A stretch of 64,000 bases of DNA. It comes from Raja brachyura (Eukaryota). The notes beneath the pieces are model-generated. The model was not told the DNA's origin. It was given only the letters and a program-made list of their open reading frames with translations, and did no database searches. Numbering within the stretch: the first letter of the stretch is position 1; every line of letters begins with the position of its first letter. Where the stretch lies: the NCBI GenBank assembly GCA_963514005.1, contig OY740813.1:31558001-31622000 (forward strand), read 5' to 3'. Position numbers and translations under genes: made by a program. This document shows positions 1 to 64,000 of this stretch, in pieces.

Positions 1-741
1 TAACTGTAGATGCTAAGATTATATTCATATTATAACATATTCAAACATTCAACGTTTGCGAGAGCATGTGCTACAAGGGTTTAGCATTCATATTTTAGGT
101 CGAAGAAACTTTGTCAGGACCTGTCATCGATCGGTCTTCGATCTGACAATTTAACTTGGATTCAAAAATGGAGAACGGCGGGAAAAATCCAGCGGACTGG
201 GAAGCAAATGTGGAGGGAAATAGAAAGTGGGCGCTTTGGCTCCAGATCATTCATCTCACTTTCATTCCCTGCAAGTATCGATGGGATGTAGCCGCATTGA
301 ATAGATAGACAGAAGAGTGGGCCAAGACGTAGTGAGCGATAGGTGGGGAGGGATTGACTGGTTAGAGAGGGAAGTGCATATAGCAACAGTCTACAACCGA
401 GAAGCTGCGAGATTATTAATGGATATGTCCCTGGAGAAACACGTAATAGATATAATAATTTATTTTAATAACATATATTGCTGTAACAGCAGTTATTTAT
501 ACCATGCCGTTTGTTGATGATTTAATCGTGAAATCACATTCCTCTTGGTAATTTCTAAGCATTCCATATGCGTTGTTAGATTCGGGTGTTAATTTTAGAA
601 AGGATCACATTACGTGCATCATCATGAATACTTATTTGTGTTGAAACTACTGTAAAATGATTCATAATAGGCATTTATGGTTCTTAATGAATCGTATTGC
701 ATTCTGTGAATTAGAGTGGGTAGATCACAATTTTTAATATT

Positions 742-749
742 ATGCAAAT
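742..749 (+). promoter_or_regulatory. Octamer ATGCAAAT in the presumed JH-CH1 intron (candidate enhancer element)
   Basis: Exact Oct-1/Oct-2 motif in AT-rich, apparently non-repeat sequence 2.6 kb upstream of CH1. Function is inferred from context only. Confidence 0.3.
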
Positions 750-829
750 TGAGATTTTATTTTTCATTGATCAGCGGCAGACAATTGCAAAATGTATCTT
801 TCTGGATCCCAGCGATTAACTTTATAAAT

Positions 830-3010
830 TAATTAGATAGAGGTGCACAATTAGGCCATTCGTCCCATCACATCTAATCCGAATATCGACCATGGCTATT
901 TATTTTCCCACTCAAATCAATTATCCTGCCTTTTCCCCTAACCTCTGACACAATTGCCAATACAGAACATTTAAAAATACCCAATAGCCTGGCCTCCATC
1001 CCCGTCCAAGGCAATAAATCCCATGGATTCACCACCCTGTGGCTAAAGAAATCATTCCTCATTTAGAAACATTAAAAACATAGGTGCAGGAGTAGACCAT
1101 TCGGCCCTTGGAGTATGCTCCGCCATTCAACATGATCATGGTTGATCATCCAGAAGCAGTACCCCTTACATGCTTTCTCCCAATAACCCTTGATTCCGTT
1201 AGCCCTAAGAGCTATATCCAACTCTCTCATGAATACACCCGGTGAATTGACCTCCACTGCCTCCCGAGGCCGAGAATTCCACTCTGTGGTAGAGAATTCC
1301 ATGATGAGGACCTACATCCTCTTCTTCTGCGGCTTTGTCCTCTGAGCCTAGACTCCTCCTCCTGGAAACATCCTCTCCACATCCACTCTCTCTAGACATT
1401 TCGTTTTTGGTTGGTTACTTGGTCCTCCAAAATATTCCAACTGGAATTTAAACTGGAGGTGGTGAAGGGAGGCTATCGTTATTCGATAGGTTTGAATGAG
1501 TCGTCGTCGTGGTCTCCCCCTCGCCCAGCGAGTACAGGCGCAGAACCACCAAGCGCTCCTTATATGTTAACCTAATCAACCCCGGGATCATTCTCGTAAA
1601 GCTCATATGGATCCTTTCCAACATTGGGACCCCCTTCAGATATCTTCAAAACTGCCTCGAAATTTCAATTTGTTTTCAGACTTGCGGCTCATATAGTATA
1701 GCACTTTATTTGTTTTATGTTTTAATCCTCACGAAATGAATACTAACATCGCCTTTGCCTTCCTTACTACCGACTCGCCATTCTAAGTAACCTTTTTGGA
1801 TCCTGCACAAGTGCTCCCAAGTCTCTTTGCACCTCCGATTTCTCAAAATGTCTCCCCATTTCGAAAATAGTCTACCCCTTCATTCCATCTACCAAAGTGC
1901 ATTACATTGCCGTACATCTTGCTACGTTGCATATATTAGTCATTGAGTCATAGATTAATACAGTGTGGAAATAGGCCCCTCGGCCTAACTCGCCCACACT
2001 GGCCAATAATGCCCCAGCTACACCAGTCCCATTTGCCTGCGCGCGTTCCATAATCCTCCAAACTCGTCCTATCCACGTACCTGTCCAACTGTTTCTTAAA
2101 CGATGGGATAGTCCTGGTCTCACCTACCTCCTCTGGCAGCTTGTTAATAATAGGAATCCGAGTTACCTCTCGGATTCTTATTAAATATTTTCCTCTTGAA
2201 GCTATGTCCTCTGCTCCTCGATTCCCCTACTCTGGGTAAAAGACTGTGCATGTACCCGATCTATTCTTCTCATGATTTTGCACACCTCTATACAACCTCC
2301 CGTAATTCTCCTATGCTCCGTGGAATAGAGCCCCAGCCCACTGAGGTGAGAACAACATTTTTCACCCAGAGAGTTGTGAATTGAGGTGAGAAAAAACGTT
2401 TTCACCCGGAGAGTTGTGAATTTGTGGAATTCCCTGCCACAGAGGGCAGTGGAGGCCAAATCACTTGATGGATTTAAGAGAGAGTTAGATAGAGCTCTAG
2501 GGGCTAATGGGATCAAGGGATATGGGGAGAAGGCAGGCACGGGTTATTGTTGGGAATGATCAGCCATGATCACAATGAATGGCGGTGCTGGCTCGAAGGG
2601 CTGAATGACCTCCTCCTGCACCTATTTTCTATGTTTCTATGTTACTCAACCTCTCCCTATAGCTCACCTCCTCTAGTGCTGGAAACATCCTCGTAAATCT
2701 ATTCTGAACCGTTTAAAGCTTGACAATATATTTCCCATAACATGGTGCCCAGAACTGAACACAATATTCTAAATGCGGTCTCACCAACGTTTTATACAAC
2801 TGCACATGACCTTCCAACTTCTATACTCAATACTCTGCGTGATGAAGGCCAAAGTGCCAAAAGCGTTTTTGACCACTTTATCTACTTGCGACTCAACCTT
2901 CGTGGAACCATGCACCTGCACTCCTAGACCCCTCTGCTCTACAATACTACCCAGAGGCCTATTATTTACTGTTTATGACCCTGCCCTTGTTCGACGTCCC
3001 AAATACTCTG
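830..3010. mobile_element. Cluster of degenerate, nested CR1 LINE fragments, mostly minus strand
   Basis: ORF2 C-terminal motifs (FFSHRVVNPWD, FFTQRVVN) and (GAAACATA)-type 3' tails. A + strand 3' fragment at about 2341-2643 has a 40-bp tandem duplication at its 5' end. Confidence 0.75.
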
Positions 3011-3343
3011 TACTAAATTCCATCAACCATTCCTCCGCCCACCTGGCCAATCGATCCAGACCCTGCTGCAATCGTTCACAACCGTCTTCACTATCTGGAA
3101 AAACACTAACTTTCTTTAAGCTGTTACTAGCACCCCTTTCACTTATGTGGAATTGTATATTGCTGAAATAATTTCGCTGTAAATTGACCAAGACGGAATG
3201 CTGTGCTGCCATGGACTCACGGGCGATTTCATGAAACGCAAATCTGTAAAATATTTTGCTGTATATTGATCCATTGTTTTCTTTGAATATGAGACAAGGA
3301 AACAATGAAGAGTTAATTTATTCATAGAATTTTTCTCTTCCAG

Positions 3344-3640
3344 CGGATCCATCTGCCCCCAAACTCTATCCCGTTCGCGCTTGTGTGGATCCCAGCTCCA
3401 TGGACTCGTTCACCTTCGGCTGTTTGGCAATGGACTACAACCCGATGGGCATCACTCTCTCCTGGAAAAAAGATAATGAACCGGTTACCACAGGAGTGAA
3501 GACGTATCAGGCATTAAAAAATAAGAGGGGAACATACACCAGGAGCAGCCAATTGACCATCGCCAAGGCAGAAGCGGAAAAGCGCACAATCTACTGTGTG
3601 GTTCAGCATGGCGGTAAAGCGAATAACGTAACAATGCCAG
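3344..3640 (+). CDS. IGHM: IgM heavy chain constant exon CH1 (Cmu1)
   Basis: Acceptor ttttctcttccag| at 3343 and donor CCAG|gtacgc at 3641, both phase 1. Translates (A)DPSAPKLYPVRAC...FGCLAMDYNP...LSWKKDNEPVTTGVKTY...KRGTYTRSSQLT...IYCVVQHG...NVTMP. C1-set Ig fold with the extra N-terminal Cys for light-chain bonding; resembles chondrichthyan Cmu1 (GCLAMDY, GTYTxSSQLT). Confidence 0.95.
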
Positions 3641-3800
3641 GTACGCGTTGGGATATGCCCCGGTTTGAAGTGTATAGTTCCGAATACGAGGTTTAACAAT
3701 TGGAGAAGATATTATCAAATTCCACGTATAAGTTGTTGATTTGCTGTTGTGTTCTCCTTGCGATATTGACATGAAGCATGTTGAGGACGTCTCCGTATAC

Positions 3801-4831
3801 TAGCAATGTTACAAAATTTTGAGATTTAAAAAATCAAGTCTGCAATTTATCCCATCAGATAAAGCATAAAAAGTTTAATTTGACACCTAATTTACTTTCA
3901 TATCTTCAGTATTAAGAAAGTTATGGCCATTTTGATACTCGGAAATTAGCATCTTGCTTCCCATTGCCTTTCAATTGACTTAACTCAAAAGCTGTGATCT
4001 GGAAAAGTTAAAAGCCCATAATTTTCTTAAAAATTAAGAGAACTCAATGAAATTTTCAGTTATTATAGATTGAAGCATTCTGAAACAAATATTAAACAAT
4101 CTTACTTGGATGACCTGAAATTAAAACATATAATTGGTTAGTTATCTAATTGTAGCTAATTACAAAATTCAATGAGTAGATCTAAACATCTATCCATTTC
4201 TTAAGAAAAGATAAACTTTTTTAAAATTGCCTAAGTGTCCAAATAACATTCACACAATAATCCACAATATAACATAATTTTTAAATCTCATTTTCATGAA
4301 TTTCTGGGCCAAATGGAAGGAATTTAGTGTTTAATGCCTGTAAATTAATGGCCATTTAAATCAACTAGCGAGTGGGTTTTAGTGGAATGCGGTGGATTGG
4401 AACGTTGCGGTTAGCGGTGAAGTCGGGAGGAAAAATACTGTTTGTTCATACATTTTTTGGGACCCCATTTCGCAACATGAAAATATTATTAAAGCCTCCC
4501 GAAAAACCAACTTTTAATATAAAAATAAACTATTTACCTTTTCTTCTCCCCTACGCAAATTCCTTCCCGTTGTTGGTTCTCATGGCTTTTAAAGGTGATT
4601 TTTAAATTACTCTAGTTAATAAATAATTTAGAGTAATTTAAAAATACCTTTATTGATGAAATGTCGGAGCGATTTTTCTTCCGCAACGAAATCGCCCGAC
4701 ATTCATCGATTTTCCAGGTCTGTTGAAAAACGGCACTTTAAGCCCGCCCCCCTCTGAAAGGAGCCAAAGTCGCGCACACGGGGAGCGGCAGAACTGCAGC
4801 GCCGCTAAAGGTAAGTTTTGCAACATACCTA
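3801..4831 (+). mobile_element. Non-autonomous DNA transposon (hAT-like TAG...CTA termini, 7-bp TSD), copy 1, in the CH1-CH2 intron
   Basis: Imperfect TIR TAGCAATGTTACAAAA / TTTTGCAACATACCTA; flanked by CGTATAC (3794-3800 and 4832-4838); near-identical copies at 36868-37900 and 57083-57727. Confidence 0.9.
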
Positions 4832-4954
4832 CGTATACCACTGAATGAAGCAAAGAGAATTCAGGCCTTTAGATAAATATGAAAGTACGGGAGTTCTGGA
4901 CCACTGTATACACTTTCGTTCCCAACGTAACTATAAAACTGTAAAAGTCTCAGG

Positions 4955-5331
4955 AGAAACATAGAAAAATAGAAACATAGAAAATAGATGGGAGGCCATT
5001 CGGCCCTTCGAGCCAGCACCGCCATTTAGTGTGATCATGGCTGATCATCCCCAATCAATAACCCGTGCCGGCCTTCTCCCCATATCCCCTTATTCCACTA
5101 GCCCCTGGAGCTCTGTCTAACTCTCTCTTAAATCCATCCAGTGACTTGGCCTCCAATGCCCTCTGTGGCAGGGAATTCCACAAATTCACAACTCTCTGGG
5201 TGAAAACGTTTTTTCTCGCCTCAGTCTTAAATGGCTTCCCCTTTATTCTAAGACTGTGGCCCCTGGTTCTGTACTCGCCCAACATTGGGAAACTTTTTCC
5301 TGCATCTAGCATAGAAACATAGAAAATAGGT
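4955..5331 (-). mobile_element. CR1 LINE 3' fragment (family A, GAAACATA tail)
   Basis: ORF ...RTRGHSLRIKGKPFKTEARKNVFTQRVVNLWNSLP plus conserved 3' UTR and octamer tail. Confidence 0.88.
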
Positions 5332-5640
5332 CAGAACATAAACAGCAACTCTTCTCCGCAGGGCAGAGGGACGGCAGCGATGTTTAAAGTCGATCCACCG
5401 CCTGTGCTGTTGGGAAGGAAAGAGACGCGGTGCCTCCATCTGCGAGGCTTTTCACCGTTTAAAAGTTATAACGCCATAAATTTACCCTAGTGAGCTTCAA
5501 AAGAGCGATCATCAGTGCAGTACCATGGGAGCACGTCCGTGGTAAATTGGGAGAAGCTTAGCTCGTTAACACGGGAGCCTCTGAAATAATCATTTTATGA
5601 CCTTAATGTGGACTCTTGGAATAATATTCCGAAAATCGTC

Positions 5641-6395
5641 ATATAACCATATAACATATAACCATATAACAATTACAGCACGGAAACAGGCCATCTCGGC
5701 CCTTCAAGTCCGTGCCGAACAACTTTTTTCCCTTAATCCCACCTGCCTGCACTCATACCATAACCCTCCATACCCTTCTCATCCATATGCCTATCCAATT
5801 TATTTTTAAATGATACCAACGAACCTGCCGCCACCACTTCCACTGGAAGCTCATTCCACACCGCTACCACTCTCTGAGTAAAGAAGTTCCCCCTCATGTT
5901 ACCCCTAAACCTCTGTCCCTTAATTCTAAAGTCATGTCCTCTTGTTTGAATCTTCCCTATTCTCAAAGGGAAAAGCTTGTCCACATTAACTCTGTCTATC
6001 CCTCCCATCATTTTAAAGACCTCTATCAAGTCCCCCCTTAACCTTCTGCGCTCCAGAGAATAAAGACCTAACTTATTCAACCTATCTCTGTAACTTAGCT
6101 GTTGAAACCCAGGCAACATTCTAGTAAATCTCCTCTGTACCCTCTCTATTTTGTTGACATCCTTCCTATAATTGGGCGACCAAAATTGTACACCATACTC
6201 CAGATTTGGTCTCACCAACGCCTTGTACAATTTTAACATTACATCCCAGCTTCTATACTCAATGCTCTGATTTATAAAGGCTAGCATACCAAAAGCTTTC
6301 TTTACCACCCTATCTATATGAGATTCTACCTTCAAGGAACTATGCACGGTTATTCCCAGATCCCTCTGTTCAACTGTATTCTTCAATTCCCTACC
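5641..6395 (-). mobile_element. CR1 LINE 3' fragment (family B, AACCATAT tail)
   Basis: 217-aa open ORF2 C-terminus (LYKALVRPNLEYGVQFWSP...FFTQRVVAVWNELP); (AACCATAT)n tail at 5641-5668. Confidence 0.9.
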
Positions 6396-6601
6396 GGCAG
6401 TGCCTACCTATAATATTCCCACCTCGTGGCAGTCTGTAATGCACCTTGATACACCTATGATTTAGCAACACCTTGATAATTCTGTGTGGGAGACTATTTA
6501 TTCAGGAGAATTGTCTTTTGTGTTACAAGTTGTTTTTTATTATTAAGGGGTAGTAGTTTGGGAACTTTAAAGTTTATGAATTTAAGTTCATTTTCTTGAA
6601 G

Positions 6602-6913
6602 ATCGAATGGTGCATCATACAGTCATCGCCATTACTGTGACTGAACATGATGAACTAAAACGCAGCAAGAAAGCGACTGCCGTGTGTTCGCTCACCGACA
6701 TCGATCCACAGACATTTTCCGTTACCTGGCTGAAGAATGGGGAGCCTCTGGATTCTGGCATCGTCACCTCGTCCGCCTTCGAGCTGAACGGCACCTTTTC
6801 AGCGATCAGCCAGTTGACATTCCCAACTTTAGAATGGTTCGGATATGCTATGTATACCTGCCAGGTCGACCAAGGAAAGGATCGGCTGAGCCAAAACATC
6901 AGCAGGTCTCCAG
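6602..6913 (+). CDS. IGHM: IgM heavy chain constant exon CH2 (Cmu2)
   Basis: Acceptor ttttcttgaag| and donor CCAG|gtaag, phase 1. DRMVHHTVIAITV...AVCSLTDIDP...VTWLKNGEPLDSGIVTS...NGTFSAISQLT...EWF...YTCQV...SQNISRSP: C-W-C Ig C1-set domain like shark Cmu2. Confidence 0.93.
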
Positions 6914-7132
6914 GTAAGAAACACGTCCATGGTATCGGATATCAGTGTGAATACTAGCCGTAAACAATCGCAGACCTTCTCTGACATTGGGACAGCCCAT
7001 GACGCACACTCTCATTCAATTTATTGCGTTGTTCTCTGCCTAGAGCTCATTTCGAGACGATTTAGGACCGTAGTTCATAGACGTAAAAGCCAAGAAGGGA
7101 TCCTGCCCTCTTCGCAGGAAATGTGTGAACCA

Positions 7133-7436
7133 TAACATAGAAACATAGAAACATGGAAATTAGGTGCAGGAGTAGGCCATTCGGCCCTTCGAGCCTGCAC
7201 CGCCATTCAATATGATCATGGCTGATCATCCAACTCAGTATCCCGTACCTGCCTTCTCTCCATACCCTCTGATCCCCTTAGCCACAAGGGTCACATCTAA
7301 CTCCCTCTTAAATATAGCCAATGAACTGGCCTCAACTGCCCTCTATGGCAGAGAGTTCCAGAGACCCACCACTCTCTGTGTGAAAAAAATCCTTCTCATC
7401 TCGGACTTAAAGGATTTCCCCCTTATCCTTAAGCTG
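7133..7436 (-). mobile_element. CR1 LINE 3' fragment in the CH2-CH3 intron
   Basis: GAAACATA tail plus the 3' UTR shared with other CR1 copies; ends about 55 nt before the CH3 acceptor. Confidence 0.85.
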
Positions 7437-7490
7437 TACATTCCCGTTTCTCCAGGCAATCCTTGTGTTTACATCATTTTTGTGCCACAG

Positions 7491-7790
7491 ATGCTTCCTG
7501 CCGCGAAGCAAAGATTACAATCCACCCACCACCTGTGCAGCAGGAGTTAATGGAGATGACCGTGACTTTAACCTGTATAGTCTCCGATGCACCTGTTGGG
7601 ATCAAAGTGTCTTGGAGCCGAGGAAAGACACATTTGGATTCAGAGATCCTGTCCACAGAAGTTGCGGATGTTGTAGAGAGCAAAGCGAACATCTCGACGC
7701 GTGATTGGATGAGTGGGGATGAGTTTGATTGCGTAGTGAGCCATGATGATATGCCGACTCCAAAAAAGAAATCAATCTACAAGATGGCAG
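7491..7790 (+). CDS. IGHM: IgM heavy chain constant exon CH3 (Cmu3)
   Basis: Acceptor tttttgtgccacag| and donor GGCAG|gtgag. DASCREAKITIHPPPVQQELMEMTVTLTCIVSDAP...VSW...NISTRDWMSGDEFDCVVSHDDMPTP...; typical of shark Cmu3. Confidence 0.95.
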
Positions 7791-8280
7791 GTGAGCTGCA
7801 GAGGAGTTCTGCGGGCCGGAAGAGACGGGTGCACTTTTCTTCTGGGTTAGAGAAAAAAATCAATTAGTGTGATCACTGAGCCGGCGAACACATATCTATG
7901 CAAAAAGAAGCTAACTATTCAATAAATCTTTGGTCTTAACTGGAAAAGCGAAAAGCGAAAATAATTTGCGTGTTCAGGGCAATGGAAATATCGTCGATTA
8001 TATCGGGTTAGGCTTCCTGTGCCGGCATGTTGTGACCCAGCTCCAGTCAATTGCACACAATTGGATTGTAGATGGGAGCAGCGTTTTCATAATCCGCAAG
8101 GTGTGGCAATTAGCAGGTAGGCCTCGCAAATGAGGTTGAGGTGAAGCAGAAGAAATACCGCTTCTGAAACAGGCACATAAAACGGGTTACTAACCTTCAG
8201 AAAAGAACCATCAAATGTCTGCTGGCTTTACATCGCTTTAATGTTGTGGTATAATAAACGCCAAGTGATTTGTTCCATAG

Positions 8281-8672
8281 ATCCACATCCCCGGGAACCG
8301 ACCGTCTCGGTCCTCCTGCCGCCGACAGAAGAAGTCTCCATTCACAAGACCATCACCCTGACCTGCTTTGCGAGAGGATTCTCCCCTCGCAGGATCTTCG
8401 TCACATGGACAGTCGATAACCACCGGGTGCATTCGAGCAACTACAGGAACACCGAGGTGGTGGCGGAGAACGGCGACAACTCATTCTTCATGTACAGCCT
8501 GTTATCCGTTGGGGCAGAGCAATGGGCGAGCGGAGCCTCTTTCTCCTGTGTGGTAGCACACGAAACACTCCCCATGAAGACCATCGTTAGAACGGTCAAT
8601 AAGTCTAGCGGTAAACCCAGTTTTGTGAATGTTTCTCTCCTATTGATGGATACTGTCAATTCATGTCAATGA
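8281..8672 (+). CDS. IGHM: IgM CH4 exon plus secretory tailpiece (internal donor for the membrane form at 8610/8611)
   Basis: Acceptor ttgttccatag|. [15 protein letters not shown]...[17 protein letters not shown]...[22 protein letters not shown]...NKSS|[20 protein letters not shown]. The tail has an N-V-S sequon and penultimate Cys, diagnostic of secreted IgM. AGCG|GTAAAC is the conserved internal splice donor. Confidence 0.97.
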
Positions 8673-8699
8673 GAATGAAATAGCTGCATTTCACTCTTA

Positions 8700-8715
8700 A
8701 ATAAATACGAATAAA
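8700..8715 (+). terminator. Two AATAAA polyadenylation signals for the secreted mu mRNA
   Basis: AATAAA at 8700-8705 and 8710-8715, about 30-40 nt after the secretory stop codon. Confidence 0.8.
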
Positions 8716-9069
8716 TGCCTTTGTCTCCCAATCCTGAGTTGAACCCATGAATGCCCATTTAATGATATTTCCCAATTCTGCCAAAACGACGAACAGATAT
8801 ATTAACGTAGATAGGTGACAATATCGGCGAAATTTTACGTAAAACCAATGCACACTGCCGAGCAGCATGAGGGGTTTGGAAATAAATTACAGTTGCATCA
8901 ATACAGGAATCGGGGACATACCGTCATTGTCGCTCTTGCCGTGGACACGGCGATGCAAATCTGTTGATTTCCGTTTCCTCCTTCCTCCTCCTCCCAATCT
9001 ACTTAAAACCGAGGCAGGATCGCAGATGCAAGGCATTGTTTTTATGTTCATACTGTACGTTCATATGTT

Positions 9070-10010
9070 ATAGGAACAGCATTAGGACAGGCGGTCCATC
9101 TCATCTACTCCACCATTCAATCATGACTGATCCATCTTTCCCTCTCAATCCCATTATCCTGCCTTCTCTCCATAATCCCTGAGACCCATTACTAATTAAT
9201 ATCTATCTCGGCCTTCAAAATATCCATTGACCTCGCGTCCACAGCCCACTATTGCAATTAAAACCATAGATTTACAACCCCATGACTTAATAAAATTCCT
9301 CCTCGTCGCCTGCTTAAGCGAACGTCATTCTATTCTGAGGCTATGGCCCCTGGTCCTAGATTCTCCCAGTAGTAGAAACATCCTTTCAACTTCCACTCTA
9401 TCTGGGCCTTTCACTTTTCGGTAATTTTCAATAAAGTCCACCCTCATCCTTCTAAACTCTAGCAATGCCGTGAAATGCTCATCATTTGTTAAATCAGTCA
9501 TTCCTGGGATCATTGTCGTAAAGCTCCTCTGGGCCCTCTGCAGCGCGAGCGTAGCCTTCCTCAGGTATGGGCCCCAGAATTGCTCACAATGCTCTAAATG
9601 CGGTGCGACCAGCGCCTTTTAAAACCAACGTATTACACTTGTTTTTTTTGTATTCTAATCTTCACTAAATAAATGCTAGCAACCCTTTCGTCTTCCTTAC
9701 TACCGATTCCATTTGCACATTAACGTACTACAAATTCTGCACTAGCACTCCCAAGTTCCATTGCACCTCCGATTTTTGAATTATCTCCCCATTTAGAATA
9801 ACGACTTTATCCCTACTTTCAAAGTGCATGACTCCGCACATTGCTACTTGTATTCCATCTGTCACTTCTGTACTCAATATCTCAAACTGTCCTTGTGCTT
9901 GTGCAGAGTTCCTGTTTTCTATACACTACCTGTCCCTCCCCTTATCGAATCATCTGCAAATTTGGTCACAAAGCCTTCAATCCCAGCATCCAAATCATTG
10001 GCATACGTTG
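9070..10010 (-). mobile_element. Old degenerate CR1 fragment
   Basis: Residual ORF2 motifs (LEFRRMRVDFIE...GESRTRGHSLRI). Confidence 0.7.
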
Positions 10011-10214
10011 TAGGGACGGCAGTTCCGAGAAAAAATAGCAACTCGTCCTTCTCCGCCCGCAGGAGAGGAACGTGCATTTTGCCGAGTGACTGTCACACAC
10101 ATTTATACACACATATATTTTTTCACGCATCGATTGAAATGCAAATATAGTTTCTTATTTTATGAACACACATCTGAAATATTACATAAACCATCACCGT
10201 GCCACAGATTATAA

Positions 10215-13200
10215 TAGAAACATAGAAACATAGAAAATAGGTGCAGGAGGAGGGCATTCGGCCCTTCGAGCCAGCACCGCCACTCATTGTGATCATGGCT
10301 GATCGTTCCCAATTTACCCATATCCATTGACTCCACAGCCTTCTCCCATATCCCTTGACTCCACCAGCCCCTAGTGCTCTATCTAACTCTCTCTTAAATC
10401 CACCCAGTGACTTGGCCTCCACTGGCAGGGAATTCCATAAATTCACAACTCTCCGGGTGAAAACGTTTTTTCTCACCTCAGTATTAAATGACCTCCCCTT
10501 TATTCTAAGACTGTGGACCCTCGTTCTGGACTCGCCCAAAATTGAGAACATTTTTCCTGCATCTAGCTTGTCCAGTCCTTTTATAATTTTATATGTTTCT
10601 ATAAGATTCCTCCTCATCCTTCTAAACTCCAGTGAATACAAGCCTAGTCTTTTCAATCTTTCCTCATATGACAGTCCCGCCATCCCAGGGATGAATCTCG
10701 TGAACCAACACTGCACTGTCTCAATCACATGGATGTCCTTCCTCAAATTAGGAGACCAAAACTGTACACAATACTCCAGATGTGGTCTCACCAGAGCCCT
10801 ACACAACTGCAGAAGAACCTCTTTACTCCTATACTGCAATCTTCTTGTTATCAAGGCCAACATTTCATTAGCTTTCTTCACTGCCTGCAGTACCTGCACG
10901 CCAACCTTCAGTGACCGGTTCAGTGACCGGTGTACAAGGACACCCAGGTCTCGCTGCACTTCCCCATTACCTAACCTAACCCATTGGGATAATAATCTGC
11001 CCCCTTGCTTTAGCCGCCTCACATTTATCCATATTATACTGCATCTGCCACGCATCTATCACTCACTCAACCTGCCCAGGTCCCACTGCAACCTCCTAAC
11101 ATCCTCTTCACAGTTCACACTGCCACCCAGCTTTGTGTCATCCGCAAACTTGCTAGTGTTGTTTCTAATTCCCTCTTCCAAATCGTTAACATATATGGTA
11201 AAGAGTTGCGGCCCCAACACTGAGCTTTGCGGCACCCCACTTGGCACTGCCTGCCATTCGGAAAAGGACCCGTTCACACCTACTCTTTCCTTCTTGTCTG
11301 CCAACCAATTTTCTATCCATGTCAACAACCTATCCCCAATACCATGTGCTCTAATTTTAGTTACCATTCTCCCAAGCATGATTTCCCTTTCATAAATCCA
11401 TGTTGACTTGGACTAACCTTTTACTGCTATCCAAAATGGCCTATTATTACCTCTTTAATAATTGACTCCAGCATCCTTCCCACCACCAAAGTCAGGCTAA
11501 CTGGTCTGTAATTCCCCGTTTTCTCTCTCGCTTCTTTCTTGAAAACCATATAACCATATAACAATTACAGCATGGAAACAGGCCCTTTCCGCCCTTCCGG
11601 TCCGTGCCGAACATTTATTTTCCCCTAGTCCCATCTACCTGCACTCATACTATACCCCTCCATTCCCTTCCCGTCCATATACCTATCCACTTGACTTTTA
11701 AATGTTAAAATCGATCCTGCCTCCACCACTTCTGCAGGAAGCTCATTCCACACAGCCACCACTCTCTGAGTAAAGAAGTTGCCCCTCATGTTACCCCTAA
11801 ACTTCTGTCCCTTAATCCTGATGTCATGCCCTCTTGTTTGAATCTTCCCTACCCTCAATGGGAAAAGCTTATCTACGTCAACTCTGTCTATCCCCTTCAT
11901 CATTTTAAAGACCTCAATCAAGTCCACCCTTAACCTTCTGCGCTCCAAAGAATAAATACTTAACTTGTTCAACCTTTCACTGTAACTTAGTTGCTGGAAC
12001 CCAGGCAACATTCTAGTAAATCTCCCCTGTACTCTCTCTATTTTGTTGACATCCTTCCTATAATTAGGCGACCAAAATTGTACACCATACTCCAGAATTG
12101 GTCTCACCAATGCCTTGTACAATTTTAACATTATTTCCCTACTCCTATATTCAATGCTCTGATTTATAAAGGCCAGCACACCAAAAGCATTCTTTACCAC
12201 CCTATCTACATGCGATTCCACCTTCAGGGAACTATGCACAGTTATTCCTAGATCCCTCTGTTCCACAGCATTCCTCAATTCTCTACCATTTACCATGTAT
12301 GTCCTATTTTGATTTGTACTGCCAAGATGTAGCACCTCACACTTATCAGCATTAAACTCCATCTGCCATCTTTCAGCCCACTCTTCCAAATGGCCCAAAT
12401 CTCTCTGTAGACTTTGAAAATCTACTTCATTATCCACAACACCATCTATCTTAGTATCATCTGCATACTTACTTATCCAATTTTCCACCCCATCATCCAG
12501 ATCATTGATGTACATGACAAACAACAGTGGATCCAACACAGATCCCTGAGGCACCCCACTGGTCACCAGCTTCCAACCTGACAAATAGCCATCCACCATT
12601 ACTCCCTGGCATCTCCCATTCAGCCACTTCTTAACCAACCTTCCATGGGGAACCTTGTCAAAGGCCTTACTGAAATCCATATAGACAACGTCCACTGTTT
12701 TACCCTCATCAATTTCCCTAGTAACCTCTTCAAAAATTCAAGAAGGTTTGTCAAACATGACCTTCCAGGCACAAATCCATGTGGGATAACATTAGCTATC
12801 CTCCAATCCACAGGAATTGATCCTGAATCTATTGAACATCGGAAATTGATCACCAATGCGTCCACTATTTCTAGAGGCAGCACCCCGAGGACCCTGGGAT
12901 GCAGACCACCAGGCCCAGGGGATTTATCATCCTTCAGTCCCATTAGCCTACCCAATACTATTTCTCGCCTAATGAAAATTTCTTTCAGTTCCTCTACCCC
13001 CTTAGATCCTCTGTCCTCCCGTACATCTGGGAGATTGTTTGTGTTTTCCTTAGTGAAGACAGATCCGAAGTACCTATTCAACTCTTCTGCAATTACGCTG
13101 TTGCCCATAATAATTTCACCCGTGTCTGCCTTCAAGGGACCCACATTTGACTTTGCTACTCTTTTTCCCTTAACTTACCTAAATAAGCTTTTACTGTCCT

Positions 13201-13316
13201 TCGTTATATTCCTGGCCAGCTTCCCCTCGTACTTCATCGTTTCAGCCCGTATTGCCCGTTCTGTTTCCTTCTGTTGTCCTATGAAAGTTTCCCAATCCTC
13301 CGGCTTCCGGCTACTC
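10215..13316 (-). mobile_element. CR1 LINE (family A) interrupted by a family B CR1
   Basis: RT motifs [34 protein letters not shown]. Continuity ttcttgaaa...gtgggataac across 11545-12781 matches the uninterrupted copy at about 49681-49700. Confidence 0.88.
11545..12781 (-). mobile_element. CR1 LINE (family B) nested in the family A copy
   Basis: 356-aa ORF (DFSKAFDKVPHG...GVPQGSVL...YADDTK...) ending in an AACCATAT tail at 11545-11560. Confidence 0.88.
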
Positions 13317-14594
13317 AATGAGAGATGAGCGACATCAAAATAACAACGGGTTATTAGGACTAGTGGCGTCTTGGAAAGCTGCACCAGACCTTGAAGCAAG
13401 CATTTATAAATAGGAGCAATACGACACGTGGCGCTACATGCTTAGGTAGCAAATAGGCATAGATACAGTTACACATCACATCAGTATGTACACAGTGACA
13501 TATACAGAACATATATTAACACAATTAGAATTACACGAGAACCCATGAACACAAACACACACACACCCGCAGAGAAAGGCAAGGGACGTGAGAGGAACTT
13601 GCATTTTTTAATTATAATGAACATTTAATACTCCTTTGATTTGCTCGATCCGTGTATTCAGGGCGGGAGAGCAGAAACATCTTGCATCAATGCTGTGAAA
13701 ACCACAAGTACAAATAAGTGGAACATAGAGAACAAGGATAACTTGTCGCCATGATAAATTGCTCCGATGAACGTGGCCCATTTCAGTCTGGGTCGAGAAA
13801 GATGTTGAGTCCAGTTATTAAATAGTCACCAACCTTGATAACGTGTGCAGGCGATTTAAGGGATGACCGATATTTGTGCCTTGTGCAAACATAGACCAGA
13901 TATCAGATCTGGCACGATGTTTAATGGCAAGCCAGTCCGAGAATTAGTCAAGGCGTTTCCAGCTCACCCCCAGATGTGCACAAGCATACTGTCCACGAAA
14001 CTTCAGCACAAGTCGTAAATTGCCCCACAGTATATAACCACACACCGTGGAATCACTTCGCCAACCATCATGCAGCACACCTCACAATCCCACCTGCCAG
14101 CTTTTGGCCATATCCTTCTAGAAACATAGAAACATAGAACGTATTCTAAACATATTCTAGCCGTGTACCTGTCCAAGTGTCTTTTAAAACAAGTACTGAA
14201 ACACGAAATCCATCCAATCATATCCTTGTTCAATCCTTGTTCGTTGAAATGCAAACAGGACAGGAACGGTTACATCGATACACATATTTGCACAGAAAAC
14301 TCACATTCTTGCAACGGAAACACATGCACGCGCTCTCTTTTATACGGGTGGACTTTTACACCAAAATCCATGTGACAATGCATATTAACCGGTATATTGG
14401 ACCAGAATGTTCTTTTTCCATTCATAATTGCTGATTGACATTAAAACAGATGTATTCCAACAAAACAGGCAGATCACTTAAAATCACACGTGGAGGCTCG
14501 CAGCCGCGCACAGAAACACACGCACGCACACACACAAACAAACATGAAGCTGTACAAAACGTTCATTATGTCTAACGAAAACCTCTACTTAAAC

Positions 14595-14987
14595 ATCTTA
14601 CAGAAACATATAAAATTATAAAAGGACTGCATAAGCTAGATGCAGGAAAAATGCTCCCAGTGTTGGTTGAATCCAGAACCAAGAACCAGGGCCACCGTTT
14701 TAGAATAAAGGGGAGGTCATTTAAGACTGAGGTGAGAAAAAATGTTTTCACGCAGAGAGTAGTGAATTTATGGAATTCCCCGCCACAGAGGGCAGTGGAG
14801 GCCAAGTCATTGGATGGATTTAAGAGAGAGTTAAATCCCCATATGGATTTAAGCGACATGGGGAGAAGGAGGGCACGGGTTATTGATAGCGGACGATCAA
14901 CCATGATCACAATGAATGGCGGTGCTGGCTCGAAGAGCCGAATGGCCTCCTTCTGCACCTATTTTCTACGTTTCTATGTTTCTATGT
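14595..14987 (+). mobile_element. CR1 3' fragment
   Basis: FKTEVRKNVFTQRVVNLWNS plus 3' UTR and TATGTTTC tail. Confidence 0.85.
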
Positions 14988-15583
14988 TTAATATGGGTCT
15001 ATGTCGTCACCGGAAGGGCTACTGACATGTTTTACCCAGTGATCACATACATTGTAAAGAGGAGATTTCATCTGTGGGCCATTCGTTCTCCATACATCAT
15101 ATTAGAGAAGATGATGCCCATACATTAAGCTGTAAAGCTAATTTTCTCACACACAGTATTCTTTCATCCCATATTCCGAATAAGCACACATCAGCGTTTA
15201 CGTTGTTCCGGGGGGAATCACAGCTAATTACTGGGATCCGATGTTTTGCATTCAGTGAGTTCCTCTGTTGATCTGCGGTCGCCTTCTATAAAGAGTGCTT
15301 TGATAACATTGCATTTTGAACAAACTCCAATTTGCGTACCCTCCCAGTTAATTAATTATATTATCTGGAACAGGAGGTTTATACAATGAACAACCTTCCT
15401 GGGACAAAACAGACTCACGGGTTTCTCTAAAATTCCCGATAAGCGGATGACTGAGAGTAGCTGTTGCTACTAGACACAAAATGCTGAGGTAACTCAGCGG
15501 GTCAGGCAGCATCTCCGGAGAGAAGGAATGGGTGACGTTTCGGGTCGAGACCGTTCTTCGGACTCTGACGAAGAGTCTCGACC

Positions 15584-16711
15584 CCGTTACGTATTTGGTA
15601 ACATGTCTCGAACAGCAAAATAACTATCTTGGACTTGAGTTCTCCAGAGCACCGGATCGTTGCCTCCTGCACACTGTTTTTTCTCTTCCTGCACTGACAT
15701 AATTGCCCTTTTGCCCATTTACCCTCGTCAGCTTTTCCCACATTAGGAAAGCTTATGTAGTTGCCCCGCTTACAAAGGTAATATACCTATGCTGGCGGGG
15801 CAAAGAAGGATGCATTCCTAATCGGTATCAAACTATGTTCCTTAAAATGTAGTCATTTTACCTGATTCTTGTTTTTCACGCGGTCATACGTGCTAGATAT
15901 CAAACTCCTTCCAACTCATTCAAACATATCGCTTTTGTCGTCCATAGCCTTACTGTGGGGAAATATTTTGACAATCTGCCACATCTTTCACACAGAGAGT
16001 GGTGGAACTCTCTGCCACAGAAGGTAGTTGAAGCCAGTTCATTGGCTATATTTAAGAGGGAGTTAGATGTGGCCCTTGTGGCTTAAGGGATCAGGGGGTA
16101 TGCAGAGAAGGCAGGTACAGGATACTGAGTTGGATGGTCAGCCATTGAATGGCGGTGCAGGCTGGAAGGGCCGAGTGGCCTACTCCTGCACCTATTTTCT
16201 ATGTTTCTATCTTTCTATCTGTGCCTCTCACAATCATGGATACATTTACAAGTTCATCCATCAGTCTCCATTGCTCTTATGAAAACAAATCCAACCACCC
16301 AATCTCCGCCTATAACACAAGATCTTTAATCCAAACACCGTTATGTTGAATTTGGGTTTACTGATTTCTCTAACTTTTGGTAGCCCCCGGCATTCCCTCT
16401 CTTTATCCCTCCACCACCCAGGTTGCACAAGCTTTTTGTTTTCACCTAACAAACAGCTAACAGTGGCTTGTTTTCGTTATCATCATTACTTTTTTGCACA
16501 TCTTTCAATCATTGTTCTTTATCTCTCTACATCATCGCCTATATTGCTCGTTTCCCTTATCCCTAACCAGTCTGAAGAAAGATCTCGACCCGAAACGTCA
16601 CCTGTTCCTTCTCTCCAGAGATGCTGCCTCGCCCGCTGGGTTAATCCAGATGTTTGTGTCTACCGACATGTTGAAGTTCCTCTTCATTCCTTTATAAGCA
16701 ACATCGTGTAT
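15584..16711 (+). repeat. Local duplication, copy 1 (1128 bp)
   Basis: Identical to 17652-18779 at offset 2068 apart from one substitution noticed (atattgctc vs atatcgctc); the ORF tracks at 16067/18135 and 16149/18217 are identical. Confidence 0.97.
16572..16602 (+). ncRNA. Degenerate minimal type-I hammerhead ribozyme motif (Penelope-derived); second copy at 18640-18670
   Basis: CTGAAGA-aagatctcgaccc-GAAAC-GTC-acc: CUGANGA and GAAA core boxes, palindromic minimal helix III and a GUC cleavage triplet. Helix II is partly mismatched. Confidence 0.5.
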
Positions 16712-16992
16712 CTAATCCTTTTCTCAAGCGATACTGCCTGACCCGCTGAGTTACCCCAGCATTTTGTGTCTGCCAATTGAGACCAGCATCTGCGGTTCTT
16801 TCCTACACGTAGCTTTTGCTGCAACTGGCTATGAGTTTGTATCTAATTATTGAGGATGATCAGCTAATCAGCAAAAACTTCATACCAAATTAATATCCTC
16901 TACAGAAAGTTATTGGAAAATAATAAATATAATGGATACAATATCCATGATTAGAAATGTTGAAAACTTGTGAAACTTCCCGCTTTCCGTAG

Positions 16993-17120
16993 ATTTCACA
17001 GACAGCATTCGTATTGAGGACTATGAGGAAGACAACGACAAAACCTGGACAACCGCTCGCACATTCATCATCCTGTTCTTTCTCAGCATTTCCTACGCCG
17101 CTGTCCTCACTCTTGTGAAG
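16993..17120 (+). CDS. IGHM: IgM transmembrane exon TM1
   Basis: Acceptor cttcccgctttccgtag| and donor GTGAAG|gtgag. (D)FTDSIRIEDYEEDNDKTWTTARTFIILFFLSISYAAVLTLVK: acidic spacer followed by an Ig TM helix (WTTA..FI.LF.LS..Y). Not in the ORF track. An in-frame alternative acceptor lies 9 nt downstream (17001/17002). Confidence 0.95.
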
Positions 17121-17205
17121 GTGAGTTAATTTCACCTACCTTTCACCTAATTGAAGAGAATGGATACATCTGAATTAGCGGAACCAGTAGAGGTCCTGAC
17201 TGCTA

Positions 17206-17208
<3 letters not shown>

Positions 17209-17272
<64 letters not shown>
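17209..17272 (+). repeat. (TC)32 microsatellite in the TM1-TM2 intron
   Basis: Uninterrupted TC dinucleotide run ending 11 nt before the TM2 exon. Confidence 0.97.
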
Positions 17273-17276
<4 letters not shown>

Positions 17277-17283
17277 TTCACAG

Positions 17284-17292
17284 ATCAAGTGA
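17284..17292 (+). CDS. IGHM: IgM transmembrane exon TM2 (ATC AAG TGA; cytoplasmic tail K-I-K)
   Basis: (TC)n tract followed by ttccttcacag|ATCAAGTGA, 163 nt after the TM1 donor. Corresponds to the VK* mini-exon of membrane IgM. Confidence 0.9.
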   Translation: MK

Positions 17293-17651
17293 CGGTTTAA
17301 AGTATGAAATCGCGTGTGTCTCTCGTCGATGTTTGGACACCGCCATTTACTGCCAAGGGAAATGTGCCAAACTGAATCGCACAATATCATGAACAATAAT
17401 TCATTCTGTCAATTTGAATTGTTTGAAGCAGCCTAGGATGCCTTTAGAACATAGTTAATGTACCAAACTATTTTAATCTAAATCTGAATGTCATGCGCAA
17501 ATAAGTTCTCAGTCTGCATACATTTATTTTTTTACTTTAGCGTGGGTCATATTTCTTGTCGTACCGGTGTTGAATGTCGTTTTTCGAAAGTAGAACAAAT
17601 AGGTTGTTTATAGTGAGGATATGAACTTAATGATAATTTCGGATATATTAT

Positions 17652-18779
17652 CCGTTACGTATTTGGTAACATGTCTCGAACAGCAAAATAACTATCTTGG
17701 ACTTGAGTTCTCCAGAGCACCGGATCGTTGCCTCCTGCACACTGTTTTTTCTCTTCCTGCACTGACATAATTGCCCTTTTGCCCATTTACCCTCGTCAGC
17801 TTTTCCCACATTAGGAAAGCTTATGTAGTTGCCCCGCTTACAAAGGTAATATACCTATGCTGGCGGGGCAAAGAAGGATGCATTCCTAATCGGTATCAAA
17901 CTATGTTCCTTAAAATGTAGTCATTTTACCTGATTCTTGTTTTTCACGCGGTCATACGTGCTAGATATCAAACTCCTTCCAACTCATTCAAACATATCGC
18001 TTTTGTCGTCCATAGCCTTACTGTGGGGAAATATTTTGACAATCTGCCACATCTTTCACACAGAGAGTGGTGGAACTCTCTGCCACAGAAGGTAGTTGAA
18101 GCCAGTTCATTGGCTATATTTAAGAGGGAGTTAGATGTGGCCCTTGTGGCTTAAGGGATCAGGGGGTATGCAGAGAAGGCAGGTACAGGATACTGAGTTG
18201 GATGGTCAGCCATTGAATGGCGGTGCAGGCTGGAAGGGCCGAGTGGCCTACTCCTGCACCTATTTTCTATGTTTCTATCTTTCTATCTGTGCCTCTCACA
18301 ATCATGGATACATTTACAAGTTCATCCATCAGTCTCCATTGCTCTTATGAAAACAAATCCAACCACCCAATCTCCGCCTATAACACAAGATCTTTAATCC
18401 AAACACCGTTATGTTGAATTTGGGTTTACTGATTTCTCTAACTTTTGGTAGCCCCCGGCATTCCCTCTCTTTATCCCTCCACCACCCAGGTTGCACAAGC
18501 TTTTTGTTTTCACCTAACAAACAGCTAACAGTGGCTTGTTTTCGTTATCATCATTACTTTTTTGCACATCTTTCAATCATTGTTCTTTATCTCTCTACAT
18601 CATCGCCTATATCGCTCGTTTCCCTTATCCCTAACCAGTCTGAAGAAAGATCTCGACCCGAAACGTCACCTGTTCCTTCTCTCCAGAGATGCTGCCTCGC
18701 CCGCTGGGTTAATCCAGATGTTTGTGTCTACCGACATGTTGAAGTTCCTCTTCATTCCTTTATAAGCAACATCGTGTAT
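17652..18779 (+). repeat. Local duplication, copy 2 (1128 bp), downstream of TM2
   Basis: Direct repeat of 15584-16711; ends exactly at the 5' truncation point of a CR1. Confidence 0.97.
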
Positions 18780-19820
18780 TCTGAAGTGGCAGGCAGTGAC
18801 TAGTGGGCTACCGCAAGGCTCGGTGCTGGGACCGCAGCTATTTACAATATACATCAATGATTTAGATGAAGAGATATAAAGTAACATTTGCAAATCTGCA
18901 GATGACACAAAGCTGGGTGGCAGTGTGAACTGTGAGGAGGATGCTATGAGAATGCAGGGTGACTTGGACAGGTTGGGGGAGTGGGCAGATGCATGGAACA
19001 TGCAGTTTAATGTGGATAAATGGGAGGTTATCCACTTTGGTAGCAAAAACAGGAAGGCAGATTATTATTCAATTGTGTCAAGTTTGGAAAAGGGGAAGTA
19101 CAACGGGATGTGGGGGTCCTTGTTTATCAGTCAATGAAAGTAAGCATGCAGGTACAGCAGGCTGTGAAGAAAGCGAATGGCATGTTGGGCTTCATAACAA
19201 GAGGTGTTGAGTATAGGGGCAAAGAGGTCCTTCTGTAGTTATACAGGGCCCTAGTGAGACCACACAAGTATTGAGTGCAGTTTTCCTCCCCTACTTTGAG
19301 GAAGGACATTCTTGCTATTGAGGGAATGCAGCGTAGGTTTACAAGATTCTTTCCCGGGATGACGGGACTCTCATGTGCTGAAAGAATGGAGCGGCTGGGC
19401 TTGTATACTCTGGAATTTAGAAGGATGAGAGGATATCTTATTGAAACATATTATTGGAGGTTTGGACACGCTGGAGGCAGGAAGCATGTTCCCGATGTTG
19501 GGGGAGCCCAGAACCAGGGGCCACAGTTTAAGAATAAGGGGTAAGGAATTTAGAACGGAGATGAGGAAACACTTTTTCACACAGAGAGTTGTGAGTCTGT
19601 GGAATTCTCTGGCTCCGAAGGCGGTGGAGGCCGGTTCTCTGGATACTTTCAAGAGAGAACGTGGAAGATAGCGGAGTCTCTTAAAGATAGCGGAGTCGGG
19701 GGATATAGGGAGAAAGCAGGAAGGGGTTGCTGATTGTGGATGGTCAGCCATGATCACACTGAATGACGGTGCTGGCTCGAAGGGCCGAATGGCCTACTTC
19801 TGCACCTATTGTCTATTGTC
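18780..19820 (+). mobile_element. 5'-truncated CR1 LINE
   Basis: [19 protein letters not shown]...ADDTKLGG...[13 protein letters not shown] with stops and frameshifts; 3' UTR ending ctattgtctattgtc. Confidence 0.88.
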
Positions 19821-20707
19821 TTCTGAAAATTACAACGTAACACCGCGGCCATTATATTCTATGCCATGTGCTTCCTTCAGCATGTTGTTGGTCTGTCTTA
19901 CCACTTTCTGGAAATTGGGATATTGGAAACGAAAGCCTCACTGTTCATTAACATTCCTTGTCCTTCAACATTTACTGCAATTTTGCTACCTCCATCTGTC
20001 TTCCAAAAATGCATAATCTTCCCCAAATTCCAGATTTATTCTGATTTAATTTCATCAGTCAATGCTTCCAGGGCGTTCCGTTGTTAGCCTTAGACAACAT
20101 TCTTCGCTATTCATGTTACCTAAAATTATTGTGACATCCGCAGACTTAAAAACATTCCTCATAATTTAAAATCCACGACTTCAGTATGTTCATCTCGGAC
20201 AACACAAGCACCAACCTCTGTGGTGGACAGCATGTAGCAGACTTTCAATCGGGGGGAAAAAATCATCTATGCAACAACGCCGCCTGACACCCATCACCAA
20301 GCTAGTGTTGATACTGTCCTGTCTTTATTATAGAACAGTACAATACAGGGACAGAATCTTCAATGCACAATGCCCGGGCCGAATCACATGCCAGGTTAAA
20401 GCTATTCTCCTATGCTGTATACACACCCGACATTAGGCGGATTCACACCCGCCTAATGTTTTCTAATCTTCTAATGTCACTACCGCGTCTGCCTCCACTT
20501 CCCATGGCAGCGCGCCTAAGACACGCGTTATTTTCAGTGTAAAAATCATACCTGCATGCTTCTAAATCAGACAGCATTCGATGAAACCTCATCTGCTCTT
20601 TCTCCAAAGCCTCCTCATAATTCCTTCAATGGGGTGACCAAGTCTGCGCACAACACTTTAATTTCGGCCTAACCAGTCCTGTACATTCAATGTCATGCCA
20701 ATGCATG

Positions 20708-21020
20708 TGTAAATATATGCCAGAGAATCCAACTTCTTCGACTATTCCGTGTGGAGCAAGTCAGCATTCCCGTCCTGTTTGCACAGTTGTCCTTTCCTTA
20801 GTTCTGAGCGTATCCCCGACACGCGTGCTCACTGCAATTGGTCAGCGAGCTAAATGTTCAGTTGACCTGGTCTCAGTAAGGAACACAAATGTTTTATCCA
20901 CTTTGTGTTAAGATTATATAACCTTCTCTGTAAAATGTTTATGTGATTACACAAATAAAAGTTGAACGATATATTGACTAACCTGGCGTGCTGTGTTTGT
21001 TTCTCGAAGTTACCTTCACA
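20708..21020 (+). mobile_element. Possible solo LTR
   Basis: TGT...ACA ends, an internal TATA-like element and AATAAA (about 20954). No TSD could be identified. Confidence 0.3.
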
Positions 21021-21339
21021 TCACTTTAGTATTTATTATGGTTCTACTATTTCCAGATATAATTATACAGATATAATTTCTCAAATCGTAACTGGTTGTG
21101 TTTGAACACGAATCACTTCGGTTGAACAGTCACAGTGTCCGATGACGTTAAAGTTAAACTTATCAGAGTGCATTTAATATCAACGTTTCAGTGGGGAAAG
21201 GCAGCAAATGCGACATCCGCAACCTTGTACTTGGATACTTTGCGCAACAAAGAGCACGTCGTGACGAATTGCGTGCTCCTCCAAATAGTAACCGATATCA
21301 TAATTCATTCTAATATCACCGCAGAGCTTCACGTTCATG

Positions 21340-34309: not shown

Positions 34310-36027
34310 ATGAAAGGAGCAGTCGTGGTATTGCTTGCTCTGCATGTAATCATGGTAAAAAGTATTAATAACTGTGATAAATGTTATCCTATCAGATACG
34401 GAGGGCAGACAACCAGATCATTTACCTATCATTCCCATGTGAACGATGCTTGCTATAACCTGAGGACTAGAACTATTTGTGAGGACGGGGGAAAGAAGTA
34501 TTATATGGTAGAGAACAGGGGATATGTAGGGAGATTTGGGCACGTTACCTGCCCAAAGGGGAAGAGATGGGTTTGTATGACTAGGATAGGACAGTTAGGT
34601 CTCCCTTTTCATGCCTTAAGATGGACATTAGACAAAGTGAAGGAGGAAGTAATACAAAGGTTAACGGAAGTAGTAGTCACCAAGCCTCCCCCTCCCCTAC
34701 CTACTCAGCCTCAATTGCACCAGACAATGTATGAAGAAATAAAGAGGCAGATTGAGATCCCTGAAGGAGGGAAAAACTTGTTTGTGGACTTGGTTCTCCA
34801 GATAGCTGGAACCCTGCATGTGACTAACTGTTGGGTCTGTGGCGGACCACTGATGAGCTCACGTTGGCCGTGGAGAGGATCCATTGTTAAAGTATGGGAC
34901 CTGATGGAGTGGAACCTGACAGTTGGACAAGACCGAGATCCCCAGGCATGGGTCCTGACAGATGCTCCGGTTGGGACTGAGTGTATCTCTAGGCCCTGGG
35001 TAAAGGATGCCGTCCCAGTAGGCAGCAGCCCCTGCCAGCGCATCGTCCCAGTGGCCAAATCAGTCCCAAGTGTGGTGGCAAGAGGAGCCTAGATGGTATC
35101 CGACTAAGAAAGACGGAGAAACTGCACTATCTGGAAGAAGACTGATGGAATGGGATCGACTGGACTATGGAACTGCACCGGGAACAACCCTTATCAAGGA
35201 ATTCCGGTGTTGCGAGATATATGGAACAAGGTTACCTCTAGTGGACCGGCCCCTGAAGGACTGTTATGGATATGCGGACACAAGGCATACTCGGTGTTGC
35301 CAACAAATTGGAGCGGGACTTGCATCATTGGACTGGTACAACCGGGATTTTTCCTGTTAGACACTGAAGAAGGGCGGTCGCTAGGGACACCTGTATTTGA
35401 CGACCGATATCGGAAGAAGAGGAAAATAGACATTGGAGAATGGGAAGATGATGAATGGCCACCTGCAAGAATCATCTCATACTATGGACCAGCCACTTGG
35501 GCACAGGGTGGATCATAAGACTTCAGGCAGTACTGGAAGTAATTACCAACCAAACTGCGGTGGCACTGGATATGTTGGCAAAGCAGCAGACACAGATGAG
35601 AGCAGCAATATACCAGAACCTGTTGGCCCTAGATTACCTCCTGGCAGAAGAAAGAGGGGTATGCGGGACATTCAACCTCTCTAATTGCTGTCTAAACATC
35701 GATGACAATGGACAGGCTGTAATGGACATATCAGAAGGAATCCGGAAATTGGCACATGTTCCAACCCAAAAGTAGAATTCGATTATGGAAACCCGATGGT
35801 GGGATTCCATCCTCGGAGGAACATGGTGGAGAACAGCGGGACTCGTGTTTCTATGTGCAATGTCTGGGCTGATCTTTCAGATGCAGGCTGCAGTGCCTAT
35901 GGGAGAGAGAGGGGCAATACCGAAAATAATGATAATGCGACCAGGGAAGGTCCAGGATCCACAGGAAGAGGAGATTAGGAGAATGTTACTTCAATTCGAA
36001 TTGAAGGAGCTTGAAATTGAGGTTTAA
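34310..36027 (+). pseudogene. env: Retroviral env (gamma-type, ERV3/HERV-E-like), disabled
   Basis: Signal peptide MKGAVVVLLALHVIMV, CWVC motif, furin site [53 protein letters not shown]6CC ([10 protein letters not shown]) and a TM segment. Frameshifts at about 35050-35150 and 35510; stop at 35773. Confidence 0.9.
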
Positions 36028-36061
36028 TCAATAGATGCGTAGCAAAAGAAAAAGGGAGGAT

Positions 36062-36710
36062 TGTGAGGGATAAAGTGATTAAACCCCACTATTGTAAGGA
36101 TTCAGGAGAGGATTCTAACTTGTAAACAGGATTCTAGCCAATAGAGCCAGGGAGAAGATGTTGACACAGCTGGGAATGGGTTTATCAGAACTGTCCTTGA
36201 GTGAGGATGGATGGCATAGTATAGCGTAGAAGGGAGGTGATAGATGGGACCCTTGTCAGTAGGGACTAGGGATGAAAGGGACCCTTGTCAGTAGAAACTA
36301 GCTTTAGTTCAGATATTAAAAAAACTGAGATAGGTCAGTTGGAGGTGAGAAAACTAGGCCAGGTCAATTGCAACTGGGCATGCTTAATAAAATAAATGAA
36401 TATTACTTATACGCCCCTAGTCGAGAAATTGCTCATTACCATGCACATGTATGAACATGCTATGTATGATGTGGGTGGTACTAGGGGATGTACCTATAGA
36501 CTGTGCACCTCAGTGCTCTGATTGGGAAGAGCCAGAAGGGGAGGTTAAGTCAGCATAATTGTGAGTATAAAGGGGCTTTACTCTTCTGACTTTGGTGTGT
36601 CTCAATTTGGAGAGGCACCCGAATTCTGCAGATTCACAAATAAAAAAGCATTTCTTGTTTCGATGATTTAGTCTCTGAGCAGTGATTGTGAGCACAAACT
36701 ATATCTCACA
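36062..36710 (+). repeat. ERV 3' LTR
   Basis: TGTGAG...CTCACA inverted termini directly after the PPT; TATAAA at about 36567 and AATAAA at about 36639. Confidence 0.82.
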
Positions 36711-36867
36711 CTTAAAAAGAAACCAGGGTTCGTGGTCGCCCATAAGGGCCAGCCTATGACCCAGCAGGGCCGAGAGCCTGCGGTCAGCCAGGCCGGTCAT
36801 CCGCAAGATTTGGGTCGCCCACTCGGCCTCACTGAGGCCAAACATACGAACGAGTTGGGCCTTCAGG

Positions 36868-37900
36868 TAGGTATGTTGCAAAACTTAGCTTTAGCGGCGC
36901 TGCAAATCTGCCGCTCCCCGTGTGCGCGACTTTGGCGCCTTTCAGAGGGGGCGGGCTTAAAGTGCCGTTTTTCGACAGACTGGGATAATCGATGAATGTC
37001 GGGCGATTTTGTTGCGAAAGAAAAATCGCTCCGACATTTCATCAATGAAGGTATTTTTAAATTACTCTAAATTATTTGTTAACTAGAGTAATTTAAAAAT
37101 CACCTTCAAAAGCCGTGAGCGCCGACAACCGGAAGGATTTTGCGTAGGGGAGAAAAAAAGGTAAATAGTTTATTTTTATATTAAAAGTTGGTTTTTCGGG
37201 AGGCTTTAATAATATTTTTATGTTGCGAAATGGGGTCCCAAAAAATGTATGAACAAACAGTATTTTTCCTCCCGACTTCACCGCTAACCGCAACGTTCCA
37301 ATCCACCACATTCCACTAAAACCCACTCGCTAGTTGATTTAAATGGCCATTAATTTACAGGAATCAAACACTAAATTCCTTCCATTTGGCCCAGAAATTC
37401 ATGAAAGTGAGATTTAAAAATTATGTTATATTGTGGATTATTGTGTGAATGTTATTTGGACACTTGGGCAATTTAAAAAAAGTTTATCTTTTCTTAAGAA
37501 ATGGATAGATGTTTAGATCTACTCATTGAATTTTGTAATTAGCTACAATTAGATAACTAACTAATTATATGCTTTAATTTCAGGTAATCCAAGTAAGATT
37601 GTTTAATATTTGTTTCAGAATGCTTCAATCTATAATAACTGAAAATTTCATTGAGTTCTCTTAATTTTTAAGAAAGTTATGGGCTTTTAACTTTTCCAGA
37701 TCACAGCTTTTGAGTTAAATCAATTGAAAGGCAATGGGGAGCAAGATGCTAATTTCCGAGTGTGAAAATGGCCATAACTTTCTTAATACTGAAGATATGA
37801 AAGTAAATTAGGTGTCAAATTAACCTTCTTTTTATGCTTTATCTGATGGGATAAATTGCAGACTTGATTTTTTAAATCTCAAAATTTTGTAACATTGCTA
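36868..37900 (-). mobile_element. 7-bp-TSD DNA transposon, copy 2, inserted in Gypsy gag
   Basis: Reverse complement of 3801-4831; flanked by CTTCAGG (36861-36867 and 37901-37907). The gag frame continues across it (NKNEALK|AQLVRMFGLSE). Confidence 0.9.
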
Positions 37901-38239
37901 CTTCAGGGCCTCATTCTTGTTAGCCACCAGGAGGGAGCTGAGAAAGGGCTTGACCCGTCGTGCAGAGGCCTGGTCGAGGGCGCTGATGATATAATAGTAC
38001 TTAGTGCTATATGCCGTCACGCCCCGCAGTGCAAACTGCGCCTCGGCCTGGTCAAAGCATATTTCAGGCTCGTCGGTCCACAGGGTCGGCAACTTCAGCG
38101 CGACGGTGTGGTGATCGGCGGGGCCGGCCTCGGCCAAGGGCGGTTGACCGGAATGGTCTGTGGGAGGTTGACCGGGTTGTGCGTCCTGAAGCATATTCGG
38201 GTTCATCTCAACTTGCGACTCAATGTCGAGGGTCACCAG

Positions 38240-38448
38240 TGTAGCGAGTGCGTGGAAAGCCCGGAATGAAGGCAAGGAGTCAGGTGAATTCTGTAAAGGC
38301 TTTAATTAGTGCAACACACTACTTCAGTGGGAGCCTGAAGACTGACTGCCACTCCTCTTATACTCGTAGCCGGGCCCCACCCCCGGACCAGTCCATTAAG
38401 TGCCAAGTGGGGTGAACCAGGGAGTAGTCTACTTCCCAGGATCCGCCA
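38240..38448 (-). repeat. Gypsy 5' LTR
   Basis: Ends ...CTACA on the minus strand, followed by the PBS (gggtcacca, 38230-38238 on +). Confidence 0.88.
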
Positions 38449-38879
38449 TGGTGTTTTGTTTTTATTTCAGATTTTCAGCAGCTGCAGTTTCTGGCTATTG
38501 AGTTCTCGTGAAAGGTCTTTGATCTGATCCGTTATTCGACTGTTCCCAGACAGATGTTGCTCGACGTAAATACTTCACAAGTCACGCATTTCCTACTATT
38601 ACATTCCAATGGATGTCATTGCAGGGTTCATTGATCTCCCATTACATTCATTGCACTCTAGCTCTGAGAGTAAAAAGTGTGGCTGCTGTCACACTGCACA
38701 GTGGGAGCCAGCACTGCTTCATAGAGTGAAGAATAAACAGAAAATGCTGCAAACACTTAACAGATCAGACAGTACCTATGGAGAGAGAAGCAAATTCAAT
38801 ACTTAGTCCAGAAGTCTGCATCATGCTGAAGTGGTCGATGACCTGTTGTTTTTAAGCATGGGCCTCAATATCACATCCT

Positions 38880-40700
38880 TCTAATTCCCAATGAATACAA
38901 GCCCAGGCGACCCACTCTTTCAGCATATGTCAATCCCGCGAATTAACCTGGTGATCCTATGCTGCACTCCCTCAATGCCAAGAATGTTCTTCCTCAAATT
39001 TAGAGACCAAAACTGCATACTAAGCTCCAGGTGTGGTCTCACTAAGGCCTTGCACAACTGCAGTATGGACCTCCTTGCTCTTAAATGCAAATCCTCTCGC
39101 AGTGAAGGCCCAACATGCCATTAGCTTTCTTCACTGCCTGCTCGACCTGCATGCTTACTTTCACTGACTGGTGTACAAGCACACCCAGGCCACGTTCCAC
39201 CTCCCCTTTTCCTAATCTGACATCTGATAATAATCTGCTGCCTTGTTCTCAATTCAATTCCATTCAATTCAATCTTTAATTGTCATTGTGCAGTGTACAG
39301 TACAGAGACAACGAAATGCAGTTAGCATCTCCCCAGAAGAGCGAACATAGAATAATGAACAGTAAAAAAATATATATATATGGACAAACGGTATCAGTAG
39401 TGGAATTATACTGGTGGAAGGAGTGTCCGGGGGGGGTGACTGGCAATCACCGAGGTGCAGAGTTAAGTATTGTAACAGCCGCAGGGAAGAAGAAAAAGAA
39501 GAAGAAGAAGACAGTTCTTGCCACCAAAGTGGAAAAACTCGCATTTGTACACATTGTACTGCATCTGCCATGCATCTGGCCATTCACCCAGTCACCCTGC
39601 AGCATCACAGCATCCTCCTTGCAGCTCACACAGTCACTCAGCTTATTGTCATCCACAAACGTGGAGATGTTACATTTAATATCCTCACCTAAATCGTTAA
39701 TCTATACTAGACCAAGTGGGACCCTCCGACGTTTTGAGGAAGATACAATGAATACAGACAGAGAGAGACACACACTTTTATAGGTATAGAGATCGAGATC
39801 GTAAATGACTGAAGTCCCACCACTGCAGTGTATCCACGTTGAAGGAAATTACCCGAAATTCGGGAAATTCTGGTTGTCCTCGGGTAATTTTACGGAAATT
39901 GAATACATTTGGGAAATTTCCGCATGCGGCGCACGAAGGAGTGTAAAGGTAATACAAACAGCAAGGGGGAGAGAGGGAGAGTGGGAGAGAGGAAGGGTGA
40001 AGGAGGGAGGGAGAGAGGGAGCAGGACGGAGTGAATAAAAGAAGGAGGAAGGGAGAGAAAAAAGGGGAGAGAGAGGAAGAGAGAAAGGGAGTGAGGGGGA
40101 GGGAGGGAGAGAAAGAGGGAGGTGGAGGGAAGAGAGCGTGAGAGGGGGAGCGCGAGAGAGGGGGAGCGCGAGAGGGGGAGCGCGAGAGGGGGAGAGAGTG
40201 AGAGAGGGAGAGAGGGAGGGACGGGGAGAGAGGGAGGGATGGGAGAGAGGGAGAGGGAGAGAGGGTGGAAGGGAGGGAGCAGAAACTGAGACACATGAGA
40301 GCAGGTTGAAAAACCAAAGACAACGAAAGCTGTTGGAGGCAACGAAAGCTGTTGGAGGCAACAAGTTGCATAACACTGTACATGTGGGTAATAGAAGCAG
40401 GCAGTTACATAGATCTGTTTTGCCTTGTTCTTCTTTGTGTTGTTAACGTGTGCCCGTGAAAAAAACCCAACAAATAGCACACAAGAAGCATTTTTGAAAA
40501 TTTCAGGAAATACCATAAAATTCCAGGAAATTTGGGATTCTATTGAATTTTTTTTTTTAAATGAGGTGTGGAAGCATTGCACCACTGAGCCTTGCTGCAC
40601 CCCACTAGTCACTGCCTGCCATTCTCAAACGGACCTGTTAATTCTTAATCTTTGCTTCCTCTCTTCCAACCAGTTCTCAGTCCATGCCAATACCATACCG
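38880..40700 (-). mobile_element. Degenerate CR1 with nested inserts (Rex-like tail at 39250-39490; GA-rich element at 39706-40570)
   Basis: CR1 RT motifs on both sides of the inserts (LKFRDQNC; [14 protein letters not shown]). Confidence 0.65.
39960..40290. repeat. GA-rich polypurine low-complexity tract
   Basis: About 330 bp almost entirely G/A, including GAGAGGGGGAGCGC repeats. Confidence 0.9.
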
Positions 40701-41139
40701 CATGCGTTGAGACTTCGCTCCCCCCCCCCATGATTTCTTGACTGTACCACTTTGTCATTTAAGTTTCTTTTCATCATCTGTGTACCTACAATATTTCAGC
40801 AGTCACTTTAATCATAGGTCCTCGTGTATGAAGGATAAAGGGACCTACCTATTTCCTTAACCCAGGCCGTTTCAACTTTTCATATTTAAAATGATATTTC
40901 CCCACTAGTCTCCTCTGATAACAGAAAATATTCCTAACATCCTGATTTTCCTTCTGTTAAAAAAAAATTCTGGCCCTGTTAAAAACCTCAGATCTCCTCT
41001 GCATCCTCTGCAGTGCAACCACATAACCACATACATCTCTGCTGAAATTTAGTAACCAAAACTGTATATAGTACTCAAACGACAGACTACCGCACAATTT
41101 ATACCAAAACCTCTTTGCTCTTATATTTTATACTTCAGT

Positions 41140-42560
41140 TATAGTCACATAGTCATCGAGCGATACTGTGTAGAAACAAGCCCTTCGGCCCAACTTGCCC
41201 ATACTGGGTAAATGTCCCAGCTGCATTGGTCCTGTCTGCCTGTGTTAGGCACATATCCTTCCAAACCTGCCCATTCCATGTACCGGACTGATTCTTAAAC
41301 GTTATGATAGACCCTGGCTCAACGACCTCCTCTGGCAGCATGTTCCATTCACCCACCAATCTTTGTGTGAAAAAGTTACCCCTCGGAATCCTTTTAAATC
41401 TTTTCCCCTTCACATTAAACCTATGTCCTCTGGTCCTCGATTCACCTACTCTGGGCAAGAGACTCTACCCAATCTATTCCTCTCATGATATTATTCACCT
41501 CTATAAGATCGCCCCTCATCCTCCTACACTCCAAGGAATAGACTAAGCCTACTCAACCTCTCCATAGAGCTCAGACCCTCTAGTCCTGGCAACAGCATCA
41601 GAAATCTTCTCTGTATCCTTTCCAGCTTGGCAACATCTTTCTTATAACCTGGTGCCGTACTGAACTCTAAATGCGGCCTCACCAATGTCTTATACAACTG
41701 CAAGATTACCTCCCAACTTCTATACTCAATACTCTAACTGATGAAAAGCGTTTTGTCCCCCCCTATCTACCTGCAACCACCATGCACCTGCACACCCAGA
41801 TCGGTCTGCTGTACCACACGCTCCAGAGCCCTACCATTCACCGTGTAACATGAAACCATCCTGTATGTGTTTTTAACCACATGTATTGGTACATTTACGG
41901 ATATGTGGACTCCAAGGTTCTTCAATTCTGCTCAATCCCCCCCCCCCCCCCATTTATTGTGTTCCCTTGCCTTGTTGCAATTGCATTTCACACAGTGGAG
42001 GAGGTAGATGAATAGGCTTAACACTGAATGTTCAATATTTGACATTTTTACCTCCCATTTTAGAAACAAAGAAAATAGGTGCAGGAGGCCATTCAGCACC
42101 GAGCCAGCACCGCCATTTATTGTAATCGTCCCCAATCAATAACCCATGCCTGTCTTCTGCCCATATCCCTTGATTCCACTAGCCCCTAGAGCTCTATCTA
42201 GCTCTCTCTTAAATCCATCCAGTGATTTGGCCTCCACTGCCCTCTGTGGCAGGGAATTGCACAAATTCACAATGCTCTGGGTGAAAAAGTTTTTTCTCAC
42301 CTCAGTCTTAAATGGCCTCCCCTCTTATTCTAAGACAGTGGCCCAACATTGGGAACATTGTTCCTGCATCTAGCTTGTCCAGTCCTTTTATAATTTTATA
42401 TGTTTCTATAAGATTCCTCCTCATCCTTCTAAACTCCAGTGAATACAAGCCTAGTCTTTTCAATCTTTCCTCAAATGACAGTCCCGCCATCCCAGGGATA
42501 AACCTCGTGAACCTACACTGCACTGCCTCAATCACAAGGATGTCCTTCCTCAAATTAGGA
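41140..42560 (-). mobile_element. Two CR1 3' fragments
   Basis: ESRTRGHRFNVKG..FFTQRLV and LYSLEFRRMRRNLIETYK motifs. Confidence 0.75.
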
Positions 42561-42904
42561 AGGACATTTCCTTCTTAAAATCTTGAATACAGTCACTGGT
42601 AAAACCTATATGTCTCACACATGCCAACAATATACACTTTTCACGTACTACCATGGGCAATTGTGTTTTCACATTTGCTCCAATGAAAATTGTGGAACAT
42701 CATGATAGATTTGATAACAAATACATAGGACAACAACGTACGAAATGTGATTCCAAAGGAAAGGATTTTGGTGAAAGGGGATGGGGGGTGATTGAAAAGT
42801 GGAATATTGGTGAACATCCAGGTGGACCACAAAGAAAGGGAAAAGAGCAGAGGAATTTTGTTGTTTAGTTATATAAAATCTAAAATGATGGAATTCAGAG
42901 TTCA

Positions 42905-43250
42905 TATTGTCCAGTTTGCCTTTGGCCTCACTCTGGCAATGCAGGAGACGCCCAGGACTGAGAGGTGAACATGGGAAGTGGTGCTAAAAGATTAACAACC
43001 TGAAGATCCAGCAGGCCTTGGTGGACCAAGAACAAGTGTTTGGCAAAACCGTCACCAAGTCTACCGTTGGCCTCGCTGATGTAAAAGAGTCGATATAACG
43101 TGAACAGTAGATGTAACACTGTCGCTATAACATCCTCCGTCACATCCATCACAGGACCCCAGCAGTCCTTCCAGTGAGACAGAGGTTCATGTGCACCTCC
43201 TCGAATGTCATCTACTGCATTCGGTGTTCCTGATTTTGATTTGTACAAAT
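42905..43250 (-). mobile_element. Penelope-like GIY-YIG endonuclease fragment
   Basis: LFYISEANGRLGDGFAKHL resembles the Penelope motif LYIGETKRRLGDRFAEHL. Confidence 0.55.
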
Positions 43251-43397
43251 ATTAAACCAGGAAAGATTGTGCTTGTGCATTGATATTCAGCAACAGTTAA
43301 GTTGCCATCAGGATAATTGATCAAAGCAAAATTTTAAAATATTTTGTATAAGTACCACATACTATGATCACCTAAAACATCTAAAGAACTGTGTGAC

Positions 43398-43865
43398 GTG
43401 TCATTCCCCAGTCAGAAAAGGTGGTATGTTCCTGAATATAGGGGAAAACAATCCCTACAAGAAATTGTAAACCCTGTGCATAAACAGATGAAGCTAAAGT
43501 TAGACCAAAAGCAGTCATTACGACAAATGTTGTCAGCATTAACCTGTAAAAAATATAAATCCTGCATAAATGTAGATAATGGCTTCTGGTCACATCTAAT
43601 CCTCAAAAATGACATGGCTTTTGATGGTTCACAATATCAGTGAAGTAGACTCCCCAAAATGTTCAAAATAGCCCACACATATTTTCGGCAGGAGTTGTGC
43701 AGACTCTACAGGGAATACAAGATACTTGTGCATATGAAAGATGACGTATACTGTACAGCAGACACATTTGATGAACATGTAGCACACATTAGGAATGTTA
43801 CTGAAAAACCATCAGAGGCTATGAAATTAACATTAGAAAATCTCAACTATGTCGATCAGGAATAA
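43398..43865 (+). pseudogene. Foamy-virus-like (spuma-related) reverse transcriptase relic
   Basis: Two ORFs in the same frame separated by one TGA (W to stop): PSQKRWYVP..KQSLQEIV...KKYKSCINVDNGFWSHLI...AFDGSQYQ*SRLPKMF...LVHMKDDVYCTADTFDEHVAHIRNV. Confidence 0.6.
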
Positions 43866-44349
43866 CGGCACAGTAGTCGGATGGCAAAACTTTGTAAGAC
43901 AGACTAAAAGGTCTGTGGACCAAAGCTAAAAAATCTGGAATACAGCTGAAAACAAGCTATTTTATTGTGTAGGATAATGAGGATATATTAGCCTATTCAT
44001 CTTTGTGGCGCTTCTTACTGGCTCCAAACCAATCACCCATGTTGAGTCCCTTCCTTGTTGGTCCTGATCCCAGGGTGCCGGTTGACATTACCTCATTACT
44101 TGTGTCCTGAGAAGGAGTTGCTGTTCACAGTTCTGTCCTGGTTTTTGTCAGTTGTAACCATGTTCGCAACTTGATCGTTGACTGCGGTTTACAACCCGTT
44201 CTTATCAAGGAGTTAGAAGTTGGTAACAATCTCACTCCGTCAATACAGTAACTTTATATAATATAGTTTGTAAGACTTTATATACTCTATTTTGTTAATA
44301 TGTTGCTTACTGCTAATAATGCTATTATATCCTATTATTATGCTAACAA

Positions 44350-44668
44350 TGCTATTGGGGGAGTCCAGAACAAGGGGTCACAGTCTAAGGATAAGGGGGA
44401 ATTCCTTTAGGACCGAGACGAGGAAAACATTCTTTACACAGAGAGTGGTGAGTCTCTGGAATTCTCTGCCACAGAAGGTAGTTGAGGCCAGTTCATTGGC
44501 TATATTTAAGAGGGCGTTAGATGTGGCACTTGTGGCTAAAGGGATCAGGGGGTATGGAGAGAAGGCAGGTACGGGATACTGAGTTGGATGATCAGCCATG
44601 ATCACATTGAATGGCGGTGCAGGCTCGAAGGGCCGAATGGCCTACTCCTGCACCTAATTTCTATGTTT
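44350..44668 (+). mobile_element. CR1 3' fragment
   Basis: LGESRTRGHSLRIRG...[14 protein letters not shown] plus 3' UTR. Confidence 0.85.
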
Positions 44669-45834
44669 TATCCTCATGGTTTACTCCTTTGACATTTATA
44701 TTTAAGCCAATGTGTCTTACTGCATCAGGTGTATTATCTGTATCATGTTTATTATCCATTACATGTTTTACCAGGATGAGAAATATGGCTACCCTTGAGG
44801 AACACTATACTCCTGATAATCTTTTTACCTATTTGTTTACAACTTCTTCAGAAAAGGCAATGTAACCATAAAGTCTCTGAGGCCTGCAAATCATTGTCTT
44901 GTCACAAAATGAAATGATTTGGATATATTGTGTTGCGTGGTTACTATTTATGTGTAGGCATATATTGTGTATGCAGTACTCGTACAATGCAACAAGTAGG
45001 CACAGAGTACTACGCAGCACCATTGCCATTTGTTTTATACTTCATGTTACAAGAACAATCTGTATAATATACTGAAAATATTCCATTGTCTGATAGAATG
45101 GATTGGGTAGCCATTGCTCAGTTAAAGTTTTGTAGAGAAATGGAAATACTGGGAAAATGGATTACATGCTCCAAATCAGACCTAATTGCTAATAAGATAA
45201 GATAAGTGGAGATCTGGACATACATATCTGGAACCAACAAAATGGGAAGAAACTATGTAAGTGGTCTGGTTTGAGTCCAAATGCCAAAATACAGCACCCA
45301 CGGGTATTCACTACCATGGGAGGAAATTAAACATTCTGAAACCTCATGCTGGTCATTCGGATTGGGTAAACCAAGCAGAAACCTCAACATGAAGTGTTTA
45401 CCCTTCCTTACCTCAGTACATAGAACTTTCAATGAAACACAAGGTTACAAATCCAAAGGAAGCAGAATATAGCAATACAAAATTTAATGAAAGAAAAATT
45501 AAGTATTTTGTATATAGAGTCATAATCTTACATCATGGAAACAGGCCCTTCGGCACAACTTACCCAGAGCGCCCAACGTCTCAGTCACACTGGTCCAACC
45601 TGCCTGCGTTTGGCCGATATCCCTATAAACCTATCTTGTCCATATACTTGTCTACCTGTTTCTTAAATGTTGCGATAGTACCTGCCTCAATTACCTCCTC
45701 TGGCAGCTCGTTCCGTACATCTACCACCCTTTATATGAAAAAGTTATCCCTCAGATTCTTATTAAATCTTTCCACTATGTCCCCTGATTCTCCAGTCCTG
45801 GTTTACAAAACTTACTTTCAAAAGAACTGGACTA

Positions 45835-46823
45835 CAGCAAAACCCTCGTTATTACGGACATCTTTATAACAGGTTTTGGTGATAGCGGACAGAGCATCCC
45901 AACAGTAATCACGCCACCGTCTGTTTAGGAATAAAGACTGTTACATTACAGAGGCCTTTAGAAAATTTGCAAGCAAATGCTTTGATTAACACTTGTTTCA
46001 TGATGGATACAAAGTGCTGGGGTAACTCAGCAGGTGAGGTCTCTTTGGATAGCATGCACAGGTGATGTTTCAGGTTGAGACCCACAGCTGGATCACGCTG
46101 TGCACCCCACTGTCACAAGGCCGAGATTAGCAGCGTTGCCTGGAGACACGCCAATGTTGACCGCCTCCTCTGTCTGAGACTGGGACAGGTTAATCTGCCG
46201 TCGACCCACACCATGGCCTCAGCTGATTCCAAACCAGTCGTACTGAACCTCACCTCCAGACCATGCTGTAGACTCTACCCCCGGCAACCACTGCTTCCCT
46301 GGCCACTTCAAGGCAGGACCTACCAAACATCATTGCCATGCCGGCCTGCCGACATCAGACCGCACCGCTTCACCGGCAGCTTCCACGCCTGACCTACTGA
46401 TACCACCATCAGCCCACACAGCTTCCTCAGCCACTCTTCCAGACCATGCCAGCCACCGCCACCAACAACTCTGGCCTCACGTGGGCCAGGACCATGGACT
46501 CTGCCAGGCTTCTTCTCACCTGACCAGCTAGCAGGCTGGGGCTGTCAACTCACCTGGATTCCAGGCCCAGTTCCACACCGAGAGTCTAAAGAAAGGTTTT
46601 GACCCGAAACATCATCTACCCATGATCTCCAGAGATGTTACCTGACCTGTTATTCCAGCACTTTGTGTCCTTTTATGTATTAATCAGCATCTGCAGTTCT
46701 TTCTTTCCACTACTTGTGCAATGAAACTATTACTCGGTAATCACATTCGGTTATAGCAGACAAGCACCAATAAAAGACACCATTCTGCCCCCATGCTATG
46801 TCCGTTATGACGAGGGTTTACTG
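45835..46823. mobile_element. Tc1/mariner (pogo/Tigger-like) MITE containing a Penelope palindrome
   Basis: TA|CAGCAAAACCCTCGTTATTACGGAC ... GTCCGTTATGACGAGGGTTTACTG|TA: TIRs of about 24 bp with TA TSD. Confidence 0.75.
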
Positions 46824-47639
46824 TAATGAATACTGAGCGACAAACAAGGGACATATGAACACTTCTGCGAAAAGGAATGAATAATTTCTACTCGCCGCAA
46901 GATGTCACTACTTCATGAAATGAATTAATGGTAATAAAGACTGCAGCCTTAACTTGAATTATTTTAAAGATCGGGTAAAAAAACAAGAACTGTTAATGAC
47001 GAAGAAATGTCAAAGATGGACAGAAATAGAGGTTGCATACACTATTACTTATTGGATGAACACGACACAAAATACTGGAGTGAATCAGCGGCTCAGGTGA
47101 CAATATAACGAATATCATGCTTCATTTTAAAATTTACAAACTGCTGCATCAGCTGGAGGTATCTCCTTGGTTAGGAGGGGAAACCCACGACTCGAAATAA
47201 TTATTGACAGCTGGACCCTTTAGCAAAAGAGACTACGGTAGTGAAGCAAATTAGACTTTGAAATATTGGTTGCTAAGCATTATCCTGCTCAAATACTGAT
47301 TTTCATCCGTGGGTAGTAAAGAGCATGGGTGCTGCTGAGAACAGTGAGAATCAGGTGGAGATTCTGTCAAGGGTTACCCCAGTGGTAACGTCAGCGATGC
47401 CCACAAGTTATGTCTGAGACCACAGGAAAGAAATTGAACCTTCTATATCTACAATCTGCTGAAATCCCAATCCCTCCCCCAACAAAACTGTTTCATCCTT
47501 TAAAACACCATGGAAGGTGGTGAAAGTCTGTGTCCTTGCCTCCACCACCTGTTCAGACAGTCACTCTCACATTTGTATGGATTACCACCTCAAACCGCAC
47601 AGGAGAGAATACTACCAAACAATGAGAAGAGTTTAGGGG

Positions 47640-50600
47640 GAGGAGTTAACCCAATTGAATTTACCAATTAGGGACTACGTGAAGAAGAACCCTGTCTAGC
47701 CGCACGCACATCAATCTTCAAAGCATCGGTGTGAAATCACAGGTAATAGTGACTGAAGTACAATAGTAAGATGAGAGATGACAAGAACTACCAGATGACA
47801 TTTATGAGGGCTGGGAGTGGAGGGCACGTAGTCCCTCATCGTAACTCCTCATAAAATAACGATCAAACTTCAAACTGGTGAGTTCTTGTTTAATCTTACT
47901 ATTTTACTTTGGAGTCACGTGAGTAACTACGTGAAGATTTCAAAGCTCTGTGATTTCATTCCATAGATTCAAATCCCGGCGCCTCACTGCATTGATGGAC
48001 TCACAATAAGAAATTAATCAATAATGCATCAAACATAACATTGCTTGAAACGAATTAACGGTTTATTTTTAAAGAAACAATAGTATTCCCTTCTATTTCA
48101 GGGGAAACTATAAAACTGAACTTAAAACAGAATCAGCAAATACCCCCGATATGGCAATTGACTTATGATAAAATTTTTGGAACATCAGTTCACTAGACCA
48201 TCCTGCGGCCGCGAGGATATGGTCTATAGGGACGTCCATCGCCCTGGCCGCTGAATTTGATGCCGCCCTGGTGGAATGTGATTTAAATTTGTCAGTGTTA
48301 ATCCCTGCACCTGCTTTAACCACCTTGAAATAGTTTGAACCAACACCTTTCTATGGCTTTTTTTGTGGCTAATAAATAATGCTGATTCCTCTCCTCTTAG
48401 CCTCAATGTAATATAGAAACATAGAAACATAGAAAGTAGGTGCAGGAGGTGGCCATTTGGCCCTTCGAGCCAGCACTGCCATTCAATATGGTCATGACTG
48501 ATCGTCCGCTATCAATAACCCGTGCCTGCCTTCTCCCCATTTCCCTTGACTCCACTAGCCCCTAGGGCCTCCACTGCCCTCTGTGGCAGGGAATTCCATA
48601 AATTCACAACCCTCTGGGTAAAAAAAGTTTTTTTCTCAGTTCAGTCTTAAATGACCTCCCCTTTATTCTAAGACTGTGGCCCCCGGTTCTGGACTCACCC
48701 AACATTGGGAACATTTTTCCTGCATCTAGCATGTCCACTCCTTTTATAATTACTAGGCTTGTATTCACTGGAGTTTAGATGGATGAGGGGGAATCTTATA
48801 GAAACATATATGTTTCTATAAGATTCCCCCTCATCCATCTAAGCTCCAGTGAATACAAGCCTAGTCTTTTCACTCTTTCCTCATATGACAGAACCGCCAT
48901 CCAAGGGATCAATCTTGTGAACCTATGCTGCACTGCCTCACTGACTGGTGTACCAGGACACCCTGGTCTCGCTGTACCTCCCCCTTACCTAACCTAACCC
49001 CATTGAGATAATAATCTGTTTTTGCCACCTTGTTTTTGCCACCAAAGTGGATAACCTCACATTTATCTATATTTTACTGCATCTGCCACGCATCTGCCCA
49101 CTCATTCAACCTGTCCAGATCACCCTGCAACCTCCTAACATCCTCTTCGCAGTTCACACTGCCACCCAGCTTTGTGTCATCTGCAAACTTGCTAGTGTTG
49201 CTCCTAATTCCCTCTTCCAAATCATTAATATATATGGTAAACAGTTGTGGCCCCAACACCGAGCCTTGTGGCACTCCACTCGCCACTGCCTGCCATTCTG
49301 AAAAGGACCCGTTCACTGCTACTCTTTGCTTCCGGTCTGCCAACCAATTTTTTATCCATGTCAACACGCTACCTCCAATGCCATGTGCTCTAATTTTAGT
49401 CACCAGTCTCCCGTGCGGGACCTTATCAAAGGCTTTCTGAAAGTCTAGCTACACTACATCCACTGGCTCCCCTTCATCCATTTTACTTGTCACATCCTCA
49501 AAAAATTCCACAAGATTGGTCAAGCATGATTTCCCTTTCATAAATCCATGTTGACTTGGACTAATCCTTCTACTGCTGTCCAAATGCTCCATTATTACCT
49601 CTTTAATAATTGACTCCAGCATCTTTCCCACTACCAAAGTCAGGCTAACTGGGCTGTAATTCTGTTTTGTCTCTCGCTCCTTTCTTGAAAAGTGGGATAA
49701 CATTAGCTATCCTCCAATCCACAGGAACTGATCCTGAATTTATTGAACGTTGGAAAATGATCACCAATGCGTCCACTATTTCTAGAGCCACCTCCCGGAG
49801 GACCCTGGGATGCAGACCATCAGGCCCAGGGGATTTATCATCCTTCAATCCCATTAGCCTCCCCAATACTATTTCTTGCCTCATGAAAATTTCTTTCAGT
49901 TCCTCTACCCCCTGAGATCCTCTGTCCTCCAGTACACCTGGGAGAACGTTTTTGTTCTCCTTAGTGAAGACAGATCCGAAGTACCTATTCAACTCTTCTG
50001 CCATTTCCTTGTTGCCCATAATAATTTCACCCGTGTCTGCCTTCAAGGGACCCACATTTGACTTTGCTACCATTTTTCCCTTAACATATCTAAAGAAGCT
50101 TTTACTGTCATTCTTTATATTCCTGGCCAGCTTCCCTTCGTACTTCAACTTTTCAGCCCGTTTTGCCCGTCTTGTTTCCTCTGTTGTCCTATGAAAGTTT
50201 CCCAATCCTCCGGCTTCCGGCTACTCTTTGTTGTGTTATACATCTTTTCTTTTAGTTTTATTCTATCCCTAACTTATTTTGTCAGCCACGGTTGCCTCCT
50301 ACTTCCCTTTGAATCTTTCTTTCTGTTTGGAATGAAATGATCCTGCGTCTTCCGGATTATGCCCAGACATTCCTGCCATTGCTGTTCCACCATCATTCCT
50401 GCTAGGATCCCTTTCCAGTATACTTTGGCCAGCTCCCCTCTCATGCCTTCATAGTCCCCTTTGTTCAACTGCATCACTGCCACTTCCGATTTAACGTTCT
50501 CCTTCTCAAATTGCAGATTAAAACTAATCATATTATGATCACCAAGCCGTTCCTTTACCTTGAGTTCTCTTATCATATCTGGTTCATTGGACAACACTAA

Positions 50601-52842
50601 ATCAGGAATTGCCTTTTCTCTGGTCGGCTCCATTACAAGCTGCTCCAATAATCCATCTCGGAGGCATTCTACAAACTCTCTTTCTTGGGGTCCTGAACCA
50701 ACCTGATTTTCCCAGTCTACCTGCATATTGAAACCCCCCATCACCACAGTGGCATTACCTTTGTTACATGCCAGTTTTAACTCCTGCTGCAACATCCACC
50801 CTACATCCGGGCTACTATTTGGGGGTCTGTAAATAACACCAATTACTGTCTTCTTGCCTTTACAATTCCTCAACTCAATCCACAGTGACTCTACCTCATC
50901 AGTCCCTATGTCTTCCCTCGCAAGGGACTGAATTCCATTTCTCACCAGCAGAGCTGCCCCGCCCCCCTCCTCTGCCCACCTGCCTGTCATTTCTATAGTA
51001 TGTATAACCCTGAATATTAAGTTCCCAGGCCCGATCCTCCTGCATAACACCCTTTGGAAATCAGCTGTTTTGCTGTCTGAAAGGTCTCCATTTTGAAGTG
51101 TCTATACTGTACAAAAGGGTTAAGGCTCCTCAGGTCCAGAATGATTCTACATCCCCCATCCTTTTTCAACCTAGGAAATATATTTGATACATACTGGTGG
51201 AGTTGACAAACCGACTTCTCAATCACCCCTTTACTGCATAATACCTCAAGTTCTGCCTGTATCTGCATATTCTCTCCATGTGAGAAAATGAGTGTCCGAC
51301 TTGGAACGTGCTGTGGACACAAATTGGGGTAGAATTCACTTCAAAACCCTTCTATACTACACAGCACAAACGGATCTGATGTTATCTCCTGCCATTCTTT
51401 TAGGAACAAGTGTAACCTGCCCCCAAATTGAACATCTTTCCAACTTAATTTGATTCTACCAGGAGCAAAACCACTGACCTGCACTTGTTGCCCCCTGTTC
51501 CTCGTGGGAAAATTCATCCTTCCCCATGTTGCTGTGGCAGGTTGCCAGCTTCATATGTTCGTGAATGAACAGCTCGTCCCTTCACCAGCCCCAGTCATTG
51601 CACCCCGTCGATAGGGGAATAGCCTCCAACCCATTTTGCTGCTTGTTGGCACTTTTATTAACCCCACAGTTTTTGCCTCATCTTCAAGTTCTTTAACTTG
51701 CTTTGCGAGGTCCTCCACAAATAGCAGATTAGGCAACTGTACATTGCTAGGCTTACAGAGCGAAGCAAACTTAGGGTGAATATTTGGGCATATGGCACTC
51801 TTCTTAAGCAGTTCACCTCAAAGCATCCTGATGTGCTTCTGATAGGTTCCCCTCATCCACCATTCTGGTGAACGCAGTAATACCTGCAGCAAACAATTTC
51901 AGCACCTGCTGAAGTTTTAGCTCTTGTGCCCGAACTGCAATCCCCATTTGTCCCCATATAACATGGTTCACCACCGGCACCTTCAATAAGGCACGGTCAA
52001 CCGGGGTTTCATATTTCCTAATAGTATCATCCAGTACCAGCTCTTGAAGCTGATGGGAGAGAAAATAATTTATGCTTGTGGACAACTGTTGCCCCAATGG
52101 CTCTCCTGCTTCTGTGGGAATGGCAAATTTTGCAGCCAAATCAGGTATTGTAACCTCATGCCCTTCACCCGCTGGGTGTTCACCCACTGGATCGGCGTCA
52201 GTATACCCCTGACCCGTCAAGCTCTCCTCATCCATGAGGGAGTGATCAAGCAGCCCTATTACAGGCGCTGCTGGCACAGGCTCTCCATCAGCCCGGCGTG
52301 GACACCACTCGTACTCCCAGAGTGCAGCCCTTGTGAGTATCCTCTCCAACAGGACCTCGATTTCATTGAGCTGTTTAGAAATGGTCTCCCCTTGCGGAGG
52401 TGACTCCTCCTGGCCCGACTTGGAGTCAATGGGCCTCGCAGACTTCGAAGTGGCGTTACGCCCCACTGGCGCGGCAACGCTGCTCACAGGCAATGTGTCT
52501 GCAGTCGTTAACCCCCCTGTTAACGATGATATATGTGAGCTAGGCGGTCACCCACTACCCACACTCCCGCGGTCTTCCAGATGTTTGCTAGCGGGTCGCC
52601 CCCTTTCACCTTCGGAGCTTTCTGCATTTTGGTACTAGTACTGAACTGAAACCAAGGGTACCTACAGAAAGCAACCTCCAAACTAAGTTCAGCACTTACC
52701 TCGAGGTTTTTTAAACTTACCACTGGAGGAGCACTGCTACTTCATCTGGTAGCTGCACCATGCGTCCAACGTAAATAACGCGCGTGCAGCTGGACGGGGT
52801 TCTTCTTCACGTAGTCACTCACGTGACTCCGAAGTAAAATAA
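47640..52842 (-). mobile_element. DIRS-like tyrosine-recombinase retrotransposon interrupted by a CR1
   Basis: YR C-terminus (FKSHSTRAAS...ILAAAGWSSELMFQKFY, 48108-48430), RT fragment (SNIFPRLKKDGGCRIILDLRSLN, 51017-51322), gag-like ORF 51551-52493. Inverted terminal and internal complementary repeats: 47673-47710 and 47900-47935 versus 52781-52840. Confidence 0.85.
48414..51041 (-). mobile_element. CR1 LINE (family A, endonuclease and RT) inside the DIRS element
   Basis: ORFs 50274-51050 (GVIYRPP, GGFN, LGDHNMI), 49645-50205 and 49074-49403 ([16 protein letters not shown]); GAAACATA tail at 48414. Confidence 0.9.
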
Positions 52843-52844
52843 TA

Positions 52845-55060
52845 CTTTATTAGCCAAGTATGTGTTGTAACATACAAGGAATTTTATTTGCAAAGTCAGT
52901 TATGCAAATAAAAAGCAGAGCACACAAAATATATTTTAACATAAACAACCACCACAGTGACCTCTCCACATTCCTCACACTGATGAAAGGCAAAAAAATG
53001 TTTGATTTCTTCCCTTTGTTCTCCCGTGGTCGGGGGCCTCGAGCCTTCCGCAGACGAGGCGATCTTATTCCCGGAGTGGACGGTGGGCCCTCGCGTCGGG
53101 GCGATCAGATCCTGCATTGGGGGACTCAGCTGCCCGTGCCGAGCGATCTGACCCCGGGTCAGGGCTATTGAACCTTCCGCGATGGTAAAGTCTGCAGGCC
53201 GCGGTTGGAACAATCCCAGGCAAGGGATGCAAGTCCACGCCTCGTGGAGGGGCTCATAGTCAAGGGGGCTTTTCGTCCCCTTTCTTTATTATTTCCATCC
53301 ACCTACTCCCCATACATTGCACGCACCATGCCCCCTCCACCATCTGGTCTTCATCTCTCCAATTATCTCCTTGTTCAATTAGCTGATTCCAGCACCTGTG
53401 GTATATGTGTCCACACTTATCACCCTCCAACCTCTATCAACCTTCACCCTTCTCTTCCTCCACCTGCCTCTATCTGCCATTTTTTAATTTTTCTAATTCC
53501 ATCATCATTCACCACTCCTTCGTTCACTTGTCAGTCATGAGCCCTTGTCTCGCCTCTCCCCTCCTCTTTATTTTGGCAATCTTCCCTCTTTACTCCATCC
53601 TGATGCAAACACTCGATCCAAAACATTGACAATTCCTCCCACGCCATTTCTACCCAACAGATGCTGCTTCATATGCTGAGTTCCTGCAACAGAATGATTT
53701 TTGTTTTAGTTTGCAGTCTGCATGAGTCTGTTGGAGTACCTTTCAAAATGTTTTAATACATTTTTAGGATCAAGGCAGCACCAACCTTAGTTACAAGATA
53801 CATTTATTTACTAGATACATTATTATTTTACTAGAATGTTGCCTGGGTTCCAGCAACTAAGTTACAGAGAAAGGTTGAACAAGTTAGGTCTTTATTCTTT
53901 GGAGCGCAGAAGGTTAAGGGGAGACTTGATTGAGGTCTTTAAAATGATGAAAGGGATAGACAGAGTTGACGTGGATAAGCTTTTCCCATTGAGGGTAGGG
54001 AAGATTCAAACAAGAGGGCATGACATGAGAATTGAGGGACAGAAGTTTAGGGGTAACATGAGGGGGAACTTCTTTACTCAGAGAGTGGTGGCTGTGTGGA
54101 ATGATCTTTCAGCAGAAGTGGTGGAGGCAGGATCGATTTTAACATTTAAAAGTAAAGTGGATAGGTATATGGACGGGAAGGGAATGGAGGGGTATGGTCT
54201 GAGTGCAGGTAGATGGGACTAGGGGAAAATAAATGGTCGGCACGGACTGGAAGGGCCGAGAGGGCCTGTTTCTGTGCTGTAATTGTTGTATGGTTATTTG
54301 TCACATGTGCCAGTTGGCACAGTGAAATGTGATTACCATACAGCCATACAATAAAATAAAGAACACAACAATAAAGAGTTCAACATAAAAACATCCCCAC
54401 ACAGCAGAATCAAAGTTCCCACTGTGAGGGAAGGCACCAAAGTCAGTCTCTTCCTCTAATGTTCCCCAATGTTCACCCGTGGTCGGGGCCTCCCCGAGCC
54501 CTCTGCAGTCGCCGCTACAGGCGGCCCGATGTTCAGGCCCGCTCGCTGTAAGTTTGACGTCGGGGCTGGGGGACATCCTCAGCGACCTGGACATCAGAGT
54601 CGGCCACCTCCTACCGGAGTCCACGGCTCCCAAAATCCGCAGGCCGCGCTGGGCGGAGATGCAGCGCTGGCGGCCCTCAGCAAAGGGCCCCAGGACGCCG
54701 CGACGATGGTCAGCAGCGCCCGCATTGGAAGCTTTCCCAAACCGCTGCTCCACGATGTTGGATCAGCCGCCCAACGCTCCGGAGCTCCAAATGGCGATCC
54801 AGGTAGGCATTGCCCGCTCCGCGGTGAATCCAGCGCTGCGCCGGCGCTGTTGTAGCTCTGGTCCGGTTCCCTGTCCCCGGCAGGAAAGGCTGCTCCAATC
54901 CAGGTGGTAGACCGCAAAGAGGGAGGCGAGGACGCTACTCGAAGAAATAGTCGCGTCCCCACCAGGAAGCGACTGGGAGACAGTTTCCCCCTTACCCTGT
55001 TCCCCCCCCCCCCCCAACAGAGAAAAGTCAAAGATTCCCCCAAAAACAGACTTTAAACTA
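52845..55060. mobile_element. Mixed LINE debris (Rex1/Babar-like 3' ends, a Penelope fragment, and a + strand CR1 family B fragment at 53825-54297)
   Basis: The CR1 ORF at 53836-54222 is clear. The flanking GC-rich segments 52845-53260 and 54301-55060 resemble each other and LINE 3' ends. Confidence 0.5.
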
Positions 55061-55249
55061 ACTAAAAATTTAAAAAAATTGACAGGATAGTTGAGGGCTT
55101 TGAGTTCTTCCTAAAGATGGCTGATCACTTTACATGGGTACAGGGCATGTGAGAAGTAGGTAACTCAGCAGACACTGCTGAAACTGCAAATAATGAATTT
55201 ACATGAACTGTAGTTTCCAAAATCAATGATTGGAGGTCTATTAAATTTA

Positions 55250-55880
55250 TCAGAATCAGAATCATTCAGAATCAGAATCAGAATGCCTTTTATTGTCACT
55301 ATACACATGTACAATGAGATTAAAAGCTGCTCCTACTCAGTGCAAAACAGAACAATAAAGGGGGGGGGGGGGGGGAATGAGGTGCACAGTTTCTGCAGCG
55401 CTATATACATATCTATAAAAAGACAATGGATAAATAGAATGGATAAATAGGATTCCTATATCCAGTATGGGTTATTGCACATATTGGAAATTACAGTTAC
55501 AGTACAAATTACAGTAGGTGGATAGATGAAAGGCCGGGGGTTAGGCTGTGAGTCAGTGCATGTGCGAGTTCAGGGAGATAATGGATTTTGGAAAGAAACT
55601 GTTCTTGAGTCTATTTGTCCTTGTGCTGATGCACCTATAGCGCCTCCCTGAGGGTAGCAGGTCGAACAGGCCAAACGCAGGATGGGAGCTGTCCTTGATA
55701 ATGTTCTTCGCCCTGCTGAGGCAGCGGGAGGTGTAAATATCCATCAGAGAGGGGAGAGGGCAGCCGATGATCTTCTGTGCTGCCCTAACTACCCTCTGAA
55801 GCCTCTCCCTGTCTGCCTTGGTGCAGCTGCCGTACCATGCTGTAATGCAGTATGTCAACAGGCTCTCAATAGATGAGCGG
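55250..55880 (-). mobile_element. Rex1/Babar LINE 3' fragment
   Basis: TYCITAWYGSC...LQRVVRAAQKIIG..LPSL...DSSHP...LLPSGRRYR...RLKNSFFP; (ATCAGA)n tail at 55250-55283. Confidence 0.85.
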
Positions 55881-56757
55881 TATTTAACTATTAAAATTGT
55901 TGATTTGCATCTGATTCCTCAAACAAAAATAATACAATATCTATACTTGAAGAGGAAACCCTAATATATGGACCAGTAAATGTGACTCCAGTAATGTGAT
56001 ATAATTGGCATTGATCCATGCATCATGTCAGAAGGGTCTAGCAGGATAACCACATGTACAGTGAGGCTGTATTCATTTGTTTAAAGGAACAACCACCCCC
56101 TTTTCACATCAAGAAATTACAACATGTATACAATGGTAAACATTTATACTATTAACAATACAAGTTATTTACGAGAGAGTTGGATAGAGCTCTAGGGGCT
56201 AGTGGAGTCAAGGGATATGGGGAGAAGGCAGGCACGGGTTATTGATAGGGGATGATGAGCCATGATCATATTGAATGGCGGTGCTGGCTCAAAGGGCCAA
56301 ATGGCCTCCTCCAGCACCTATTTTCTATGTCTATGTCCAAGTTAGAACTATTAAAAAAAAGTGGAAAATTAGAATATAATCGCTGCTAAACTGAAAGAAG
56401 TTTGCACTCTCTGAATCTCAATTTCCCAACTTCTCTCTCACTTATGTATTGATGAAATTCAGCCAGGTCTTCAGGTGCCAAAACCATTGCAAAGGTACGC
56501 CCTTTTTTTTCTGAGGCTCTGATCTCTGGTCCTATACTCACCCACTAGTGGAAACATCGTTTCCACATTCATTCAACCTAGGTCTTTTATTATTCGGTAA
56601 GTTTCAATGAGGTTTCTCTTCATCCTTCTAAGCTCCAGCTAGTAGAGGCCCAAGCCGTCAACCACTTCATCACATGTTCACCCAGTCATCCCCACGTTCA
56701 TTCTCATAAACCTCCTCTGGACCCTCTCCAACACCAGCACATCCTTCCTCAGATATA

Positions 56758-57060
56758 GGGTGGCATGGTGGTTCAGAGGTAGGGTTGCTGCCTTACCACA
56801 CCAGAAAACCAGGTTCAATCTCATCTACGGCCGCTGTATGAACAAGGTTTGCACGTTCTCCCCATGACATGCTGTGAGATCTTTGGTTTCCTGCCATACA
56901 TCAAAGACATGCAGGTCTGTAGGTTCATAGTCTTTGGTAAAAATTGTAAATTGTTCCTAGTGTGTGTTGGATAGAACTAGTTATTGGGTGATGGCTGGTC
57001 GGCACGGACATGGTGGGCCGAAGGGCCTGTTTCTGTACGGTATCTCTAAAATAAAAAAAA
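56758..57060 (+). mobile_element. HE1-like V-SINE
   Basis: tRNA-like head (ggtggcatggtggttcag...ggttcaatc), V-SINE core (gtttgcacgttctcccc...ggtttcctgccatac..aaagacatgcagg) and a CR1-derived tail (gggccgaagggcctgtttc). Confidence 0.75.
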
Positions 57061-57082
57061 CTAAAACTGCACACACTTCACT

Positions 57083-57727
57083 TAGCAATGTCACAAAATT
57101 TTGAGATTTTAAAAATCAAGTCTGCAATTTATCCCATCAGATAAAGCATTAAAAGAATTTAATATAACATAATTTTTAAATCTCATTTTCATGAATTTCT
57201 GGGCCAAATGGAAGGAATTTAGTGTTTAATGCCTGTAAATTAATTGCCATTTAAATCAACTAGCGAGTGGGTTTTAGTGGAATGCGGTGGATTGGAAAGT
57301 TGCGGTTTGCGGTTTAGTCGGGAGGAAAAATACTGTTGGTGCATAAATTTTTTTTGGACCCCATTTCGCAACATGAAAATATTATTAAAGCCTCCATAAA
57401 AACCAACTTTTAATATAAAAATAAACTGTGTACCTTTTTTTCTCCCCTACGCAAAATCCTTCCTGTTGTCGGCGCTCACGGCTTTTGAAGGTGATTTTTA
57501 AATTACTCTAGATAATAAATAATCTAGCGTAATTTAAAAATACCTTCATTAATGAAATGTCGAAGCGATTTTTCTTCCGCAACGAAATTGCCCGACATGG
57601 ATCGATTTGCCCAGTCTGTAGAAAAACGGCACTTTAAGCCCGCCCCCCACTGAAAGGCGCCAACGTCACGCACACGGGGAGCGGCAGAACTGCAGTGTTC
57701 CTCAAGGTAAGTTTTGTAACATACCTA
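57083..57727 (+). mobile_element. 7-bp-TSD DNA transposon, copy 3 (internally deleted)
   Basis: Same TAG...CTA termini; flanked by CTTCACT (57076-57082 and 57728-57734); lacks about 385 bp relative to copy 1. Confidence 0.9.
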
Positions 57728-57768
57728 CTTCACTGCTCACTGCCTCCCAGGAAATCCGGTCAGCCTTA

Positions 57769-59087
57769 GAAACATAGAAACATTGAAAATGGTGAAGGAG
57801 TAGTCCATTCGGCCCTTTGAGCATTTAATATGATGATGGCTGATCATCCAACTCAGTGTCCTGTACCTGCCTTCTCTCCATACCCTCTGATCCCTTTAGC
57901 CACAAGGGCCACATCCAACTCCCTCTTAAATATAGCCAATGAACTGGCCTCAACTACCTTCTGTGGCAGAGAATTCCACAGATTCACGACTCTCTGTGTG
58001 AAAAATGATTTTCTCATCTCGGTCCTAAAAGACTTCCCCCTTATCATTAAACTGTGACCCCTTGTTCTGGACATCCCCAACATCGGGAACAATCTTCCTG
58101 CATCTAGCCTGTCCAACCCCTTAAGAATTTTGTAAGTCTCTATAAGATCCCCCCTCAATCTTCTAAATTCTAGCGAGTACAAGCCGAGTCTATCCAGTCT
58201 TTCTTCATATGAAAGTCCTGCCATCCCAGGAATCAGTCTGGTGAACCTTTTCTGTACTCCCTCTATGGCAAGAATGTCTTTCCTCAGATTAGGGGACCAA
58301 AACTGTACGCAATCCACCAGGTGTGGCCTCATCAAGACCCTGTACAACTGCAATAGAACCTCCCTGCTCTTATACTCAAATCCTTTTGCTATGAATGCTA
58401 ACACACCATTCACTTTCTTCACTGCCTGCTGCACCTGCATGCCTACTTTCAATGACTGGTGTACCATGACACCCAGGTCTCGTTGCATCTCCCCTTTTCC
58501 TAATCGGCCACCATTCAGATAATAGTCTACTTTCCTGTTTTTGCCACCAAAGTGGATAAACTCACATTTATTCACATTATACTGCATCTGCCATGCATTT
58601 GCCCACTCTTCCTATCCATGTCACCTTGCAGCCTCCTAGCATCCTTCTCACAGCTAACACTGCCCCCCAGCTTCGTGTTATCCGCAAACCTGGAGATGCT
58701 GCATTCAATTCCCTGATCCAGATCATTAATATATATTGTAAATAGCTGGGATCTCAGCACTGAGCCTTGCGGTACCCCACTAGTCACTGCATGCCATTCT
58801 GAAAAGGACCCGTTTACTCCTACTCTTTGCTTCCTGTCTGCCAGCCAGTTCTCTATCCACATTAATACTGAACCCCCAATACCGTGTACTTTAAGTTTGT
58901 ATAATAATCTCTTATGTGGGACCTTGTCAAAAGCCTTCTGAAAGTCCAGATATAATACATCTACTGGTTCTCCCTTATCCACTCTACTAGTTACATCCTC
59001 AAAAAATACTATAAGATTCGTCAGACATGATTTACCTTTCATAAATCCATGCTGACTTTGTCCAATGATTTCACCACTTTCCAAATG
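57769..59087 (-). mobile_element. CR1 LINE 3' half
   Basis: ORFs 58572-59084 and 57853-58587 with RT motifs; GAAACATA tail. Confidence 0.9.
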
Positions 59088-59179
59088 AGCTAGAGTTCAG
59101 CGAAACAATCGCCGAGTCTACGCTTGGCCTCGCTGTTGTACAGGAATGCACATCTGGAGCACCGGATGCAGTAGATCAA

Positions 59180-62100
59180 GAGCACAGACTCTCCTAGTGG
59201 CGGCATGCTGTAAAGGTTGCAAACTCGTTTGCTCCCTTAACTTTTACCTTCCACTTACCACTCTTTCAATGTTACTTGTGACTATTTGACCTCAAGACAC
59301 TGCCTAACTTTTCATAAAGTGTTGATAACACTATTACATGCCTTAATTGTGAAAAGGATGGAGACAAAAAGGAAAGGAGGCTCCCCAAGGAATGAACAGG
59401 GGAAAGCCACAACCACAGCCACAGCTTCTGACTCCAGTATCGTAGAAGCAATATCGAAAATGAACGATGAATTGAAAAATGAACTGAAAAATGAAATGAA
59501 AACAAGATTTGGCAGTTTGGAAGAAATGGTGAAAGGAGTTTCGACCAAACTGAAGGAAGTCCAAAGAAAACTGTCTATGCTACAAGATGAAATTCATGAA
59601 CAAAAGGATGAAATTGATATCTTGCGAACCCTGGGCCAGGAGAGAGATTTGAAGATTGAAAAACTGGTACGGAGAATGAATGAAAACACTCGAGCACTTC
59701 AGCAATACAAGACTAAAAATATGGACCTGGAAAATAGAAGCCGTCATTTGAATTCACGAATTGTTGTTTTGCCGGAAGGTCAAGAAGAAGATAACGTTAT
59801 AAATATGCTTCTAAAATGATAAAGGAAACTTTCAACATTGAGCACAATGAAAACCTTCCATTTTTGGATAACGCACATAGGATTGGGAAGAAATCTGGTA
59901 ATAAACCGAGACACTTAATTATTCAGTTTCACTTTTTGCAAATGATGGAGAATATTCTCCAGGCAGCAAAAATGTTGGGCATGGATGAATGTGAAGGATG
60001 CAAATTTCGGTTTGTTCCTGATTATAGTTACGAGCTTTTGGAAATAAGGAAGTCCTTTCATAATGTAATGTCTGATATGTTCAAGAAAAAGCTGTGCCCT
60101 GTCTTACTATACCCAGCTAGATTGTGTATTCGACTTTTCAACGGTAATACTCGATTTTTTAACAATCCTCAAGACGCTTCCAGCTTTTTGGAGAGTTACG
60201 AGGAGAAGGGGAGTAATTGACAGCTGATTAAGTTATAATTCGAGATTTACTGTTCCTATTTTGACAACATATCGTTTGGTAATGATTAAGAATTTTATTG
60301 GACAAGTTGTTTTTCTTTTATATATACTAACTTAAGAATTTCTTTGTTAGTTTGTTTTCCCCTGTCGTTAGACAAACTAAGAGAACGCTGTTCTTGTTTT
60401 TCATATGTTGACCTTGGATAATATTATGTAGCATTCGCTCTTTAACTCCATTGCCAGCCTGTATTTTTTCTCTCTCTTTCAAACAATAACAATGACCGTG
60501 TTACGGCTAGGGAGTGGGTAATGATCCTCTCCATGTCGGGTGCGGTTGCTAGGAGAGATGGGGTCAGGGATGTGATTAGGTAGCTTACTGACTGTCTATT
60601 GGTCAGTTTGGAGCTTTACAGGGGTGGGGGGGAGGGTTTTGTTTTGTTCCTTATTTAGTGTCCTTCATTTGTGCAAAATCTGAACTACAAAAATGTCTGA
60701 AATGTCGTCACTTCTGGCTCCCCCCTAGATTTTTCTTCTTCCAGTATCAAGAACTATTAGGCTTTAAGAAATTAACCCTTTACATCCCACATGATATTTA
60801 CAAGCAATAAGTTAACCATCCCATTAAGAGGAATTTTTTTTTAAGTCCTTCACAGACTAAATACTCAGAATATCTTTGTTCAGGAAACTCATGGAAGGCA
60901 AGAATGACAATCTACGATTCTTCAAGTTTTGAAGAGGACAGCAGTTTCATTCAAATACGCAGGCTGTGAAAGGAGTCTCTATTTTTATTGACTCCTCAAT
61001 TCCATTTCTTCACTATGAAACAATTTTGGGTTCCATATGGCAGATTTTTGGTGATTACCGGTTCTTTAAAAGCAAAAACTTGGTACGGTGAATGTCTACG
61101 AACCTAATATTGATCACCCTGAGTTTTTTAAACAGTTAATTGCATCCTTTCATAGAAACATAGAAAATAGGTGCAGTAGTAGGCCATTCGGCCCATCGAG
61201 GCTGCACCGCCATTCAATACGATCATGGCTGATCATCCAACTCAGTATCACGTACCTCCCTTCTCTCCATACCCCCTGATTCCTTTAGCCACAAGGGCCA
61301 CATCTAACATCCTCTTAAATATAGCTAATGAACTGGCCTCAACTACCTTCTGTGGCAGAGAATTCCAGAGACTCACCACTCTGTGTGAAAAATGTTTTCC
61401 TCATCTCGGTCCTAAAGGAATTCCCCCTTATCCTTAGACTGTGACCCCTTGTTCTGGACCTCCCCCAACATCGGGAACAATCTTCCTTCATCTAGCCTGT
61501 CCAACCCCTTAAGAATTTGAAAGTTTCTATAAGATCCCCCCTCAATCTTCTAAATTCTAGCGAGTACAATCCAAGTCTATCCAGTCTTTCATGATATGAA
61601 AGTCCTGACATCCCAGGAATCAGCCTGGTGAACCTTCTCTGTACCCCCTCTATGGCAAGAATGCCTTTCCTTAGATTTGGAGACCAAAACTGTACGCAAT
61701 ACTCCAGGTGTGGTCTCACCAAAACCCTGTACAACTGCAGTAGAATCTCCCTGCTCCTATACTCAAATCCTTTCGCTATGAATGCTAACATACCATTTGC
61801 TTTCTTCACTGCCTGCTGCACCAGCATGCCTATTTTCATTAACTGGTGTACCATGACACCCAGGTCTCGTTGCATCTCCCCTTTTCCTAATCGTCCACCA
61901 TTCAGATAATAGTCTACCCTCCTGTCTTTGCCACCAAAGTGGATAACCTCACATTTTTCCACATCATACTGCATCTGCCATGCATTTGCCCACACACCCA
62001 ACCTATCCAAATCACCTTGCAGCCTCCCCCTCAAACCTAACTATACCCCGCAGCTTAGTGCCATCCGCAAACTTGGAGATGTTGCATTCAATTCCCTCGT

Positions 62101-64000
62101 CCAAATCATTAATATATATGGTAAATAGCTGGGGTCCCAGCACTGAGCCTTGCGTTACCCCACTAGTCACTGCCTGCCATTCTGAAAAGGACCCATTTAC
62201 TCCTACCCTTTGCTTCCTGTCTGCTAGCCAGTTCTCTACCCACATCAATACTGAACCCCCAATACCGTGTGCTTTAGGTTTGTATACTAATCTCTTATGT
62301 GGGACCTTGTTGAAAACCTTCTAAAAGTCCAGATATAACACATCTACTTGTTCTCCCTTATCCACTCTACTAGTTACATCCTCGAAAAATTCTATAAGAT
62401 TCGTCAGACATGATTTACCTTTTGTAAATCCATGCTGACTTTGTCCAATGATTTCACCACTTTCCAAATATGCTGCTATCCCATCTTTAATAACTGACTC
62501 TAGCAGTTTCCCCACTATCGATGTTAGACTAACTGGTAACAATATAACAATTACAGCACGGAAACAGGCCATCTCGGCCCTTCAAGTCCGTGACAAACAA
62601 CTTTTTTCCCTTAGTCCCACCTGAACAATGGGTCTGTAATTCCCCATTTTCTCTCTCCCTCCTTTTTAAAAAAAGTGGGGTTACATTAGCTCAGGATATT
62701 ATCCTCAGGAACTACTCCAGAATCTAAGGAGTTTTGAAAAATTATCACCAGTGCATCCACTATTTCAGCCATGATCATATTGAATGGCTGTGCAGGCTCG
62801 AAGGGCCGAATGGCCTAATCCTGCACCTATTTTCTATGTTTCTGTGTTTCTATATTTCTATTCTTCCACCCAAATGACAAGGAATTTTCATTTTTCTCTC
62901 ATGTATATCATAGTTATTCTAGGATCAACTATTTTATAATAGATTCTCGGCTAGTTCCATTGGTCACTGCATGTGTGTATGATGCAATTGCTATTTCTGA
63001 TCACGCACCATTGAAACTATTAATCAAACTACCTGATTCCAAGTTTAGTGCTAAAAAATGGCGATTTAATGCTACTTTGCTCCAAGACTTAAATTTTATT
63101 AATTTTATGAAAGATCAGATTGCTTTTTACTTATTGACAAACTCTACTGAAGAAATATCCAATGGTGTAGTCTGGGATGCTTTTAAGGCATATATTTGTG
63201 GACAAATTATTTGATACTCCGCGGGATTAAAAAAAACAAACTGAAAAAGAAATACGTACATTGGCTGACGAGATTAAAGAAATTGATAAAAAATATTCAA
63301 AAGCTCCTAGTGTAGAGCACTATCAGAATAGAGTTGAACTTCAATTGAGATATGATTTGTTATTAGTATCACCGATTGAGATTGAGCTACTTAAATCCAA
63401 ATGTCAATTTTATATACATGGCAATAAATCTGCTAAATTACTTACGAATCTGTTGAAAGCGGTGTCGGCCAAGCGTCAGATTACTAAAGTGAGTAAATGG
63501 AGTGGTACATTAACTGTAGACCATGACGAAATTAATAAATCCTTTCAGGAATTTTATACCTCCCTATACCAATATGAATTTCCTACTGATTCCAATATAA
63601 TGCATGAGTTTTTAAAGGAACTGAATTTACCAAATTTACCATATAATGAATGTCTGTTGTTAGATGAACCCATCACCGAAGAAGAAATACAGAAAGCAAT
63701 TATTTCAATGAATTTTGGTAAAGCTCCCGGTTTAGATGGGTTTACAGTAGAATTTTTAAAGTATTTTTCAAATTTATTGTCTCCCTGGCTATGCTAGTTA
63801 TTTAAAGAAGCCTTTTTAAGGAATAGATTACCACAATCTTTTTATGAAGCATTTTTTTCCTTAATTCTTATAAAAGATAAAGACCCTACTGAAGTGACAT
63901 CATATAGACCAATATCAATGTTAAATGTAGATTCCAAAATATTAGCTATGAAATTGGAAAACATTTTACCGCAAATTATCTCTGAAGATCAGATAGATTC
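59180..64000 (+). mobile_element. L1-clade LINE (ORF1 plus degenerate ORF2), running off the window
   Basis: ORF1 59358-60220: coiled coil, DLENRSR..N.RI..LPEG, LLYPARL. ORF2: QETH, VNVYEPN, SDHAPL, WRFNATLL, KAPGLDGFTVEF, YRPISMLNVDSKIL. Confidence 0.9.
61152..62860 (-). mobile_element. CR1 insertion into the L1 ORF2 endonuclease, with CR1 3' tails at both ends
   Basis: Minus-strand CR1 from 61152, a small family B tail at 62538-62625, and a + strand 3' UTR/tail at 62766-62860. Confidence 0.85.

Follow-up and report, generated by a model that had tools for sequence, protein, structure and literature searches.

A V-less IgM constant gene of a skate with a recent direct repeat around its membrane exons and a likely membrane-exon deletion allele

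The constant gene and its upstream region

The window, that is, the whole stretch of 64,000 nucleotides analysed (C35:31,558,001-31,622,000), lies about 250 kb from the contig end and contains no N. It carries four C1-set exons with phase-1 GT-AG introns, an IgM-type secretory tail with a penultimate Cys, and the membrane exons TM1 and TM2. None of the six exons is interrupted, and the splice sites are all preserved.

3344..3640, + strand: C-mu1 exon; open; C1-set match with E 5.5e-14; AG/GT sites; 47-56% identity to 27 other CH1 exons
6602..6913, + strand: C-mu2 exon; open; C1-set; acceptor AAG instead of CAG
7491..7790, + strand: C-mu3 exon; open; C1-set
8281..8672, + strand: C-mu4 exon; internal donor after 8610; secretory tail ending Cys-Gln-stop; AATAAA at 8700 and 8710
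16993..17120, + strand: TM1 exon; open; carries Arg at a position that is Ser or Pro in 10 of 10 aligned paralogues
17284..17292, + strand: TM2 exon; Ile-Lys-stop; preceded by an expanded (CT)n tract
20954..20959, + strand: AATAAA, the likely membrane-form poly(A) signal; context conserved in the paralogues C2a and C24; outside the repeat described below

In a protein tree of 19 rows, the gene groups with skate IgM (100/100) and is sister to 12 other skate-type rows (100/99). Its branch (0.32) is about equal to the path to the others, without acceleration at the protein level. The other IgM clusters of the genome group with Amblyraja IgM, which points to a skate as the source, and the IgW clusters compared are only 24-40% alike. 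By this topology, the gene is the oldest IgM lineage among the skate sequences sampled. Against nine paralogues (the 9 of 13 paralogous regions with all four CH exons), dS is 0.49-0.57 and dN/dS is 0.37-0.46, the latter spanning the whole branch and thus unable to date the loss of V. A CH1 query retrieved no orthologue among 70 protein candidates, which is weak evidence, and the 30 matches to a CH4 query (best 78-79%) include none that looks orthologous.

The elasmobranch IgM minicluster is given in the available text of PMC5192425 as VH-D1-D2-JH-C-mu1-4-TM. The present gene resembles it in the four C1-set exons, the secretory tail, TM1/TM2 and the grouping with IgM. However, leader-V-D-D-J is absent, the promoter is fused to the J intron, and the gene forms a single old lineage. 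The leader, VH, D and JH of a functional cluster are missing from the roughly 10 kb upstream of CH1, and no leader, V or J was found within 260 kb on either side of the gene. A tblastn search with three VH queries and one JH query over the surrounding 524 kb, gap-free upstream, stayed empty at E 0.05, and of the 66 genomic matches to a VH protein query none lies on C35 (150 of 209 candidates scored). A displaced V partner was also rejected, because all eight VH loci checked (six distant, and two from clusters without CH4 and TM matches) have C exons of their own.

The upstream region retains traces of the expected flanks. The promoter model (13 rows; 2 of 15 left out, C9 as unanchored and C17 as broken) matches once, at L031:8443-8505 (E 9e-4; window -1557 to -1495). 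The best match of the J-intron model (11 rows, after 4 of 15 with an internal repeat had been dropped) follows 25 bp past the promoter match (E 0.006) and sets in about 114 bases past the J donor. The leader model matches nowhere, and the reversed-sequence control gave a best E of 3.4 and otherwise no match. The E-values of the promoter and J-intron matches are modest, but their order, strand and distance to CH1 are as in the paralogues, whose J is about 4.5 kb upstream of CH1; the fusion of promoter remnant and J intron lies 4.8 kb upstream of CH1 here. Such an arrangement suggests that leader, V, D and J were deleted in the germline. The promoter remnant keeps its TATA box and has 0 GC boxes and 3 CpG; 13 of 13 paralogues have 1-2 GC boxes and 5-9 CpG. 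The nearest consensus donor is situated at window -1333, and the sequence ahead of it offers no ATG in the frame of CH1.

The repeat pair and its target site

The initial annotation had placed TM1 and TM2 in a 940-bp block between two near-identical 1128-bp copies, a layout confirmed by self-alignment. The two copies are ungapped and differ at a single position (16545 T, 18613 C), and the second-best repeat pair in the window is 96% identical. Copy 2 lies inside the predicted membrane-form 3' UTR, as judged from the conserved hexamer at 20954.

15472..15564, - strand: left arm of two short repeats placed head to head; corresponds to the 3' end of a GIY-YIG-bearing element
15565..15583, + strand: 5' piece of the right arm, which copy 1 interrupts at junction J1
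15584..16711, + strand: repeat copy 1, the derived copy, inserted into the CH4-TM1 intron; a mosaic in which a LINE 3' piece (15981-16218) and a short repeat (16359-16664) lie between unique DNA of about 400 bp on the left and 47 bp on the right
16712..16771, + strand: 3' piece of the right arm, resuming at junction J2 (16711/16712)
16712..17651, + strand: unique TM block, 940 bp between the copies; in X1 and X2, the two runs of the matching animal, its depth is about 0.4x that of the flank
17652..18779, + strand: repeat copy 2, at the ancestral position, within the predicted membrane-form 3' UTR
18779..19827, + strand: older 5'-truncated LINE with the target duplication TTCTGAA at 18779-18785 and 19821-19827

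The unique 5' 417 bp of the repeat have two matches in the 2.7-Gb genome, which are the two copies themselves (2 of 2 candidates), and no further match to the repeat was found in 1.2 Mb of other loci compared. Since this unique part matches two genomic places only, the repeat is not a transposon family; a mobile element or an LTR pair was likewise rejected, the target having lost about 11 bp without any duplication. Comparable direct repeats occur at 0 of 29 paralogous TM loci within the 1.5-kb flanks compared, and short repeats, at most 351 bp long and 91% identical, occur at 11 of the 29. The duplication is real and recent.

Copy 1 is the new copy and copy 2 the ancestral one, since two relatives (X3 and X7, one run each) have a single copy, with one contig running unbroken from the TM block into copy 2. 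In addition, the DNA flanking the copy 1 site is nearly adjacent in paralogous introns (a gap of 67 bp in L002 vs 1418 bp here). Copy 1 splits the right arm of the head-to-head pair, and compared with other family copies (32 different copies listed) the split arm lacks about 11 bp. At J1, an imperfect microhomology (CCGnnACGT) is common to the start of the repeat and to the stretch of the arm that should follow there but is missing. The left arm and the rejoined halves of the right arm, with 11 N between them, fold at -64.7 kcal/mol, and the mean of base-shuffled sequences is -15.6. Copy 1 landed within a hairpin-forming inverted repeat, which suggests template switching.

The 1128-bp repeat itself contains a further member of this short-repeat family, which at 80% matches DNA immediately downstream of an ORF that has a GIY-YIG match (E 1.7e-4, marginally below the Pfam cut-off). 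The source element is presumably Penelope-like, and the motifs of the short repeats resemble what we take to be a hammerhead-bearing Penelope-like repeat. Rfam found no hammerhead in the short repeats, with a single unrelated match at E up to 5 in 15300-19000.

Both ends of the repeat coincide with older boundaries. Homology to paralogues ends at its first base in four of five clusters (17652-17655), and at its last base the target duplication of the older LINE begins. The left end is explained by the microhomology, and the right end may be chance. A new deletion at the right end of copy 2 was rejected because the LINE there has a target duplication. In X3 and X7, contigs start inside the 3' tail of this LINE and continue into the flank.

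Read depths and alleles

Five runs were analysed among the 20 listed as matching. X1 and X2 come from one sample, possibly the assembled animal, with no library type on record, and their contigs differ from the window at 0-1 letters. X3 (organism B) differs at 33 of 3104 letters and X7 (organism C) at 45 of 3115, so that these relatives are 1.1-1.4% apart. In X3 and X7, the depths are even and the TM block is at flank level, which together with the unbroken contig indicates one copy. The matching runs listed include no RNA run covering 15000-18800.

In X1 and X2, the contigs that enter from either upstream side end 30 letters into the repeat, and a separate contig begins exactly at its first base. 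This branching is the graph pattern of a true duplication and argues against the assembly artefact considered in the initial annotation. A contig joining 15535-15613 across J1 occurs at flank depth, with 49 letters on its left and 30 on its right (the bridging rule being 31), and among the contig pieces listed for X1 and X2 none bridges J2. That the duplication is very recent, as proposed earlier, is supported by the single copy in one run each of the two relatives. Gene conversion aside, one mismatch in 1128 bp corresponds to an age of about 8% of the A-B divergence, with a 95% range of 0.2-46%.

The depths in X1/X2 are 8.2/10.3 for the flank, 8.4/10.2 for J1, 14.6/13.7 for the repeat and 3.9/3.9 for the TM block, giving a ratio of flank, left junction, repeat and TM block of about 2:2:3:1. 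A duplicated/deleted genotype fits these depths (chi2 4.3, df 6, p 0.63), and the other four of five genotype models are rejected with p at most 1.4e-6, including homozygous duplication (9e-8) and merged haplotypes (1.4e-6). The test assumes Poisson counts and 120 words per read, and the ranking is unchanged at 70. The GC content is 36-40% in the TM block and 38-43% in the flanks. Genotyping refers to one animal (X1+X2), the cover of X11, a second animal under the same label, being too low. The sampled animal likely carries one duplicated and one TM-deleted allele, as judged from contig depths only, without a deletion-spanning read. The TM-deleted allele that the initial annotation expected from recombination between the copies therefore likely exists, as far as the depths of this one animal go. 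Its counterpart, a TM cassette duplicated by unequal crossover, did not appear: a TM triplication allele was not seen in the sampled animal, and a triplicated/deleted pair would give the homozygous depth ratio and is rejected along with that model.

Origin of the alleles and fate of the gene

With moderate confidence, we favour the view that an IgM constant gene, V-less and orphaned not long ago, recently received a templated insertion and that an allele without TM exons then arose by recombination between the repeats. Leader-V-D-D-J would have been lost in the germline shortly before, so that the C exons have not decayed as yet. The inverted repeat of about 190 bp would have stalled or broken the DNA, and a free end would have primed at the imperfect microhomology 2 kb downstream and copied 1128 bp. 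The copied strand would have rejoined about 11 bp from its departure point in the CH4-TM1 intron, and unequal or intra-chromatid recombination between the copies would have removed 2068 bp. That the TM deletion is tolerated would likely reflect a gene that has ceased to make an antibody of its own.

The closest known process is template switching of the FoSTeS/MMBIR type, then non-allelic homologous recombination (NAHR), and the insertion likely arose by a template switch during replication or repair at the hairpin. The likeness lies in a local templated copy, imperfect microhomology, a small junction loss and an inverted repeat at the target, and in near-identical direct repeats around a unique block that is then lost. 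The differences are the length of 1.1 kb, the setting in a skate Ig locus, ends on older insertion boundaries, and an order of events that is reconstructed. Template switching leaves unexplained that both repeat ends lie on such boundaries, which counts against the favoured account.

The state of the exons bears on when V was lost. Under assumed disabling rates, a neutral open frame survives with 44% probability at 0.5% divergence and 7% at 1.6%, which would place the loss of V within about the last tenth of the branch or less. The open frames and this estimate indicate that either V was lost recently or the exons are still selected. Incomplete IgM loci are common, since 12 of 33 found lack at least one of V, CH1, CH4 and TM (lower bounds), and this favours ordinary decay. 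At C3:128.6 Mb, the one further locus with CH1-CH4-TM but no V that was checked, the gene is visibly broken; this and the eroded promoter lean against ordinary recent decay. The six intact exons, a branch dS of about 0.5 and the dN/dS of 0.37-0.46 all count against recent orphaning, and the eroded promoter hints at an older loss of V, with which neutral decay would not agree.

Two other readings concern the alleles. A homozygous duplication with library bias or noise, or an assembly error merging ancestral and deleted haplotypes, seems rather improbable: the run type is not on record, the depth is low at about 4 per copy, both X1 and X2 derive from a single sample, and J2 is unbridged in the listed pieces, but the p values under the Poisson assumption, the TM block at flank depth in X3 and X7 and the GC content argue against it. 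Alternatively, a 951-bp deletion took the TM exons first, and a later one-sided repair between the deleted and the ancestral allele built the duplicated one. This predicts the same two alleles and the same 2:2:3:1 depths, with J1 common to both alleles. However, a second break would have to fall by chance within about 11 bp, the ancestral allele is missing from the one informative animal, and one template switch makes both junctions, so that we regard a deletion-first order as unlikely.

The initial annotation envisaged a functional IgM cluster turning secretion-only, in which copy 1 could add competing 3'-end signals. In favour of this reading, the secretory tail is preserved together with its poly(A) signals, an allele lacking the TM exons is likely, and V-less IgW transcripts (dogfish and nurse shark) and V-less secreted IgD (catfish) appear in the part of PMC5192425 available, the leader of V-less IgW being spliced to the first C exon. 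The present gene shares with these its constant exons without V. However, the leader model finds no match here, the nearest donor has no upstream ATG in frame with CH1, and without V, J or leader neither an antibody nor a signal-peptide-bearing V-less chain is predicted, which speaks against a secretion-only IgM gene. The repeat contains no AATAAA or ATTAAA and the conserved signal lies at 20954, which disfavours competing 3'-end signals. Cryptic acceptors in copy 1 were rejected: of the 119 YAG sites of the intron, many outside the repeat are as pyrimidine-rich as those inside, and the acceptor-like sites of copy 1 do not exceed the rest in strength. Nor does the locus look like a general route to secretion-only clusters, since 0 of 26 CH4-bearing IgM loci found in the assembly lack a TM match. 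A secretion-only IgM gene would keep its own V(D)J or leader and lack TM; here V(D)J and leader are absent, and TM loss concerns only the likely second allele. A conversion to a secretion-only cluster is accordingly very unlikely, and the locus is likely an orphaned gene in early decay.

The remaining reading is a maintained V-less switch acceptor, upstream of whose CH1 the VDJ of other clusters recombine, with a mainly secreted product and dispensable TM exons. The oldest sampled lineage has intact exons and a dN/dS of about 0.4 although its promoter lost the GC boxes, and the layout of promoter, non-coding DNA, donor at -1333 and intact C exons, without an in-frame leader ATG, resembles what we assume to be a germline-transcript unit. 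Inter-cluster switching has reportedly been found in nurse shark (Zhu et al. 2012) and would let a V-less C gene be expressed. A B cell that requires a surface receptor dies without it, and a switched cell of this kind would die on the TM-less allele. The whole-branch dN/dS, moreover, cannot date the loss of V. In the nurse shark, according to the available parts of PMC4279169 and PMC5192425, the V of one cluster is expressed with the C of another more than 120 kb apart. Reviewing IgM miniclusters, pseudogenes and switching between clusters, these parts concern clusters with their own V and describe no dedicated V-less acceptor. Here, by contrast, neither a V nor a donor cluster was found on C35, so that the donor would have to lie on another chromosome. 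A repetitive switch region is also lacking: the 1.5 kb behind the promoter, where the motifs were counted, hold 4 AGCT and 32 WGCW vs a background of 5.1 and 25. As shark loci without S regions are mentioned in the available text of PMC4279169, the missing hotspot region weighs little. An ancient single-copy V-less IgM acceptor gene of skates, with a promoter, a non-coding first exon and intact C-mu1-4, would be a cartilaginous-fish counterpart of the tetrapod downstream CH genes; it would now be losing its membrane exons on the way to a switched isotype that is only secreted. We consider this improbable. Searches of the open-access literature found neither this locus nor any skate IgM described as V-less or TM-polymorphic, and primary shark IgH papers could describe similar partial genes.

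On the favoured account of a recently orphaned gene, the locus is a small and well-resolved case of IgH birth and death, in which an old IgM lineage lost its V(D)J and likely segregates a TM deletion whose cause is readable from the sequence. It also serves as a warning, as annotation will count it as an IgM gene. If the V-less state were old, the intact exons would need a function, and the gene would offer a direct test of whether shark-type switching targets dedicated acceptor genes, a direction called unresolved in the available part of PMC4279169. Because the gene is single-copy and about 50% diverged at silent sites, switched transcripts could be assigned to it without ambiguity.

Upstream of CH1 in the window gene

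Around the IgM constant gene of the window, two features precede CH1 (negative window coordinates lie upstream of the window start):

L031:8443-8635 (window -1557 to -1365), VH-promoter remnant joined to J-C intron sequence
Window 742-749, octamer ATGCAAAT, between the promoter remnant and CH1

At the fusion of promoter and J-C intron in L031:8443-8635, the leader-V-D-D-J portion has probably been deleted. The remnant of the promoter retains its TATA element and has lost its GC boxes, and a consensus splice donor is located near it, at window -1333. The sequence ATGCAAAT at window 742-749, an octamer motif, is situated in surroundings that differ from those of the octamers in the paralogues. 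At the other end of the gene, the donor of TM1 (window 17113-17130) is GT; several paralogous IgM clusters (C2a, C3a, and C35b) utilize GC.

Two related single-frame ORFs, at window coordinates -214,595 to -215,542 and 101,821 to 100,805, look by eye like G-protein-coupled receptors; the remaining long ORFs in the 524 kb searched are repeats, among the ORFs listed.

Other V-less, partial and joined loci

Further V-less or partial IgM sequence in the assembly includes:

C3:128,638,466-128,646,848 (L116, L117, L157, L158), second V-less CH1-CH4-TM locus
C35:30,418,815 (L009), solitary TM1 exon, 1.15 Mb away from the window and belonging to the main IgM clade

The V-less locus on C3 is broken, with a frameshift in CH2, a shortened CH4 match and no CH3 match found, and no promoter remnant was found in the 24 kb upstream of it. 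No CH or V exon was found across 33 kb upstream of the solitary TM1. Near contig ends, four near-identical IgM loci (C2:156.6 Mb, C4:124.7 Mb, C5:122.4 Mb, and C17:0.07 Mb) all possess V and TM matches, three of them a CH1 match and none a CH4 match; each could be a decayed copy or a membrane-only form that lacks CH4. An IgM cluster at C24:41,951,572 (L048-L049) contains a germline-joined VDJ with an open frame, and V likewise runs on into J at loci on C47 and C30.

IgW, a database record and a processed pseudogene

An IgW cluster on C283 (L124, L125, L142) contains eight constant exons, with a tandem exon duplication among them. In the databases, a shark-like IgM CH4 protein (P0008, 70% identical) is recorded as Aeromonas veronii, likely host contamination of the bacterial record.

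C5:24,233,158-24,233,511 (L156), processed pseudogene derived from the mRNA of membrane IgM, on the minus strand

In this pseudogene, CH4, TM1, TM2, and the 3' UTR are contiguous and intronless, with a single stop. Its processed form implies that a B-cell transcript was retroposed into the germline.
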